NCBI GenBank assembly: GCA_023266935.1 | Contig: JAHFOF010000002.1 | Span: forward strand, 4,469 to 68,468 | DNA length: 64,000 bases | Direction: 5' to 3' | Origin: a bacterium | Lineage (GTDB): Bacteria; Patescibacteriota; Minisyncoccia; Phycocordibacterales; Zambryskibacteraceae | Shown here: piece after piece, positions 1-64,000 of the stretch | Numbering within the stretch: position 1 is the stretch's first letter | How the letters are laid out: every line of letters begins with the position of its first letter | Notes under the pieces: model-generated | What the model was told of the DNA's origin: nothing | What the model saw: the letters and a program-made list of their open reading frames with translations, nothing else | Database searches by the model: none | Translations under genes and position numbers: made by a program

Positions 1-110
1 AAGGCGTTCTATGCACTCAAGTGGTGTTTCCCCAAGATTTTTATAAAGCTTTAGAATTTCGCCCTTTTCAGTCATTTTATTCATATTACACGAAATGCTA
101 TACTTTTCTC

Positions 111-911
111 ATGTCAAAACTTGATACCGCTCCATACAAGGGCGTCCGTGATTTTTATCCGGAGGATATGAAGATTGAGAATTATATCTTCAACACATGG
201 CGCGAAGTTGCCAAAGAATTTAATTATCAGGAATACAACGCATCTCCACTCGAATTAACTGAGATTTACACAGAAAAGAGCGGTAATGAGATTGTGAACG
301 AACAAACATTTACCTTTATTGATCGTGGCGGACGCTCAGTAACTCTCCGGCCAGAAATGACACCGACACTAGCACGAATGATAGCAGCCAAGAGAAGATC
401 TCTTGTATTTCCATTACGTTGGTATTCAATACCAAATCTTTTTCGCTACGAAAGACCTCAGAAAGGCAGGAGGCGTGAACACTATCAACTCAATTGTGAC
501 CTAATTGGAATTGATAATAATACTGAAGAAAATGATGCAGAAATAATCCGAATTGCTCACAAAATCATGCATAAATTTGGTGCCGAAAATAAAGATTTCG
601 AAGTCCGACTCAATTACCCGAACGGCTCTCCGGATGATTTAAAAAGCTTAATTGAACGATTAGAAAAAGATGGAATCACTAATACTAAGATTGATGAGAC
701 TCTCGCTCGAGGACAAGCTTACTACACAGGAATAGTGTTTGAAATTTTTGATACCGATGCAAAAAATCCGAGAGCTATCGCGGGTGGAGGAAGATATGAT
801 AATCTCTTGGAAATTTTCGGGGTCGAGTCAATACCGATGGTAGGATTTGGGATGGGGGATGTCACTATCCGAGATTTCCTCGAAGCACACAAGTTGGGTC
901 CGTATGCGTAA
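111..911 (+). CDS. hisS: Histidyl-tRNA synthetase, short form lacking the C-terminal anticodon-binding domain
   Basis: KGVRDFYP, LRPEMTP, FRYERPQKGRRREHYQ and GGGRYD motifs; ATG at 111 is preceded by TGcTATACT. Confidence 0.85.
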   Translation: MSKLDTAPYKGVRDFYPEDMKIENYIFNTWREVAKEFNYQEYNASPLELTEIYTEKSGNEIVNEQTFTFIDRGGRSVTLRPEMTPTLARMIAAKRRSLVFPLRWYSIPNLFRYERPQKGRRREHYQLNCDLIGIDNNTEENDAEIIRIAHKIMHKFGAENKDFEVRLNYPNGSPDDLKSLIERLEKDGITNTKIDETLARGQAYYTGIVFEIFDTDAKNPRAIAGGGRYDNLLEIFGVESIPMVGFGMGDVTIRDFLEAHKLGPYA

Positions 912-1479
912 AATCACTTTCGACATAGAGACTAGAAATTTCTTTTCTGACGTGGGCAAGAATGACCCTACCTTATTGGATATTTCTATTGTAGCTATCC
1001 ATGATTCAGAAACAGATACTTATTCTTCGTTTCTTCAAGATGAGTTGCATAAACTTTGGCCAATCATCGAACGAGCAGATATGCTCATCGGATTTAATTC
1101 TGATCACTTTGATATCCCTCTGTTGAACAAATATTACCCCGGTGATTTAACCAAAATAAAAAGCTTAGATATTTTGAAAGAAATTCACACCTCATTTGGA
1201 CGCAGAATGAAATTAGACCAACTAGCCGAAGGCACCTTGGGTAAAAATAAAATCGGACACGGCGCAGATGCGACGAACTGGTGGAAAAATGGTGAAATAG
1301 AAAAAATTCGAGAATATTGCATCGACGATGTCCGAATCACTAAAGAAATTTATGATTATGCAATTCTGAACCAAAAGCTAATTTTTAAAGAAGGTGGAAA
1401 CTTAAATGAAGTGAAACTCGATACGGGTAAATGGGAAGAACCCAACGAACACAAATTAACTTTCACCCTGCCGTTTTAG
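904..1479 (+). CDS. RNase H-like (DEDD, YprB/RNase_H_2-type) exonuclease
   Basis: TFDIET, GFNSDHFDIP and YCIDDV motifs; ATG at 904 overlaps the hisS stop. Confidence 0.8.
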   Translation: MRKITFDIETRNFFSDVGKNDPTLLDISIVAIHDSETDTYSSFLQDELHKLWPIIERADMLIGFNSDHFDIPLLNKYYPGDLTKIKSLDILKEIHTSFGRRMKLDQLAEGTLGKNKIGHGADATNWWKNGEIEKIREYCIDDVRITKEIYDYAILNQKLIFKEGGNLNEVKLDTGKWEEPNEHKLTFTLPF

Positions 1480-1493
1480 GTTATAATATACAT

Positions 1494-1961
1494 ATGAATG
1501 CCCTACTTATTTTTGGAGCGAAATATTTGTTCGTTTTTTCTATTTTGATTGGATTAATTTATTTTATCAATGTTCCAAATTTGCTAAAGATGAGAGCTCT
1601 GATTTTTAGTTTATTTTCACTGGCTCTAACCTTGCTTCTTGGCAAATTAGCTTCGTACTTTTTCTACAGTCCCAGACCATTTGTTTCTGAACACATCACT
1701 CCATTAATCCAACATATCGCTGATAACGGATTCCCTTCTGATCATACTCTACTAGTCTCTTCCATCGCGACAATTGTTACTTTCCACAACAAAGAGGTGG
1801 GGTTTCTTTTGTGGCTTATAGCCATTATTGTTGGAGTATCAAGAGTCTATGTCGGAGTTCATCATGTGGTAGATATCATGGGTAGTATCTTTATTGCACT
1901 ATTTGCCACGACTGTTGTCTATATAGTTCAAAAGAAAAGATTGAATGCTATAATTTCATAA
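1494..1961 (+). CDS. PAP2-family membrane phosphatase (undecaprenyl-diphosphatase BcrC-like)
   Basis: PRPF, FPSDH and SRVYVGVHH motifs; hydrophobic segments. Confidence 0.85.
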   Translation: MNALLIFGAKYLFVFSILIGLIYFINVPNLLKMRALIFSLFSLALTLLLGKLASYFFYSPRPFVSEHITPLIQHIADNGFPSDHTLLVSSIATIVTFHNKEVGFLLWLIAIIVGVSRVYVGVHHVVDIMGSIFIALFATTVVYIVQKKRLNAIIS

Positions 1962-1978
1962 CTACTAAATTTAAATAT

Positions 1979-2683
1979 ATGGACAGCACAAATAACACTC
2001 AAAACAATAACCAGCTTATCCCTTTGGCTATTATCGTGGCCGGCCTTCTCGTTGCTGGAGCAGTTTATTTTGGTGGCAACAAAGTTTCTGAAAGAAGTTT
2101 GACAGGAACAGAACCGACAACCAACACATCGGGCACTGTCGCTCCTGTGACAGATAAAGACCATATTCTTGGATCAAAAGATACTCAAGTAATAATCGTT
2201 GAATACTCTGATTTTGAATGTCCATTCTGTAAGGTTTTTCACAACACCCTGCACCAAATTTTAGGTATATATGGAGATAAGGTAGCTTGGGTTTATAGGC
2301 AATACCCTATTGCTCAGCTTCATTCTAAGGCAACCAAAGAATCTGAAGCCAGCGAATGTGCTACAGACCAAGGAGGTAACAGTGCTTTCTGGAAATATGC
2401 AGACAAGATTTTTGAAGTCACCACTTCAAACAACACCTTGGATTCAACCCAACTTCCTGCCCTTGCTGGATTAATTGGTTTAGATGTTAACGTTTTCAAT
2501 GGTTGTCTCTCAAGTGGTAAACACACGAGTGAAATTCAAGCAGATATAGTAGCCGCAGGCAAAGCAGGAGCTTTAGGCACACCTTATTCTGTGATATTAG
2601 TGAAAGGTAAAATCGTCGGAACCATAAATGGAGCCCAGCCGTTTGCTCAAATCAAGGCTCAACTCGACGAAGTTATCAAATAA
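1979..2683 (+). CDS. DsbA-family thioredoxin-fold protein
   Basis: N-terminal TM anchor, EYSDFECPFC, GTP cis-Pro motif. Confidence 0.9.
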   Translation: MDSTNNTQNNNQLIPLAIIVAGLLVAGAVYFGGNKVSERSLTGTEPTTNTSGTVAPVTDKDHILGSKDTQVIIVEYSDFECPFCKVFHNTLHQILGIYGDKVAWVYRQYPIAQLHSKATKESEASECATDQGGNSAFWKYADKIFEVTTSNNTLDSTQLPALAGLIGLDVNVFNGCLSSGKHTSEIQADIVAAGKAGALGTPYSVILVKGKIVGTINGAQPFAQIKAQLDEVIK

Positions 2684-2726
2684 TATTGAACTGGCAATAC
2701 AGAGCGGGCCGGAGTAGACTCTTGGT

Positions 2727-4265
2727 ATGAGTTTAACTTTATCTAAAACTGATTTTATTTCATATAGAGAGTGTGCGAAAAATGTCTGGGTCAAATGGCA
2801 CAAACCTGGTATATATAGCAATTTTCCTATTTCTGACTTTGAAAGATCTCTCGGAGAGATGGGAAATGAGGTAGAAAAACTGGCTCAAGGAATGTTTTCT
2901 GAAGGAATCTTGATAAAAGGTAGAGGACCAGAGGCTCAAAGAAAAACAAAAAAAATAATCAAGGAGGAGACACCGGCTATTTTTCAAGCCGTGTTTGAGA
3001 CAACCAAATATCTTGCTGCGACTGATGTTTTAAAGTGGAACAACGAAAATAAATCTTATGATTTGTATGAAATCAAAATGTCCTCAACAGAAGAAAGTGA
3101 CACAAATGGAGAAAAGAAAATAAACAAAAAGAAAGAAGAGCAGTATGAATACGACCTAGCTTTTCAAACCAATGTGGTTGAAAAAAGTGGAATTAAATTA
3201 AATAAAAAATATTTGGTTAGATTGAACAAGGATTATGTCCGCATGGGCGAGCTTGATTTTAATGAAGGTGCTTTGTTTATTATCGAAGATAAAACTGAAA
3301 CCGTAGATAATATCCGCAGTGAAGTAGAAAATGAGATGGAGGATGCCTATGAATATTTATCCAAAGAGAGAGAGCCTGTTGGACCTTGTTCTTGTTTTTA
3401 TAAGGGTCGTTCAGCACATTGCACCACCTTCTCGTACAATAACCAAACGATGAATGTTCCAGAATATAGTGTCCATGATTTGAACAGGATCGGTCAAAGT
3501 AAAAAATACCTCACAGAATTACTCGATTCAGGGATTTTACATATCAAGGATGTACCTATAGACGATCGATTAAAAAACAAAAAACTTAATCAGGTATTGG
3601 TTCATAAATCTGGCAAACCGATAATCAATGGGGAAACTCTCAAAGAAGAATTAGATCAATTAACTTTTCCTCTATATTTTCTCGACTACGAGACATACCC
3701 AACTGCCATTCCTCCATTCAGTGGATATAAGCCGTATCAACATATTGTTTTTCAATATTCTCTTCATGTTTTAGAATCCGCTGATTCTGTGCCCCAACAT
3801 TATGAATGCCTAATTTTGGATGGAGATCCAGCTGAAAGGATTGCCGAGAGTTTGCATAAAAATATTGGTAATAAAGGCAGTCTCATCTCTTGGTATGCAA
3901 CATTTGAAAACTCTAGAAATAAAGAGTTGGGCAGAATGTTACCTCAATACAAAAAGTTTTTTGATGATTTAATCGCCCGAACATATGACCTAATGAAAAT
4001 CGTCGAAGACCAACATTATGTTCACCCAGATTTCCACGGTCGTTCATCCATAAAAAAAGTTTTGCCCGCATTGATAAAAGATTTGTCTTATAAGACCTTA
4101 GAAATACAAAGCGGAACTGAAGCTATAGAGGCCTATAAACAAATCACCACTGGAGAACTCAAAGAAAAAGAAGTAGATAAAAAAAGAAAAGAGATGCTCG
4201 AATATTGCAAACTCGATACAGAAGCAATGCTTCGTTTGTGGAGATTTTTTAAAGGTTTGGTTTAA
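2727..4265 (+). CDS. DUF2779-type protein (N-terminal PD-(D/E)xK-like nuclease region, C-terminal RNase H-like domain)
   Basis: LSKTDF..C start, D..EIK..YDLAFQ, FLDYET, FQYSLH, SIKKVLP and YCKLDT motifs. Confidence 0.75.
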   Translation: MSLTLSKTDFISYRECAKNVWVKWHKPGIYSNFPISDFERSLGEMGNEVEKLAQGMFSEGILIKGRGPEAQRKTKKIIKEETPAIFQAVFETTKYLAATDVLKWNNENKSYDLYEIKMSSTEESDTNGEKKINKKKEEQYEYDLAFQTNVVEKSGIKLNKKYLVRLNKDYVRMGELDFNEGALFIIEDKTETVDNIRSEVENEMEDAYEYLSKEREPVGPCSCFYKGRSAHCTTFSYNNQTMNVPEYSVHDLNRIGQSKKYLTELLDSGILHIKDVPIDDRLKNKKLNQVLVHKSGKPIINGETLKEELDQLTFPLYFLDYETYPTAIPPFSGYKPYQHIVFQYSLHVLESADSVPQHYECLILDGDPAERIAESLHKNIGNKGSLISWYATFENSRNKELGRMLPQYKKFFDDLIARTYDLMKIVEDQHYVHPDFHGRSSIKKVLPALIKDLSYKTLEIQSGTEAIEAYKQITTGELKEKEVDKKRKEMLEYCKLDTEAMLRLWRFFKGLV

Positions 4266-4268
4266 CTC

Positions 4269-4297
4269 TTGACTTTATTATCTTATTATGCTAATAT
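4269..4297 (+). promoter_or_regulatory. Sigma70-type promoter for a small orphan gene
   Basis: TTGACT-17 bp-TAATAT with extended TG. Confidence 0.6.
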
Positions 4298-4341
4298 ATA
4301 AGTAGTCAAACACACTGTCTTTCTTCTTCAGGAGAACACTG

Positions 4342-4521
4342 ATGTGGCACTGGATCTTTACCCATCTGACGTATCACCAGTTCGTGTTTGTTTGCGTTTA
4401 CCTCGTGGTCATGACGTTCGTGCTTAGGCACAAGATGCTCGCTGATCGACGACTCCGGATGCTGGGCGAGGTGCCTCGCGAGATTGGTGAGGTTTTTCAT
4501 TGGGACGATCACAGAGCGTAG
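4342..4521 (+). CDS. 59-aa orphan small membrane protein (MWHWIFTHLTYHQFVFVCVYLVVMTFVLRHK...), not in the ORF track
   Basis: AGGAG SD at 4330-4334, upstream promoter, downstream hairpin, one hydrophobic segment. Confidence 0.6.
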   Translation: MWHWIFTHLTYHQFVFVCVYLVVMTFVLRHKMLADRRLRMLGEVPREIGEVFHWDDHRA

Positions 4522-4538
4522 TCCCAAGCTCGAAGACA

Positions 4539-4571
4539 AAAAGGGCGGGTCCAAACAGATCCGCCCTTTCT
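4539..4571. terminator. Probably bidirectional intrinsic terminator between the orphan gene and rpoD
   Basis: AAAAGGGCGGgTC caaaca GATCCGCCCTTT hairpin. Confidence 0.7.
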
Positions 4572-4578
4572 TCTATTT

Positions 4579-5808
4579 TTAATATCCTCTCAACCTATTT
4601 ATTTTGTCGTGTTGACGAATTTTTTCATGAGCTTTAGCTTCGATTTGTCTAATACGTTCTCGAGTGACACCAAAAACTTTACCCACTTCTTCGAGGGTGT
4701 GAGTATATCCATCTGTCAATCCGTGTCTCATTTCTAGAATTTTTCTTTCTTTCGGAGGAAGGTCATTTAAGATTTCTTTCACTTGATCTTGAATAATCCG
4801 ACGCGATGATTCCATGTCTGGAGAAATAATTTTATCATCTGCGAGGAAATCCCCAAGTTTGGATTTTCCATCATCTCCATCATCTCCCACGGGGCTTTCG
4901 AGCGACACAGTCGATTGGTCTATCTTTTCAATTTGATACACTTTCTCAACATCAAGGTTCATTTCAAGCGCTACTTCTTCAGCCAAAGGTTCCCGACCGA
5001 GGTCTTGGGTTAACCTGCGCACAACTTGTTTATATTTAGCAATCGTTTCTACCATGTGCACTGGTACACGAATCGTTCGAGATTGATCCGCGAGAGCACG
5101 AGTAATGGCTTGCCTTATCCACCATGTGGCATAAGTAGAAAATTTGTAACCCTTGGTCCAATCAAACTTATCGACTGCCTTAAACAACCCAAGATTCCCT
5201 TCTTGGATAAGATCGAGGAGAGTAAGATCTGGACTTCGATTCGCATATTTCTTGGCTATAGAAACTACCAAACGCAAGTTCGCCTTGGCCAATAGATTTT
5301 TCGCTTCTTCATCACCTTGTTCAATTCTTTTGGCTAATTCTTTCTCCATAGAACCTGGGATAAGTGGGTATTGCCCGATTTCTTTCAAATACATCTGAAT
5401 AGAATCATAAGCCGAGTCAGATTTGTTATATGAATACTTTTTACCAGTTTCTTCAACAGGCATTTCAAGTAATCCCCCTCCCTCGAGGATATCTATCCCC
5501 AGAGCATTCAAACGTTCATACAACTCATCCAAAAAGATGATGTTGAGCTCAATATTCGGAAATTCTTTTAAAATTTCATCATAAGTAACAAAACCTTTAT
5601 CCTTGCCTCTTTTAACCAAACGTTCAACTTTAATCAGTTCGTCTGTGGATTTTTTAGTAACTTTGGCTCTGATTGGTTTAATTATTTTCTTAGAAACTTT
5701 TTTATTTATCTTTTTTGAAACCTTCTTTCTTGAAACGGGCTTTCTCTTGGCTACTTTTTTAGAGTTGGCCTTGTGCCCTTTATTTTTTTGTTTTTTAGTT
5801 TTCTTCAT
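4579..5808 (-). CDS. rpoD: RNA polymerase primary sigma factor with Lys-rich N-terminal extension
   Basis: [38 protein letters not shown] and TRERIRQIE motifs. Confidence 0.97.
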
Positions 5809-5841
5809 TAAGTTTACTTGTGGTGAGTTTATCGGACCATC

Positions 5842-7467
5842 TTACACTATTTTTCTTTTCTCTTCATCTATCTTCTGACTCAGAGCATGAATTTTCTGCA
5901 CAAGCTCCTCGATTTCGTTCGGCCCTCGAGCGAGCTCTGCCTGCAAACCGGACCGTTCTTCTTCAAGAATAGTAATGGTCAAACGTTGTTTGAGTTCAAC
6001 TTCTTCTTTTTGAGAAATTTCAAATTCTTTGGTCGATTCGTCTACCTGACCTTTCCAAAAACTGATTTCTTCCAATCTTTCTTCGATTTGTTCCCGACGA
6101 GTATGAACCTTATCTTTTTTTTCTTCTTGAATATCTTCAGTTTGCTGAACGTTTTTTATTTGAAGAATATCTGGAATTTTTGATTTTCTCAAATCATCCC
6201 AAATAATTTCTTCTTTTAATCCTGATTTTTTGGATATAAGAGAAACAAAGTGAGAGCGTTCTATAGAACTTTCCAATAAAGTAAGCAATGGCAAAACTTT
6301 TGCATTTATGGCTTTACCTAATTTTCTATCATCCTTCTCGTTTTTAATTATTTTATTAAGAACAAATTCAATACTGTGGGTGGATTTTCGAAGTACTTCT
6401 TTCCATTCTTCTGGGTCTTTTTTGGACAAATCTGCTGGGTCTCTTCCTTCGGGAAGTTCAGCAATCTTAACCTCCATACCCAAAGAAAGACCTAAAATAG
6501 AGCTTTTTTCAGCTGCTTTTTCCCCCGCCAGATCTCCATCAAACGCCAGAATCAGCCTAGGAGAAAGTCTTTTTAATCTTTCCAAATGAGTTTGAGTAAA
6601 GGCTGTGCCAGACGAAGCTACAACATTTTTCACACCGACCTGATGAGAAAGGACCAAATCTAATTGTCCTTCAACCAAAACAGAATAATTTTTCTTTCGA
6701 ATTTCATCCTTGGCTTTGTCTAGCCCATACAACACTTCACTTTTTATAAACAAACTTGTTTCTGGAGTATTTAGATATTTTGGTTCTGTATCTTTTTCCA
6801 ACGCTCGTCCAGAAAAGGCAATCACCTTACTGTTTACATCAAAGATAGGGAAAATAATTCGACCTCTGAAAACATCATATGGTGTTCCTTCTCCAGAGAT
6901 TTGTGGATTTTCTTTTTCTTCTTTTTGTGGTTGTTTTATTAACCCCGCCTTTAACAAAACCTCCTTGGAATAACCCACTGCACTCAGATGAGAAAAAATA
7001 GAGCGCCATTCTGATGGAGCGAAACCGAGTCTCCATAATTTAATGGAGTCTTTAGAAACCCCTCGAGATTCTAAATATTTTAAGGCTTCAGTATTTTTCT
7101 CTAATTCAGATTGGAAGAAAATGGTGGCATCTTCGAGAGCATTGTAGAATTTATCTTTTTCAGATTTTGATTCTCCTCTATTAGAATATTCTAATTCTAC
7201 ACCTGCTCGTTCGGCTAAAGTTTTTAATGCTCCTTTAAAATCAACTCCCTCCATCTCTTCGACAATACTAAAAATATCTCCTTTCGCCCCGCAACCAAAA
7301 CAGTAATAACTTTGCCTTGAAGGCGACACGAAAAAGGATGGAGTTTTTTCATTGTGGAACGGACATTTACCTTTGAAGTTCTGGCCCGCTTTTTCGAGTT
7401 TGAGGTATGAGCTTACAACTTCAACGATATCTAGTCGTTCTTTGATTGAATCGACTGTGCTTCGCAT
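5842..7467 (-). CDS. dnaG: DNA primase
   Basis: CPFHNEKTPSF..CFGC zinc finger, KYLNTPET, TOPRIM VEG/FDGD. Confidence 0.97.
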   Translation of the reverse strand: MRSTVDSIKERLDIVEVVSSYLKLEKAGQNFKGKCPFHNEKTPSFFVSPSRQSYYCFGCGAKGDIFSIVEEMEGVDFKGALKTLAERAGVELEYSNRGESKSEKDKFYNALEDATIFFQSELEKNTEALKYLESRGVSKDSIKLWRLGFAPSEWRSIFSHLSAVGYSKEVLLKAGLIKQPQKEEKENPQISGEGTPYDVFRGRIIFPIFDVNSKVIAFSGRALEKDTEPKYLNTPETSLFIKSEVLYGLDKAKDEIRKKNYSVLVEGQLDLVLSHQVGVKNVVASSGTAFTQTHLERLKRLSPRLILAFDGDLAGEKAAEKSSILGLSLGMEVKIAELPEGRDPADLSKKDPEEWKEVLRKSTHSIEFVLNKIIKNEKDDRKLGKAINAKVLPLLTLLESSIERSHFVSLISKKSGLKEEIIWDDLRKSKIPDILQIKNVQQTEDIQEEKKDKVHTRREQIEERLEEISFWKGQVDESTKEFEISQKEEVELKQRLTITILEEERSGLQAELARGPNEIEELVQKIHALSQKIDEEKRKIV

Positions 7468-10400
7468 ATAAGTTTTTCTTTATACCCACCTTTGAAGCCG
7501 GTTCCCGCAGGAATCATGCGCCCGATAATAACATTTTCTTTGAGTCCTAGTAATTCATCTTCAGCGCCTCGTATAGCCGCTTGGATAAGAACACGGGGAG
7601 TATGCTGGAACGAAGCTGCTGAAAGGAATGACGAACGAGAAAGAGAAACTTCAGAAATACCCATGATAACCGCTTCAGCTTTCGCTTCTTCCTTGTCATT
7701 CTCTCTGGCTTTGTTGTTCACATCTACAAAATCTGAAACTTCGACAATATCCCCTCGGGTGAACATCGTGCTTCCGGCTTCTCGAATCTTTCTTCGAGAA
7801 AACATCTGACGAACAATCAATTCAATGTGTTTGTGAGATACGGCTGCGCCTTGAAGTTCATAGAGCTTAGAAACTTCGTGAATAATATAGTTCTCTGCTT
7901 TTTCTCGACCCGCATATCTGAACAATTCATCTAAGTCTGCTGAGCCATCAGTCAAGAATTCTCCCTTTTTCACAGTATCTCCCATTTTAACCAAAATTGT
8001 TCTATTTGGACCGATAGAATATTCGTTATCAAGCTTTTTCGCCTTAGTTTCTCCTAATTCTGGAGTAAGAATAATGGTACGATCTGTTCCTTCAATTCTT
8101 ATTTCACTCACTAGACCATCGAGATGAGAGATGGTCGCTGGATTCTTTGGTTTTCTCTTCTCAAAGATTTCTTCAACACGAGGAAGACCCTGGGTAATGT
8201 CTCCGGCAGCAGAAGCCACTCCTCCAGCATGGAATGTTCGCATCGTGAGTTGTGTCCCTGGTTCACCGATGGCTTGAGCAGCCACGGTTCCAACCGCTTC
8301 ACCAAGTTCAACAATTTTGTTTGTACCCAAATCCGCACCATAACACTTCACACAGACTCCATGGAGTGATTTACAGGTCATCGGTGAGCGAACCTCAACA
8401 CTTTCGATGTTAGCGTTCTCAATGATAACGGCATCATTTTTTGTGACAAAATGTCCTTTCTTAAACAGAATTTCGCCCTTTGCATCTGTGACGTCTTTGG
8501 CCAAAAAGCGACCTTTAATAGTTTTGGATAAAGGTATTTCGATTCCCGATGCTGTTTTCTTGGAGATGATTGTGCTCTCTTTAGTACCACAATCATCTTC
8601 GCTCACAATTTCATCTTGAGCCACATCGAAGAGACGACGAGTAAGATAACCCGCCTTCGCTGTGTTGAGAGCTGTATCAGTTAAACCCTTTCTAGAACCG
8701 TGAGTAGTAATGAAGTATTCGAGAGGAGTAAGACCTTCTTTGTAACAAGAAAGGATTGGGAATTCGAGAGATTCTCCAGCCACATTTTGAATAATACCGA
8801 TCATGCCAGCCATCTGGTTTATTTGACCAAGAGATCCTCTGGCTCCAGAACGAATAAGATCATGAACAGACCCTTTGTCTCCTAGAGTATCCGGAAGAAG
8901 AGCTTCAATTTCACCTCTGACTGATTGCCATTTTTCAACTGTTTTTTGAATTCTTTCTTGTTCAGTTAGAAGACCTCCATCGTATTGGTCTACAACCTTT
9001 AGAACGTCTTCCCTTCCACCTTGAATCAAAGCTTCCTTAGCACTAGGAATCTTTACATCAGTTAGACTCCAGGTTGTTCCGGAGCGAGTAGCATATTTGA
9101 ATCCGAAAGCCTTAATCTTGTCTATGATTGAAGGAATTTTTTCAAGACTATAGTGTTCGATAAGATCATCGATTAAACTACCCATCTTTTTGCTATTCAT
9201 CTCATAGTTTTGGAATGGATAATCTTTTGGAAGAACAGAGTTGAAGAGTAATCGACCGACTGAGGTCTCAAACAATTTTCCATCGAAAGCTTTATACTTT
9301 GGAGTATCTGTTGGAAGAACTTGAATCTTCGCTCTCAAACTCAAAGCATCGAAATCAGTAGCAAGTATCGCGCTATTCGGAGAAGAGAAATATTTTCCTT
9401 CCCCCTTCTCACCATTCACGATTCGAGTAGCCCAATAACTTCCTAAAACCAAATCCAGTTTATCAATAGAAAGGACGAGGTTCCCATTTCCAGGTTTTAG
9501 AATGTTTTTATCTGCAGCCATGATAAAACGTGCTTCGGCTTGGGCAGCGTCTGATAGAGGTACGTGGACAGCCATTTGGTCTCCGTCGAAATCGGCATTG
9601 AATGCGGTACATACAAGTGGATGAAGTTGGATAGCATTTCCTTCAATCAACGTTGGTTGGAAAGCTTGAATACCCAAACGGTGGAGGGTGGGTGCGCGGT
9701 TGAGAAGAACGTACTTACCAGCAATAATGGTTTCAAGGATTGACCAAACTTCTGGGATAGCATCTTCAATTAATCTTCGAGCACCTGGGATGTTATAAGC
9801 TAATTCTCTCTTCAAAAGTTCTGAAATAATAAACGGTTTGAAGAGTTCAAGGGCCATGTGTTTGGGTAAACCACACTGATGAAGTTTAAGTTCTGGACCA
9901 ACAACGATTACCGATCGTCCAGAATAATCCACGCGTTTCCCTAAGAGATTTTGTCTAAACAATCCTCTTTTGCCCTTGAGATTATCCGAAAGTGATTTAA
10001 GCGGCCGACGTTGTGATTGGCTTCCAGCAGCTGTACCGTGTCGAATAGTATTGTCGATGAGAGCATCTACTGCTTCCTGTAAAATTCTCTTTTCGTTGCG
10101 CAAAATAACGTCTGGAGCTGAAATTTCTTTAAGCTTTTTTAGACGATTATTTCTGTTTATCACACGACGATATAAATCGTTTACATCTGAAGTAGCATAT
10201 CGACCACCATCGAGAGGAACCATGGGACGAATCGCTGGTGGAATAACTGGAATACGAGTCAAGAACATCCATTCTGGTCTGATATTAGCGAGCCTCATCC
10301 ATTGGATGGTACTAATTCGCTTATTGAGTCTAGAAATTTCTGTTGAAGGAGCTGTCTCGAGTTGAATTTCAAGTTCTTTCTGGAGTTTAACTAAATCCAC

Positions 10401-11090
10401 TGTCTTCAAAATATTGTGAATAGCTTCTGCACCAATTCCCGCTTCGAACACTGATGAATATTTTGAACTAAATCGATGATATTCAACTTCATCTAATACT
10501 CGGCCTAGAGTAATCGATTCTATGTCTCTTTTAGTAGCAAGGGCAAGTTCTTTCAAGGCTTCTTTGCTCTTTTCATCTTTAAGATTTTTTATTTTAGCTT
10601 TAAACTCCGAATCAAGATCTTTCAATAAACGAGTTTTCTCTGCTTCGGAAACATTGGTAACAATATATCCAGCAAAATAAATAACCTTTTCAAGATCAGC
10701 TACAGGAATACCCATGACTAATGAGATTCTTGAAGGAACATTTTTGAGGAACCAAATGTGAGCTACTGGTGAAGCCAATTCAATGTGACCCATCCTTTCT
10801 CGACGAACAATCGAACGAGTGATTTCCACTCCACACTTTTCACAAACAATACCTTTGTATCTAATGCCCCGATATTTTCCGCAATAACACTCAAAATCTC
10901 GATCTGGTCCAAAGATTTTTTCATCAAACAATCCGTTTCTTTCACTTCTTTGAGTTCTGTAATTTATGGTCTCTGGTTTGGTTACTTCTCCATATGACCA
11001 CTCTCTGATTCTTTCAGGGGAAGCTAATTTAATAACAATGCTTTCGAAGTTAGTGGTGTCTATATTTTTATTTTTTGGAATTGAAGACAT
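7431..11090 (-). CDS. rpoC: RNA polymerase beta' subunit
   Basis: NADFDGDQMAVH and GEPGTQLTMRTFH motifs; start taken at MSSIPK. Confidence 0.98.
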   Translation of the reverse strand: MSSIPKNKNIDTTNFESIVIKLASPERIREWSYGEVTKPETINYRTQRSERNGLFDEKIFGPDRDFECYCGKYRGIRYKGIVCEKCGVEITRSIVRRERMGHIELASPVAHIWFLKNVPSRISLVMGIPVADLEKVIYFAGYIVTNVSEAEKTRLLKDLDSEFKAKIKNLKDEKSKEALKELALATKRDIESITLGRVLDEVEYHRFSSKYSSVFEAGIGAEAIHNILKTVDLVKLQKELEIQLETAPSTEISRLNKRISTIQWMRLANIRPEWMFLTRIPVIPPAIRPMVPLDGGRYATSDVNDLYRRVINRNNRLKKLKEISAPDVILRNEKRILQEAVDALIDNTIRHGTAAGSQSQRRPLKSLSDNLKGKRGLFRQNLLGKRVDYSGRSVIVVGPELKLHQCGLPKHMALELFKPFIISELLKRELAYNIPGARRLIEDAIPEVWSILETIIAGKYVLLNRAPTLHRLGIQAFQPTLIEGNAIQLHPLVCTAFNADFDGDQMAVHVPLSDAAQAEARFIMAADKNILKPGNGNLVLSIDKLDLVLGSYWATRIVNGEKGEGKYFSSPNSAILATDFDALSLRAKIQVLPTDTPKYKAFDGKLFETSVGRLLFNSVLPKDYPFQNYEMNSKKMGSLIDDLIEHYSLEKIPSIIDKIKAFGFKYATRSGTTWSLTDVKIPSAKEALIQGGREDVLKVVDQYDGGLLTEQERIQKTVEKWQSVRGEIEALLPDTLGDKGSVHDLIRSGARGSLGQINQMAGMIGIIQNVAGESLEFPILSCYKEGLTPLEYFITTHGSRKGLTDTALNTAKAGYLTRRLFDVAQDEIVSEDDCGTKESTIISKKTASGIEIPLSKTIKGRFLAKDVTDAKGEILFKKGHFVTKNDAVIIENANIESVEVRSPMTCKSLHGVCVKCYGADLGTNKIVELGEAVGTVAAQAIGEPGTQLTMRTFHAGGVASAAGDITQGLPRVEEIFEKRKPKNPATISHLDGLVSEIRIEGTDRTIILTPELGETKAKKLDNEYSIGPNRTILVKMGDTVKKGEFLTDGSADLDELFRYAGREKAENYIIHEVSKLYELQGAAVSHKHIELIVRQMFSRRKIREAGSTMFTRGDIVEVSDFVDVNNKARENDKEEAKAEAVIMGISEVSLSRSSFLSAASFQHTPRVLIQAAIRGAEDELLGLKENVIIGRMIPAGTGFKGGYKEKLICEAQSIQSKND

Positions 11091-11094
11091 GTGT

Positions 11095-14000
11095 TTATGA
11101 ATTATTGGCACCACTAGTAATATCTTTCGAAGCTGGCAAAGGTTTCGGACCTTTGCTCTTAAGTTCTAGATCAAGGCCGAGCCCGCGAAGATTGTTTAAG
11201 AGAACATTGAACGAAGCCGGAGTTCCTGGTTCACCAATTTTCTCTCCCTTTACAATCGCATCGAAGGCTGCTGAACGACCAAGGATGTCGTCAGATTTGA
11301 TAGTCAACATTTCTCGTAGAGTGTGCCCTGCCCCGTGACCAAGCAACGCCCAAACTTCCATTTCTCCAAATCTTTGTCCTCCGTTCTGTGCCTTTCCTCC
11401 AAGTGGCTGTTGGGTAATAAGAGAATAAGGTCCGATAGAACGCATGTGAATCTTGTCTTCAACCATGTGGTGAAGTTTGAGGATGTACATATAACCTATA
11501 GCTACATCTTGATCAACAGCTTCTCCAGTTCGACCATCAAAGAGTTTGACTTTACCTGTTTTATTGAATCCTGCACTCTCGAGTTCGTTTCTAATTTCTT
11601 CTTCTGTTGCTCCAGCGAACGGAGGAACAATCGCTTGATAGTTCAACGTGTGTGCTGCTAATCCAAGATGCATTTCCAGGATTTGTCCGAGGTTCATACG
11701 GCTAGGCACACCGAGCGGTGTGAGAATAATATCTATAGGAGTGCCATCTGCCATATAAGGCATGTCTTCCACAGGAAGAATCTTTGAGATAACTCCTTTG
11801 TTTCCATGTCGTCCAGCGAGTTTGTCTCCGACCGAAACATTTCTTAATTCGGCAACTTGAACGTGAATTTGTTTAAGAATTCCCGAATCAAGTTTGTCTC
11901 CATTTTCTCTAGAAAAGATTTGAACAGAGATAACTCGACCTCTTTTGCCTCCTTCCATTCTTTTCGAAGTATCCTTTACATCCCTGGCTTTCTCACCAAA
12001 AAGAGAACGGAGTAATCTTTCTTCTGGAGTAAGTTGTGATTCTCCTTTTGGAGTAATTTTCCCAACCAAAATATCTCCTGGGCGAACTTCTGCTCCAACA
12101 CGAATCACGCCATCTTCAGCCAAGTTCTTGAGCTTGCCCTCACCGACGTTTGGAATGTCGCAAGTAGTCACTTCTGGCCCGAGTTTAGTATCACGAACAT
12201 TCACCGTGAAATCTTCAATGTGAATTGAAGTAAATTTGCTGTTTTTAACCAATCTTTCTGAAACAATAATAGCGTCTTCATAGTTTGCTCCTGACCAAGA
12301 CATGAATGCCACGAGGATGTTTTGACCGAGAGCCATTTGACCATGTTCGCTCGATGAAGTATCTGCGAGGACATCACCCTTATCTACTTTCTGCCCAACT
12401 TCAACTGAGGGTCGTTGATGAAATGCGGTAAAACCATTTGTCATCGAGAAATTAACCAATTTGTGTTCATGCTCCTTGCCCGAACTAGTTTTAACTTTTA
12501 TTTTTTTACCATCTACATAAGTTACTGTGCCGTTCACTTCTGATAAGACAAGTCGACCTGTGTCTCTGATAGCTTTATCTTCAACTCCGGTTGCAACAAG
12601 AGGAGCTTCGGGAGTGATACAAGGAGTAGCTTGTTTCTGCATGTTCGAACCCATCAAAGCTCGGCTCGCGTTGTCATGGTTAAGAAATGGAATCATTGAT
12701 GTCACTATAGAGAATGCTTGATTTGTGGCTACATCGATAAAATGCACGTGATCTCTATGAACAGTAACGGGGATACCTTTAGATCGAACTTCAACTATTT
12801 CGGGTATAAGAGAATCATTTATTACTGGAGTCGCAGCGTGAGCAATGTTGTATCCCTCTTCTTCGAGAGCGTTTAAGAATTTTATTTCACCTGTTATCTT
12901 GCCATTCTTCACCACAGCATAAGGTGTCTCAACCATTCCAAAACTGTTCACTCGAGCATAAGAAGCGAGGCGCAAGATAAGTCCGATGTTTGGACCTTCT
13001 GGAGTTTGGATTGGACAAAGTCGTCCATAGTGAGAAGGATGCACATCACGTACTTCATATCCCGCTCGAGCACGATTTAAACCACCAGGTCCAAGCGCTG
13101 AGAGAGTTCGTAGGTGTTCAAGTTCCTCAAGAGCATTTGTCTGTTGCATGAACTGAGAAAGTTGGTTCGTAGTAAAGAACTCTTTCATCCTGGCTTGAAG
13201 TGGCTTTGGGGAAATAAATTGAACTGGAAGAGTAACATCTGTATCAATGGTGGACATTCTGTTTTGAATGTTTCTCTTGATTTGAGCCATACCGACTCGA
13301 ATCTTTTGTTGGAAAAGTTCACCGACATATCGAACTCGACGACTACCAAGGTGATCTATGTCATCCGCCTTCGCACCAGGAGTACTGTTGAGAACTGCGA
13401 TTTGAGCCACGATCATAACCAAATCATCAATAGAAAGTGTTCGACGTTCTATTTCTTTTGGAGTTTCTTTCAAACCGAATCGACGAATAAAAGCATAGCG
13501 TCCAACTTTGTGGATGTCATATCTTTCTGAATCAAAGATAGAGCGCACGAATTCTCGAGCGTTATCTGCAGAAGCGAGGTCTCCATCTCGAAGTCTCTTG
13601 TGAATTTCTATCGCCGCATCATCTTGAGTGAGAGTGTGATCTTTAGCTAAAGTTTTCTCTATAAAGTGTTTAGCTTCTGGTTTCTCTGCAAACAAAGCGA
13701 GAATCTTGTCGTTCGTTGAAGCTCCGAATGCTCTGAAAAGGACAGATACGGGAAATTTTCTTTTTCTATCAATTCGAACATAGATGGTACCGTCTAAATC
13801 TGTCTCAAATTCAATCCAGGCTCCACGACCAGGAATAATCTTTGCTCCAAATGTAGTTCGACCTTTTAATTCTTGAGAAGTAAAGAAAACACCGAAAGAA
13901 CGAGCAAGTTGTGGAACAACTACACGTTCAATACCAGAAACAATAAATGTTCCGTGTGAAGTCATGAGAGGAAAATCTGCCATGAAGATTTCTTGCTCCT

Positions 14001-14337
14001 TCTCAGTCTTCATAATCAGGTTTTTCAAACGCAAACGAACTTTGAGAGGAGCCTCGTAAGAAAGTTTGTTATCCTTGGCTTCATATTCATTGAACTTTGG
14101 TTCAGCTAATTCAAAACCAACAAAATCAAGCTGGAACTTCCTTTCAGAAAAATCTTTGATTGATGAGAATTCTTCAAAAACCTCTTTCAAACCCTTCTCA
14201 ATCAGCCACTTGAATGATTCGACTTGAGAAACCACAAGGTTAGGCATCTCGGTTAGAGGAGCGCGGAACTTCCCGAAATATTTCTTCTCTCGAACACCGC
14301 TTTTGGTGATTTTGCCCTTCACTTTTAATGTATCCAT
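11095..14337 (-). CDS. rpoB: RNA polymerase beta subunit
   Basis: GDKLAGRHGNKG and GGQRFGEMEVW motifs; start taken at MDTLKV. Confidence 0.98.
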   Translation of the reverse strand: MDTLKVKGKITKSGVREKKYFGKFRAPLTEMPNLVVSQVESFKWLIEKGLKEVFEEFSSIKDFSERKFQLDFVGFELAEPKFNEYEAKDNKLSYEAPLKVRLRLKNLIMKTEKEQEIFMADFPLMTSHGTFIVSGIERVVVPQLARSFGVFFTSQELKGRTTFGAKIIPGRGAWIEFETDLDGTIYVRIDRKRKFPVSVLFRAFGASTNDKILALFAEKPEAKHFIEKTLAKDHTLTQDDAAIEIHKRLRDGDLASADNAREFVRSIFDSERYDIHKVGRYAFIRRFGLKETPKEIERRTLSIDDLVMIVAQIAVLNSTPGAKADDIDHLGSRRVRYVGELFQQKIRVGMAQIKRNIQNRMSTIDTDVTLPVQFISPKPLQARMKEFFTTNQLSQFMQQTNALEELEHLRTLSALGPGGLNRARAGYEVRDVHPSHYGRLCPIQTPEGPNIGLILRLASYARVNSFGMVETPYAVVKNGKITGEIKFLNALEEEGYNIAHAATPVINDSLIPEIVEVRSKGIPVTVHRDHVHFIDVATNQAFSIVTSMIPFLNHDNASRALMGSNMQKQATPCITPEAPLVATGVEDKAIRDTGRLVLSEVNGTVTYVDGKKIKVKTSSGKEHEHKLVNFSMTNGFTAFHQRPSVEVGQKVDKGDVLADTSSSEHGQMALGQNILVAFMSWSGANYEDAIIVSERLVKNSKFTSIHIEDFTVNVRDTKLGPEVTTCDIPNVGEGKLKNLAEDGVIRVGAEVRPGDILVGKITPKGESQLTPEERLLRSLFGEKARDVKDTSKRMEGGKRGRVISVQIFSRENGDKLDSGILKQIHVQVAELRNVSVGDKLAGRHGNKGVISKILPVEDMPYMADGTPIDIILTPLGVPSRMNLGQILEMHLGLAAHTLNYQAIVPPFAGATEEEIRNELESAGFNKTGKVKLFDGRTGEAVDQDVAIGYMYILKLHHMVEDKIHMRSIGPYSLITQQPLGGKAQNGGQRFGEMEVWALLGHGAGHTLREMLTIKSDDILGRSAAFDAIVKGEKIGEPGTPASFNVLLNNLRGLGLDLELKSKGPKPLPASKDITSGANNS

Positions 14338-14453
14338 TAGAAAATTTGAAATGATAGAAAATTCAAACAACACCCAAAAAGGCATTGCTTGTCTTATAAA
14401 TTAAACTTTATTTAGAAACTGTGCAGAAACGAAGTCTTAACAAATCGCCTTGT

Positions 14454-14486
14454 CACCGCCTCGGCGGGACCCCGCTAAAAGCGGTG
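14454..14486. repeat. GC-rich double-hairpin (REP-like) palindromic element
   Basis: CCGCC-tc-GGCGG and CCGCT-aaa-AGCGG hairpins in an AT-rich intergenic region. Confidence 0.5.
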
Positions 14487-14563
14487 GTTTATAGCCATAT
14501 TTTGACTATTTTTGCTTCGGTTCAATCATAACACAATCAGTTCGAAGTACCCAAGAGTCTATA

Positions 14564-15340
14564 TTAATAGCCATTTTCTGTCAATCTGTTATCCCCAGAT
14601 GACTTTTTTGAGATAACTGCAAGAGATACCCCGAATGGGAAATTTATTTTATGAAGAAGAATGGATTCGAATTTAAAAATATAATAGAAAACTTTGTTTA
14701 TAAAACGATTGCCCAATCTGGTCTCATCTTCTGGTTTATATTTATTAGGAATCAATCGGCTGATTAATCGAACAAATAAAATGGGAGGAAATAAAAAAGT
14801 ATTAAAATAAGTTGAGCGAATAATCTTAAAATCTGATTCTTTTAATTTAGAGACCAATTCACTTTTTGTGTATCTTCGAAAATGTTGACTGACTTCATCA
14901 GTTATCCCCCACAAAATCATAAACGCAGGGACGAAGGAGATGAGAATACCATCTGGCTTTAAGACTCTGTGTAGTTCTTTAATCGCCTTTTTATCATCTT
15001 CAATATGTTCGAGCACATCCAACACGAGCACAACATCAAACTGATTATCATTATAAGGAAGTTTCTCCCCCACGCCCTGAACTACATTTTTTAAACCTCT
15101 CTCTTTACAATATTCAACTGCCTTGTAAGAAAAATCTATACCCGAAGCGCGACCATATCTTTCAAGTTCTCCAGTGAGTACCCCTGTCCCACAACCAACA
15201 TCGAGAATTTCTAAATTAGAATTAACTACATCTAATGCGGAATATTTATTTATTAAAAAATGCACTAGTTCCCTTCTCACCTTAAACCACCAGTGATCCT
15301 TTTCTGCCTTATAGTATGAGTCATAATACGATTCTCTCAT
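14564..15340 (-). CDS. Class I SAM-dependent methyltransferase
   Basis: ILDVGCGTG, LDVLEH and LKPDG motifs. Confidence 0.9.
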   Translation of the reverse strand: MRESYYDSYYKAEKDHWWFKVRRELVHFLINKYSALDVVNSNLEILDVGCGTGVLTGELERYGRASGIDFSYKAVEYCKERGLKNVVQGVGEKLPYNDNQFDVVLVLDVLEHIEDDKKAIKELHRVLKPDGILISFVPAFMILWGITDEVSQHFRRYTKSELVSKLKESDFKIIRSTYFNTFLFPPILFVRLISRLIPNKYKPEDETRLGNRFINKVFYYIFKFESILLHKINFPFGVSLAVISKKSSGDNRLTENGY

Positions 15341-16038
15341 CCTTTGAGTCTATACTGAATGAGGTTTTTTATAAACTCATATATGGCTGACAGTTTGACA
15401 TACGAAACTCGATTCTCGTGCTGAAGAAATACGGTTGGGACTTGAGATATTTTAAACTTTAGTTTGGTTGCCTGAATCACAATTTCTGCATCTATAAACC
15501 AATCATCAGAGACTAGATTGAGTTTTTCTAATGCACTACGAGTAAATATTTTTGGTTTAGAGTTCGCATCTAAAATCTTTATATTTGGAAACAGAATTTT
15601 AAAAAAGATATTGTAAATTCTAGAATTGAGTAATCTTTGTAACCCATCTCCGCGCTTGACTCTATATGTTTGGGCCATGTCACCTTTATTCTCAATCAAA
15701 GAATCATACACTCGGACCACATCTTCTGCAGGATTCTGTCCGTCTCCGTCTATGAACAAGACCGTTTGCCCCCTTGCTTCCTTTAACCCCATTCGAACAT
15801 CCCAACCGAATCCGCCTTTTTTTTCTTTGGACACTGGTTTGATATGTGAATCATTTTGGGCTAAATTCTTTAAAATATTCGGTGTCTCATCAGTATCACC
15901 AGGATAAAAATTAGAAACTGGGATTATCTCATACGACACCCCTTTAGCTTCTACCGCTTTTTTAATTTTTGAAAGAAAATCAACTATGGGTTTACCCTCT
16001 TTATAACAAAGAACAACTACAGAAATATCTGGACTCAT
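15337..16038 (-). CDS. Glycosyltransferase family 2 (DPM1-like)
   Basis: ISVVVLCYKE, FIDGDGQ and WFIDAE motifs. Confidence 0.85.
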   Translation of the reverse strand: MSPDISVVVLCYKEGKPIVDFLSKIKKAVEAKGVSYEIIPVSNFYPGDTDETPNILKNLAQNDSHIKPVSKEKKGGFGWDVRMGLKEARGQTVLFIDGDGQNPAEDVVRVYDSLIENKGDMAQTYRVKRGDGLQRLLNSRIYNIFFKILFPNIKILDANSKPKIFTRSALEKLNLVSDDWFIDAEIVIQATKLKFKISQVPTVFLQHENRVSYVKLSAIYEFIKNLIQYRLKG

Positions 16039-16676
16039 TTTTTTCTTTTCTTCTTCCATTCGTCAATATTAGCACGATGGCCTGAAAGCAAAATTTTCGG
16101 CACTTTATAAATCTTACCCTTATATTGAAACGCCTCTGGGCGAGTATACGAATCTCCGCCAATACGTTTTTCTTCTAGTGAATCGAAGTTGCCGAGCACT
16201 CCTTCAACTTGTCTGCTGATAACATCGATTAAAAGCATCGCGGGGAGTTCCCCGCCGGTCAGAACAAATGGCCCAACCGAAACTTCTTCTGTTTTAAATA
16301 TTTTTTTTACTCGTGCATCTATACCTTCGTATCGACCACACACGATGATGATATCTTTGAATTTATTGACAACATTCTTTGCATAAGGATTATTAAACTG
16401 TTTTCCGCCTGGAGAAAGAAAAATTATTTTTGGTTTTGATTTAGATTTCTTAACTGCATTTTCAATCGCCTTTATTACTGGTTCAGCTTGGATAACCATC
16501 CCCGGCCCTCCTCCGTATGGTGATCGATCGACACGAGCAAATTTATCCTTAGTGAAATCTCTAGGATTGTAGAAAGAAACTTTTATTTTTTTGTCTTCAA
16601 TTGCCCGTTTCAAAATAGATTCTCCGAGGTACGAATCAAAAGACTTTGGGAATAGAGTAATAATATGGAAATGCAT
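16035..16676 (-). CDS. trmD: tRNA (guanine37-N1)-methyltransferase
   Basis: PYGGGPGMV, CGRYEGIDAR and VLTGGELPA motifs. Confidence 0.97.
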   Translation of the reverse strand: MHFHIITLFPKSFDSYLGESILKRAIEDKKIKVSFYNPRDFTKDKFARVDRSPYGGGPGMVIQAEPVIKAIENAVKKSKSKPKIIFLSPGGKQFNNPYAKNVVNKFKDIIIVCGRYEGIDARVKKIFKTEEVSVGPFVLTGGELPAMLLIDVISRQVEGVLGNFDSLEEKRIGGDSYTRPEAFQYKGKIYKVPKILLSGHRANIDEWKKKRKK

Positions 16677-16691
16677 TTTCTTTTTTTTGGT

Positions 16692-17036
16692 TTAATCCAA
16701 ATTCAAGTCTTCCATCGCCTCGTCGAGTGATTTGGAAGCAACAGGAGTATTCGACGGAGCACTTCGAATATAAGATTCACGTGGGACACCGCCTGCTGGT
16801 TCAGCGATTTTCAAATTCACTCGAGCGTTATTCTTCATACCCACAACACGAAGAAGAATACGAATTGCTTTCGCTGTGTTTCCCGCTCGACCAATCACTT
16901 TACCCATATCATCTGGGTGCACGTCGAGAGTCATCAGCACACCCATCTCATCTACTGTTCTTTTTATTTTGACATCGTTTGGATGTTCAACAAGAGCTTT
17001 CACTACAAATTCAAGAAATTGTGTATCGTCAATCAT
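16692..17036 (-). CDS. khpA: KH-domain RNA-binding protein KhpA
   Basis: DMGKVIGRAGNTAKAIR; rpsP-khpA-trmD synteny. Confidence 0.9.
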   Translation of the reverse strand: MIDDTQFLEFVVKALVEHPNDVKIKRTVDEMGVLMTLDVHPDDMGKVIGRAGNTAKAIRILLRVVGMKNNARVNLKIAEPAGGVPRESYIRSAPSNTPVASKSLDEAMEDLNLD

Positions 17037-17077
17037 ACTGAAGATCATTAAGGAATAATCTGGATTCGGGAACAACT

Positions 17078-17470
17078 TTATTCTACCACGGGTTCTGCGG
17101 GTGTTTCAGCTATGGGTTCGGGAACTACTTCTGGCTCTGCTTCCTTGGGTTCATTCACTACGGCTTCAGCAACTACTGGTTCTTCTGCTTTTATTATAGG
17201 TTTTTTCTTTGGGAGCACGTTTATTTTCTTCGCATCAATTATTTTATGAGCCACGAGGAGATTGTGGACAGTGTCTGTGGCAGAAACACCTTTCGCCAAG
17301 AGATCCTTGACTCGACCAACATTAAAAGCCTCTGAGGTCTTACGAAAATCGAAAGAACCGATGATTTCTTTGAATCGTCCGGATTTAGTAGAATTCTTTG
17401 AGTCAGTGAGAACAAGACGAAACGATGGTTCGTGCTTGCGTCCTACCCTTTGAAGTCTCATTTTTAGCAT
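17078..17470 (-). CDS. rpsP: 30S ribosomal protein S16
   Basis: MLKMRLQRVGRKHEPSFRLV. Confidence 0.95.
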   Translation of the reverse strand: MLKMRLQRVGRKHEPSFRLVLTDSKNSTKSGRFKEIIGSFDFRKTSEAFNVGRVKDLLAKGVSATDTVHNLLVAHKIIDAKKINVLPKKKPIIKAEEPVVAEAVVNEPKEAEPEVVPEPIAETPAEPVVE

Positions 17471-17528
17471 GGGTCATATAGTAGCAATAAAGTAGAACGA
17501 GGTCAATAAGTCTGCTATAGTTAGAAAA

Positions 17529-19451
17529 ATGCCGAAAGAATTAGAAAAACTAAAAGGAATCATAAAAGTCACGGGTAAGGGTGTAGGATACTTCCCTAAC
17601 CCCAAGGACGAAAACAACGATTTTGAAATCCAACCAGAAAGAATAAAAACTGCTTTGTCTGGAGACACTGTCATGGTTAATCCTCTGGGCATAGAAGTTT
17701 ATGGTCGTCAGCAAGCCGAGGTAATTGAAATTGTTGAACGTAAGAAACTTGAATTCGTGGGGACCTTAGAAAAGTCTGCCGAGGGATTTTTTTTCATCGC
17801 CGATGATAAAAAAATGTATAGGGACATTTCTGTTCCTTCAAACAAATCTGCTGGGGCCAAAGACGGAGACAAGGTCCAAGTGAAGATAACTGAATGGACA
17901 GACGCATCAAAGAGCCCGGTTGGAGAAGTCATCCGTCTCATCGGACGCAAGGGTGAACACAACGCTGAAATGCTCGGTATAGTACTCGAACGAGGATTCG
18001 ACGTGGATTTCCCCGCTGATGTAGAAGCCGAAGCAGAATCTTTGAAAAAAAATTTTGCTACAGAGGATCATTTGAAAGATAGACGAGATATCCGAACTAC
18101 TACCACCTTCACCATCGATCCAGCGGATGCCAAAGATTTTGATGATGCGATTTCTTTTAAAAAAATTGATGAAAATAGTTTTGAGATAGGTATTCACATT
18201 GCAGATGTCTCTCACTTTGTTGTACCCAATACAGCTTTGGACAAAGAAGCTCTGCACAGAGGTACGTCCATTTATCTAGTTGATCGTACTATCCCCATGC
18301 TTCCAGAAATCCTTTCAAATGACCTCTGCTCTTTGAATGCAAACGAGGACAAATATGCTTTCTCTTCAATCTTTGTTTTAGATAAAAATGGAGGAGTGAA
18401 AGAAAGATGGTTTGGACGAACACTCATAAATTCAGATAAACGATTTACTTACGAAGAAGCTCAAGAAATTTTGGACAACAAATCTGGAATGTTTTTTGAA
18501 GAACTAAACACTTTGAACCAAATCGCCTATAAACTCAGAGAAGAAAAGTTTAGAAATGGAGCTATAGAATTCGAAACAGAAGAAGTGAAGTTTGAGCTCG
18601 ATTCCCTCGGCAAACCGATTCGAGTTTATAAAAAAGCTCGCAAGGACACGCACAAACTGGTTGAAGATTTTATGTTGCTAGCCAACAGAGAAGTGGCCAA
18701 AGTTCTCGATAGTGCCACAAAGAAAAATGGTAAAGCAGCTGGAGTTTATAGAATCCATGATGCTCCAGATAAAGAAAAGATAGAAAACCTCGCCGAATTT
18801 GTGAAGGCACTCGGATTTGAATTAAAACACAAAAAGGGCGAGACCACCGGTGAAGAAATCTCTAAAATGCTCAAATCAGTCGAGGGAACACCGGTAGAAA
18901 CTCTTATAAAAACAGCCGCTATTCGAAGTATGTCTAAAGCAGTTTATTCTACTTCAAACATCGGACACTTTGGATTGGCTTTTGAATATTATACCCACTT
19001 CACTTCTCCGATTCGTCGATATCCTGATGTGATGGTTCATCGTCTGCTTCAAAGATTCATAATTAATGGGAAAATTGAACAAGATGAAATTTTAAAATAC
19101 CAAAACCTTTGTGATAAAGAGAGTGAACGAGAAATCGAAGCAGCAGATGCTGAACGAGCTTCTATAAAATACAAACAAGTTGAATACATGCAGGAACATG
19201 TAGGTGAAGAATTTGAAGCAATCGTTTCCGGAGTTAGTGAATGGGGTATGTATGTTGAAGAAAATAACACGAAGGCAGATGGGATGGTGAAGCTTCGTGA
19301 TATGACTGATGATTTCTACGAACTTCAACCGAAAATCTATGCGGTGGTTGGTCAAAAAACTGGCAAAAAATATTCTCTTGGAGACAAAGTCCGAGTGAAA
19401 TTAATCTCCGCCGACCCAGAACGCAAGACTCTTGATTTCGTGTTGAGATAA
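17529..19451 (+). CDS. rnr: Ribonuclease R
   Basis: TIDPADAKDFDDA and HFTSPIRRYPD motifs, C-terminal S1 domain. Confidence 0.95.
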   Translation: MPKELEKLKGIIKVTGKGVGYFPNPKDENNDFEIQPERIKTALSGDTVMVNPLGIEVYGRQQAEVIEIVERKKLEFVGTLEKSAEGFFFIADDKKMYRDISVPSNKSAGAKDGDKVQVKITEWTDASKSPVGEVIRLIGRKGEHNAEMLGIVLERGFDVDFPADVEAEAESLKKNFATEDHLKDRRDIRTTTTFTIDPADAKDFDDAISFKKIDENSFEIGIHIADVSHFVVPNTALDKEALHRGTSIYLVDRTIPMLPEILSNDLCSLNANEDKYAFSSIFVLDKNGGVKERWFGRTLINSDKRFTYEEAQEILDNKSGMFFEELNTLNQIAYKLREEKFRNGAIEFETEEVKFELDSLGKPIRVYKKARKDTHKLVEDFMLLANREVAKVLDSATKKNGKAAGVYRIHDAPDKEKIENLAEFVKALGFELKHKKGETTGEEISKMLKSVEGTPVETLIKTAAIRSMSKAVYSTSNIGHFGLAFEYYTHFTSPIRRYPDVMVHRLLQRFIINGKIEQDEILKYQNLCDKESEREIEAADAERASIKYKQVEYMQEHVGEEFEAIVSGVSEWGMYVEENNTKADGMVKLRDMTDDFYELQPKIYAVVGQKTGKKYSLGDKVRVKLISADPERKTLDFVLR

Positions 19452-19496
19452 GAGTAATGTTTATTTCGGAAGTTTCCCCTTTCGTACAGGTGTACT

Positions 19497-19640
19497 ATGG
19501 CCTACAAGAAAAAGGCTCCGAGCAAGGCCTACTTGGCCAAACTCAAAGCAAAGAAGAGCAAGAAGAGGCGTCGGGTTTCTCGGCGGCCTCGTGCCCAGCT
19601 AGTAATCACCATCTACGTTGTAGTCAAGAAGGTGAGATGA
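19497..19640 (+). CDS. 47-aa very basic small protein (MAYKKKAPSKAYLAKLKAKKSKKRRRVSRRPRAQLVITIYVVVKKVR), not in the ORF track
   Basis: Open frame ATG 19497 to TGA 19640, AGGTG upstream, terminator immediately after. Confidence 0.6.
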   Translation: MAYKKKAPSKAYLAKLKAKKSKKRRRVSRRPRAQLVITIYVVVKKVR

Positions 19641-19645
19641 TTCAC

Positions 19646-19671
19646 AGCCCGCTAACCAGCGGGTTTTTTAT
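19646..19671 (+). terminator. Intrinsic terminator
   Basis: GCCCGCT aacc AGCGGGT TTTTT. Confidence 0.75.
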
Positions 19672-19709
19672 TTGTTAAATTCAACTTCATCATTAAGCCC
19701 AAATTTTAT

Positions 19710-19729
19710 CACTACATTATAATGTAGTG
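19710..19729. promoter_or_regulatory. Perfect 20-bp palindrome CACTACATTATAATGTAGTG (putative operator, copy 1)
   Basis: Self-complementary; the same core recurs at 20201-20218. Confidence 0.7.
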
Positions 19730-19786
19730 TATTAAGGTTTTGTAATACGAAATAGTTAGATAAACAATGGACACAATCAACGGGGA

Positions 19787-20188
19787 TCACTTCCTCCCCC
19801 ATGATTTCCAATGCCCCCTTCCATATCTCGGTGGCATGCCTATGAGTATAAATTTTTCGATTTGTTCAAGAATATCTTTCTTATATTCTCCTGTGATATT
19901 TAAAGTGGCTTTATATTTGTTATTCTCAATTTTCATAGCCAATTTAGAGACAGTCGTTGGACTCACATGCAAACTTTCAGTTATTACGTGTTGAGGGATT
20001 TCCTTAGCCAGTAGAAATATTATAGCGAGCCGTTTAGCGAGCATCACTTTCTCAGTTCTAGTAAATAATTCTCCTGCCATATACTTGAATTTACCTTGCT
20101 TTCCAGCTTTTTCTATTGATTTTATAAATTGATCAAAGAGCTTATTAAAAATTTCTTTGCCCAACTTCTTATTTGACACATGAGTCAT
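19787..20188 (-). CDS. TrpR-like (YerC/YecD) HTH protein
   Basis: LFTRTEKVMLAKRLAI...VITESLHVSPTTVSK. Confidence 0.8.
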   Translation of the reverse strand: MTHVSNKKLGKEIFNKLFDQFIKSIEKAGKQGKFKYMAGELFTRTEKVMLAKRLAIIFLLAKEIPQHVITESLHVSPTTVSKLAMKIENNKYKATLNITGEYKKDILEQIEKFILIGMPPRYGRGHWKSWGRK

Positions 20189-20200
20189 AATGTCAATATT

Positions 20201-20218
20201 ACTACATTATAATGTAGT
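20201..20218. promoter_or_regulatory. Palindrome ACTACATTATAATGTAGT overlapping a TATAAT just upstream of the TrpR-like gene (putative operator, copy 2)
   Basis: Identical to the core of copy 1; 12 bp upstream of the ATG. Confidence 0.7.
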
Positions 20219-20310
20219 GACAACAAATGTATAAGATGCAAAAAACTTGATTTCGTATTAGTACAAGAGTAGGGTGTTTCTAGACAAAATACTCAAACTA
20301 TGAGGTTCCG

Positions 20311-20544
20311 ATGCCGAAGTATCGAATAGAGTATTCAAACCATCCTTCGTTTACATATGACTTGAAAGGTGACACAGAGGCATATGATCTTTTTTCTGAA
20401 ATATACCACGATTATCTTATCTGCTTGCCAGGAGTTGGTAAGCCTAAGTGTCTAGTAAAAATCTTTGACGGTACAGAAATTGAAATATACAGCAGAATAT
20501 TTGGATATGTTCACAATATCCTGGATACAACTCTACCTGACTAG
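20311..20544 (+). CDS. Hypothetical protein (77 aa)
   Basis: ORF with GAGG SD and an upstream TTGATT-17-TAGGGT. Confidence 0.55.
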   Translation: MPKYRIEYSNHPSFTYDLKGDTEAYDLFSEIYHDYLICLPGVGKPKCLVKIFDGTEIEIYSRIFGYVHNILDTTLPD

Positions 20545-20553
20545 TAGAGTTTT

Positions 20554-22773
20554 TTATTTAGCCACCTCGACTGCTTGGGTGAATTCGATAGAGAGAAGTT
20601 TGGAGATGCCGGTTGAACCCATAGTCACACCGTATATTATTCCCGCTCGACTCATGGTTTCTCTGTTGTGTGTGATTAAAATTAGTTGAGAATGTTTTGA
20701 AAGTTTTTCTACCAAATCTCCATAAATCCTCGAATTGGCTTCGTCGAGCGCAGCATCTGTCTCATCAAGAATAATAAAAGGGGGAGGATTCACCGCAGAA
20801 ATAGCAAACAATAACGCAATAGATGTTAAGGCTCTCTCTCCACCAGAAAGCATCATCAAACCCTTTATCTTCTTCCTCGGCAAATTCACGGCGATGTCTA
20901 ACCCTTCTTCAACAATCTCCTCATCATCTAAGGCATCTTCAACCATCTCTGTCTCCCCTTCTTCGAGCATTACTTCGGCCTTGCGTTTTTTATCTTTAGT
21001 CAAAATGAGTCTTGCATCTCCCCCGCCGAACATTGAACTAAACAGTTCACCAAACTCTTTATTAATTTTAGTAATACCAGAAGAAAATTCTACAGCCAAT
21101 CTTTCTTCCAAATCTTTCACTAATGTTTTTAAAGATTCGGCAGATTTATCCAAATCCAAAAGTTCTCGAGCGAGGAACTGGTCACGCTCGCTCACATCTT
21201 TGTACTCCTTCATCACTTCTCCTGACCCCACTACACCCGAATCTTCCAGACGAATCTTTAGTTTCCCTATCTCACGTTTCTTCTCTTCTTGAACATTTCT
21301 ATTTTCTTCTAAAATATTAATCGCGGTTTTAAAATCTTTAAAATGTAAGGCGTCTGCCCCTACAAGTGCTCCAACCTCAGTCATTTCCCGCTTAAATTCT
21401 TCATCTTCTTTCTTGAGTATCTCTTCTTTGGATTTAATCAGATTCAGTTTTGAAATGAGTTCATTTTCTTCGGACATAATTCTGAATACGGCTTTCTCTG
21501 CATCTCGACTCGAATCTTTTTCCATCTCAATCCCCTTCTTTAATTCTTCGTATCGCACACGAAGGGCCTGCTCCTTTGCTCCAGCTGTCTCAATTTCTTT
21601 TTCTATATTTTCCTTTTCTTTAATTAATTCTCTAACAGATTTTTCAGCATCAAGAAGAACAGAAGAATCCGCAGAATACTTTTGATTTTTAATAAACTCT
21701 TTTATCTTATTAAAAACATCCACCAATGTTCCGAGGAGTGACACTTCTGAATATAAATCTTCTATATCCTTTAACCGAACAAGCTTATGTTCGTCTGAAG
21801 TAGCTAACTCTTTTTGCTTTCTAATAATTCTCTCTTCTGCGTCAATCGAACCTTCGACCTTGCCCAGATTTCTAACCAAAGCATCTTTATGAACTCTCAC
21901 CCCACTCATCTCTGACTCAAGGTTCAAAACCAAATAATCTTTCTTTTCTTCTTTGGCCACATCTTCAAGAATTTTCCTTGCATCAGCTAATTCTTTTGAA
22001 AGTTTCTGGAGTTGTTCATCGATTGGTTTTTTCTCCTCACCTGACATCTTCTTCGATAAACTAATATACTGGTCTTCATGATAAAAATAATCTTTAGCCA
22101 ACTCTATAAGACTCGTTTTCATGCTTTCCATCTTCTCTAGTTTCTCAACTTGTTTATGAAGAAACTTTAAATGAGGAGCAATTTCTTTTCTCAACAACTC
22201 TACTTGAGCAATGTTCTCAAAAGTTTTTTTTAATTTACGCTCACTTTCTAATCTTTTGTATTGATACAGACGAAGTCCGAGGGCATCTTCTATCATCGCT
22301 TTGCGTTCCTTTGTAGAAGCATTGAGTATCTTATCTGCTTCTCCTTGGGAAATAATGTGGTGCCCCGATGCACCGATGTGTGCTTGGAGAAGAAGCTCGA
22401 CCACATCTTTCAAGCGAACAGTAGAACCATTTATAGAATAATCATTTACCCCGTCTCGATGCACCACACGTTCGATAACTACTTCAGGAAAGTCTACAGC
22501 GAAGGTTTTGTCTTTATTATCAAACGTCACCTTAACTGATGCCCTGTTTGCCCTAGATTCTCCTCCGGCTCCATTAAAGATGAGGTCTTCTCCTTTCTTG
22601 CCTCGCAGAGATTTGATTGATTGCTCACCCAAAACAAATCTAAAGGCTTCAGCCACATTTGATTTACCAGAACCATTTGGTCCAACTATAGAAGAGATGG
22701 GGGAATTAAATTCGAGAGTACTCAACTTGGCAAACGATTTAAATCCCGAAAGTTCGATTGATTTTAAATACAT
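20554..22773 (-). CDS. smc: SMC-family ATPase, shortened (739 aa)
   Basis: GFKSF, VGPNGSGKSN, LSGGE, ILDETDAALD and ITHN motifs, coiled coil. Confidence 0.92.
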   Translation of the reverse strand: MYLKSIELSGFKSFAKLSTLEFNSPISSIVGPNGSGKSNVAEAFRFVLGEQSIKSLRGKKGEDLIFNGAGGESRANRASVKVTFDNKDKTFAVDFPEVVIERVVHRDGVNDYSINGSTVRLKDVVELLLQAHIGASGHHIISQGEADKILNASTKERKAMIEDALGLRLYQYKRLESERKLKKTFENIAQVELLRKEIAPHLKFLHKQVEKLEKMESMKTSLIELAKDYFYHEDQYISLSKKMSGEEKKPIDEQLQKLSKELADARKILEDVAKEEKKDYLVLNLESEMSGVRVHKDALVRNLGKVEGSIDAEERIIRKQKELATSDEHKLVRLKDIEDLYSEVSLLGTLVDVFNKIKEFIKNQKYSADSSVLLDAEKSVRELIKEKENIEKEIETAGAKEQALRVRYEELKKGIEMEKDSSRDAEKAVFRIMSEENELISKLNLIKSKEEILKKEDEEFKREMTEVGALVGADALHFKDFKTAINILEENRNVQEEKKREIGKLKIRLEDSGVVGSGEVMKEYKDVSERDQFLARELLDLDKSAESLKTLVKDLEERLAVEFSSGITKINKEFGELFSSMFGGGDARLILTKDKKRKAEVMLEEGETEMVEDALDDEEIVEEGLDIAVNLPRKKIKGLMMLSGGERALTSIALLFAISAVNPPPFIILDETDAALDEANSRIYGDLVEKLSKHSQLILITHNRETMSRAGIIYGVTMGSTGISKLLSIEFTQAVEVAK

Positions 22774-22797
22774 ATTACCAAATTATTATAGCAGACC

Positions 22798-23487
22798 TTA
22801 ATCCCAACCCTTATTTTTTAATGCATTCCGAGCCGCTTCTTGTTCTGCGTCTTGTTTAGATTTTCCATCACCTTGTCCGACCAATTCATTTCCTATATAA
22901 ACTCCAATAGTAAATTTTTTATCGTGATCTGGACCAGATTCGTATAAAGTTTTGTATGAAGGGGTGGTGTTCTCGTGCTCTTGCGCTTTTTCTTGAAATA
23001 GACTTTTGGCATCTATCCACGTTCCTTTCTCTATAATTCCTTCAGTTAATGGGGTAATGTGAGCAAGGATAAATTTTTCTGCCGAATCAAATCCTTGGTC
23101 CATATAAATCGCACCGATAAAGGCTTCGAGAGTATTCGCAAGGATATATTGTCTAGCTCGTCCGTTATCTTTTGATTCTCCTTTTGAGAGAAGGAGAAAA
23201 TCATTGGCACCAAGTTTCTGAGCGACCTCTGCGCAAGTATCCGCATTCACCAATGCTGAACGAAGAGAAGTTAATTCTCCTTCGTTCATTTCTGGAAATT
23301 TTTTGTATAAATAATTTGTGATAGCCAGTTCTAAAACTGCATCTCCGAGGAATTCGAGTCGTTCGTTGTGTTCTAAACCAGAAGCACGATTCTCATTTAT
23401 ATATGAACGGTGAATAAACGCCTGTTTCAAAAGCGCCTTATCTTTGAATTCAACCCCCGCTGTTTCTTCAAATTTACTGAAATCCAT
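22798..23487 (-). CDS. rnc: Ribonuclease III
   Basis: NERLEFLGDAVL motif and dsRBD. Confidence 0.97.
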   Translation of the reverse strand: MDFSKFEETAGVEFKDKALLKQAFIHRSYINENRASGLEHNERLEFLGDAVLELAITNYLYKKFPEMNEGELTSLRSALVNADTCAEVAQKLGANDFLLLSKGESKDNGRARQYILANTLEAFIGAIYMDQGFDSAEKFILAHITPLTEGIIEKGTWIDAKSLFQEKAQEHENTTPSYKTLYESGPDHDKKFTIGVYIGNELVGQGDGKSKQDAEQEAARNALKNKGWD

Positions 23488-23502
23488 CGCTTGTATATAC
23501 AC

Positions 23503-24417
23503 TTATGAATGCTTTTCTGCAAGGAGAGTAATCGCCTTGGTTACAATGGGCAAAATATCGTCATAAAAATTTAAATCCAAAATATCTGCTAACTTGAACC
23601 ATCGAACATCGTCCAAACCTCCTTTTTCTTCCTTTTTTTCCAGAGTTAAATCGTGGTATTCTGCTTCAGCCAAAAAATAAGTAATTTGTTTTTTAATTTT
23701 ACCTTTTTCTGGATGAAAAGTGGTGTAAGCATTTTCTCCTAACTTTACCCCAACTTTTATTGGTATCCCGATCTCAAGCGGAACTTTTCGCACTAAACAT
23801 GCTTCATTGGTTTCTCCTTCAGCCAATTTTCCTTTGGTTAATGTCCAGTGCCCAAAAACATCATGAACTAAAGCCAAATAAATATTTCCTTCATGATGGG
23901 CAAAGACAACGGCTCCAGCCAACCTTTCGAGTGGAAGCTGGTCGTCTGGGATATTGCCATACTTTTTCTTCGGACGAGGTTGGTCGTCTTTGCCTGGCTC
24001 ACCCATTTCTTTATAAACTGCGCCCAACACGCCGTTCACAAACCTACCAGAAGTGTCCCCACCAAAGCTCTTGGCAAGCTCTATGGCTTCGTTTATGGCC
24101 ACTTTTGGTGGAACTTCTTCCCTATCTGAAAAAAGTAATTCTGCTAAGCCGATACGCAAAATATTTCTATCAACAATCGAAATTTTCTCTAATGGCCAAT
24201 CCGGAGCTGCTTTTTCTATCAATAAATCTATATCTTTTTGTTTATCTACAACCGAATAAAGAAGCGCTTCCATAAACGGCTTATCGTTCGAACCACCAGC
24301 AAATTCTTTAAAATTACGCTCAAATATTTTATCTATCTTATTGTTTCTACTAGTATCAAAATCCCACTCAAAGAGTGTTTGGAGAACCACCGATCGTGAA
24401 AGGTGTCTGTTGGCCAT
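23503..24417 (-). CDS. nusB: NusB antitermination factor fused to a C-terminal NUDIX-like domain
   Basis: VAINEAIELAKSFGG..FVNGVLG, followed by WTLTKGKLAEGETNEAC. Confidence 0.9.
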   Translation of the reverse strand: MANRHLSRSVVLQTLFEWDFDTSRNNKIDKIFERNFKEFAGGSNDKPFMEALLYSVVDKQKDIDLLIEKAAPDWPLEKISIVDRNILRIGLAELLFSDREEVPPKVAINEAIELAKSFGGDTSGRFVNGVLGAVYKEMGEPGKDDQPRPKKKYGNIPDDQLPLERLAGAVVFAHHEGNIYLALVHDVFGHWTLTKGKLAEGETNEACLVRKVPLEIGIPIKVGVKLGENAYTTFHPEKGKIKKQITYFLAEAEYHDLTLEKKEEKGGLDDVRWFKLADILDLNFYDDILPIVTKAITLLAEKHS

Positions 24418-24439
24418 ATTAAAAAGAACAAAAAACTTT

Positions 24440-24607
24440 TTATTTTGTTTTGCCGACCTTGCGTCCTCGATACATACCTGTCTTTGGGTCCATTCTGTGT
24501 CGAAGATGCGTGCTGGTACCAGCCTTGGTTAAGCTTGGTTTAGCTAGGCCATGATGAGATCGACGTTGTTTCGTCTGTGATCTCGTATGTCTCATTCGTA
24601 CTACCAT
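24440..24607 (-). CDS. rpmF: 50S ribosomal protein L32 (55 aa, Cys-free), not in the ORF track
   Basis: MVVRMRHTRSQTKQRRSHH...HLRHRMDPKTGMYRGRKV; upstream of nusB-rnc-smc. Confidence 0.9.
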   Translation of the reverse strand: MVVRMRHTRSQTKQRRSHHGLAKPSLTKAGTSTHLRHRMDPKTGMYRGRKVGKTK

Positions 24608-24649
24608 AAACCAAGCTTATCAAAGATATTTGTAAATGAAAAGCCCCGC

Positions 24650-25150
24650 TCAGACCAAAGTCTTCGCGGGGCCAACTGCTTCCTCTCCAAACTTCTCGGC
24701 AAAATACTTGTGTACACCGAGAAGAAAGTTGAGATGGAACTTGTTTCTGTCAGTGTTGAAAACCTTCTTCAACGCATCATCGAGCGAAATCCCATACGGC
24801 CGTGACAGAGACGAATTTCCATCGATGAGAGTAGCTGTCCGAAGCGTTCCTCTGCAACCAGAACGAGGGATAACAAACCCCTCCTTCAGATGTCCATTCT
24901 TGTCCCTGCGTGGACGATAGACGGAAATCGGTTTAACTCTGTGTTTAACCGAAAGCCCTGTCTCTTGCTTCAACTCCCGCAGAACAGTATCCACGGTTGT
25001 TTCTCCATCTTCACTTCTACCTCCAGGACATTTGCTTTGTATCTTTTGGTCAAATCCTGGATTTTGGGGGGTGGCATCAATGAAAAGAAGATGAACCACC
25101 CCATTCTCAAGCCACCAAATGGCGACGGTTGAGAAATGGTTCTGGTTCAT
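24650..25150 (-). CDS. NUDIX hydrolase
   Basis: PGGRSEDGETTVDTVLRELKQETGL Nudix box; GAGGAG SD; own TTGACT/TAGTAT promoter. Confidence 0.8.
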   Translation of the reverse strand: MNQNHFSTVAIWWLENGVVHLLFIDATPQNPGFDQKIQSKCPGGRSEDGETTVDTVLRELKQETGLSVKHRVKPISVYRPRRDKNGHLKEGFVIPRSGCRGTLRTATLIDGNSSLSRPYGISLDDALKKVFNTDRNKFHLNFLLGVHKYFAEKFGEEAVGPAKTLV

Positions 25151-25226
25151 GCTTTTTCTCCTCTGGGTTGGCCCATATTGGGTATTTCTAATTCTCCTTA
25201 CATACTAGCACAAGATAAGTAAAAAG

Positions 25227-25805
25227 TCAAATGTTCTTCAAAAAGCTTTTCCTATGAACCATACTTGCTCCAAATTTGCGTATCGTCTTCCTATGATCTA
25301 GTGTTCCATAACCTTTGTGTTTATGGAAATTATATTCTGGATATTTTTTGGAAAGTTTAGTCATGTATATGTCTCGAGTAACCTTGGCACAAATTGAAGC
25401 TAGAGAAATAATCGCTACCTTCTCATCCCCTTTTATAATCGTCTTTTGGTTTTTAAAATTCTTCGGAGCTTTTATTCCTCCGTCCAGAAATATTTTCGAG
25501 TCTCGTGGAACTTTTAATTTTATCAAACATTTCTTAATCCCTAGATTTATCGCATAAACGATTCCCTTTTTATCAATAATTTTTTCTGAAATCAAACTCA
25601 CTGCAAACTCAAGTTCCCCTTTTTTCTGCATTTCTTTAGCCAAAGAGAACCAAAATTCTCGTTCTTTGAGTTTGAGCTGTTTTGAATCTTTAATTCCCCT
25701 AAGAAATTTTTTATTGGATGAATCGACTAGTTTAACTGCCCCCACTGACACTGGGCCAGCGAGTGGTCCGCGCCCAGCTTCGTCTATACCGACTATATAT
25801 CTCAT
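25227..25805 (-). CDS. rnhB: Ribonuclease HII
   Basis: GIDEAGRGPLAGPV, DSKQL and HKGYGT motifs. Confidence 0.95.
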   Translation of the reverse strand: MRYIVGIDEAGRGPLAGPVSVGAVKLVDSSNKKFLRGIKDSKQLKLKEREFWFSLAKEMQKKGELEFAVSLISEKIIDKKGIVYAINLGIKKCLIKLKVPRDSKIFLDGGIKAPKNFKNQKTIIKGDEKVAIISLASICAKVTRDIYMTKLSKKYPEYNFHKHKGYGTLDHRKTIRKFGASMVHRKSFLKNI

Positions 25806-25823
25806 TTGTATTATAATGACCTT

Positions 25824-28800
25824 ATGAATCGATTTGTCCATCTCCACACTCACTCTCACTACTCTCTTTTGGAAGCTCTACCCAAGATTCCAGACTTGGT
25901 AAAAAAAGCCAAAGATTTAGAGATGAAAGCTCTCGCCCTAACTGACTCTGGAAACATGTACGGAGCAATAGAATTTTATAAAGAATGCGTAGATGAAGGA
26001 ATCAAACCGATTATCGGAGTTGATGCTTATGTGGCCAAGAGAACCAGATTTGATAAAGAAGCTCGCATAGACAATACTCGATCCCGCCTTGTTTTGTTAG
26101 CCGAAAATGAGACTGGTTATAAAAACTTGATTAAACTCGTCACCGCTTCTCACCTTGAAGGATTTTATTATAAACCTCGAATCGATAGGGATTTAATAGA
26201 AAAATATCATGAAGGATTGATCTGTATTTATCCATCGTTTGCTAAGGAGCGCAGTGAAGAAATAATCTCTTGGTATAAAAACATCTTTGGTGCAGATAAA
26301 TTTTTTATAGAAATTACTCATCATCCAGAAATTAATGGCCATGAAGAGAGACAAAAAGAACTAATCGAATTAGCCAAAAAAACCCAGACGAAATTGGTCG
26401 CTTCTCACGATGTGTATTATCTAGAACCCGAAGACAAGCCGGCTAGAGATACGATGCTTTCTATCCAAGGCCATATGGGTAAAGAAATTACGAGTAGTTT
26501 TGATGGAAATGAGGAAAACTTTTCGTTCATTAGCTCAGAAATAGCAGAAGAATATTTTAAACCCATACCAGAGGCTTTAGAAAATACAAAAAAAATCGCA
26601 GATATGTGCAACCTCGAACTTAAACTTGGTTCGTGGGTCTTCCCAGAATTCGTAGTAGAAAAAGGCAAAACTTATAACGAAGCTCTAGCTGATTTGGTAG
26701 AACAAGGATATAAAAATAAAAGTGTAGAAAAAACTAAAGAAAATGAAGAAAGGGCGAAATACGAATTAAGAATTATTGGAGAAAAAGGTTATTCACCTTA
26801 CTTTCTCGCGGTGGCTGACCTCTTGAGTCATGCTCGTAAGGTTGGGATACTAACCAACACCAGAGGTTCGGCTGCGGGTTCGTTTGTCTCATATCTTTGT
26901 GGTATCACCACTGTAGATCCGATTAAATACGATTTACCTTTTGAACGTTTTTTAAATCCTGATCGCCCATCCCCACCCGATATAGATATAGACATCGCCG
27001 ATAATCGTCGAGATGAAATGATTGAATATGCCAAGGATAAATACGGAGCTGATCGAGTAGCTCAAATCGGAACATTTGGAACCATGATGGCTCGTGGAGC
27101 AGTCAGAGATGTTGCTCGTGCGATGAATTTCGCTTACATAATCGGAGACAGAATTGCCAAACTGATACCCTTAGGTGCACAGGGATTTCCTATGACTCTT
27201 GACCGAGCCATGAATGAAAATCCTGATTTAAAAAAACTATACGACGAAGATGAAGATACGAGAACCATAATAAACATGGCCAAAAAGATCGAGGGTTGCG
27301 CTCGACACATTTCTGTTCATGCTGCGGGTGTGGTCATCGCTCCGGGACCACTCGTGGATTATTGTCCACTCCAATTTGATACAAAGGGTGACAACAAAAT
27401 TATTACCCAATACGACATGTATTCCATCGAAGAAGCTGGACTTTTAAAATTCGATTTTCTGGGCATAAAAAACCTTTCCATTCTCGCAGATGCAGTTGAA
27501 CGTATCAAAAAAATTGAGAACAAAGAAATTGATATAGAAAGGATTCCACTCGATGATAAAAAAACTTTTGAAATGTTGAGTCGAGGAGAGACCGAAGGAA
27601 CGTTTCAGTTAAATGGACCAGGTATGACCAAAGCACTGATAGAACTCAAACCGAACAAAATCTTTGATATCAATGTGATGGTCGCCCTTTATCGTCCGGG
27701 CCCGATGGACAACATCAATGAATACATCGCTCGCAAACACGGCAAGAAAAAAATCTCTTATCTCCATCCAAGTATGAAAAAATTTTTAGACAAGACTTAT
27801 GGAGTGCTCGTGTATCAAGACGATCTTTTGATGACGGCTATTGAAGTCGCTGGATATACCTGGGGCGAAGTGGATAAATTTCGTAAGGCAGTTGGAAAGA
27901 AAATACCAAAGGAGATGGCCAAACAACATGTCATTTTCGTCGAGGGATGTATGACTCACGGTAAAATGACTAAACAAAAAGCCGAGGAACTTTGGGATTT
28001 ATTTGAACCGTTTCAAGGCTACGGTTTCAACAAAGCGCATGCTGCGAGCTATGGCTTCACGGCATATCAAACGGCTTATCTTAAAGCCAATTTTCCTGCG
28101 ATATATATGTCCGCAGTCCTAACCGCTGATTCAGGGGACGTGGAAAGAATCGGGGTAATGATTAATGAATGTAAAAAAATGGGCATTAGTGTGCTTCCTC
28201 CTTCGGTGAATGAGAGCTTTTCACAATTTACAGTCATCAAAGATGAGGATAATGTAAATCAGCCTTATAAAATCCGTTTTGGATTAGTCACCATAAAAAA
28301 CTTTGGGCAAGGTATTTCTACCTCGATCATCGAAGAACGCAAGAAAAACGGAAAGTTTAAATCCTTGGCTGATTTTCTAGATCGAATAAAAGATAAAAAT
28401 TTAAATAAGAAATCACTTGAAGCCTTGATTCGGAGTGGAGCGATGGATGAGTTTGGTGACCGTGGAGTGTTGGATGCAAACATCGAAGGACTATTGTCTT
28501 ATAATCGTGAACATTTAAATCGTCCAAAAGATCAGGATTCGCTTTTTGGTTCGATGTCTGATACTTCAACCATTCCTACTCTCCGCCTTTCAGACGCCTC
28601 GCCTGCAACTCAAACAGAAAAATTAAAATGGGAAAAAGAATTACTCGGTTTGTATATTTCTGGTCATCCACTTGAGGCCTACAAAGATAGATTGAGTAAT
28701 AATCAAACAAACATAAAAAAACTGGTTGATTTAAAAGAGGGTGACCTCGTAGTCATCGGAGGTATGATCGAAGATATTCGAGATGTTTTGACCAAGAAAA

Positions 28801-28985
28801 ATGAACGTATGGTTTTTATGAAAGTAGAAGACCTGACTGGTTCTATAGACACGGTTATCTTCCCCAGAGTCTTCGATGAATTTAAACAATTCATTGTCTT
28901 AGAAGGATGTATCGCCATAAAGGGCAAAATTTCAAAAAGAAACGGCGAAACCAGTTTGATTGTAGACAAAATAAAAGCTTTGTAA
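25824..28985 (+). CDS. dnaE: DNA polymerase III alpha subunit
   Basis: HLHTHSHYSLL PHP domain, RGSAAGS, PDIDID and FNKAHAASY motifs. Confidence 0.97.
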   Translation: MNRFVHLHTHSHYSLLEALPKIPDLVKKAKDLEMKALALTDSGNMYGAIEFYKECVDEGIKPIIGVDAYVAKRTRFDKEARIDNTRSRLVLLAENETGYKNLIKLVTASHLEGFYYKPRIDRDLIEKYHEGLICIYPSFAKERSEEIISWYKNIFGADKFFIEITHHPEINGHEERQKELIELAKKTQTKLVASHDVYYLEPEDKPARDTMLSIQGHMGKEITSSFDGNEENFSFISSEIAEEYFKPIPEALENTKKIADMCNLELKLGSWVFPEFVVEKGKTYNEALADLVEQGYKNKSVEKTKENEERAKYELRIIGEKGYSPYFLAVADLLSHARKVGILTNTRGSAAGSFVSYLCGITTVDPIKYDLPFERFLNPDRPSPPDIDIDIADNRRDEMIEYAKDKYGADRVAQIGTFGTMMARGAVRDVARAMNFAYIIGDRIAKLIPLGAQGFPMTLDRAMNENPDLKKLYDEDEDTRTIINMAKKIEGCARHISVHAAGVVIAPGPLVDYCPLQFDTKGDNKIITQYDMYSIEEAGLLKFDFLGIKNLSILADAVERIKKIENKEIDIERIPLDDKKTFEMLSRGETEGTFQLNGPGMTKALIELKPNKIFDINVMVALYRPGPMDNINEYIARKHGKKKISYLHPSMKKFLDKTYGVLVYQDDLLMTAIEVAGYTWGEVDKFRKAVGKKIPKEMAKQHVIFVEGCMTHGKMTKQKAEELWDLFEPFQGYGFNKAHAASYGFTAYQTAYLKANFPAIYMSAVLTADSGDVERIGVMINECKKMGISVLPPSVNESFSQFTVIKDEDNVNQPYKIRFGLVTIKNFGQGISTSIIEERKKNGKFKSLADFLDRIKDKNLNKKSLEALIRSGAMDEFGDRGVLDANIEGLLSYNREHLNRPKDQDSLFGSMSDTSTIPTLRLSDASPATQTEKLKWEKELLGLYISGHPLEAYKDRLSNNQTNIKKLVDLKEGDLVVIGGMIEDIRDVLTKKNERMVFMKVEDLTGSIDTVIFPRVFDEFKQFIVLEGCIAIKGKISKRNGETSLIVDKIKAL

Positions 28986-29020
28986 TAAAAAAGACCCTCA
29001 ATATTTGAAGGTCCAACAAG

Positions 29021-29245
29021 CTAATCCCAGCCGAGAATTTCGTCACTATTACCTGTCTCGACACCAGCCCAGACAAGTAGCAGGGTAGCAACAAATGTAA
29101 TAGCTGTTGCCACGATAGTACGAGTCATATCATAACCTTCGGCATGTCTTGCGGTGAAAAATGCAATCACCGCCGGGACAGACACAATTCCGAAGGCAAT
29201 CGTAGCTTTCATCAAATTGATTAAGAACTTCCTAGAACCAATCAT
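29021..29245 (-). CDS. Small two-TM hypothetical protein
   Basis: GGGAGG SD, TTGACA promoter, two hydrophobic helices. Confidence 0.65.
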   Translation of the reverse strand: MIGSRKFLINLMKATIAFGIVSVPAVIAFFTARHAEGYDMTRTIVATAITFVATLLLVWAGVETGNSDEILGWD

Positions 29246-29369
29246 GCTTCCTCCCGTTGGTGATATCTATAAATAAAGTACCCTTATTGAAATTAATGTC
29301 AAGGTCTAACTTCTTTAAAAAGAAAGCTGCCTGAGATAATCCAAGCGGACTTTCCCAGACGGCAAGTAT

Positions 29370-29585
29370 TCACAGTGGCCTACGTGAACGTTCGAAAAAC
29401 TTCGGCCAGAGCTCGTTCAGCTCCTTCTCCGAAAGCAGATTGTGCTTGAGTTCGAACATGGCACGCAACATCCGATCGTTCTCCTTACAAACGGAGTGAA
29501 CGATGACTTTCATGTTGATGATGATGAGTAGTTCGAGTATTATGAAACTGTATACAATCAGCGCTGGCACAGACAAGGTCAACAT
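29370..29585 (-). CDS. Small single-TM hypothetical protein
   Basis: Hydrophobic N-terminus, own TTGACT promoter. Confidence 0.55.
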   Translation of the reverse strand: MLTLSVPALIVYSFIILELLIIINMKVIVHSVCKENDRMLRAMFELKHNLLSEKELNELWPKFFERSRRPL

Positions 29586-29703
29586 ATCGCCTTCTGGCGA
29601 TGAAGTAGTAGTTCATTCTTACTTAGGGATAGAATACTAAATATATAAAGTCAAGTGTAAATAAATCCTTTGATTGCTAGGTTTTTATTGATACTATTGA
29701 ACA

Positions 29704-31440
29704 ATGCAAGATATTGAAAAAGTACGACACTCACTCGCCCATTTGCTTGCGGCAGCAGTTTTAGAACTTTATCCAGACACTTTAAATACGATCGGCCCAG
29801 CCGTGGACAACGGCTTTTATTATGATTTTGAATTCAAAGAACCACTCAAGGATAGTGATTTGAAAGAGATAGAGAAAAAAATGAAAAAGCTTTCTAACAC
29901 TTGGACAAGCTTTGAGAAAAAAGACGTCTCGACAGATGAAGCAAAAGAAACTTTTAAAAACAACCCGTATAAACTTGAATTGATTGAAGAAATTTTAACC
30001 AAAGGTGAACCTCTCACTCTCTACACATCGGGCAACTTCACCGATCTTTGCCGAGGAGGACATGTGCAGAACATGAAAGATGTTTCTATGGATGCTTTTA
30101 AACTTTCTCGCATTGCTGGTGCTTATTGGCGTGGAGATGAGAAGAACAAAATGCTCACTCGCATTTATGGTTTGGCTTTTAATACTAAAGAAGAATTAGA
30201 TGAATACGAAAAGCTTCAGGAAGAAGCCCGGAAACGCGACCATCGAAAATTGGGTAAAGAATTAGATCTTTTCACTTTCTCTGATTATGTGGGCAGTGGA
30301 CTCCCCCTCTACACTCCACGAGGAGCATTGATCAGAAGACTTTTGAACGAATATGTCGAATCTCTTCAAACCGAAGCCGGATATACTCAAGTCTGGACTC
30401 CGCAGATAGCCAAAGCCTCGCTCTTCAAACAATCAGGTCACTACGAAAAATACAAAGATGACATGTTTCGTGTAGTTTCAAATTATTCTGATGAAGAATT
30501 TTTCTTGAAACCGATGAACTGTCCCCAACATACCCAAATCTATGCAAGCCAAATGAGAAGCTACCGCGACCTCCCTATCCGCTACACCGATTTCGCCATG
30601 TTATACAGAGATGAACAACCAGGACAACTTTCTGGTCTCGCTCGCGTTCGTTCATTCTCTCAAGACGATTGTCATATTTTCTGCAGAGAAGACCAAGTAG
30701 ATAAAGAGATAGATGTCGCTTTGAAAATGACTAAACAAATTCTCGAAACTTTTGGTTTGAAATATAAATATAGACTTTCTACTCGTGATCCAGAGAAAAA
30801 AGATAGCTATCTTGGAGACCCGAAGATTTGGGACAAAGTTGAAGAGTGGGCAGAAAAAATCATGAAGCGAAATAAAATTGAATTCGTGCCCGGACCAGGA
30901 GAAGCCGCTTTCTATGCGCCCAAGATGGACCTCATCGCCACAGATGCCTTGGGTCGAGAATGGCAACTTTCTACCGTGCAGATTGATTATGTGATGCCCG
31001 AAAGGTTTGATCTCACTTATACAGATTCAGACGGCAAACAAAAGCGTCCTGTGATGCTCCACCGAGCCATCATCGGTTCAGCCGAAAGGTTTATGATGAT
31101 TATCCTCGAACATTTTGCTGGCAATCTCCCTCTGTGGCTCTCTCCTATACAAATAAAGGTTATTCCTGTTCGCACAAACCACAATGAATACGCAGAAAAA
31201 ATTGTAAAAATCTTAGAACAAAATGGTGTTCGAGTTGATTTTGATAATAAAGATGAAAACTTGGGTGCAAAAGTTCGAGATGCCAAGAATCAAAAAATTC
31301 CCTATTGGGTAGTCATTGGAGACAAAGAAATTGAATCAAACAAAGTTACCCTTGAATCTCGAGATGCTGGAAACTTGGGACAGATATCCACTGAAGATCT
31401 CGTATCAAAAATCAATAAGGAAATAGAAAATAAAAACTAG
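29704..31440 (+). CDS. thrS: Threonyl-tRNA synthetase
   Basis: RHSLAHLLA, DHRKLGKELDLF, KPMNCP and HRAIIGS motifs. Confidence 0.97.
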   Translation: MQDIEKVRHSLAHLLAAAVLELYPDTLNTIGPAVDNGFYYDFEFKEPLKDSDLKEIEKKMKKLSNTWTSFEKKDVSTDEAKETFKNNPYKLELIEEILTKGEPLTLYTSGNFTDLCRGGHVQNMKDVSMDAFKLSRIAGAYWRGDEKNKMLTRIYGLAFNTKEELDEYEKLQEEARKRDHRKLGKELDLFTFSDYVGSGLPLYTPRGALIRRLLNEYVESLQTEAGYTQVWTPQIAKASLFKQSGHYEKYKDDMFRVVSNYSDEEFFLKPMNCPQHTQIYASQMRSYRDLPIRYTDFAMLYRDEQPGQLSGLARVRSFSQDDCHIFCREDQVDKEIDVALKMTKQILETFGLKYKYRLSTRDPEKKDSYLGDPKIWDKVEEWAEKIMKRNKIEFVPGPGEAAFYAPKMDLIATDALGREWQLSTVQIDYVMPERFDLTYTDSDGKQKRPVMLHRAIIGSAERFMMIILEHFAGNLPLWLSPIQIKVIPVRTNHNEYAEKIVKILEQNGVRVDFDNKDENLGAKVRDAKNQKIPYWVVIGDKEIESNKVTLESRDAGNLGQISTEDLVSKINKEIENKN

Positions 31441-31456
31441 CCATCCTTTCGGATCG

Positions 31457-31666
31457 CTAGGTTAAAGCCGACTGATCACCACCCTTGTTGTTTGATTGCT
31501 CTTCGAGAAGACCGTGACTGATATAAAAACTAATCCTAGAAAATGCTGACATCTTGAACGGACACGGTTCACGTCCGCATGTTGTCACAGCACCCTCTGG
31601 GACTGCCCGATGACAAACCCTACAATTTTCTGTCTTCTTCTCGTTCCCGTCCTCCAATCGAGACAT
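31457..31666 (-). CDS. Small hypothetical protein with CxxC...C...C (possible Zn-binding)
   Basis: AAGGAGG SD; CRVC...CGREPC. Confidence 0.55.
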   Translation of the reverse strand: MSRLEDGNEKKTENCRVCHRAVPEGAVTTCGREPCPFKMSAFSRISFYISHGLLEEQSNNKGGDQSALT

Positions 31667-31717
31667 CTGAACCTCCTTTGGGTGATCCTTCTTTTTAGGA
31701 TACTAAAACACTATGCC

Positions 31718-33784
31718 TTAAACATCAAGTGTTGCTTTCTTTGCGTTACTCTGAATAAATGATTTTCTAGACGGAACATCTGTGCCCATGAGGATATCGA
31801 AGACTTTGTCTGCATCGCGTCCATCTTCTACATTGACCTGTTTCATAATGCGGACTTTTGGATCCATGGTAGTTTCCCAAAGTTCATCTGCATTCATTTC
31901 TCCGAGACCTTTGTAGCGTTGAATAGAAATTTTGGCTTCGCGTTTCTTGGCTCCTTTTGTTTCTTCTCCCTCTTCTTCGATCTCTTCGGATGATTCCTCA
32001 ACTTCAACTATATCTTCGAGGTTTACATCCTTGCCAACTTTTTTGTTTTTTTCTTCATCCGAATATGCATACAAAACTTCTTTGCCTTTTTTGATTTTAT
32101 AAAGCGGAGGTTGAGCGATATAAACAAAGCCCGCATCAATCAGAGGGCGGAAAAATCTATAAAGTAAAGTAAGAAGAAGAGTTCGGATGTGAGCTCCATC
32201 CACATCAGCATCTGTAGCTATAATAATTTTATGATAACGAAGTTTCGAAATATCAAATGTGTCGCCGATCGCAGTGCCGAGTGCAACCACCAAGTTTTTT
32301 ATTTGTTCTGAACCAAGCATTCTGTCCAAACGAGCTCGTTCGATGTTCAATATTTTTCCTCGAAGAGGAAGGATGGCTTGTATTCTCCTGTCACGTCCCA
32401 TTTTCGCTGTACCACCGGCTGAATCTCCTTCCACAATAAATAATTCTGATTCTTCTGCACTCTTTGACTGGCAATCGGCCAATTTACCTGGAAGAGTCAT
32501 CCCTTCCAAAGCTCCTTTGCGTAGAACAGAATCCTTGGCCGCCTTGGCCGCCTTGCGAGCTTTGAGAGCTAGTACTACCTTTTGGATAATCGCCTTGGCA
32601 TCATCTGGATTTTCTTCAAGAAACATGCTGAAAGCATCCCCAAAAATCGTAGTGACCATGCCTTGTGCCTCGACCGAACCAAGCTTGCCTTTGGTCTGAC
32701 CTTCGAATTGAATTTCGCGGAGTTTAATAGATATAACCGCAGTCAAACCTTCTAAGACATCATCTCCAGTAAAGTTGTCTTCCTTTTCACTAACCAAATT
32801 ATTCTTGCGGGCATAAGTGTTTAAAGTTCTCGTGAGAGTCGTTTTGAATCCTGTCACATGAGTTCCCCCTTCAGAGTTATAAATATTGTTCGCAAATGGG
32901 AGAATGCGCGATGAAATATCGTCTACGTATTGTAAGGCTACTTCAACTGTCTCATAATCATTACCGTTCGCTGGTTTTTCCACATAAAAAATATTTTTGT
33001 GTATTGGTTTCTGGAGATGATTCTCAAACCGCACCAAAGACATCAATCCCCCTTCAAAATAAAATGACACCGATGGTGTTTCTAATCCAAGTTCTCGAAT
33101 ATAAAATACTTCTGTATCTTTTATTTTTTCTTCTGCTCTGGCATCAATGATAGAAACGCGCATGCCTTTGACCAAATAGGCTTGCTGTCTAAGGTGGTTG
33201 ACAATTCGTTCATAACTAAAATTTATTTCAGGAAAAATCGATGGGTCTGGTTGGAAAGTAATGATAGAACCGGTGTTCTTTGTTGAACCAACTTTTTTTA
33301 CCGCAGATTTTTTCTTGCCCAAACTGTATTCTTGGGCATAAACACCGCCGTCTCTATGAATTTCAGCTCTACAGTAAACAGAGAGAGCATTCACCACTGA
33401 AGCTCCCACCCCGTGTAAACCTCCGGAAACCTTATATCCTTCTCCACCAAATTTTCCTCCTGCATGGAGTGTGGTCATGATAGTTTCCAGTGCGGAAACT
33501 TTTGTTTGTTTATGAATATCTACGGGGATACCTCGACCATTATCCACAACTCGAATCTTAGAATCAGGTAAAAGGGTAACCTCTATGTCGTTGGCAAAAC
33601 CCCCCATCGCTTCGTCCCGTGAGTTATCGAAAATCTCCCATACAAGGTGATGAAGCCCATCTGGGCCAGTAGTTCCTATATACATCCCAGGACGCTTCCT
33701 GACAGGATCTAGGCCTTCTAGAACCGTGATATCTGCTGCCCCGTAGCTACCTGTTTTCTTCTTTTCTGGACTATCTTTGGCCAT
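31718..33784 (-). CDS. gyrB: DNA gyrase subunit B (type IIA topoisomerase B)
   Basis: RKRPGMYIG, EGDSAGG, PLRGK and YKGLGEMN motifs. Confidence 0.95.
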   Translation of the reverse strand: MAKDSPEKKKTGSYGAADITVLEGLDPVRKRPGMYIGTTGPDGLHHLVWEIFDNSRDEAMGGFANDIEVTLLPDSKIRVVDNGRGIPVDIHKQTKVSALETIMTTLHAGGKFGGEGYKVSGGLHGVGASVVNALSVYCRAEIHRDGGVYAQEYSLGKKKSAVKKVGSTKNTGSIITFQPDPSIFPEINFSYERIVNHLRQQAYLVKGMRVSIIDARAEEKIKDTEVFYIRELGLETPSVSFYFEGGLMSLVRFENHLQKPIHKNIFYVEKPANGNDYETVEVALQYVDDISSRILPFANNIYNSEGGTHVTGFKTTLTRTLNTYARKNNLVSEKEDNFTGDDVLEGLTAVISIKLREIQFEGQTKGKLGSVEAQGMVTTIFGDAFSMFLEENPDDAKAIIQKVVLALKARKAAKAAKDSVLRKGALEGMTLPGKLADCQSKSAEESELFIVEGDSAGGTAKMGRDRRIQAILPLRGKILNIERARLDRMLGSEQIKNLVVALGTAIGDTFDISKLRYHKIIIATDADVDGAHIRTLLLTLLYRFFRPLIDAGFVYIAQPPLYKIKKGKEVLYAYSDEEKNKKVGKDVNLEDIVEVEESSEEIEEEGEETKGAKKREAKISIQRYKGLGEMNADELWETTMDPKVRIMKQVNVEDGRDADKVFDILMGTDVPSRKSFIQSNAKKATLDV

Positions 33785-33845
33785 GTGTTTTATGCCCCTT
33801 ATTATAGCAAATTAGGGTCCAAAATGGAAGCCCTAAAACGGTGAA

Positions 33846-34352
33846 TTAATCTATAAAAATAGCCATTTTTCGCCACTCCTTCTCAAAGGTTTTTATATCA
33901 ACAAATCGAGCATTCCTATCCCTATCATTTGAAGTACTTTCTGGATCATGAAAATAGAATCCCGAGACACTCCCCTCCGCTTCTTCGTAACCAGTAAGCA
34001 CAACCGTATGAAACTTTGTTTGTCCTAAGATAAATTTAATTATAGAAACTATGACAGGACTATTTTTGTCCAAAGAATTTTTTAGAGATTCAATGTTTTC
34101 AATCTTTTCTGCTCGATAAGATTCTAGCCCATATCCTTTGGCTAGATTTACAATCGAATCATGGAACCATCCTGATTTTCCATATCCGCCTTCTGTCTCT
34201 CCCTTTTTAATTAATTCTATTATGGGAACATTTTCTGCCTTGTGTTTAAAACTTAAAATCATTTTTAAACAAGTAGGTAAACAAGCACGGGGCATCCAGA
34301 ATTTATCTTCCACGTCTACAAATTGCGAATAGTATGGAACAGAGAGTTTCAT
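33846..34352 (-). CDS. C39-like cysteine peptidase
   Basis: VPYYSQ..AC, H-VVLTGY and FHDP motifs. Confidence 0.8.
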   Translation of the reverse strand: MKLSVPYYSQFVDVEDKFWMPRACLPTCLKMILSFKHKAENVPIIELIKKGETEGGYGKSGWFHDSIVNLAKGYGLESYRAEKIENIESLKNSLDKNSPVIVSIIKFILGQTKFHTVVLTGYEEAEGSVSGFYFHDPESTSNDRDRNARFVDIKTFEKEWRKMAIFID

Positions 34353-34924
34353 TTGCTTAATTCTTTTATTAAATTATCTTTTTGTTTTAGATCAATTCTA
34401 TTTTCTGGAATTTCCACTACAAACCTTTTTTCTTTTATATTTGCTACTCGGCCATAACCAACTATGTTTTTAAAGGATGGACTCTCATCAAGATTTTCAA
34501 TCAAAACTAGACCTTTATACCATTTTCCTGATGCTTGGATAATCTTTCCGTCATCCAAATACATTCCTACATGGTTCGGGGATTTTTTATCATCACCTTC
34601 ATTATATGAATAAACAAAATCCCCAAATTTTAATTCTTCTTTATTAATAGGTTGGGTAAAGGAAAACTTTTCTATCACCAAACTCGGCATCCACACGCCG
34701 GCAAATGTATATAAATAACTTAAGAGAGACGAGCAACTAAAATAATCTGAGGCATCTTCTCGCATTGAGGTGTTAAATTTATACGGTTTGCCTAAAGTCT
34801 CCTCAATATGAGCCCTGAGTGCTGATTCAACTTCTACGTGTTGATATTTTAGACCACTCTTATTTAATGCTTCTTCATTCGTTTCCTTTTCTGATAACCC
34901 CACTCTGTATATCCAACTATTCAT
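34349..34924 (-). CDS. NlpC/P60-family peptidase
   Basis: GKPY, SCSSL, GDFV and HVGMYL motifs. Confidence 0.8.
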   Translation of the reverse strand: MNSWIYRVGLSEKETNEEALNKSGLKYQHVEVESALRAHIEETLGKPYKFNTSMREDASDYFSCSSLLSYLYTFAGVWMPSLVIEKFSFTQPINKEELKFGDFVYSYNEGDDKKSPNHVGMYLDDGKIIQASGKWYKGLVLIENLDESPSFKNIVGYGRVANIKEKRFVVEIPENRIDLKQKDNLIKELSK

Positions 34925-36072
34925 TAGGCAAGGCGAATTATGCCTCCGAACTCTTCGGTCGTAGATTCTTCAAGTTTAGAATGCAATTCATTTACTTCTG
35001 CATTCGTCAGGGTTTTATCCAAATGTCTATAAGTAATCCTGAAGGTATAGCTAATTTTTCCTTCTCCGAATTTCTCTGCATTTTCGTATTTATCCAAAAG
35101 AGCCACTTCCTCAACCATCGCACCTCCGATGTCTCGAATGTGATCAAAATAGTCATTTAAAATGAAATCTTCTTTCTTCACTACAAATGAGATATCTCTA
35201 ACCACGGGTGGAAATTTGCTAACTTCTTTAAATTTATGTCCCAAGACAAGCTGTTTTTTCACTCGTTCATCGTTCGACCAAAGGAGTCGAATATCTGGAA
35301 GTTCCATACTGACTATGGCCAATCTTTCCAATCCAAAACCGAAGGCCCAACCAGTATATTCATCTGGATTAACTCCAAAGTTTTTCAAAACTTCTTTCCT
35401 GACTATTCCACCGCCCAAAACTTCGACCCATTTTCCATCCTTCTCTATTTCCATTTCTATTGATGGGTCCGTGAATGGAAAAGAATCAACATTGAATCTA
35501 ATTTTTGTTTCTGGCCCAAAAATAGATTTGGCTATATCACTCAAAACACTTTTTAAATCTTCTTCGGTAATAACTTTTTCTGACTTTGGGGCAAGGTACC
35601 AACCATCGAGCTGGTGAAAAACATTCATATGGTGACGGTCTATCTCATCCTTGCGATAAACTTTTCCAAAACTAACTGAACCAACAGATTCACCTCGAGC
35701 AATCTTTTCTTTAACTTCTGGATCCTGTAGATAGTAGTACCACATCACAGTTGTGTGCGTGCGAAGAATATTTTTATCATTTACATAATATGTATCTGAT
35801 TTACTTCGCGCTGGATGGTCGGGAGCGAAGTTAAATAAATCAAAACTTATGTCTGTGGGTACGATTTCTGGTGCTTCGATAATATCTAAATTATTTAAAC
35901 TCGGAAGGTTGATGGCCCTGTCTATCATATCTTTTATAGGACTCCCTTCTAACCTCGAAAGGTCTGGCATGCTTAGATAACGTTTGATGCGCTCACCTTC
36001 TACGTCGTGTCTTTGATCAAGTTCTTTGATCAAACGTTTCTGTTCGTCTAGATTTACGGTGATATTCTTCAT
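34924..36072 (-). CDS. pheS: Phenylalanyl-tRNA synthetase catalytic domain fused to an FDX-ACB anticodon-binding domain (single-chain type)
   Basis: LRTHT, FHQLDG, FPFTDPS and AFGFGLERL, then FPPVVRDISF...YRHLDKTLT. Confidence 0.9.
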   Translation of the reverse strand: MKNITVNLDEQKRLIKELDQRHDVEGERIKRYLSMPDLSRLEGSPIKDMIDRAINLPSLNNLDIIEAPEIVPTDISFDLFNFAPDHPARSKSDTYYVNDKNILRTHTTVMWYYYLQDPEVKEKIARGESVGSVSFGKVYRKDEIDRHHMNVFHQLDGWYLAPKSEKVITEEDLKSVLSDIAKSIFGPETKIRFNVDSFPFTDPSIEMEIEKDGKWVEVLGGGIVRKEVLKNFGVNPDEYTGWAFGFGLERLAIVSMELPDIRLLWSNDERVKKQLVLGHKFKEVSKFPPVVRDISFVVKKEDFILNDYFDHIRDIGGAMVEEVALLDKYENAEKFGEGKISYTFRITYRHLDKTLTNAEVNELHSKLEESTTEEFGGIIRLA

Positions 36073-36139
36073 AACTTCTAATTATACAGAAAGCTTGAAA
36101 AAACTGAAATAATGGCTTATAATCTGATTTCTCTTAGAT

Positions 36140-37390
36140 ATGTCGGTTGCCCAATCCCTCATCTTGTATTTCACCCTTTTTGTCTCGCTTTTTTTCGAGA
36201 TTTTCCTTTTAATAACCTATATTGAGACCCGCGAGAAGATAAAATTAGAGAAAGCAGAATGCGACCGTAATACTGATCATTTCCCCACTGTTACTATTAT
36301 CGTCCCTTGTTTTAACGAAGCTCCAACAGTTGAAAAGACCGTTGAATCTCTTTTTAATCTAAATTATCCACAAGACAAACTTTCTCTCTTGCTTATTGAT
36401 GATGGTTCTACAGACGACACCTTGAAAGTTTTAAAAAGATTTGAAAATAATCCTCAAGTAAAAGTTTTTTCTAAAGAAAATGAAGGGAGTAAATACTCTG
36501 CTCTAAATTTTGGATTAACTAAAATAGATAGCGAATTCGTTGGTTGTCTCGATGCAGATTCATTTGTAGGCAGTGAGGCTTTAAAAAGAATTGTGCCATT
36601 TTTTAGAGATTCGAGCATCATGGCAGTCACCCCTTCAATCAGAGTGCACGACCCAAAAACCATACTTCAGTATGTTCAGAAAGTTGAATACAGTTGGGGT
36701 GTTTTCCTTCGTCGAATGCTTTCGGCCATCGGAGCCCTCTATGTCACTCCTGGACCATTCTCTATCTTTAGAACCCAAGTATTTAAAGATTTAGGACACT
36801 ACAAAGAGGGGCACCACACCGAAGATCTGGAGTTAGCTCTGCGTATGCAAAAGCATAGATACAAAATCGTTAACGCTGTTGATGCTTATGTCTTCACCGT
36901 AGCCCCAAGGACTTTAAGGCCACTCCATAAACAACGAGTGCGTTGGACGTATGGATTTTTAAAAAATGCTTATGATTATAAAGAAATGTTTTTAAATAAA
37001 AAGTATGGTAATGTCGGTTTGTTTATTTTGCCCATAGCCACCTTCTCAATATTCTCTTCTCTTTATTTGGCTGGAACTTTTATTTGGAGTAGCGTTGGTA
37101 AAATCACAAATCAAATAGTTAAATATCAAGCCGTGGGCTGGACTTGGCCGTTCACTCATCTTTCTTTTGATTGGTTCTTCATCAACACTGGAGTTTTTTA
37201 TATAGTTTCTACAACCACATTTCTTTTGGCTCTCTTTCTTCTCTTTACCGCCATCCGACTGACCAACGGTAGATTCAAATTTGGTAGAGACATCGTATAT
37301 TACCTTTCGATATACGTTTTCATCGTGCCTTTGTGGTTAGCCAAATCTGTGTATAATATTGTTCTTGATAGAAAAATTAGCTGGAGATAA
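36140..37390 (+). CDS. Processive GT2 glycosyltransferase (PgaC/IcaA-like)
   Basis: DDGSTD, DAD, TED and QRVRW motifs with TM helices. Confidence 0.88.
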   Translation: MSVAQSLILYFTLFVSLFFEIFLLITYIETREKIKLEKAECDRNTDHFPTVTIIVPCFNEAPTVEKTVESLFNLNYPQDKLSLLLIDDGSTDDTLKVLKRFENNPQVKVFSKENEGSKYSALNFGLTKIDSEFVGCLDADSFVGSEALKRIVPFFRDSSIMAVTPSIRVHDPKTILQYVQKVEYSWGVFLRRMLSAIGALYVTPGPFSIFRTQVFKDLGHYKEGHHTEDLELALRMQKHRYKIVNAVDAYVFTVAPRTLRPLHKQRVRWTYGFLKNAYDYKEMFLNKKYGNVGLFILPIATFSIFSSLYLAGTFIWSSVGKITNQIVKYQAVGWTWPFTHLSFDWFFINTGVFYIVSTTTFLLALFLLFTAIRLTNGRFKFGRDIVYYLSIYVFIVPLWLAKSVYNIVLDRKISWR

Positions 37391-38046
37391 TGGATAATAA
37401 AAAATACATCTTTGCGTTTCTCATTACCATAGCCATCTTTGTTGTGGCCATCTTTATGTCAAATTATTTGGGGCAAAAGAAACTCGAGGATGTCCGAGCA
37501 GTAGAAAACCAGCTTTCGCTCGACATCCTTTCGAGTGAGACCCAATCAACTCTCCTAGAAGAAACTTCTTGTAGCGATGTGAAAAACAACTACTTGTCTG
37601 GACAATTAGCAGAATTGGGAGACAAACTTTCTTATGCCGCCAGTCAAAACAGCGCCAATAATGCAGATATAAAAAATCTAAAAGAATATTATTCTCTTTT
37701 GGAAATCAAAGATTATTTGTTAATGAAAAAAATCACAACCAAGTGTGGAAGTCATCCAACCTTTATCCTTTATTTTTATGCAAACACAGACAAATGTCCT
37801 GATTGTGAAAAAACTGGTTTTGTCCTCGACGCTCTAAGACAAAAATACCCTTCGATTAGAATCTACTCCTTCGACTATCAACTAGACCAGGTCGCGGTTA
37901 AGACCCTGATCTCCGTTTATCACTTAAATGGCATCCTCCCAGCCCTTATTATCAACGGAGATCCTTATTATGGTTATCAGAGCTTGGATGAACTGGAAAC
38001 GACTGTTCCAGCCCTTCAGCGCCTCAAATACAGCCTTTCAAACTAA
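37390..38046 (+). CDS. Membrane-anchored protein with a C-terminal thioredoxin-like CxxC
   Basis: N-terminal TM, YFY...CPDC, P-ALIING. Confidence 0.7.
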   Translation: MDNKKYIFAFLITIAIFVVAIFMSNYLGQKKLEDVRAVENQLSLDILSSETQSTLLEETSCSDVKNNYLSGQLAELGDKLSYAASQNSANNADIKNLKEYYSLLEIKDYLLMKKITTKCGSHPTFILYFYANTDKCPDCEKTGFVLDALRQKYPSIRIYSFDYQLDQVAVKTLISVYHLNGILPALIINGDPYYGYQSLDELETTVPALQRLKYSLSN

Positions 38047-38048
38047 AC

Positions 38049-38124
38049 TGGAGCCACCTCCCAGATTTGAACTGGGGACCTTCGCTTTACAAAAGCGTTG
38101 CTCTACCAACTGAGCTAAGGTGGC
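38049..38124 (-). tRNA. tRNA-Thr(UGU)
   Basis: GCCACCTTAGCTCAGTTGGTAGAGC...TTTGTAA...GTTCAAATCTGGGAGGTGGCTCCA cloverleaf with encoded CCA. Confidence 0.95.
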
Positions 38125-38130
38125 GTATTC

Positions 38131-38529
38131 TTACTCTACCAAATCCTTACCATTTTGAGAATCTCCATTTTCTTTATCAGAAAGATTCTTAAAAAATTCT
38201 GATATCCCATCATTCTTTTTATTAAGAATTTTGGTGTTTCGAATATCACCCAAATACTTCTCTATTTTTTCTTTAACCAAAGATTCGGTTTTATAATAAA
38301 CATTCTTTGTATGAAGTGGGAGTTGTTTCTTTATAAGAAAACCGCTTTTTTCTTTTAATTCAGAATAATGCTGAGTAGCAAGGTGTGTGGCCTCTTTAAT
38401 TCTGTGATCGCTTTTAGAAATAAAATTCAAAGGGAAAACAGATTTTTTATGTTTTAATTCAAACATCTTGGTCGCAAGCAACACCACCAAACAAACGCCT
38501 GAGATTGCAAAGATGGTTGTTAGAATCAT
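38131..38529 (-). CDS. Hypothetical protein with N-terminal TM helix
   Basis: 132-aa ORF directly downstream of tsf. Confidence 0.7.
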   Translation of the reverse strand: MILTTIFAISGVCLVVLLATKMFELKHKKSVFPLNFISKSDHRIKEATHLATQHYSELKEKSGFLIKKQLPLHTKNVYYKTESLVKEKIEKYLGDIRNTKILNKKNDGISEFFKNLSDKENGDSQNGKDLVE

Positions 38530-38538
38530 TTAAGTAGA

Positions 38539-39129
38539 TTATTCAGAAACAGAAAACCTAGCGAAACGTCTGATCTCTGTCCTTTCTCCAAATTTCTGTA
38601 CCGCCCCGTTCACCAAATCAATAATTTTTTGATCAGGATTTTTAATAAAAGCTTGCTCTAAGAGAACTTTATCTGCAAAGTATGAATCAACTTTTCCTGC
38701 CAAGATTTTCTCCTGCATATCCTTTGGTTTGTCTTCTACTTCGGTTTTAAACGTTTCAGCCACTTTATTTCTGTCTTCCTCTGAAATGTCTTCTCGTTTA
38801 AGGAAGGATGGATTGGTCGCCGCTACTTGCATGGCTATATCTCTGGCTATAGCTTGAAATTCTGGGTTTTTTGCCACGAAGTCTGTCTCACAAGAAAGCT
38901 CTACCATGGTAGCTATATTGCCCGATGCGTGAATATAAGCAGACACGGTGCCTGATCCGAGGGTCCTGTCGCCCTTCTTTGCGGCTATCTCTCCACCCTT
39001 TTTTTGGAGCATGATTCTGGCTTTTTCTTTATCTCCTCCAGCATCCTCAAGAGCTTTTTTGCACTGCATTATAGAAAGTCCTGTTTCGTCCCTGAGAGCT
39101 TTGATTTCAGCGGTAGTGATGGTGGTCAT
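38539..39129 (-). CDS. tsf: Elongation factor Ts (short form)
   Basis: LRDETGLSIMQCKKAL and ELSCETDFVA motifs. Confidence 0.95.
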   Translation of the reverse strand: MTTITTAEIKALRDETGLSIMQCKKALEDAGGDKEKARIMLQKKGGEIAAKKGDRTLGSGTVSAYIHASGNIATMVELSCETDFVAKNPEFQAIARDIAMQVAATNPSFLKREDISEEDRNKVAETFKTEVEDKPKDMQEKILAGKVDSYFADKVLLEQAFIKNPDQKIIDLVNGAVQKFGERTEIRRFARFSVSE

Positions 39130-39164
39130 TTTATTAAAGTACTTACAAACTTACACTAATAAAT

Positions 39165-39896
39165 TTATTCCTTTTTTGGTTCTTCGGTTGGTTTTTGTTT
39201 AGAAAGACCCATCTTATAAGCAGAAACGATTTCTCCTATGATATATGAGATGCTGGCTTGACTTGAATCATTGGCTGGTATCGCGAAATCTACAGAATAC
39301 AAATCACAATCAGAACCGGCGAGAGCGATCACTGGGATTTTCATTTTTTGTGCTTCAGAAACAGCAATGGATTCTTTTTTGGGATCAACAACCACAACGA
39401 TTTTTGGAAGAGCTTTCATGGTGGCTAGACCAGCAAAATAAATATTGAGGTTTTCTATCTCTCGATCAATCAAAAGTCTTTCTTTTTTGGTATATTTACC
39501 CAGCTCTCCTCGTTCCTTCTGGCCCATCAAATCTTCCATCTTCGCAATTCTTTTTTTGATTTCAGAAAAGTTTGTGATCGATCCTCCAATCCATCGTCCT
39601 GCAACGAACGGCATCCCAAGTTCTTTGCCCGCCTTCTCTACTGCCTTTCGAGCTTCTGATTTGCCTCCAACAAAGAGAACTGACGCTCCGGTAGAAGCTT
39701 TGTCCTCTACAAATTTTAAAGCCTTCTCGAGTGCTGTTTTAACCTTTTCGAGGTCAAAGATTTCAATCTTGTTTTTGATACCAAAGATATATTCCTTGGC
39801 CGAAGGGTGTCGGCGGGATTTTACAAAACCAAAATGAGCTCCTGCTTTGAAGAGCTCGTTGATTTTTGGGTCATTTGAAGCCGTTTTGTCTGTCAT
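39165..39896 (-). CDS. rpsB: 30S ribosomal protein S2
   Basis: AGAHFG and RWIGGSITNF motifs. Confidence 0.96.
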   Translation of the reverse strand: MTDKTASNDPKINELFKAGAHFGFVKSRRHPSAKEYIFGIKNKIEIFDLEKVKTALEKALKFVEDKASTGASVLFVGGKSEARKAVEKAGKELGMPFVAGRWIGGSITNFSEIKKRIAKMEDLMGQKERGELGKYTKKERLLIDREIENLNIYFAGLATMKALPKIVVVVDPKKESIAVSEAQKMKIPVIALAGSDCDLYSVDFAIPANDSSQASISYIIGEIVSAYKMGLSKQKPTEEPKKE

Positions 39897-39976
39897 AAAC
39901 GTCCGAGTATTCTACCAAAACACTATAGTTTTTGCAATAAAAATCCTCAAGCACTACCCAGAGCTTGAGGATTTTC

Positions 39977-40342
39977 CTACACGAGGCGGGGCAACGAATC
40001 ACGAATAATCTTTAACGCTAACCCAGTTTCTCGAGTCCTTGGAATGACAAGGATACCAAGACGGAATGCGAGTTCAATCTCGCGCTTCATTCCATCGGTG
40101 ATTCTGTCACCATAGAGCCAGAGCTCATCAATGAAACCGCGCCTGAAATACTCTTTGTTTACGCTTCTTTCGAGCCTTTTGTCTCTCTTGCTGTTTCCAA
40201 GATAGCGTCTCCAAACGAGACTCGGAAAAACTGGAATGACGCGTGAAGAATGGATTCGAAGGCAAATCTCGATAACCTTCTGCGTATTACCCTCGATATC
40301 TCCAGACATCGGATGGGCAACAAAAACCATTTTTTTGGCCAC
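39977..40342 (-). CDS. Nucleoside 2-deoxyribosyltransferase-like/DUF4406-like protein
   Basis: VFVAHPMSGD...DELWLYGDRITDGMKREIELA; probable GTG start at 40342 with GAGG SD. Confidence 0.7.
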   Translation of the reverse strand: MAKKMVFVAHPMSGDIEGNTQKVIEICLRIHSSRVIPVFPSLVWRRYLGNSKRDKRLERSVNKEYFRRGFIDELWLYGDRITDGMKREIELAFRLGILVIPRTRETGLALKIIRDSLPRLV

Positions 40343-40431
40343 AACAACCTCAAGGTTGAAGAAATTCGAACTATCTAAATCATTGATACCAAAATTTATA
40401 ATCGGAGTCAACACGATTGACGAGGTCCTAC

Positions 40432-40487
40432 CTTGTCATAATTTTTATAAAAAGAAACCCCGTAGTCATGTAGACCTACGGGGGTTG
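40432..40487 (-). terminator. Terminator module, copy 1 (repeated at 41082-41130)
   Basis: On the minus strand a CCCCGTAG..CTACGGGG hairpin then TTTCTTTTT; shared CTTGTCATAATTTTTATAAAAAGAAA. Confidence 0.7.
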
Positions 40488-40957
40488 AATGTATTGCACC
40501 TCCCAGATTCGCACGACTCTTTCCATATGTGACTAAAGTCGGTCATCTTGGTGCTATGGGTCTTCCAGAACTCTCCGAGGAGAGATGATTTAAATCGATT
40601 TGCAGTATTCATGCAGTGACTATTCAATCCTCTTGTCACTACACTACACCCGCAAACCTAAAAAACCGCCAGTGGCCTAGTAGGTACCAAGTTTGAGAAC
40701 TACCTGAACTCTCAAACTTATGAGGATTTACCTACTGCTCGAATTACGAGGGTTTATTCTTCACTCTCCGAAGAGAGATTGGAATCTCGCTCCCAAAACC
40801 AATATATACAACTTAGTTATGAGAGCCTTGGAATCCGGAATGTTCACGGTCGACCTTGGATGGTTGCGTGGTCTCGGCTAGACTAGTTTCACCTCATGCC
40901 ACGCATTCCATCGAGCCAGATCATGTAACTCCATTCAGTGATTCTAATACTCGTTCT
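40488..40957 (-). ncRNA. Candidate structured non-coding RNA, about 500 nt
   Basis: No ORF of 60 aa or more spans it; nested hairpins including a C(UUCG)G loop on the minus strand; bounded by promoter and terminator. Confidence 0.5.
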
Positions 40958-40963
40958 GTTTCT

Positions 40964-41052
40964 AGCCTAGCATAACAAATCATAAATGTCAAGCAAATTA
41001 TCATTTCATATTGCTTAATAGTCAAAAAACAGCTCTATTGAGCTGTTTTTTG
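40964..41052 (-). promoter_or_regulatory. Terminator+promoter module, copy 1 (repeated at 41387-41474)
   Basis: AAAAAACAGCTC-tatt-GAGCTGTTTTTT hairpin; TTGACA(40987-92)-17-TAGGCT with extended TG. Confidence 0.7.
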
Positions 41053-41130
41053 GGAGCTAATTTAGAATAGTGAGCCCCTGTCTTGTCATAATTTTTATAA
41101 AAAGAAAACCGCAGTCGTTTGACTGGGTTG

Positions 41131-41380
41131 TTTGATACCCGGAGGCACCTGGCCTCTCAAGCTGAATCTTGAGGCCAGATGTCTGCGGGTTGTTCTACGG
41201 CGCGCCGGCGGAGTGCTTACTCGCCGCGTGCGGCCGTCGAGAACGTCGCCGTGTGCACGTGAGCCAATTCGTACATGGACCTGCTGTTCTGGGTGCCATC
41301 GCGGACCCTGTGCATGTTGCCTCTCGACGTTGAGGGTAGAAGAGCATGTCGGTCACATAGGGAGCGTCCCTTGACCTGAC
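41131..41380 (-). ncRNA. Candidate GC-rich structured RNA (or small-peptide gene), about 280-nt transcript
   Basis: Long hairpin 41138-41189, GTCGAGA/TCTCGAC stem; between duplicated promoter and terminator modules. Confidence 0.4.
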
Positions 41381-41386
41381 CTTTTT

Positions 41387-41474
41387 ATCGTAGCACAGTA
41401 TAAAAATAATGTCAAGCGAATTATCATTTCATATTGTATAGTTACCAAAAAACAGCCCTGTTGAGCTGTTTTTT
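41387..41474 (-). promoter_or_regulatory. Terminator+promoter module, copy 2 (hairpin also serves as the prfA terminator)
   Basis: TTGACA(41410-15)-17-TACGAT with extended TG; AAAAAACAGC..GCTGTTTTTT hairpin. Confidence 0.7.
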
Positions 41475-41494
41475 GAAAGCTGATTTTAATTTTG

Positions 41495-42472
41495 TTATTC
41501 CTCCCCTTCTCCCGTGCCGAATTCTTTGGCATTTTGGAGCGCATCGATGATTGGATCCATATAGCCGAGGAAGATTTTTTCTATGTTATGCCAATTTTCT
41601 TTTATTCGGTGATCTGTAATGCGATCTTGGAGAATATTATAAGTACGAATCTTTTCTGAACGGTCGGCTGTGCCTATCTGATCCTTCCTGTTCGCTGAAT
41701 GTTTCGCTGTTTCTTCTTCATCATGTTTGGCTTGAAGCTTGGCTATTAAAATAGACATGGCCATCTCTCGATTCTTCAACTGATTCCTCTGTGAAGTTGA
41801 ACGCACATCTATACCTGTGGCTTTATGAATAATCCTCACCGCTGTCTCAACCTTGTTCACGTTTTGCCCGCCCGCACCTCCTGAACGAGAAGTTTCTATC
41901 TCGATGTCTGTTGGTTTTATCTCTATAGTCGTCTTTTTCCTGATGGGCAGAATAGCCACAGAAGCAGTCGATGTGTGCACTCGACCCATCTTCTCTGTGG
42001 CCGGCACACGTTGAATACGATGAACGCCTGTCTCAAACCTTAGATTTTTATAGACCCCCATACCTCGGATTTCAAACGCTGCTTCTTTGTACCCACCTAT
42101 GGATGTTTCTGAAGTATAAATTGTTTCCACTCCCCAACCCTTTAACCGAGCATATTTGATATACATATCAGCCAACTTTTGAGCAAAGAGAGCTGCTTCT
42201 TCTCCACCTGCTCCAGCACGAACTTCCAGAATGATTTCATTTGGAAATTCCTCATCCTTTTCTTCCTCCTTTAATATTTCATCCATTTGTTTAAGGAGAG
42301 TTTCTTTTTCTCGAACAAAATTAGACAACTCTTCATCGGCCAACGCTTTCATCGATGGATCTCCGGCCGAAATAGTTTTTAGTTCTTCTTCATCCTTTTC
42401 TAAACGTACATAAGTCTCCGCGAGGTAAGCGGTCTTTGGGTTGTTTTTATATTTTGATAAATCAGAGTTCAC
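41495..42472 (-). CDS. prfA: Peptide chain release factor 1
   Basis: [12 protein letters not shown] (PxT), [10 protein letters not shown] and RSEKIRTYN motifs. Confidence 0.95.
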
Positions 42473-42757
42473 TTATTTCTTGCTGGTCTTCTTTGCCTTC
42501 TTTGGAGTAGCTTTGGCTTGTTTCAATTTAAATCTTTCTACACGACCAGCTGTGTCGAGAACCTTGTCTAGACCAGTATAAAACGGATGAGAGCTCGAAG
42601 AGATTTCGATATTAAAAAGCGGATATTCTTTCTTATCAATCTTGGATTTCTTAGTTTCTTTGGTAACTACAGTCGAAGGTATGATAAATTCTACACCGTT
42701 TGAAGAGTCGACAAATAGTACTGGTCTATAAGTATTTGGGTGAATATCTTTTTTCAT
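42473..42757 (-). CDS. rpmE: 50S ribosomal protein L31 type B
   Basis: MKKDIHP...EISSSSHPFYTG..GRVERF; no Cys. Confidence 0.93.
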   Translation of the reverse strand: MKKDIHPNTYRPVLFVDSSNGVEFIIPSTVVTKETKKSKIDKKEYPLFNIEISSSSHPFYTGLDKVLDTAGRVERFKLKQAKATPKKAKKTSKK

Positions 42758-42780
42758 TAGGTATGAACTATAGCAGAGAA

Positions 42781-44178
42781 TTAGATGCCCTGCAATGGGT
42801 CAATCATGGTGGTTTGAATCTTGGTAGCGAGAGCCATAACCGAGTTTCCATACGAATTCGCATAGCTCGTCTTACAACTCGAACCAGAATAATATCGGCA
42901 AGCAGCATTTTTCTGTGCTGTATAACTTGTTGAATTTGCTCCTAGGTCACCAAGGTAAATCGCTGAAGCGAAGAGAGCATCTCGGGCATTCCAAGGATCA
43001 GGATTGTTGTGTCCAGATAAAGAAGCAATCCGATTGGAGAAAAGTTTCCATGTAGAAGGAATAAATTGAGCAGGTCCCATCGCCCCACCCCAACCAATAG
43101 GATTCTTTTTTGAATCGTACAGTGGTTGCCAGCATGAGACACGAGTATTGTATGGGTCACCTCCAACTTTTGAAAGGATATCTATAAAGATCGGGATATC
43201 TCTCGTTGGATTCATCACTCTTGATTTTGGAGTTCCCGTATTGGCACCCTTTCCATCTCCAGTATTAGTATCAGTGATATAACAAGACCCAACATTTTGT
43301 CCGAGATTAGATTCTTGGGTCAAGATGGCTAAAAGAAATGCTGGGTCAACCCCAGTTTTCGCTCCAGCTTCTTGGGCATATTGAAGAGCTGTACCGAAAG
43401 GAATGGCCGCTGTGTCTCTAAGGCCGAACAGGGCTGCGCGAATTTGAGCCGCTTTGGCTTGCTTGTCTGCGATGACTGTCGAATATGTTTTTTCTCTATT
43501 CTGACTTTCGGCTAAAAGAGTTTTCTTTTGAGCTTGATTTAATTCAACTTGTTTTTTCGCTGTCTCTATGGCCGCTCGAGCATCTGCTTCTTCATCTTGT
43601 TTTTTCTTTAGAGCATCCTTTTCTTGTTGGGTTTGTATCTTTACTCCACGCAATTCAGCAAAGACATTTTCCAAAGCATGACTCGTCGCAGAATAAGTAT
43701 CTATGTCCACAAAAAATTCAGAGAAATCTTTATTTGAAAGGATTGTTTCTGGTAAGGTATATTCGTCTATTAAACTAGTCTTCCTCAGAATTTCGGCGAG
43801 AGTGGCTCGTCCGGTTTCGATTTTGTTATCCAAAGTAGTAATAGTGGTTTGCTTGGCTACGATGTCTTTACCCAAATTGGCTATGGCTATGTTTTTTGCT
43901 TTGATATTTGTTTGGGCAATATTTATTTTTGCCGTCAAAGCAGCGACTTCTTGGGCAAAAGATGCGCTGTCTTGTTTGGTGCTATTTAAAATCGCTGTCC
44001 ATTTATCTATTTCTGCCTGACAAGCGTCTTGAGCAACGAGGAGTTGAGCTCGACTTTGACCAGAAATATCTCCACTACAAGGATCAGTGGCCGCCTGAAT
44101 TATAGGAATACGAAAAGAAAAACCAAATAGGATTGTGATGAACGCTATGAAAAATCTAAATGAGCGTAAGGTGAACAT
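42781..44178 (-). CDS. Coiled-coil protein with a C-terminal lytic transglycosylase (SLT) domain
   Basis: Signal peptide, long coiled coil, AILTQES, GAMGPAQFIPSTW, DPWN. Confidence 0.85.
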   Translation of the reverse strand: MFTLRSFRFFIAFITILFGFSFRIPIIQAATDPCSGDISGQSRAQLLVAQDACQAEIDKWTAILNSTKQDSASFAQEVAALTAKINIAQTNIKAKNIAIANLGKDIVAKQTTITTLDNKIETGRATLAEILRKTSLIDEYTLPETILSNKDFSEFFVDIDTYSATSHALENVFAELRGVKIQTQQEKDALKKKQDEEADARAAIETAKKQVELNQAQKKTLLAESQNREKTYSTVIADKQAKAAQIRAALFGLRDTAAIPFGTALQYAQEAGAKTGVDPAFLLAILTQESNLGQNVGSCYITDTNTGDGKGANTGTPKSRVMNPTRDIPIFIDILSKVGGDPYNTRVSCWQPLYDSKKNPIGWGGAMGPAQFIPSTWKLFSNRIASLSGHNNPDPWNARDALFASAIYLGDLGANSTSYTAQKNAACRYYSGSSCKTSYANSYGNSVMALATKIQTTMIDPLQGI

Positions 44179-44198
44179 AAGAAAAATCTTCAAGAAGA

Positions 44199-44861
44199 TT
44201 ATTCTGCTTTTGGAGTCTCTGTTGTTTCTGCACCATCTTCTACAACTTCGTCTTTGCCTTTCTTCTCTACTTCTATAGCTTCAAGGTCAATAGGTGCGAC
44301 CTCCTCTTCTTTTTCTTGTCGAGGTTCGGCTACAAGTGCCACCACTTCTTCTGGATTTTCAAGCAAGGTGACACCTGCGGGCAAAACGATGTCTTTGGCC
44401 AAAACGTGACTGTGGAAATCTACGAGCGGAGTAACGTCAATCTTCAAATCGTGCGGGAGGTCTTTGGGCATCGCTTCAATCTTCAAGGCATGAATAACTT
44501 TGACCAAAGTTCCTCCCAAATCTTTTACCGCAAGAGAAACTCCGTCAAATTCAAGAGGAACCTCGACCTCAACTTTGTGGCCCTTTTCGAAAACATAGAA
44601 ATCTGCGTGCCTAGGAGTGCCTTTCACTGGATCAAAGTCTATATCATGGATAAGAGACTCCTTTTCGCCTTCTGGGGTTTCTAGGACAACCACAGAAGAT
44701 TCTCCGGCTTGCTTCCAAACCTTGAGGAAATCGACCATATTTAGAGAAATAGAGGTCGAAGGTTCCTTTTTGCCATAAAAGACTGCGGGCATTTGTCCCG
44801 CTTTTCGAATTGCCTCTGGAGATACGCTTTGGTCGCGTAACTGGGCCTTTAAAGTAATCAT
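44199..44861 (-). CDS. rplY: 50S ribosomal protein L25/Ctc
   Basis: PAVFYG and HADFY motifs, C-terminal beta domain. Confidence 0.93.
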   Translation of the reverse strand: MITLKAQLRDQSVSPEAIRKAGQMPAVFYGKKEPSTSISLNMVDFLKVWKQAGESSVVVLETPEGEKESLIHDIDFDPVKGTPRHADFYVFEKGHKVEVEVPLEFDGVSLAVKDLGGTLVKVIHALKIEAMPKDLPHDLKIDVTPLVDFHSHVLAKDIVLPAGVTLLENPEEVVALVAEPRQEKEEEVAPIDLEAIEVEKKGKDEVVEDGAETTETPKAE

Positions 44862-44870
44862 CCCTCTATT

Positions 44871-46505
44871 CTACTCGATTGCTATGTGATTTTCAAGATA
44901 TTCGATAGTTCCACCTACTTTTTTGCCTGGATTAAAGATATTCAGAGGGTCAAAGATTTCTTTGGTTTTTTTAAATAATTCCAAGATTTCTGGTTTAAAC
45001 ATCTTGTTCAAATACGGAGTTCGGACTATGCCGTCATTGTGTTCACCTGTAATGGAGCCTTTGTATTCGGCCACGAGGTCATAAATCTTGTCTCCCACTT
45101 CCTTTATCACTCTGATATTTTCCTTTTTATGCATATCCATGAGTGGGATGATGTGAAAATTCCCATTGCCCGCATGACCAGAAATGGTATAAACCAATTT
45201 ATAATCATCCAAAATCTTTTTCATTTTGGGCAAGAAGGCGGGCATGTCTTTCGGCTGGACCACCACATCATCCACGAACGGAGCCGTGCGTGAACCGTGA
45301 ATATGTTTGCGAAGGAGGCTAAAGCTCTCTCGACGAATAGTCCAATACTTGTTCGACTCTTCTTCAGATTTAGTTTTCCTCATGATGAATCCGAAATGAG
45401 CAATTTTATTTTCCAAATCATCCAATTTTTTGTTGACTTCTGGTTCTGTCTGACCGGCATATTCCACGAGAATAATTAATTTTGGTAATCCAAGACTACG
45501 AATCATCATGAAGGCTTCGGGAATAAATGAGAGGATAAGTTTAAAGAAATTTTTGACTTTCATAGTCTTTAACATTTCTGGGAAGAATTTAAACGCGAGC
45601 ATCATCGTCGCATCATCATAAGTTTCCAAACTCTCTGGATTGGTGGGTAAAATTTCATTCACCACATCTGCGAGGTGAGTCATATCTTTCAAAAAGATGA
45701 CAAAGAGTTTCGAAACTGGTTCGATAGGAACAAGTTTAACCTTCGCTTCGGTAACCAATCCGAGTGTACCTTGAGAACCGACGATGAGTTTATTTAAATC
45801 AAAAGTTTTCCCATCCCATACATTCCAGAGATAATAACCCGCAGAATTTTTTGAAACATTTGGTTTAGCTTCGATTATTATCTTTTTATTCGTTTCGATT
45901 AAATCGAAAACATTTTTATAAATATTGCCTTCAAAATCGTTCTGCTTTATTTTAAAATCTAATTCTGGTTTGAGAAGTGGTCGAATGGTATATTCGTTCC
46001 CATCAGAGAAAACTACTTTTGATTCGAGAATAAAGTTTTCCATCTTGCCGTAGCGCAAAGTTTTCTCTCCTGCACAGTTGTTGCCTATCATCCCTCCCAA
46101 AGCATTCATATTTTTCGAAGCCGTAAAACAAGGTAAAATAAGGCTTTTTTCAAGGGTTTTGGGTTCAAAATCTCTATAAAACACCCCCGGTTCGACTACT
46201 GTCCCATCCTTTTTTATCTCCCCCATCTTGTTCATGTATTTCATCACGTCTACGATGATTGATTCTCCAAGTGGTCCTCCAGCCATGCACGAACCCGCCG
46301 CACGAATAGTGATCGAGAGGGTCGGATCATTTTTTTTGTTTTCATTGACCCATCGCACTAAATTTTCTAAATCCTTTGCATCTTTGGGGAACACTACTAA
46401 TTTGGGTTTTACTTCAAACAAACTTGCATCGTGACTATAGAGCTTTAAAGTTTCTTCATCGTCCTGCACATCTCCCTTAAAAAATTTCCGGATTTCTTCT
46501 TTCAT
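44871..46505 (-). CDS. FAD-binding oxidoreductase (GlcD/D-lactate dehydrogenase family)
   Basis: GSQGTLG, GHAGNGNFH, GEHNDG and FDPLNIFNPGK motifs. Confidence 0.9.
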   Translation of the reverse strand: MKEEIRKFFKGDVQDDEETLKLYSHDASLFEVKPKLVVFPKDAKDLENLVRWVNENKKNDPTLSITIRAAGSCMAGGPLGESIIVDVMKYMNKMGEIKKDGTVVEPGVFYRDFEPKTLEKSLILPCFTASKNMNALGGMIGNNCAGEKTLRYGKMENFILESKVVFSDGNEYTIRPLLKPELDFKIKQNDFEGNIYKNVFDLIETNKKIIIEAKPNVSKNSAGYYLWNVWDGKTFDLNKLIVGSQGTLGLVTEAKVKLVPIEPVSKLFVIFLKDMTHLADVVNEILPTNPESLETYDDATMMLAFKFFPEMLKTMKVKNFFKLILSFIPEAFMMIRSLGLPKLIILVEYAGQTEPEVNKKLDDLENKIAHFGFIMRKTKSEEESNKYWTIRRESFSLLRKHIHGSRTAPFVDDVVVQPKDMPAFLPKMKKILDDYKLVYTISGHAGNGNFHIIPLMDMHKKENIRVIKEVGDKIYDLVAEYKGSITGEHNDGIVRTPYLNKMFKPEILELFKKTKEIFDPLNIFNPGKKVGGTIEYLENHIAIE

Positions 46506-47360
46506 TTATATTCGATTAAAAACTTTCAGTTTGGCCCGAACAATTTTTTTCATTTCTTCTACACCTTCGGCCATGAATTTATAAGGAGCTATTTCATCCG
46601 AACTCATGATACCCTTCTCGATTCCCTTTTTATAAGCCAAACGAAGTTCAGTATTTATATGAACCACACTGATACCCGCTTCTATCGCCTTTCTTACTTC
46701 TTCATCAGTATTTCCAGAAGCCCCGTGGAGAACTAAAGGCACTCCGACTGCTTTATGAATTTTTTTGATTAAAGGGATGTTTAATTTTGGTTCACCGGTT
46801 CGAATCAAACCATGCACATTTCCCACCGACGGAGCGAAGAGATCAACCATCGTTTCCTCTACAAACTTTTGAGCATCTTCTGGATGAGTTTGAGTAGCTG
46901 GAGAAACTCCATCAGGAATTTCATCTCGAAGAGTTGAACCAGAACCAATAAAGCCGAGCTCTCCTTCTACAAGAATGTTTGGATTTTTTTCTTTGGCATA
47001 TTTAACAACCTCTATGGTCATCATTTCATTTTCAAAAAATGGTTTCTCTGCTCCATCTATGATGACTGAATCAAAATTATTATTTATGGCTTCTTTAGAC
47101 GCTTCCACCGAATAAGTGTGGTCTGCATTCAGAAAAACGGGCTGACCTTTTTCTTTTTCTACTTGAACCAAAGCTCTGATTTCTGCCACACCCAAAAAAC
47201 TTCGTTCATTCTCCGAGACCCCAATAATTACTGGTACCCCGAGTTCTTTGGCTGACTCCACTACTGCCTTGAATCCTTCTGAATCAGAAACATTAAAATG
47301 CCCTATAGCAATTTTCTTTTCTTCAGCTTCTTTGATGTATTCGAGTAGGGATTTCATCAT
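46506..47360 (-). CDS. fba: Class II fructose-bisphosphate aldolase
   Basis: ADH, VEGELG, GNVHG, LVLHGASG and INTE motifs; true start MMKSLL. Confidence 0.92.
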   Translation of the reverse strand: MMKSLLEYIKEAEEKKIAIGHFNVSDSEGFKAVVESAKELGVPVIIGVSENERSFLGVAEIRALVQVEKEKGQPVFLNADHTYSVEASKEAINNNFDSVIIDGAEKPFFENEMMTIEVVKYAKEKNPNILVEGELGFIGSGSTLRDEIPDGVSPATQTHPEDAQKFVEETMVDLFAPSVGNVHGLIRTGEPKLNIPLIKKIHKAVGVPLVLHGASGNTDEEVRKAIEAGISVVHINTELRLAYKKGIEKGIMSSDEIAPYKFMAEGVEEMKKIVRAKLKVFNRI

Positions 47361-47379
47361 GATGATAATTTTAGCATAG

Positions 47380-47406
47380 AAAAAACCCACCATTGCTGGT
47401 GGGGTT
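47380..47406 (-). terminator. Intrinsic terminator closing the tas/array transcript
   Basis: Minus strand CCCACCA-GCAA-TGGTGGG-TTTTTT, directly after the last array unit. Confidence 0.85.
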
Positions 47407-47689
47407 GTCTGACAATTACTGGCTCGTTCCAAAGAACAGGCAGTTCTACGTCAGACAATTCTCGACAACTGTGCTTTCGTCTTGAAAGACAAAGAAATAC
47501 ACGTCGAGAAATTTTGCGGACAAAAGATAGAACGCTCTGTGAACAACAACAGCGTCGTCCGCATTATACAAAGAACTTTAGAGACACACTACTCCTCGTT
47601 CCTAAGAACAGTTGGCGAGTCGTCTCTCATAAACATTTGGTAAGGCAATTCTAGCATCGTCTGAAAGACACAACCGCCTACGCCTTACC
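47405..47689 (-). ncRNA. Stem-loop TIGR-like guide-RNA array, 5 units downstream of the tas gene
   Basis: Units 47405-47458, 47459-47510, 47515-47563, 47580-47627 and 47639-47689. On the plus strand each is outer arm-A-N9-(T/A)C-inner hairpin-A-N9-(T/A)C-complementary outer arm. Confidence 0.88.
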
Positions 47690-47694
47690 TTTTT

Positions 47695-48789
47695 CTACGC
47701 GGCTAGCTTGGCTCGCTTTTCGGCGGAACCTCCTTCGAGGTCCCACCATTCTCCGTAGAGCCATTCGGCGAACTTGGTAATCGTCCGCCAGAGTGCCATC
47801 TTGTGGATGTGGCCGTCGGTGTAGCGCTTCTTGCCACCGACTACGACCACTTCTGGATGCTTCTCGCGGAGTTTCACCTTGTACTCGCGGAGCTTCTTGC
47901 CCCAAACCGAGTCAGCCCGACGATTCATCTGGTCTCCGAAGAGATACATGGCCTGCCGACCAGCCGGGTTCCAGTTTGAAGTCTGGTTGCGACGACGACG
48001 AGCGAATGTCCCATCGGTGAGCACGTGCACTCCGAGGAAAGCCTTGAACTTGGGCTTGGTCTCGAAGCGACGGATGTCGCCGACGGCACTAATGATGCCG
48101 GCGGCAATCGATGATCCACATCCTTCAACCTTGCCGAAGATGTCGGTGAACACATCGAGCGCCTTGAGAGCTTTGGCCAAATCCTTGTCTCGAGCACTTT
48201 CTTCTGCTTCGAGATTCTGGAGGATGACCGAGGAAGCCTTCTCCTTATCGAAGAGGTCCTCGATCTGGCCTTCCGGATACGGGCCTTCGGGTCGACGGAA
48301 AGTCTTCCCAATAAAGCTCGTCCGGAGACGCTGTTCGCACGCGATGCGAGCCTTCATGGCTTCGATTCGCGCTCGATAGCACTCGGACACTTCGATGAGC
48401 GCCCTGTCACGAGCCCGCACTTCGTAGAAAAGTTCGGGCTTGGTGAAGATGAGTCGAGCGAGGAGCGTCGAATCTCCGTCCTTCTCCGCGTCACCACGCT
48501 CCGCCTTCAAGCGGTACGCAGGAATGCGGAAAACCTTTGCCCCCAAACCCTCCCCTGTGCGGGAAAGGGCGTAGGCCAAGCTGTCACCGGATCCTCCGAG
48601 AACCATCGCGATGCGATCGTTCTCCATGAGTCCGGTGCGGACGAATTCGAGTTCATCAGCCTCGGTCTTCTGGACCAAGACCTTAAACTCATCGCCATGA
48701 CGAATCGAAACTTCCGTCGGACGTGCCTCGCCTTCCGCGGTCTGCTTGACCCGGTGGCGAATGCCGATCACTCTACCTGTAGAAATCAA
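47695..48789 (-). CDS. Tas-like protein: degenerate RuvC-like domain + coiled coil + IS110/Nop-type RNA-binding domain
   Basis: GKVEGCGSSIAAGIISAVGDIRRF..KFKAFLGV and RRRRNQTSNWN C-terminal region; no IS110 SG catalytic serine; TTG start with GAAGGAG SD; GC-rich. Confidence 0.8.
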   Translation of the reverse strand: MISTGRVIGIRHRVKQTAEGEARPTEVSIRHGDEFKVLVQKTEADELEFVRTGLMENDRIAMVLGGSGDSLAYALSRTGEGLGAKVFRIPAYRLKAERGDAEKDGDSTLLARLIFTKPELFYEVRARDRALIEVSECYRARIEAMKARIACEQRLRTSFIGKTFRRPEGPYPEGQIEDLFDKEKASSVILQNLEAEESARDKDLAKALKALDVFTDIFGKVEGCGSSIAAGIISAVGDIRRFETKPKFKAFLGVHVLTDGTFARRRRNQTSNWNPAGRQAMYLFGDQMNRRADSVWGKKLREYKVKLREKHPEVVVVGGKKRYTDGHIHKMALWRTITKFAEWLYGEWWDLEGGSAEKRAKLAA

Positions 48790-48828
48790 AGTACTCTCCT
48801 TCTCGTCCGTTCAGGACATTGGGGGTTA

Positions 48829-48926
48829 GGGACAACAATTCAAACGTCTATTTAAGACATCAAGTAAATCGTCCCCGTGCTGTACATAGTACGTATCGTT
48901 ATTTGACACAGTGTTCATCGTACAGC
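48829..48926 (-). ncRNA. Stem-loop TIGR-like array, 2 units upstream of the tas gene
   Basis: Units 48829-48875 (GGGAC/GTCCC) and 48879-48926 (GCTGTAC/GTACAGC) with the same A-N9-(T/A)C spacing. Confidence 0.85.
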
Positions 48927-48932
48927 CAGAAA

Positions 48933-48960
48933 ACTATACTCAAATATAAAGAATTGTCAA
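48933..48960 (-). promoter_or_regulatory. Sigma70-type promoter for the array-tas-array transcript
   Basis: TTGACA(48955-60)-16 bp-TATAGT(48933-38); predicted TSS about 48926, the first base of the first unit. Confidence 0.75.
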
Positions 48961-49013
48961 ATAAATTTATAAAAGAAAAAACACATCGACTGACTATGCT
49001 ACAATATTTATAA

Positions 49014-49994
49014 ATGTACGATTTAATTTCTATTGGTGACACTGTCATAGATTGTTTTATAAAACTTAAAGAAGCGGAAGTTTCGGGAACACCAGACAGC
49101 CCGGATTATAAAATTTGCCTACCCTTCGCAGAAAAAATACCTTATGAGAGCGTGAAGGTTGTGCCTGCAGTAGGAAATTCAGCCAATGCTTCTGTTTCTG
49201 CTTCTAAACTTGGATTAAAGACTGGTTTGGTGACCAACATCGGGGATGATCAGAATGGTCAAGACTGTTTGGATACTTTCACTAAAGATGGAGTGGCCAA
49301 AGATTTTATAAAAGTGAACGTGGGGAAAAAAACTAACTATCATTATGTTTTGTGGTACAGCCCAGACAGAACAATTTTAGTAAAGCACGAAGATTTTGAA
49401 TACAATCTGCCGAACATCGGTGAACCCAAGTGGCTTTATCTTTCTTCGCTTGGAGAACAGACGGTTGAATATCATAAACAGATTTCAAATTATTTAATTT
49501 CTCATCCAAACATCAACCTCGCCTTTCAACCAGGAACATTTCAAATAAATTTTGGAGTTGAGAACCTTAAAGATATCTATGCTCGAACAAAAATATTTTT
49601 TTGCAATGTAGAAGAAGCTGGGAGGGTGCTCGGGATAACTACCCTCGGCGTTCCTGAACTTCTTAAACGCATTCACGCCCTCGGTCCACAAATTGTGGTG
49701 ATTACCGATGGGCCAAAAGGAGCCTATGCCTACGACGGAGCACAAACCCTGTTTGCCCCCGGATTCCCAGAACACGAACCTCCATTCGAACGTACCGGAG
49801 CTGGAGATGCTTTCGCCTCAACTACTACTTCGGCTTTAATCCTCGGCAAGGATTTACCCACCGCCCTTTCTTGGGGGGCAGTAAATAGTATGAATGTCTG
49901 TAGATTCATCGGCGCCCAAGAAGGACTGCTCACTCACGAACAAATCGAAGCCGAACTTTCCAAAAATCCAACTTATAAAGTTTCTGCTATCTGA
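49014..49994 (+). CDS. PfkB-family carbohydrate kinase
   Basis: GNSANAS, VITDGPKGA and ERTGAGDAF motifs. Confidence 0.92.
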   Translation: MYDLISIGDTVIDCFIKLKEAEVSGTPDSPDYKICLPFAEKIPYESVKVVPAVGNSANASVSASKLGLKTGLVTNIGDDQNGQDCLDTFTKDGVAKDFIKVNVGKKTNYHYVLWYSPDRTILVKHEDFEYNLPNIGEPKWLYLSSLGEQTVEYHKQISNYLISHPNINLAFQPGTFQINFGVENLKDIYARTKIFFCNVEEAGRVLGITTLGVPELLKRIHALGPQIVVITDGPKGAYAYDGAQTLFAPGFPEHEPPFERTGAGDAFASTTTSALILGKDLPTALSWGAVNSMNVCRFIGAQEGLLTHEQIEAELSKNPTYKVSAI

Positions 49995-49998
49995 TTAT

Positions 49999-52900
49999 CT
50001 ATCTTCCTTGATTTAGATATTCTTGGAATGATTTTATGAGCGCGTCTAAACTTGCAACAACTGATGCAAGATTAGATTCTTGTTGATTCATAATTACAGC
50101 TGGTCCATGAACCGAACCTCCTCCGGTTGGCGCAGAGGTAGGACAGGCAGAAGGTGCTACTGCTGATACTGTTTGCGATGGGCTTGATTCACCAACTGAA
50201 TTCCTTGCGGTTACATAGTACGAATATGTTGCGCCAGGAGTAAATCCACCGGATGCTGAGGTCACACCACTGTCTGAGTAGGATGTACCTGATATGGTTA
50301 CTTGCAAAGGCATACCTCCATAGAAAGCATTGTTTCCACCGTAAATCGAATAAGAAATTGCATTCGACACTGCACTCCACGAGAGGCTGATAGTGTGAGA
50401 ATCACATGAACCTGATGTTGCAGATAATCCTGTTGGGACTACTGGGACTGTAGCTGTCGGCTGGCTCACATTTATTGTGACATTTGCTGAGGCTGTCGTT
50501 CCATTTGTACCAGTACAAGTAACTGTGTATGTAGTGGTTTGATAGATTGGACCGACTGATTGACTGTTGTATATCTCCCCTGCACCATTATTGTATTGAG
50601 TTCCTATCCAAGGAGCTGAACACGAAGAAACATTGTATCCATGCCAATCTAACACTGATGAAGTTCCGGGCAATACATTACTTGAACCAAAGTTATAACT
50701 TGGATTAATTGCAACTGTAACTCGAGGCGAAGGAACGACTATCACAGGAGAAACAGTAACAGTGGTATTCACTGTAGTAGAAATCCCAGCACTGTTATAA
50801 CATGTGGCACTATAGGTAGACGTTTGGGTTGGGTATAAATCCTTAAACACCGGCCACATTAGAACTTCATTTGGCCACAAACAACGAGCCGTATCCGCAG
50901 AAGAATTTAATGTAATCCTAGTTGATTGTCCCGCGGTAATTGATGTTGGGTTTGCGGTCAGAGAAACGGTTGGAGCAGTTGAGTTAAGTAATGGAGAAAC
51001 AGTAACTGTTAAATTCTTCATTGCATATGGACCACTCGCCCCGTTATAACATGTGATGCCATAACCTGTAGAAGCAGTTGGACTGATAGTCACAGAACCA
51101 CTTGTGTTTGTTCCTGATGAAAGAATCCCAACATTACAGGTAGTTGCGTTTGTAGCAGACCAAGTAATTGTTGTTGATTGGCCGACTATTATAGAACTTG
51201 GTGTCGCTATAAATGATATTACCGGCGTTTGAACAACAGATGTTTGAACGGTTAAACTATCATTTGCTGATACACCAGCACTGTTGTAACAAGTCATTGT
51301 ATAGGATGTTGTCTGTGTTGGGTAAACAGTAGCAGTGCCAGAAGTCGTTGTGAGTGTTGTCCACGGAGCAGAACATCTGGTTGTATTTGTTGATGACCAA
51401 GAAATAACTGATGGTGATCCACTGGTAACGATTAATGGTCCGGGAGTAAATGACAGCTCCACAGTTGGTACCGAAGGACTTGAAGATGTTTTGTAAATCG
51501 TCAGACTCTTTGTGTCACTTGGATTAACATCGTATGAATTTCTATATCCTTTGAGTGTATAGGTTGACTGATTTGCCCCCGTTACATTTGACCAAGAAAC
51601 AAAGAACGGATTTACAATTATGTTTGCATAGCCTGAATCTGTTTGACGAGAGACACTATCTACGCCGTTTGTAGTCTGGATTAAATCAATATGGTTACAT
51701 CCATTGGCAATATAATTCAGATTAGCAATAGCTAATGCACTAGGATCAGAAACATTTAGAGTAATGCCTTGCATAGGACTCTGAGTATAGCTTGTCCCAT
51801 TTGCTGTAAATGAAGTGATATTGCAACTTCCGTTGTTCGCGGTCGTAGTTTGGGTTGTGCTGTTTTGAACAGTAACAGTTACACCATTGTTGGCTGACGG
51901 AGGAATGGAACCGTTTATACTGTCACCGTTATAACAAAAAACATAATATGGCATGGTGGCAGTTGGATATACCATTTGACTACCACTTGGACCAGAATTT
52001 CCCCTAACATCATTTGGGCCCAAGCATTTAGTAGCATTCGTTGACGTCCAATTAATGGTTGCTGATTGCCCTGCTGTAATTGATGTTGGGGTTGCCCAAA
52101 CATTGACAGTAGGAGTTGAGACTGTATTAGTTATGGTGGTTGTGTTAGTAGGAGTGCTTATTTTGGTCAAATAATCCTCTGCGCTCCATCCTTGAAAATT
52201 GCCCGGCCAACGAACCATCCACCAACGAGCGCCATTTTGACTACTCAAATCTGTTGTGACTGGACCCATAATCAAGGTGCCAATTGTTCCCGCCGGAAGT
52301 GTTTTGAGTAATCGTGCTGTTGCGCCTTGGGCTTCGCGCACATTTAAATTCTGTGAGGCCCTCACCGTGTCCCAAGGTTTAAGTGGAGAAACTGAGGCTG
52401 CATTTGGATCAAATGGCACAGACAAACTTGCAATAGCTCCGGTGACAGCTGCATAAGCACAATTGTTTACCAAAACTTCATCTACCCCGTCAGCTCCTAA
52501 CTTTGTATTTGTGTATTGTGTGTATGATCGAGCATCTGCAATTAATTTAACATACCCCGGAATTTCATATGATCGTGTTCCCATAACAAACATGGCATCG
52601 TTAGCTGAATCAATCCAAGGTTGAAGGAGTGGGCCAACCACGAAATAACTGACTAGCCCAATGACTATTTGTTTGTAATTAAGACTTATATGTACTTTTG
52701 ATATTAAGGTTCCGCTTTGATTGTCTTTTTGAATGGCTCGACACTCATCCTGAAGTCCGGCTACAGTAATTCCGGGATGTGTCCAAGTTGTATTATCGGC
52801 TTGAATCTTCTGACTCGCCCAAGTTTGAGTAGCAGGAATATAAACTATCTGATAAGCAGCAATCCTTCCTGAAGCAAGCCAAACGCTTACAGCCCGATTA

Positions 52901-53403
52901 TCACTCGATGTTGGTAAATTGGTCGCATTTATAAGAGACATATTGGCTCTATAAACAGAGCTGCCAATGCAACCCTCCTTATTACTTTCTTTATCTACTA
53001 ATCCACAGTTTTGATTATTACCAAGAACATCAACGCTTGAAATATCTAAGTGGGTCCAATCTGTCGCACCGGTCTTATCATCTGTTTTTTTCACCATCCA
53101 AGTCCTTGCATTTGGAGAATAAAGAACCTGCCAGGTTTTGTTGTAATTATGAACTGTATATACATCAGCCAAGCCATTTACATAATTCACCACCCCACCT
53201 TGACTACCAACAACCCCCGCAGGAGAACTGGGTGATCCACCAACCACATCACCGCCTGAATCTTGAGCCACAAGAGCCTGAATCTGGGCTTGTAACGATT
53301 GAATCTGAGCTTGAAGTTCAGCGATTGTCACTGCGCCTGCGGTGGGAGTAATGGCTGAAAAAACAAACACAAATAGAAAAGCGAACGATAGCAGTTTTTT
53401 CAT
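49999..53403 (-). CDS. Large secreted/surface protein (SH3-like domain, Thr/Ser-rich Ig-like repeats, Fn3)
   Basis: Signal peptide, IAELQAQIQSLQAQI, LNVR..WWMVRW..GWSAEDYL, repeated SITxGQS..WxS..C..Y..TC. Confidence 0.8.
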   Translation of the reverse strand: MKKLLSFAFLFVFVFSAITPTAGAVTIAELQAQIQSLQAQIQALVAQDSGGDVVGGSPSSPAGVVGSQGGVVNYVNGLADVYTVHNYNKTWQVLYSPNARTWMVKKTDDKTGATDWTHLDISSVDVLGNNQNCGLVDKESNKEGCIGSSVYRANMSLINATNLPTSSDNRAVSVWLASGRIAAYQIVYIPATQTWASQKIQADNTTWTHPGITVAGLQDECRAIQKDNQSGTLISKVHISLNYKQIVIGLVSYFVVGPLLQPWIDSANDAMFVMGTRSYEIPGYVKLIADARSYTQYTNTKLGADGVDEVLVNNCAYAAVTGAIASLSVPFDPNAASVSPLKPWDTVRASQNLNVREAQGATARLLKTLPAGTIGTLIMGPVTTDLSSQNGARWWMVRWPGNFQGWSAEDYLTKISTPTNTTTITNTVSTPTVNVWATPTSITAGQSATINWTSTNATKCLGPNDVRGNSGPSGSQMVYPTATMPYYVFCYNGDSINGSIPPSANNGVTVTVQNSTTQTTTANNGSCNITSFTANGTSYTQSPMQGITLNVSDPSALAIANLNYIANGCNHIDLIQTTNGVDSVSRQTDSGYANIIVNPFFVSWSNVTGANQSTYTLKGYRNSYDVNPSDTKSLTIYKTSSSPSVPTVELSFTPGPLIVTSGSPSVISWSSTNTTRCSAPWTTLTTTSGTATVYPTQTTSYTMTCYNSAGVSANDSLTVQTSVVQTPVISFIATPSSIIVGQSTTITWSATNATTCNVGILSSGTNTSGSVTISPTASTGYGITCYNGASGPYAMKNLTVTVSPLLNSTAPTVSLTANPTSITAGQSTRITLNSSADTARCLWPNEVLMWPVFKDLYPTQTSTYSATCYNSAGISTTVNTTVTVSPVIVVPSPRVTVAINPSYNFGSSNVLPGTSSVLDWHGYNVSSCSAPWIGTQYNNGAGEIYNSQSVGPIYQTTTYTVTCTGTNGTTASANVTINVSQPTATVPVVPTGLSATSGSCDSHTISLSWSAVSNAISYSIYGGNNAFYGGMPLQVTISGTSYSDSGVTSASGGFTPGATYSYYVTARNSVGESSPSQTVSAVAPSACPTSAPTGGGSVHGPAVIMNQQESNLASVVASLDALIKSFQEYLNQGR

Positions 53404-53474
53404 TACTTTTGGATTATTTTTTTAACAGTATTAATTATAACTCTAAAATATTTATACGCATATAATCACCTTAT

Positions 53475-56400
53475 CTAGGGGTTAATATAACTCTGAAGGG
53501 ATTGAAACATTATATTCAGACCGGCCATAATTGAAGCCAGATTGGTATTATTGATAAAAGTAACTGGGTTTGAAACTGTTATGCCGATCCCCGTGCCAGC
53601 ATCATTTCCAGCTTGATCCCAAACTGTTACCTGAACACTATGTGGACCATTAGAAACTGTAGTTGAATTCCAAGACATACTAAAGGGAGCAGATTGTATC
53701 GGTGATCCTAAATTTACACCGTCTACTGCGAACTGGACTCTGGCTATCCCAACATTGTCTGTGGCGTTCGCTGAAATATTTACTAAACCAGAAACCGTTG
53801 CACCTTCTTGTGGTGATGTGATTGAGACATTTGGATGTATCGTGTCGGCTCCTTGAGCCACAACATTCACAATTGTACTATTGCCTGCATTTATTCCGTT
53901 GCCAGCACAACTAATATTATAAGTTGTTGTTTGACTTAACGGCCCCACAGTTTCTGTTCCTGATGTAGATTTGTTACCAGACCAACCGCCGTATGCTGAA
54001 CATGACGTAGTATCTGTTGAAGACCAGATGATATTTACTGATTGACCAGAGGCAATTGGATTCGCACTTGAAGAAATAGAAACCGTTGGATTGTTCGCAC
54101 AAGATGCGGGTGAAGAAATATTTACCGGATTAGAAACTGGAGAGATGTTGCTACCATTCACAGCCTTAACTCTATAATATAAATTAATATTCGGTGAACC
54201 CACATTGTCACTAAACGACGTTCCAACTATTCCTGTGCTTCCAGCAGGATTTCCAAATCCACTAGTCGCTAACGTACTCCTTTCGACGGTATACGAAGCT
54301 GCTCCTGATACAGAACCCCAAGACAAATTAATTTCTCCAGAATTACATGCACCAGCTGACGCAGTTAAACCCGTTGGAGCTACCAAGGCTGTGGCTGAAC
54401 CATTGGCCACAAAACAGCTATTTGAAGCAGTTATCCAAGAACCAAATGAGCAACCAGGATATGCAGATTTAGTGTGAACTTGAAGAATAGAGCCAGTCTG
54501 GCCTGTCGGGCAAGAAATAATTTGTTGTTCTGAAAGTGGTTCAGCACACGAAGACACTGAAAGTGGCGTGGAATTATTTGTGCTGTTTGAAGCACATGTG
54601 TTAGATACTGTTGCCCAAGAACCAAATAAACAACCCAAACTGGATGACTTGGTTCTAACCTGAACAATAGATCCTGTTTGACCAGATGGGCAAACTACAG
54701 TTTGTGTTTCAGAAAGTGGGGATGGACAAGAGGCATCTGCAGCACTTGCACATGTGTTCGAAGTGGTTGTCCAAGACCCAAATGTACAACTTGGATAAGC
54801 TGATTTTGTGTGAGTTTGAGTGATGTGTCCGGTTTGGCCAGATGGACAAGCTATGGTCTGAGTCTCAGCAAGAGGAAATGTGCACGTTGTGTTTGTTGTT
54901 GTCGTGGTTGGAGTTACCACACAAGTGTTCGAGGTTGTTGTCCAAGATCCAAATGTACAACTTGGATAAGCTGATTTTGTGTGAGTTTGAATGATATGTC
55001 CTGTTTGGCCAGATGGACAAGCTACTGTTTGTGTTTCGGAAAGCGGAGATTGGCAAACAGTATTAGCTGAATCAGCAAAAAACAAAACAGATATCGTACA
55101 CTCACCCATAATAGCGCCAGTGGTATAAGTCGAACCAGAAAGTGTCCCCTCGCAACCCTTGACCGAAACAACATGCTGTCCAATATTTGAAGAAATAGTG
55201 AAAATGGCCTTGCTACCAGATATTATCAATTGAGAAGTCGGTGAAATAGTTCCACCTGGTCCAACATTTGTTGAAACAACAAATGAACAAAGTGAAGAAA
55301 CTTTTCCTGTGGTAGAAACAGCAGGAGAAACGCTTGTATCGTTCAGGGCTTTCAATGTATACGAATGAGTACTACTAAAAGCAAGATTTGTATCAGAGAA
55401 AGCCAGAGCTGGACCTTCATAGACCAACGCTCCATCTCTATAAACTTGGTAGCTTGTGGCTCCATCCACTGCATTCCAAGAAAGGTTTACCCAATTATTA
55501 CTACAATAGCTCGGCGAAGCCACAAAACCTGTTGGGGGAATATTGGTTAAATAAACTTTTTTCTGAACTACACTCTCGACAGCAACATTCATTGGTACTG
55601 TATTAGAAAGTACGCTTCCATATTGTGACGCAAATCCAACCAAATATGATCCTGGATCTATATTTGATTTAAGGATCGCATTAATAGTGGTTATGCCCTC
55701 TGAATCATTACTAGCAGAAACTGTGGTATACCATTCTCCCGCCGCCCCAATTCCAGTAAAAAGCTCAAGTCTGGCACCCCCGGGAACAGAATAATTTAAA
55801 TCTGTCCTAACTCTTGTTTTAATAGTGAACTTACCTCCAACCGAAACAGGATTGGGTGTAATAGAAATCACTTCATCGGGCACATCAGCATTTGTGGTTG
55901 AGTCATCTGAAGAAACTACCGTTAGCGGGAGAGTGTTGGAGACTAAAACAGGGGCAGAGGAACCATTATATTGACCATAACCAACTCTATAGATTCCAGG
56001 TGGAACTTCTGTTGTATTCAAATCCGCAACAATAGTGGTTATATTGTTCGAGTCAGTATTGGAGGAAACTGTTTTATACCATATTTCATGAGGACGATCG
56101 TTCGTATAAAGCGTCAGATAGGTTAAACCATAAGATTGATTAGATGATTCAGGTACGACTTTTGTTTTTATAATAAATCTTCCACCAACCTTGATTGGAT
56201 TCGGGCTAAGAGAGATAATATCTGACAAAACTCTTTTTTCTGGTTCAGTAGTTTTTTGAGTACTTGTCTCAGAATTTGACTTGGGTTCGCCAGAAGATAC
56301 AGCGGTTGTATCATTATTCTTAAACACATTTGGCACAACTGAAGACACTAGATTCGACACAAACCCAGAAACTGTATCCATGAGTGAATTAAGTTTTGAT

Positions 56401-57338
56401 TTTGGAATAACATGCACAGATAGATTGCCCTCAACACCTCCCCCTTTAATAGCAATAGTCACATCACCGACAGAATTTGCTTTTATGGTTGGACCAGCAG
56501 TAATTGAAGCGATAGATGGATCAGGATTTCTAGCATTCATAGGGGGTTGGGGAGACATTTTTTGGTCAAATTGGTCAAGAACGACCACAGAGATTACCTG
56601 AGAGTCACCGACTTTCAATGTAATAGAACTCGGATATATTTTAATATCAAACGCTATTGGTATGTTTATTGCCACTTTTTGAGTATCGCCTTTTAAAGAA
56701 GCGCACCAATCAATCTCTCCATCATTTTTATAAAATCTTTTGGTATTTTTTTTTGTATCTGGGTTATAGTCTACCGCCGATGAATAGCTGTTTAAGCATT
56801 GCCAAAAAACAACACTCGTCTGATGTTCGCCGTTTGATCGATCTTTATCTATATGTATATCGCATTCATCTAATCGGCACATTGAATCTGATCCTTTATA
56901 TGTATAGCTGCCATCCTGCCCCATGTTGTCTACAGAACAACTATTTTTATAAGAGACTTCATCTCCACCCTTATTAACACATGAAAAACTAAGATCAAGG
57001 CTGGGGCATAGACCATCCTTGCGACTCTCTAATTTTGATTTTATGCGGGCAATCGCAGAATCCATTTTTAATTTACAGTCCTTAGACAGATTCTCGTATG
57101 ATGGATTGTCACTTTGATTCTGGCTGGCTGTAGTCGAAGTTTCTCCTCCTCCACTGCCTCCAGTATTATTCAATTTACACAATGATGGATCGGCAATGCA
57201 TGGATCTTCGTTAGAAACCTCCACTGGCAATGCTGGAGCTTGGAGTTCGGGGATTAACATCACACTCGCTTTGACTTCAATTTGATATGTAAAGAAAGAG
57301 GTAACCAGCAGAAGAAAGACTATTAGAGACTTTTTCAT
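53475..57338 (-). CDS. Large secreted/surface protein (Ig-like, Fn3, Cys-rich repeats, C-terminal bacterial Ig-like domain)
   Basis: Signal peptide, Fn3 motifs, four CxxPLxExQxxxCPxGQTG repeats, ATDNVGIARVQF. Confidence 0.8.
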   Translation of the reverse strand: MKKSLIVFLLLVTSFFTYQIEVKASVMLIPELQAPALPVEVSNEDPCIADPSLCKLNNTGGSGGGETSTTASQNQSDNPSYENLSKDCKLKMDSAIARIKSKLESRKDGLCPSLDLSFSCVNKGGDEVSYKNSCSVDNMGQDGSYTYKGSDSMCRLDECDIHIDKDRSNGEHQTSVVFWQCLNSYSSAVDYNPDTKKNTKRFYKNDGEIDWCASLKGDTQKVAINIPIAFDIKIYPSSITLKVGDSQVISVVVLDQFDQKMSPQPPMNARNPDPSIASITAGPTIKANSVGDVTIAIKGGGVEGNLSVHVIPKSKLNSLMDTVSGFVSNLVSSVVPNVFKNNDTTAVSSGEPKSNSETSTQKTTEPEKRVLSDIISLSPNPIKVGGRFIIKTKVVPESSNQSYGLTYLTLYTNDRPHEIWYKTVSSNTDSNNITTIVADLNTTEVPPGIYRVGYGQYNGSSAPVLVSNTLPLTVVSSDDSTTNADVPDEVISITPNPVSVGGKFTIKTRVRTDLNYSVPGGARLELFTGIGAAGEWYTTVSASNDSEGITTINAILKSNIDPGSYLVGFASQYGSVLSNTVPMNVAVESVVQKKVYLTNIPPTGFVASPSYCSNNWVNLSWNAVDGATSYQVYRDGALVYEGPALAFSDTNLAFSSTHSYTLKALNDTSVSPAVSTTGKVSSLCSFVVSTNVGPGGTISPTSQLIISGSKAIFTISSNIGQHVVSVKGCEGTLSGSTYTTGAIMGECTISVLFFADSANTVCQSPLSETQTVACPSGQTGHIIQTHTKSAYPSCTFGSWTTTSNTCVVTPTTTTTNTTCTFPLAETQTIACPSGQTGHITQTHTKSAYPSCTFGSWTTTSNTCASAADASCPSPLSETQTVVCPSGQTGSIVQVRTKSSSLGCLFGSWATVSNTCASNSTNNSTPLSVSSCAEPLSEQQIISCPTGQTGSILQVHTKSAYPGCSFGSWITASNSCFVANGSATALVAPTGLTASAGACNSGEINLSWGSVSGAASYTVERSTLATSGFGNPAGSTGIVGTSFSDNVGSPNINLYYRVKAVNGSNISPVSNPVNISSPASCANNPTVSISSSANPIASGQSVNIIWSSTDTTSCSAYGGWSGNKSTSGTETVGPLSQTTTYNISCAGNGINAGNSTIVNVVAQGADTIHPNVSITSPQEGATVSGLVNISANATDNVGIARVQFAVDGVNLGSPIQSAPFSMSWNSTTVSNGPHSVQVTVWDQAGNDAGTGIGITVSNPVTFINNTNLASIMAGLNIMFQSLQSYINP
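54417..55055 (-). repeat. Four intragenic repeats, each encoding an approximately 45-aa 4-Cys module
   Basis: Two copies are near-identical at DNA level (e.g. CCAAATGTACAACTTGGATAAGCTGATTTTGTGTGAGTTTGA). Confidence 0.85.
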
Positions 57339-57368
57339 TAAAAATTTTTAGTTTATAAACTTCTATAA

Positions 57369-58367
57369 TTATACCAGCAATTTTTTGACTGCCTTTAGTA
57401 TATCTTTCTCCCCCATCCCATAATGTTCTATGAGCTCGTCTGGGGTACCAGATTGACCAAATTGATCTCGCACTCCAATAAACTCAATAGGTACTGGATA
57501 TTTTGAAGACAAGCATTCGGCCACGGCTGAACCCATGCCTCCAGCGATCTGATGCTCTTCGACAGTCACCACTCTACCCGTCCTCTTCACTGCATTTATA
57601 ATAGTTTCTTCATCGAGAGGTTTAATAGTTGAAAGATTCACCACGATACTGCCGATGTTTTCTGCTTCCAAACTTTTTGCAGCTAAAAGTGCTTTATAGA
57701 CCAATGCTCCTGTGGCAATGATTGTCACTTTGTGGTCCTGCCTACCGGCAGGCAGGTTTTCTGATTCATAAAATATTTGGGCCTTGCCTATTTCAAACAG
57801 AGTTTCTTCTGTGGTCATCACCGGAGTTTTCTCTCGAGCCAGACGAATATAAACTGGCGCATCAACTTCTACGCAAGCAATCGTCGCTTTCTTCGCTTCA
57901 ACTGCATCGCACGGAGAAATCACAATCATTCGAGGAATAACACGAGTGAGAGCGATGTCTTCTATGGCTTGATGGGTTCCTCCATCGGGCCCAACAGAAA
58001 CTCCAGAATGTGAACCGATGATTTTTACTGGGCGATTGTTGTAGCAAATTGTTGTCCTGATTTGTTCCCAATTTCTGCCGGGAGAAAACATCGCATAACT
58101 GGCGATAAAAGGAATCTTGCCCATCGCTGACATCCCACTCGCCACACTGGCAAGATTTTGTTCAGCTACCCCCATCTCTATAAATCGATTTGGAAACTTT
58201 TCTTTAAAAGCCAGCACTTGAGCGGATTCAGTCAGGTCTGCACAGAGAGCTACTACTTGAGGGTTTTTCTCTCCAGCGACGACCAATCCTTCTCCAAATC
58301 CTTTGCGAATAGGAATCTGTTCACAATCCTTATCAAATATTTTTTTGTTTAGGGTTTTGTTAAGCAT
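57369..58367 (-). CDS. Transketolase, C-terminal subunit
   Basis: EMGVAEQN, GPDGGTHQ and TVEEH motifs. Confidence 0.93.
   Translation of the reverse strand: MLNKTLNKKIFDKDCEQIPIRKGFGEGLVVAGEKNPQVVALCADLTESAQVLAFKEKFPNRFIEMGVAEQNLASVASGMSAMGKIPFIASYAMFSPGRNWEQIRTTICYNNRPVKIIGSHSGVSVGPDGGTHQAIEDIALTRVIPRMIVISPCDAVEAKKATIACVEVDAPVYIRLAREKTPVMTTEETLFEIGKAQIFYESENLPAGRQDHKVTIIATGALVYKALLAAKSLEAENIGSIVVNLSTIKPLDEETIINAVKRTGRVVTVEEHQIAGGMGSAVAECLSSKYPVPIEFIGVRDQFGQSGTPDELIEHYGMGEKDILKAVKKLLV
57737..57756. repeat. Palindromic element CCTGCCTACCGGCAGGCAGG inside the transketolase gene (encodes LPAGRQ)
   Basis: CCTGCCT/AGGCAGG 7-bp stem, GC-rich, in the linker before the C-terminal domain. Confidence 0.65.
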
Positions 58368-58391
58368 TTCATTTATAGTGAGCTAGTCGAA

Positions 58392-59258
58392 CTACTCGTG
58401 TTCAGATTTTATTTTTCCGCCTAATGTTCTTAATTCTTTTAGTGCTTGTTCCGCTTCTTTGGGTGAAGGTGGCTTACCATGCCAGCGATAATCTCGTTCA
58501 AACTCTTTCACTCCCTTGCCTGGGATAGTGTGAGCGATGATGACCGTGGGCTTCTCAAAAATTGTTTTACTCATTTCAAACGCATCAGCGATTTCTTCCA
58601 TATTGTGCCCATCAATCTCTATCACATGCCAATTAAAGGCGCGCCATTTATCCGAAAGAGATTCGAGAGGCATGATGTCTTCAGTAAATCCGTCTATTTG
58701 AATATTGTTTCTATCTACTACAGCTACTAAATTATGGAGTTTGTTTTTCCCTGCGAGCATAACTGCTTCCCAACTTTGACCTTCATCGAGTTCTCCGTCA
58801 CTCATCAAACAATAAATTCTCCTTTGTCCATCTTTAATATCTATTTTGTCTGCGAGCGCCATCCCTACCGCTTGAGAAAGTCCTGAACCGAGTGGGCCAG
58901 AACTTGTCTCAAGCATTGAGAGATAATCTCTGTGGGGATGACCTTGTAAACGTGAACTGAATTTGCGCAGAGTTAATAATTCTTCTTTAGGGAAATATCC
59001 AGCATAGGCCATCGTCGCGTATAAAACCGGGCAAATGTGCCCGTTCGAAAGCACTAATCTATCTCTATCTTCCCAAAATGGATTCTTCGAATCGTGTTTG
59101 AGTGTATGAAAATATAAAACGGTGAAGATATCCGCCATCCCAAGCGGTCCAGCCGTGTGTCCGGAGCCTGCTGTGACCAACATCTCTATAATTGATTCAC
59201 GAATATCATTCGCTGTTTCTTCGAGTTTTATTTTCTTTTCTTCAAAAAGATCTTTCAT
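58392..59258 (-). CDS. Transketolase, N-terminal subunit
   Basis: GSGH, DRLVLSNGH, LQGHP and SDGELDEG motifs. Confidence 0.93.
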   Translation of the reverse strand: MKDLFEEKKIKLEETANDIRESIIEMLVTAGSGHTAGPLGMADIFTVLYFHTLKHDSKNPFWEDRDRLVLSNGHICPVLYATMAYAGYFPKEELLTLRKFSSRLQGHPHRDYLSMLETSSGPLGSGLSQAVGMALADKIDIKDGQRRIYCLMSDGELDEGQSWEAVMLAGKNKLHNLVAVVDRNNIQIDGFTEDIMPLESLSDKWRAFNWHVIEIDGHNMEEIADAFEMSKTIFEKPTVIIAHTIPGKGVKEFERDYRWHGKPPSPKEAEQALKELRTLGGKIKSEHE

Positions 59259-59259
59259 T

Positions 59260-59964
59260 TTAATTTGTAAGTTCTTGAAAATCTAACAAAGCTTCTTCGG
59301 GATCACCAGATGTGAAGATGGCCGAGCCGATGATGAGACGGTTCGCGCCGGCTTCGATTAATTCACTCGCATTTTCTAGATTAATCCCCCCATCGACTGA
59401 TACAATCGTTTCTGGAAACTTCTCTTTTAGCTCTTTAATTCTATCAAATATTTTCTGATCGAATGGATGGCCTTGCTCACCAATCTTCTCTATACTCATG
59501 AGGTGAATAAAATCTGCTTCGAGGACATGCGGATAAATTTTCTCCATTTGAGTTTCTATGTTCACCGCGAGCCCCACTTCTACCCCGAGGTGACTGTTGT
59601 TTTTACTAAATCTGTTTTTTAAAATAGAGAGTGTTCGACTGAGTTCATCATCATCAAATGATTCAAAATGAATGATGATTCTTTCTGCACCAGCAAGAAT
59701 CCAATCTTCAATAATCTCTTTTGGATTCTTCACCATCAGATGCACTTCGAAACTTGTTTCTTCCCAAAAAGGAAACCCTTCTACTTCGTTCACAATTTTC
59801 AAAAAATCTGTTTGATCTCCATCATACGGCCAATTAGATTTTGGAGTCAAAGTACTATTCGTCACATCTATGTGAACCATCGGTGCATGCCCAACCACGA
59901 GAGAAAGCTTTTCTTCTAAATCAGAAAAATCTTCGGGTAGAATCGCTGGGATAATCTCAACCAT
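59260..59964 (-). CDS. rpe: Ribulose-phosphate 3-epimerase
   Basis: HIDV, EVHLMV and VDGGIN motifs. Confidence 0.9.
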   Translation of the reverse strand: MVEIIPAILPEDFSDLEEKLSLVVGHAPMVHIDVTNSTLTPKSNWPYDGDQTDFLKIVNEVEGFPFWEETSFEVHLMVKNPKEIIEDWILAGAERIIIHFESFDDDELSRTLSILKNRFSKNNSHLGVEVGLAVNIETQMEKIYPHVLEADFIHLMSIEKIGEQGHPFDQKIFDRIKELKEKFPETIVSVDGGINLENASELIEAGANRLIIGSAIFTSGDPEEALLDFQELTN

Positions 59965-60421
59965 TTAATTCATTCATCTTATTTATCCTCCTCACATGTC
60001 GTTCATCACCAGAAAACGGAATTTCTAACCAATCTTTCACTGCACTGAACGCTTCTTCTTCGGTTATGAACCTTGCTCCAAGGGCTAGGATATTTGAATC
60101 ATTATCATTTCTTGTCGCTTTAATAATAGAAGTATTAGTGTTTGGTCCATAATACACGCTTGCCCGAACGTCTTTAAACTTGTTTGCGACCATCGCCTCA
60201 CCTTGGCCAGAACCACCCAGAATAATCCCTCGAACCTCTGTAGAATTTGGATTTTTTGAAACCTCTTCGGCCACTTTCTCCATAAAGTCTGGGTAATCAT
60301 CATAAGCATCATATTCGAATGCTCCCTTATCTACGACTTCGTGTCCTAAATTTTCTAAGAATGGAATCAATTTACCCTTGAGTTCGAAACCCGCATGATC
60401 TGCCCCAATAAAAATTTTCAT
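59957..60421 (-). CDS. rpiB: Ribose-5-phosphate isomerase B
   Basis: GADHAG, DDYPD, GSGQG and RHVRRI motifs. Confidence 0.92.
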   Translation of the reverse strand: MKIFIGADHAGFELKGKLIPFLENLGHEVVDKGAFEYDAYDDYPDFMEKVAEEVSKNPNSTEVRGIILGGSGQGEAMVANKFKDVRASVYYGPNTNTSIIKATRNDNDSNILALGARFITEEEAFSAVKDWLEIPFSGDERHVRRINKMNELNG

Positions 60422-60422
60422 A

Positions 60423-61448
60423 TTATTTTGATTTACCCACTTCTAATACATGTAGAAGCAGGGTGTGAGTATACCCCATCTCGTTGTCATACCAAGCGAG
60501 AACTTTTACTAAATTCCCCCCTACCACCCTAGTGAGAGAAAGGTCGGCCACCGAACCGAATTCAGAACCTATGATATCTGATGAAACAAGCTGTTCCGTA
60601 GTCACCGCAAACACCTTCGACCATCTTGGTTCAAGAGATGCTTTGTTCAAAATTGAATTCACTTCTTCAACTGTTGTATTTCTCTTGGCGATAAAAGTCA
60701 CATCGACAATAGAACCAGCGATGACTGGCACACGCATCGCTATCCCATCAAACAAACCTTCGAGTTTGGGGAAAGCCTTGGTCACCGCGATGGCTGCACC
60801 AGTCGAAGTAGGCACGATATTATACGCCCCTGCCCGTCCTTCACGAACATCGCGTTTGTTCGCTGAATCTACGATGGTTTGATTAATCGTATTAGCATGA
60901 GCAGTATTCAAAACTGCTTTCTCTATCCCAATCCCTTCGTCGAGAATAGCGATGAGAGGTGAAGCGGCGTTCGTTGTACAAGATGCATCCGAAGTAATGA
61001 GACACCCATTGAATTTACTTTCATTCACACCCATCAAAACTGTAGCCCCAGCGATCCCAGCAGGATCATCTTTCATCGGAGCGGTCACCACCACCCTTTT
61101 TGCTCCCGCTTCCAAATGAACCTTGGCTTTTTCATATGTAGTGAACAACCCAGTGGATTCTACAACTACATCGATGCCTAAATTTTTCCACGGGAGTTTT
61201 TGCGGGTCCTTTTCAGACAAATAAATAATTTCTTTTCCATCTAAAACTAGTTTTGTTTTATCAGAAGAAACAGAGGATGTGAACTGTGCTGGACCATAAA
61301 CCGAATCATGTTTAATGAGATAAACGATATTATCTATATCTGCAAGGTCATTCACCGCAACTACTTCAATTTCTGGATTATTTAGAGCAAGCTTCACAAA
61401 GCTACGGCCTATTCGTCCTGCGCCGTTCACGGCAACTCTTATTTTCAT
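60423..61448 (-). CDS. gap: Glyceraldehyde-3-phosphate dehydrogenase (type I)
   Basis: NGAGRIGR, ASCTTN and WYDNEMGY motifs. Confidence 0.93.
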   Translation of the reverse strand: MKIRVAVNGAGRIGRSFVKLALNNPEIEVVAVNDLADIDNIVYLIKHDSVYGPAQFTSSVSSDKTKLVLDGKEIIYLSEKDPQKLPWKNLGIDVVVESTGLFTTYEKAKVHLEAGAKRVVVTAPMKDDPAGIAGATVLMGVNESKFNGCLITSDASCTTNAASPLIAILDEGIGIEKAVLNTAHANTINQTIVDSANKRDVREGRAGAYNIVPTSTGAAIAVTKAFPKLEGLFDGIAMRVPVIAGSIVDVTFIAKRNTTVEEVNSILNKASLEPRWSKVFAVTTEQLVSSDIIGSEFGSVADLSLTRVVGGNLVKVLAWYDNEMGYTHTLLLHVLEVGKSK

Positions 61449-61485
61449 ATCATTATGATATCATATGCCACCCTCTGTTTCAGGA

Positions 61486-63801
61486 TTAAGAAGTGACGAC
61501 TTGTTGAGAAATTTCTTCGACTTCACAGACCCCACCCGCACAAGCGAGTTCTTTTTTTGCTTCGGTCTCATCGGTCAGTTCGTAGGTCATAATCTTGGAA
61601 AAATCGATGTTTTCAAATCTCTTTAAAAGTTCTTTATAGTGTTTCTCATCTATGGTCTCATAAGGAGCGAGTTGATAAACATGGTTTTCTCGAGGAAGGA
61701 ATGAAAGTCCACCGACGAGGTCCCAATTCTCATAAATCCAATTTGCCACGACGATCCACTCGTCTTCTCCGATAGAGATGGTGACCGAAGGATTATGTTC
61801 AGTAAAATATTGTTTAACCATTTTCCAATATTCTAATTGATCTATGGCCGTGAGGTCATTCTTGAATACTTTTGTGCTCGTGGGTGCTTTCACTGGGAAA
61901 TCGATAACAAACGTCGTAGCGTTCTCCATCGACTGACCAACTTCTGGATGATAAGGCACACCTTGGTCACGAAGCATTTTGAACAAAGCATCTGTAGAAG
62001 CAATACGAACACGACGAATATAATACGGTGCGTGTCGAGGATGCATGCCTGATGAACAATCAAAGGTTTGTGAACCATTGCCGTTCGGTTTTACACAAGT
62101 GATAGAGGTTGATCCGTTTATACCAAACTTCTTCGCATAAATTTTATTGATTCTAATGGTTTCTTTTTTTAATTTGTCGAAAGTTTTTGGATTACGCAGA
62201 GCGGGACAATCCCACTGACCAGTGACAGAAACTCCGAGGAGTCGCTCTTTCTCACAGTTTTCTTTCCACTCTTTAGAAAGATACGGGAAATAAGTTAAGG
62301 TAGATTGGAAAGTTCCGATAATCGTGGCGATCCTGATTTTACGCAACAAACTTTTTTCGGTGTCGTTCTCTCTGGCTATTGTTTCTGTGAGGTTACAAAA
62401 TTGTTTTGATTGAAGATATATTTCGCCACAAGGATTCGTCCCAATAGGTGGCATGTCTCCAACTTTCCACTGAGCCAGACGACGTTCGGGCATAGTTTTT
62501 GGTAGAGAACCTCTGTTGAATATTCCTCTCTCGCCCGAACCGGACTTCATTAGAGCCACCCACTCTTCCATAAACTGTGCGGCGGTTGGTTTCTCTTCAT
62601 AGACAGCTGAATTGTTCGCCAGCATTCTTTGGGGATCGGTGTTCCAGAATTGACCTTTCTTTGCATCACGAATATCGTTGTCATCGAGGTCAGAAAGTGA
62701 AATCATGGCTGAACGACGTACTCCACCAGATACCACAATATCAGCGATGGTTGTGATGATATCGTGAACATCGAGGTTGGAGAGTCGTTTTCCTTGCTTG
62801 GCGAGCATTTTCCTTCTAGTAAAGGTAAGTAACTGACGAAGTGGGTCTGGTCCACTCGATTTACCACCCATCGTAGAGAGTCGAGCCCCAGAAGGACGAA
62901 GTAGAGAGAAATCGAACTTTACATCTGCACCTTTCGCCCAAGTTTCCATGCCGTAAATAAAGGCATCACACCATCCTTCTTTCGAATCTGGGATAACAAA
63001 AGTTGGTGTCATCTTGCCTGTTTGTCTTTTTATTTGAGGAAGTTTGCCAATGTTCTCACTCTGCACCTGAAATCCAACACCAGCACCACACATCGAGATG
63101 TACATTATCTCTGCGATGTCTCTCCAACTTTCTGGAGCAGTGAATGAACAATTATAAGCACAAACATTTGTAGTTCGCGCCGCTTTACCCGCAAACTGGA
63201 AAAGTCGCATCGAGGGCATCGCTTCTTGTTTAAGGATTGATTCTCGAATTTCTGCGTACTCATTCTCTTTAAGTTTCTTACCTAAATTTTCTTTCATGAA
63301 ACTCATATATCGATCGACTGTTTCTATCCAAGTTTCTCTTCTGTTCTCTTCTGGTATCCAACGCGAGTAAGTTCTGTAGTAAACAAACTCTCCAAGTGGA
63401 TTTCTAAAATATTTTTTTGAGTCGGTCGCCAGTTTTTTTACTTTCTCAGGGACTTCAATGCCTTTGTATCGAATCGAATTTCTTTTTTCTCTGTATAAAA
63501 TGTAAGCCTTCGCAGTAGTGACGTATTCAGAGAGCATCAATTGTTTTTCTACAGAATTTTGAACCCCTTCAACAGTAGGAACAAAACTCGTATGCTTCTT
63601 AGAAATGCGAACGAGGTCTGCATAAACCCCGTTGGCAATAATTTCTGCTTCTTCTGATGAACCTTCACCCGTGGCTATCATTGCTTTATTCACCGCGTTC
63701 GCAATACGATCTATATCAAAGGAGACAATTTGTCCGTTTCGCTTTTGAACTTGTTTGATGAGCGAAACTTTTTTCATCGGGTTTTTTGTCGCCTTGGCCA
63801 T
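61486..63801 (-). CDS. nrdJ: Class II (B12-dependent, RTPR-like) ribonucleotide reductase with N-terminal ATP cone
   Basis: VQKRNGQIVSFD ATP cone, TNPCGEI, TCVKP and a C-terminal CAGGVC. Confidence 0.88.
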   Translation of the reverse strand: MAKATKNPMKKVSLIKQVQKRNGQIVSFDIDRIANAVNKAMIATGEGSSEEAEIIANGVYADLVRISKKHTSFVPTVEGVQNSVEKQLMLSEYVTTAKAYILYREKRNSIRYKGIEVPEKVKKLATDSKKYFRNPLGEFVYYRTYSRWIPEENRRETWIETVDRYMSFMKENLGKKLKENEYAEIRESILKQEAMPSMRLFQFAGKAARTTNVCAYNCSFTAPESWRDIAEIMYISMCGAGVGFQVQSENIGKLPQIKRQTGKMTPTFVIPDSKEGWCDAFIYGMETWAKGADVKFDFSLLRPSGARLSTMGGKSSGPDPLRQLLTFTRRKMLAKQGKRLSNLDVHDIITTIADIVVSGGVRRSAMISLSDLDDNDIRDAKKGQFWNTDPQRMLANNSAVYEEKPTAAQFMEEWVALMKSGSGERGIFNRGSLPKTMPERRLAQWKVGDMPPIGTNPCGEIYLQSKQFCNLTETIARENDTEKSLLRKIRIATIIGTFQSTLTYFPYLSKEWKENCEKERLLGVSVTGQWDCPALRNPKTFDKLKKETIRINKIYAKKFGINGSTSITCVKPNGNGSQTFDCSSGMHPRHAPYYIRRVRIASTDALFKMLRDQGVPYHPEVGQSMENATTFVIDFPVKAPTSTKVFKNDLTAIDQLEYWKMVKQYFTEHNPSVTISIGEDEWIVVANWIYENWDLVGGLSFLPRENHVYQLAPYETIDEKHYKELLKRFENIDFSKIMTYELTDETEAKKELACAGGVCEVEEISQQVVTS

Positions 63802-63875
63802 AAATTCTTTGGATAAAATTAGTGATAATATTTACTTATATTTGGTTATTCTACGGAAAATTAGGATGAAAAAAC

Positions 63876-63884
63876 TGTGGATAA
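63876..63884. promoter_or_regulatory. Consensus DnaA box (TGTGGATAA) upstream of nrdJ
   Basis: Exact reverse complement of TTATCCACA, about 75 bp upstream of the start. Confidence 0.5.
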
Positions 63885-63911
63885 CGATTTCTTTTTCATA
63901 AAAAATTAAAT

Positions 63912-63933
63912 CTCCCACCTTGTAAAGTGGGAG
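63912..63933. terminator. Hairpin, probable terminator of an upstream minus-strand gene
   Basis: CTCCCAC-cttgtaaa-GTGGGAG next to an A-rich run on the plus strand (U-rich on minus). Confidence 0.5.
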
Positions 63934-64000
63934 GTCAAACGAGGGCTTTGTAGCGACTCAAAAAAAGACAGATTTCTAAAATTTTATAAACCCGTCGAGA

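Follow-up and report, generated by a model that had tools for sequence, protein, structure and literature searches.

TIGR-Tas systems with stem-loop arrays are described in the main text of Xu et al. (10.64898/2026.09.09.750476), where 2,559 such arrays are annotated and where units flanking tas on either side, hairpins between the spacers and a CGA box C are reported. According to the same text, the dead TasR of CPR bacteria binds DNA and represses transcription in a guide-dependent manner without cleavage, and dead TasR can silence chromosomal genes of E. coli. The structure of CsTasR, a protein of 547 aa with R8 and V126 at catalytic positions, was solved on DNA; its subtype is characterized there by an insertion of ~80 residues in RuvC and a large C-terminal insertion. 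The clade of inactive CPR TasR proteins was noted by Faure et al. (PMC12045711), whose main text speculates on a snoRNP-like intermediate. Both sources, as far as their main texts go, treat spacer acquisition and the natural targets as unknown (PMC12045711, 10.64898/2026.09.09.750476). Other TIGR-related literature includes Guan et al. (10.64898/2026.08.11.744272), a paper on yeast (10.64898/2026.07.30.739390) and a review (PMC12385481).

The locus studied here, from an ultra-small (CPR-type) bacterium, is a stem-loop TIGR-Tas system, a member of this already known family and not merely TIGR-Tas-like. It is one more among thousands of annotated TIGR arrays, and the comparative side results obtained with its relatives weigh more than the locus itself.

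Organization of the cassette

In the window, i.e., the whole 64,000-nt stretch of DNA that was analysed, the following features were located.

49014..49994, plus strand: pfkB-family kinase, host flank outside the cassette
47378..48995, minus strand: whole cassette, a ~1.6-kb insertion between the divergent pfkB and fba -10 boxes; ends approximate
48960-48933, minus strand: putative sigma-70 type promoter, TTGACA-16-TATAGT, 11 of 12 consensus positions
48879..48926, minus strand: tigRNA unit 1; spacer A 48917-48909, spacer B 48895-48887; 7-bp outer stem
48828..48876, minus strand: tigRNA unit 2; spacer A 48868-48860, spacer B 48843-48835
47695..48789, minus strand: tasR, 364 aa, TTG start; RuvC fold ~2-120, coiled coil ~124-211, Nop C-terminal domain
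47639..47689, minus strand: tigRNA unit 3; spacer A 47679-47671, spacer B 47656-47648
47580..47627, minus strand: tigRNA unit 4; spacer A 47619-47611, spacer B 47595-47587
47515..47563, minus strand: tigRNA unit 5; spacer A 47554-47546, spacer B 47531-47523
47459..47510, minus strand: tigRNA unit 6; spacer A 47500-47492, spacer B 47476-47468
47405..47458, minus strand: tigRNA unit 7; spacer A 47447-47439, spacer B 47423-47415
47380..47403, minus strand: intrinsic terminator, 7-bp stem (47403-47386) and T run
46506..47360, minus strand: fba, class II fructose-bisphosphate aldolase, host flank outside the cassette

The order on the minus strand is promoter, units 1-2, the 364-aa ORF, units 3-7 and terminator, and the promoter, the terminator, the gene and the units all lie where a preliminary description, made from the letters alone, had placed them. 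That description had also proposed an array on both sides of the gene; this is the case, and such an arrangement is already described for CPR stem-loop systems in the main text of Xu et al. (10.64898/2026.09.09.750476). Transcription is predicted to start at ~48926, at the base of the unit 1 stem. The promoter scan and the terminator scan, each taken alone, were at the level of shuffled sequences; in several relatives a similar promoter is found 5′ of the first unit, and a hairpin with a T run 3′ of the last unit. The contigs of sequencing run X1 are identical to the locus, and X1 may be the source sample. One RNA contig of 406 nt spans 48283-48687 only and may represent DNA carry-over. Both observations were left out of the evidence.

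Guide units

Each unit reads as outer stem (6-9 bp)-CG(A/U)-9 nt-UG-inner segment-CG(A/U)-9 nt-UG-outer stem, with a total length of 48-54 nt. The two units upstream and five units downstream of the gene thus form seven adjacent units, each with two box C/box D-bounded spacers within the 8-12 nt known for TIGR arrays, and all 14 spacers are distinct and exactly 9 nt long, as was initially reported. The claim of a hairpin in all seven units holds for units 2-7, whose inner hairpins have 4 bp (6 of 7 units), but not for unit 1, where a 2-bp inner closure takes the place of a real inner hairpin. With overlapping matches counted, the pattern occurred three times in the upstream stretch, where 2000 shuffled sequences had a mean of 0.033 and one of them had as many as 3, and nine times in the downstream stretch, where the mean was 0.067 and none of 2000 had as many as 9; both counts are far above the shuffled level. 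No other cluster of units was found in the whole 544-kb genome, and four further unit-like matches in it were isolated, with inner stems of at most 2 bp.

The outer stems are variable palindromes, and the pairwise flank identity of the seven units does not exceed 18/40, as is characteristic of the stem-loop type. Aligned with MAFFT, the seven units could not be brought into register. A search against Rfam gave no match at E up to 1.

TasR protein

The NCBIfam model NF052498 (TIGR_Tas_endo) matched the 364-aa protein with 135.8 bits at a cut-off of 100, and the sole match among PDB sequences was TaTasR (9MTY, E 7.6e-10). The preliminary description had proposed to compare a predicted structure by Foldseek; the AlphaFold model (pLDDT 91.9) found 9MTY as the best match (E 1.1e-11), followed by the IS110 recombinases IS621 and ISCro4 and by TasH. 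Being best by sequence and by fold, 9MTY supports, together with the family score, the initial identification of a Nop-domain Tas protein and of a TIGR-Tas system. A structural alignment to 9MTY (VIA) gave Z 20.8 and rmsd 5.2 over 285 aligned residues. The Nop-type protein proposed at first was correct with respect to the C-terminal domain, while the N-terminal RuvC fold had been missed: residues ~2-120 superimposed on RuvC/MOC1 resolvases with Z 9-10 and rmsd ~3 over 100-108 residues. In Pfam, PF02371 was the sole match (E 1.4e-6), and the NCBIfam IS110 models scored 45.1 and 18 bits, compared with cut-offs of 140 and 180. A total of 726 homologs were found at E 0.001 or better, the named records being mostly from the Patescibacteria group, and databases apply the label 'transposase' to homologs.

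In profile alignments with TaTasR and IS621, the third catalytic acid of these two proteins corresponds to the column of K103, where K is present in 57 of 62 homologs, and the fourth to D106, which is kept. The wedge serine of IS621, which we take to be S241, aligns to D259. Position 11, where strand 1 ends, holds R in 48 of the 62 homologs; the five most frequent residues there, which account for 61 of the 62 rows, do not include D. At position 64, every one of the 62 has L or F. Based on strand position and the IS110 motif, we take R11 and L64 to be the first D and the E positions. Of the four acids of an active TasR nuclease, R11, L64 and K103 are then replacements and D106 alone is kept, so TasR is likely a RuvC fold with catalysis lost. 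The assignment of R11 and L64 agrees with R8 and V126 of CsTasR, as given in the main text of Xu et al. (2026).

A probably inactive RuvC, a stem-loop array with inner hairpins and a Patescibacteria host agree with the CPR clade of inactive TasR proteins. The protein falls outside the expanded CsTasR-like subtype, with 364 aa in total and a RuvC fold of only ~120 residues, and outside the IS110 transposases in its DEDD positions, wedge serine and family score.

Insertion site and distribution

Same-genus genomes match the DNA of pfkB and fba, and the similarity ends at the edges of the cassette. Among 19 relative loci examined, 17 hold both pfkB and fba. In 15 of these 17 the two genes are separated by a gap of 13-118 bp, corresponding to an empty site; L032, which is among the 15, belongs to a genome marked as unpublished (G417), and the 14 others are enough for the claim. 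The remaining two loci contain unrelated inserts of 1.1-1.2 kb at the same site. The GC3 of tas is 0.67, compared with 0.29-0.41 in four neighbour genes, and tas is present in a single copy in the genome.

The distribution of the cassette is patchy. It is present in 2 of 21 other same-genus genomes, so it is dispensable, and tas was found in 6 of 85 genomes of the family (one match weak and partial) and in 11 of 400 sampled genomes of the class. The cassettes of relatives occupy unrelated genomic sites. Based on these results, the cassette is horizontally moving; no evidence of a recombinase of its own was found.

Arrays and spacer turnover in relatives

An examination of homolog neighbourhoods, also proposed in the preliminary description, showed that 60 of 71 loci have one or more units on the tas strand no farther than 1.5 kb away, a count that includes the present locus and duplicates. 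The opposite strand yielded six units in all across the 71 loci. Spacers of 9 nt were found in 361 of 365 units. After 12 duplicate loci were dropped, 303 units in 49 loci remained. This window and its relatives have no spacer pair in common, the closest differing at 6 of 18 positions. The base composition of spacers is biased by position (p 1e-13, with kin that are not independent), and spacers A and B behave alike (r 0.81); such a shared bias is expected of guides that are selected and symmetric.

To follow spacers in duplicated units, same-locus pairs were picked by a flank identity of at least 32/40, which gave 23 disjoint pairs in 12 loci. In these pairs the flanks were 88% and the inner hairpins 75% identical (background 44%), while the spacers matched at 2.85 of 9 positions, compared with a background of 2.3. 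The locus L064, for example, has near-identical 16-nt inner hairpins between wholly different spacers. Across 1272 same-locus pairs, four had a spacer matching at 8 or more of 9 positions. Two of these (L063 and L084) are intact duplicates, and in the other two spacer A is kept and spacer B is at background (8 and 2 matches in L043, 8 and 3 in L077). Between the orthologous loci L049 and L068, whose four-fold sites are 70% identical, the best-kept units match at 9+9 and 8+8 positions and the most changed at 3+5 and 5+2. These results suggest that in duplicated units the guides may be rewritten in place, half by half, while the scaffold is kept. Against this reading, scaffolds are under selection and may be homogenised, and the mean for L049 and L068 is not far from neutral drift. 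The units of this window are not recent paralogs (flanks at most 18/40 identical), and turnover is a property of the relatives.

The 71%-identical relative L036 was discarded as a gauge of spacer rate, its four-fold sites being only 38% identical. A diversity-generating retroelement was also considered as a source of spacers and is not supported: the repeats near the two RVT_1 genes of the genome are unrelated to the TIGR scaffold, and three of five other array-bearing genomes have no RVT_1 match. No description of duplicates with a kept scaffold and changed spacers was found in the main texts of the TIGR literature. These duplicates make rewriting in place testable.

Leader hairpin upstream of tasR

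Between unit 2 and the start codon there is an additional element with no spacer-box on either side.

48803..48818, minus strand: spacerless box D-hairpin-box C (UG-4 bp hairpin-CGA), directly 5′ of the Shine-Dalgarno sequence; candidate operator
48796..48801, minus strand: Shine-Dalgarno-like AAGGAG, 6 nt 5′ of the TTG, where spacer B would sit

It should be noted that the leader motif was defined after the data had been seen and that the loci are related. Under a strict rule, 31 of the 43 tas leaders whose upstream sequence is long enough contain the element, compared with 3 of 122 upstream and 5 of 201 downstream 100-nt windows of arrays (8 of 323 together) and with 9/406, 31/820 and 33/852 leaders of other ORFs in three genomes (2-4%). 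A slightly looser rule found it in 34 of 43 tas leaders and in 12 of 381 in-gene windows, at a shuffle rate of 7%; in 33 of these 34 leaders a Shine-Dalgarno-like word follows 0-49 nt (median 10) past the element. Under the strict rule 12 of the 43 leaders are without the element, among them that of the same-genus L036. A first, loose test (38 of 43 leaders and 70 of 129 controls) was replaced by these stricter rules, and a table of base pairs under the looser rule was circular, pairing having been required, and was not used. Neither this element at 48818-48803 nor the insertion nature of the whole block had been noticed in the preliminary description. The main texts of the TIGR literature (PMC12045711, 10.64898/2026.09.09.750476) contain no description of the leader hairpin that we could find, and the supplements may hold one.

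The element is the equivalent of a single Nop-binding half-guide, with the Shine-Dalgarno sequence in the place of spacer B, and because of this we propose it as a putative autorepression operator: TasR free of guide may bind the leader hairpin and damp its own translation, a reading to which we give about even chances. As a rival, the hairpin may serve as a signal in RNA processing or stability, or be what is left of a unit at the edge of the gene. The conservation of the element lends itself to a simple test of autoregulation. A wider model, in which new guides would arise by duplication of units and rewriting of one spacer at a time within an unchanged scaffold, instead of by capture of contiguous 18-bp protospacers, with a TasR-bound leader hairpin balancing protein and guides, is put forward tentatively and is in our estimate rather doubtful. 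If true, it would provide the first mechanism for the question of TIGR adaptation and the first autoregulation circuit of the family.

Search for targets

The predicted target, derived from the published C-5 rule and 8-nt 3′ overhang, was spacer A followed by the reverse complement of spacer B (18 bp); an alternative geometry was also tested. In the own genome (94% complete), four geometries with gaps of 0-2 gave no site at one mismatch or less. A few sites with two mismatches were present, and sites with two to three mismatches were overall similar to those of re-paired controls. Two other genomes gave no self-site for any of 29 guides, 14 of them from G499, a genome of one 829-kb contig, and 15 from G500, of which contigs 1 and 3 were searched whole together with 20 of the 22.8 kb of contig 2. 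Self-targets at one mismatch or less therefore number zero for 36 guides across three genomes. A comparison of 303 guides with 1.09 Mb of DNA yielded six one-mismatch matches over six settings of geometry and gap, none of them for the guides of this window and none in the own locus or known genome of the guide.

In viral DNA, exact 18-bp matches to units 1-7 numbered 0, 7, 0, 0, 1, 1 and 1, respectively (one ungapped geometry, without a shuffled control). They fall in unrelated genes, with no contig hit twice, and all seven matches of unit 2 belong to the most AT-rich guide; as viral targets they were set aside and read as chance. Two peptide patterns confirmed no Tas homologs in viral contigs, a search of limited sensitivity, since it also found none in genome contigs. 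An avoidance of stop codons in the predicted targets, which exceeded base shuffles, vanished against re-paired spacers (z 1.0-1.8) and was rejected as a signal; the apparent avoidance is due to TA depletion.

The junction of the two spacers gave z values of 0.9 and 1.2 in two geometries, compared with 3.2-7.1 for CPR DNA that had been held out and 1.5-3.8 for a small viral set of 15 kb. These values argue against the capture of contiguous CPR-like 18-mers, and a low junction z also fits guides without a real target. The excess of words within spacers was 0.16, compared with 0.32-0.58 in real DNA.

Proposed mechanism and alternatives

Based on the above results, we consider it likely that the locus is a self-contained stem-loop TIGR-Tas cassette whose TasR, with a probably dead RuvC, binds non-self DNA under RNA guidance and acts as a repressor. 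The positions of promoter and terminator suggest a single transcript that would begin at the promoter, take in units 1-2, tas and units 3-7, and end at the terminator. This transcript would be cut into hairpin guides of ~50 nt, probably via a host RNase, and a TasR dimer would hold each guide through the two CG(A/U)/UG box pairs. Spacers A and B would each base-pair with a different strand of an 18-bp target, and the bound complex would block transcription without cutting; silencing by binding is likely because the cutting site appears to be lost. The targets are likely foreign, in a phage, a mobile element or a host cell, because none were found in the own genome. TasR without a guide could sit on the leader hairpin and lower its own translation, so that protein would be matched to guide supply. 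The architecture, the membership in the family, the replacements at the RuvC site, the insertion at a site that is otherwise empty and the lack of close self-targets are observed directly. Co-transcription, processing, the dimer on one guide and non-cutting repression are carried over by analogy with published relatives, and we infer the non-self targets, the leader operator and the in-place rewriting from the present analysis only.

Among the alternatives, a selfish or near-neutral mobile module, with guides rewritten or drifting and an array serving the persistence or spread of the cassette, survives best and is still unlikely. The patchy spread at unrelated sites, the foreign GC3, the lack of targets in our searches and the word signal of spacers below that of real DNA are in its favor. 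However, conservation of the protein is strong, with 28 invariant columns among 62 homolog sequences, nearly all units in the relatives keep 9-nt spacers with the positional base bias reported above, the genome has a single copy, and the recombinase residues are absent.

It is somewhat less likely still that the guides repress promoters or genes of the bacterium's own chromosome. Such a role could be expected from the silencing of E. coli chromosomal genes by dead TasR, described in the main text of Xu et al. (10.64898/2026.09.09.750476), and the few two-mismatch sites in the 94%-complete genome also speak for it, but neither this genome nor the two others (14 and 15 guides) contains a site at one mismatch or less, the sites with two to three mismatches resemble re-paired controls, and the spacers are not conserved among relatives.

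A very improbable role is the modification or binding of RNA in the manner of a box C/D snoRNP, i.e., the intermediate of Faure et al. for the CPR clade. A dead RuvC with a Nop domain does resemble Nop5, and the units resemble C/D sRNAs (PMC12045711, main text), but Foldseek matches to Nop5/Nop56 were weak (E 0.03 or worse), the cassette has no methyltransferase gene, guides for fixed rRNA sites would be expected to be conserved and here are not, and CsTasR was solved on DNA, as stated in the main text (10.64898/2026.09.09.750476).

An RNA-guided transposon of the IS110/IS1111 type, with the hairpins as bridge or seek RNAs, is largely refuted and hardly tenable: the PF02371 match, the 'transposase' labels of homologs, IS621 and ISCro4 as next-best folds and an insertion without an obvious long duplication are outweighed by an IS110 score of 45 bits at a cut-off of 140, replaced DEDD acids, D259 at the position of the wedge serine, one copy, seven unrelated guides that match neither the junctions nor the own genome, and the use of the same site by unrelated cassettes.

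For the RNA-guided repressor that we prefer, the locus offers a compact and complete 1.6-kb cassette (promoter, seven guides, a 364-aa TasR that is likely dead, terminator) with known empty sites. Its practical value would lie in easy expression as a small PAM-free repressor.

Comparison with known systems

The IS110 bridge-RNA recombinases (IS621, 8WT6-9; ISCro4, 9T56) share with the present system a RuvC-like and Nop/Tnp fold and paired guide loops. Unlike in these recombinases, the DEDD residues and the catalytic serine are not kept here, seven independent guides accompany a single-copy gene, and the protein stays below the family cut-off.

TaTasR (9MTY) is the best match by sequence and fold and has the same domain order and 9-nt tandem spacers. 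It cuts as an active nuclease (D11), using dual-repeat guides of 36 nt with CCA as box C, whereas the present locus combines stems that covary with CG(A/U) boxes and a RuvC that is likely dead.

The closest likeness is to the PateTasR and CsTasR systems, as far as the main texts describe them. The proteins have in common the RuvC-coiled coil-Nop layout, with Arg at the first catalytic position and a hydrophobic residue at the second, and the systems share units of ~50 nt that carry two spacers, an inner hairpin and CGA/UG boxes, as well as a CPR-type host and an array that flanks tas on both sides. With 364 aa and without the large insertions of CsTasR (547 aa), the present TasR is nearer in size to PateTasR (329 aa), and it differs from both systems in that all of its spacers are 9 nt long.

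Insertion site between pfkB and fba

The short divergent promoter region between pfkB and fba (47360-49016), into which the tas cassette is inserted, is an insertion hot spot within the genus. Unrelated inserts were found at this site in two other genomes (L028:313-1448 and L029:3357-4570), and in both the insert closes with a terminator that precedes the promoter of fba. The first codes for a protein of 343 aa which, judged by eye, looks like an HD-domain dGTPase; the second is a 1.2 kb segment with ORFs.

A -10-like box lies 6-8 nt upstream of the ATG of both pfkB (within 48996-49016) and fba (within 47360-47377), and these boxes are also present at the empty sites of relatives. Their position is consistent with both mRNAs being leaderless. 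In contrast to pfkB and fba, tas has a strong Shine-Dalgarno sequence. In the tas leaders of three other loci (L056, L075 and L077), a tandem pair of box D/box C hairpins, both spacerless, precedes the ribosome-binding site; the two hairpins could correspond to both subunits of a Tas dimer.

Arrays in related loci

In the array upstream of tas in L049, about 569 nt before the gene, one unit carries an apparent 25-nt internal duplication-like insertion in comparison with its ortholog in L068. It is possible that this insertion is a snapshot of spacer replacement. Locus L011 (G073 C11) contains a TasR homolog with a 617-aa frame and at least 18 units. Their inner segments are only 4-9 nt long and the outer stems are mostly 7 bp; these units are a distinct guide subtype.

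Surface proteins and reverse transcriptases

The window also encodes two surface proteins:

49999-57338, minus strand, two large repeat-rich secreted surface proteins (1134 and 1287 aa)

The first has a weak fibronectin type III match, and a similar C-terminal tail is common to both.

Two reverse transcriptases were found in the same genome, L096:1333-3575 (contig C2) and L097:1330-3469 (contig C11). Locus L096 contains two copies of a 123-nt repeat with 80% identity, together with a small neighbouring ORF and another that resembles a target; this layout is typical of diversity-generating retroelements, and L096 is a candidate for one. L097 has a similar appearance, but its reverse transcriptase frame is shorter.

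Follow-up and report, generated by a model that had tools for sequence, protein, structure and literature searches.

A likely nuclease-dead stem-loop TIGR-TasR locus with seven tigRNA units in a CPR bacterium

Organization of the cassette and its array

The window, i.e., the whole stretch of 64,000 nt of DNA that was analyzed, carries between the divergent genes fba (46506-47357) and pfkB (49014-49994) a cassette in which a gene coding for a 364-aa TasR is accompanied by two array units upstream and five downstream, all on the same strand as tas (Table 1). An earlier note on this DNA had described five outer arm pairs with five inner hairpins, and all of these were found where it had placed them; five units at 47405-47689 and two more at 48829-48926 make up the seven units of its count. 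A motif-free nested-stem scan (outer stem ≥ 5 bp, inner stem 4 bp, 12 nt between them on either side) detected five distinct units in 285 nt as compared to a mean of 0.03 and a maximum of 2 in 2000 dinucleotide shuffles. Shuffled controls had been named in the earlier note as the refuting test for selection on the fold, and with this outcome the claim stands. In the rest of the 64-kb window a loose nested-stem scan gave scattered single matches but never a cluster, and the whole 544-kb assembly, when scanned with a stricter motif, yielded one isolated match besides the seven units. Moreover, folding z-scores of the seven units as minus-strand RNA ranged from -1.6 to -5.7.

All seven units read on the minus strand in the order stem, CGW, 9 nt, UG, hairpin, CGW, 9 nt, UG, stem. 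The motifs C-G-W (box C) and U-G (box D) are present in all 14 half-units, and for the third position of box C to be A or T in all 14 cases, base composition gives a probability of about 0.0003-0.0007. Since the motifs hold in 14/14 half-units, the units are conserved in their fold plus five motif bases per half rather than in the fold alone; hence, the view that they are conserved by structure and not by sequence was right as to the fold and overstated as to the sequence. Similarly, the fixed 9-nt spacing that had been claimed is correct for the spacer, while from stem to stem there are 12 nt on either side, made up of two nucleotides of box C, the 9-nt spacer and the U of box D. The third inner stem indeed pairs fully on the minus strand only, and the inner stem of the unit at 48879 is weak, as had been said: an inner-loop hairpin is present in 6/7 units, and unit 1 has just two pairs plus a mismatch. 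The outer stems had also been called fully covarying. Their pairing is perfect, but this describes old paralogous stems and not counted compensatory changes, the sole orthologous compensatory change seen by eye being in the first upstream stem (GCTGTA/TACAGC here and GCTGCA/TGCAGC in the related locus L009). A MAFFT alignment of the seven units mis-registers unit 1, and pair counts were not drawn from it; for any covariation statistic, the choice of units by their pairing would be a source of bias.

That the hairpins arose by chance, or are REP-like palindromes or a cluster of terminators without guide function, might be argued from the individual short stems that do arise by chance in the window and from the lack of an Rfam match at E ≤ 1. 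This explanation is refuted by the shuffles, which gave at most two units versus five observed, and by the conservation of units at tas loci, where the same architecture was found beside homologues in 75/85 loci; in addition, register and motifs are fixed in all 14 half-units. A search for identical direct repeats, the criterion used for CRISPR, found no repeat family among the units within the 20 largest repeat families listed.

Table 1. Features of the cassette, with positions in the window.
Feature	Position	Strand	Basis and remarks
Whole cassette, approximate extent	47381..48990	-	Between divergent fba and pfkB
Sigma70-like promoter TTGACA-16-TATAGT	48933..48960	-	11/12 consensus; a few bases ahead of unit 1, just 5' of which transcription would start
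tigRNA unit 1 (weak inner hairpin)	48879..48926	-	Nested-stem scan, motif reading, folding
tigRNA unit 2	48829..48875	-	Nested-stem scan, motif reading, folding
Lone box D-hairpin-box C half-unit, lacking outer stem and second box D; predicted Tas-binding operator	48803..48818	-	Leader scans
Shine-Dalgarno AAGGAG, in the spacer B place of a full unit	48796..48801	-	Sequence
tasR (364 aa), with a RuvC-like domain devoid of the catalytic acids, a coiled coil and a Nop domain	47695..48789	-	Pfam, profile, AlphaFold/Foldseek
tigRNA unit 3	47639..47689	-	Nested-stem scan, motif reading, folding
tigRNA unit 4	47580..47627	-	Nested-stem scan, motif reading, folding
tigRNA unit 5	47515..47563	-	Nested-stem scan, motif reading, folding
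tigRNA unit 6	47459..47510	-	Nested-stem scan, motif reading, folding
tigRNA unit 7 (spacer A 47439-47447, spacer B 47415-47423)	47405..47458	-	Nested-stem scan, motif reading, folding
Intrinsic-terminator-like hairpin and U-run, directly 3' of the last unit	47386..47403	-	Sequence

The earlier assignment of the array to a minus-strand RNA is supported by the promoter-like and terminator-like sites on this strand and by the unit orientation in 85 tas loci, a sample that includes the own locus and one duplicate (L002 = L009): units lie on the tas strand beside tas in 75 of them, with 491 sense versus 21 antisense units. Approximately one such promoter-like and two such terminator-like sites are expected by chance in the region, and for this reason it is their placement which counts as evidence. 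A plus-strand reading (CAN...CG) was rejected, as its non-canonical base falls in box D and it opposes promoter, gene and terminator. In one locus, L067, seven units were called on each strand, suggesting a second, oppositely oriented array nearby. In Tas homologues without a called unit (L011, L027, L030, L044, L047, L054, L061, L072, L078, and L079), boxes or spacer lengths may differ, or an array may be absent. RNA data provided a single 406-nt contig inside tas (48283-48687, one RNA run), leaving the array uncovered; given that such contigs show presence only, with neither strand nor level, and that DNA carry-over is possible, this is weak evidence of tas transcription. The CUU processing motif occurs in just one linker of the array, that between units 4 and 5. 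By eye, a GTTCTTT linker motif, longer than the published CUU, recurs in many arrays (e.g., window 47564-47579 on the minus strand, L009, L121) and is possibly a processing or transcription signal of the clade.

The cassette was laterally acquired. The gap between fba and pfkB is 16-121 bp in 18/20 genus relatives showing both genes (17/19 without the unpublished genome G018; a 21st relative lacked fba on its contig) and 1657 bp here. The GC content of tas is 58% compared to 40% for the genome, and the cassette was found in 5/61 related genomes searched, the own one included, where it is present in one copy. The inverted repeats at the ends of the cassette are more readily accounted for by the two divergent -10 boxes, which in empty sites overlap each other. 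At the same fba/pfkB site, two genus relatives carry unrelated inserts of 1.1-1.2 kb (L094:2457-3594 in G013 and L103:279-1498 in G009), one with an HD-domain gene (PF01966) and the other with two small ORFs that both have a terminator-like hairpin behind them and, in front, a promoter-like motif nearly identical between the two. Together with the TIGR cassette, three different cargoes are thus seen at this site, all on the fba strand, and the intergenic site is a possible insertion hotspot or cassette system. Beyond pfkB, at 49999-57338 on the minus strand, lie two long Ser/Thr-rich proteins with fn3 or Ig domains, probably surface proteins, the second of which has Cys-rich repeats of about 45 aa.

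The TasR protein and its relatives

The 364-aa protein matches PF02371 (E 1.4e-6). In a PDB sequence search the TIGR-TasR structure 9MTY was the sole match (E 7.6e-10), and a 30-sequence family profile scored 9MTY at 1.1e-20 versus 8.5e-4 for IS621. The AlphaFold model (pLDDT 88.4) likewise had TIGR-TasR 9MTY as its top Foldseek match (E 5.8e-12), ahead of IS621 and TasH. Among 726 homologues at E ≤ 1e-10 the named ones are mostly from CPR bacteria, and a single-query search of viral contigs detected no TasR homologue. In the model, helix 325-363 runs to a low-confidence C-terminus, so that a Y/H processing loop after the last helix appears to be absent.

At the four RuvC catalytic positions the protein has R11, V63, K103 and D106, only the last of the four acids being kept, and neither the R11 nor the V63 column has D or E among the five commonest residues in 78 proteins. 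Judged by these replacements, TasR of the window is likely nuclease-dead. This bears on a different reading, namely that the cassette is a self-mobile insertion sequence of the IS110 family and the hairpins its bridge or seek RNAs. The PF02371 match, the appearance of IS621 and ISCro4 in the profile and fold searches, the higher GC content, the site being empty in 18/20 genus relatives and the patchy presence in 5/61 genomes would all be in accordance with such a transposon. However, in the IS110 family the DEDD tetrad is catalytic and the serine of IS621 has a catalytic role, whereas here three of the four DEDD positions are occupied by R11, V63 and K103 and the position facing the IS621 serine is D. 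Moreover, the genome holds a single copy, the array consists of seven independent two-spacer units instead of one bridge RNA, and 9MTY scores far above IS621. An IS110-type transposon is therefore very improbable.

The locus is almost certainly a stem-loop TIGR-TasR locus of CPR bacteria. Faure et al. (2025; PMC12045711) described arrays of this kind, in which two spacers of 8-12 nt lie between the boxes C and D and the palindromic stems vary, and were the first to note a CPR clade whose RuvC is inactive. A catalog of 2,559 stem-loop arrays was presented by Xu et al. (2026; bioRxiv 10.64898/2026.09.09.750476), according to whom stems diverge even inside one array and CPR loops form a hairpin; the structure of a stem-loop TasA was described as well (Guan et al.; 10.64898/2026.08.11.744272). 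Motifs of the clade are found in Table S1 of Faure et al. (2025), where IGIRHR occurs at least 123 times and the representative contig of one row is L056; membership of the protein in the published Tas set is given at this level of the clade. The nested-stem architecture has thus already been described (Faure et al., 2025; Xu et al., 2026), and the locus itself adds one compact (364 aa) TasR with CGW/UG boxes. The earlier note had been correct regarding selection on the fold, the minus-strand RNA and the seven units, while the box C/D motifs and the identity of the array as the guide array of a TasR had escaped it.

With respect to function, CsTasR was reported not to cut DNA but to repress transcription of a reporter, and dead TasR, when reprogrammed, represses chromosomal genes (Xu et al., 2026). 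In our collection, locus L076, a Ca. Staskawiczbacteria record, encodes a 547-aa protein with R8 and V126, which map to R11 and V63 here; we infer that it is CsTasR or a near copy. The large RuvC insertion of the CsTasR type is absent from the protein of the window, which is compact like PateTasR and therefore does not belong to the CsTasR sub-type. Arrays with mostly CTA/CTT in place of CGA as box C were observed in L004, L021, L031, L034, L036, L048, L058, L059, and L069, spread over several separate branches of the Tas tree, and offer a natural set of variants from which the residues recognizing box C might be identified.

Spacer turnover and the leader half-unit

How new units arise with no shared repeat had been raised as a question, and it is a real one: spacer acquisition is called unknown in both TIGR papers (Faure et al., 2025; Xu et al., 2026). 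That units share no repeat is true of the window, in which all stems differ and duplicated scaffolds are absent, but not of its relatives, where stems often are shared repeats because units were duplicated in blocks. Such blocks, comprising two or three units and repeated together with their stems and linkers, were detected in many relatives (L013, L016, L018, L039, L057, L077, and L080). Unit gain or loss was not seen in the three runs compared.

The fate of spacers within such scaffolds was analyzed in 1,970 within-locus unit pairs, pairs inside one locus not being independent. In 20 pairs from 12 loci, in which both 22-nt flanks are identical at 40 or more of 44 positions, spacers match at 3.25/9 positions as compared to 2.4/9 in unrelated units. 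When selection was made on one flank, the far linker matched at 6.2/9 (n = 32) or 5.5/9 (n = 48) and the spacers at about 3/9. Between the window, L009 and L121 (71-76% protein identity) positional scaffolds are recognizable and spacers are unrelated. These observations suggest that arrays grow by block duplication and that in-place turnover is much faster in spacers than in stems and linkers; no mention of block duplication was found in the main texts of the TIGR papers searched.

Ordinary point mutation under diversifying selection, with flanks kept by gene conversion or purifying selection, might produce this pattern with no rewriting machinery, and we give this explanation an even chance. 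Orthologous units of L083 and L084 drift gradually, their spacers matching at 7-9/9, i.e., differing at just 0-2 of 9 positions, and therefore point mutation also acts on spacers; moreover, there is a mild excess of 5/9 matches, the pairs had been chosen for flank identity, and inner hairpins differ too in most of them. On the other hand, selection on one flank still leaves the far linker at 6.2/9 or 5.5/9 versus about 3/9 for spacers, intermediate spacers of 6-8/9 are rare, and pairs in L010 (4/9 and 9/9) and L073 (9/9 and 0/9) have one spacer and the inner hairpin identical while the other spacer is unrelated. A dedicated mechanism of spacer rewriting is put forward as a tentative idea, with a probability well short of even.

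In the leader of tasR a lone half-unit of box D, 4-bp hairpin and box C ends two bases before the Shine-Dalgarno sequence. The generality of this element was analyzed in 84 loci (the duplicate L002 left out), of which 78 had a usable start codon and 6 were dropped. A strict scan, in which the lone element had to be compact and to end 5-30 nt upstream of the start codon, found it in 33/78 loci, compared to 2.3 ± 1.4 (maximum 7) in shuffles, and a looser scan in 41/78, some false calls included. In a window of 60-5 nt, the element was present at tas in 37/78 loci, whereas the controls gave 5/55 after the last downstream unit, 6/64 before the first upstream unit, 19/320 for other ORFs in the loci and 19/463 for ORFs of the own genome. 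It was also seen by eye in L121 and L123 and, as a long-stemmed element in a loose scan, in L076, the likely CsTasR locus; by the strict scan it is absent in 45/78 loci, including the close relative L009. The loci with the element are scattered over a quick tree, on which they require 21 changes as compared to a mean of 25 after shuffling, and the count therefore does not reflect one clade. The leader box C agrees with the array box C in 27/32 loci (Fisher p 0.002), a figure resting partly on one four-member clade. L012, L013 and L016 have two tandem D-hairpin-C half-units about 8-11 nt apart, lacking an outer stem, within 70 nt before tas and just before the Shine-Dalgarno sequence, which could seat both protomers of a dimer.

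We propose that guide-free Tas would bind the lone D-hairpin-C in its own leader and cover the Shine-Dalgarno sequence, by which the amount of protein would be matched to the supply of guides. From the leader sequences, the chances that the half-unit is such a translational feedback site seem to us evenly balanced. It could instead be a decayed last array unit, or an RNA-processing or 5'-stabilizing hairpin with no role in translation, which is quite conceivable, if a little short of evens. In accordance with decay, the element is commoner with an upstream unit within 300 nt (30/56) than with none called (7/22), is missing from about half of the loci, and is replaced in several by a full unit ending 22-36 nt before the start. 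Contrarily, other array ends are largely devoid of it (5/55 and 6/64), a second box D is present in only 2/35 elements, and C at the first box C position in 11/35, which is near chance. Furthermore, among 13 paired triplet types of the leader stem TCC/GGA accounts for 18/37, whereas TCC forms the stem in 51/485 inner hairpins of full units, and the Shine-Dalgarno sequence begins at most 7 nt from box C, the place of spacer B, in 26/33. In the free-RNA fold the Shine-Dalgarno sequence is partly paired with downstream bases anyway.

A precedent for the proposed feedback is archaeal L7Ae (Daume et al., 2017; PMC5539422), which represses its own translation by binding to a copy of its RNA motif present in the leader of its mRNA. 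Both would be cases of a guide-RNP protein acting on its own 5' leader, but this is an analogy and not a membership: the motif bound by L7Ae is a k-turn, whereas the half-site bound here, box D-hairpin-box C, would be recognized by a Nop-domain protein. No mention of a leader half-unit or of autoregulation was found in the main texts of Faure et al., Xu et al. and Guan et al., and no paper on it was found by title or abstract; subscription papers and supplements may cover it.

Proposed mechanism, targets and comparison with known systems

What was determined for this locus itself is the anatomy of the units and their strand, the layout of the cassette, the protein family and the replacement of RuvC residues; the mechanism is modeled on characterized relatives. 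By this analogy, the seven tigRNA units and the likely dead TasR very probably form guide-loaded dimers that bind 18-bp DNA sites and block transcription. One minus-strand transcript would run from the promoter at 48960 to the terminator at 47403 and be cut into single-unit guide RNAs of about 50 nt. Each unit would be held by a TasR dimer, with one protomer per box C/D pair at the stem base. The stem sequence would be free because the protein reads the boxes and needs only a helix, which would answer the puzzle in the earlier note. The two spacers would pair with opposite strands, the 18-bp target being composed of spacer A and then the reverse complement of spacer B, and the bound site would be silenced and not cut.

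The targets are most likely foreign DNA, by exclusion only, since none was found in the own genome: seven guides in four geometries with gaps of 0-2 nt gave no site at 0-1 mismatch in the 543,574-bp, 94%-complete assembly, and neither did cross-unit spacer pairings. That the locus mainly regulates chromosomal genes of the host is improbable on these grounds, despite its location on a chromosomal contig among housekeeping genes and the repression of chromosomal genes by reprogrammed dead TasR (Xu et al., 2026); self matches with two mismatches do exist, but they occur in control geometries as well. Exact 18-mers in IMG/VR numbered 0, 7, 0, 0, 1, 1 and 1 for units 1-7. These ten loci, seven of which belong to the AT-rich unit 2, form a chance-like pattern and were not taken as real targets; two of them, with ORFs inspected by eye, show a glycosyltransferase-like gene (L111) and a terminase-like gene beside a portal-like gene (L112). 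A scan of 480 guides from the own locus and its relatives, requiring one exact 9-mer, against the own assembly (G000) and 550 kb of loci yielded no excess in the true geometry. The same spacer pair is present twice in one array in L013 (332, 607), L024 (3845, 4100) and L032 (1287, 1664), in the latter with a different inner hairpin; such pairs may represent strongly selected guides, well suited to target searches.

The locus alone is of modest value, being one compact, likely dead TasR in a family of thousands of catalogued arrays. The main value lies in the two family-level leads, the leader half-unit and the duplicated scaffolds, rather than in the architecture that had been flagged. Duplicated scaffolds with unrelated spacers direct the search for spacer acquisition to the inside of old units. 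The leader half-unit is a testable prediction of translational feedback, and would matter when tas is expressed from its native leader as a repression tool; as the likely CsTasR locus carries the element, the feedback is testable in an already reconstituted system. Both leads might be combined in one picture, in which specificity would come from block duplication followed by in-place rewriting of one 9-nt spacer at a time, and TasR would gauge guide supply through the half-guide operator over its own ribosome-binding site. This picture as a whole is speculative and rather unlikely. If true, the locus would be a library of repressors that titrates and diversifies itself, and its mode of adaptation would differ from that of CRISPR.

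Among known systems, the CPR stem-loop TIGR-TasR loci of CsTasR and PateTasR are the closest match: they share with the locus the two spacers between box C and box D, the variable palindromic outer stem, the hairpin in the loop, the units on both sides of tas, the replacement of the first two RuvC catalytic residues by R and V and, as judged from the model, the lack of a C-terminal loop past the last helix. Differences concern the protein, which in CsTasR has 547 aa with a long RuvC insertion and here 364 aa without it, and box C, which is CGA/CGU here and CUU in PateTasR. The dual-repeat system of TaTasR (9MTY) has the same protein fold, C-x-A/UG boxes and 9-nt spacers in the same register. 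Its tigRNA1 reads CCA-9nt-UG twice with a target of A + rc(B) (Faure et al., 2025, Table S3), and the CGW-9nt-UG repeated twice here corresponds to it. In contrast, the RuvC of TaTasR is active, its edge and loop repeats are fixed and its guide has 36 nt, whereas the locus has variable stems, units of 47-54 nt and replaced RuvC acids. With IS110/IS621 the protein shares the architecture of RuvC-like domain, coiled coil and Nop/Tnp domain, and RNA loops with two guide segments are common to both; however, here the catalytic acids are missing, an array of single-loop units replaces one target/donor RNA, and the cassette is present in a single copy. Finally, as in CRISPR arrays, guides would derive from one transcript beside the effector gene, but identical repeats are lacking, spacers are split into 9 + 9 nt and the cassette contains no adaptation gene. 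Moreover, while CRISPR arrays grow by polar addition, the relatives of the window suggest turnover inside old scaffolds.
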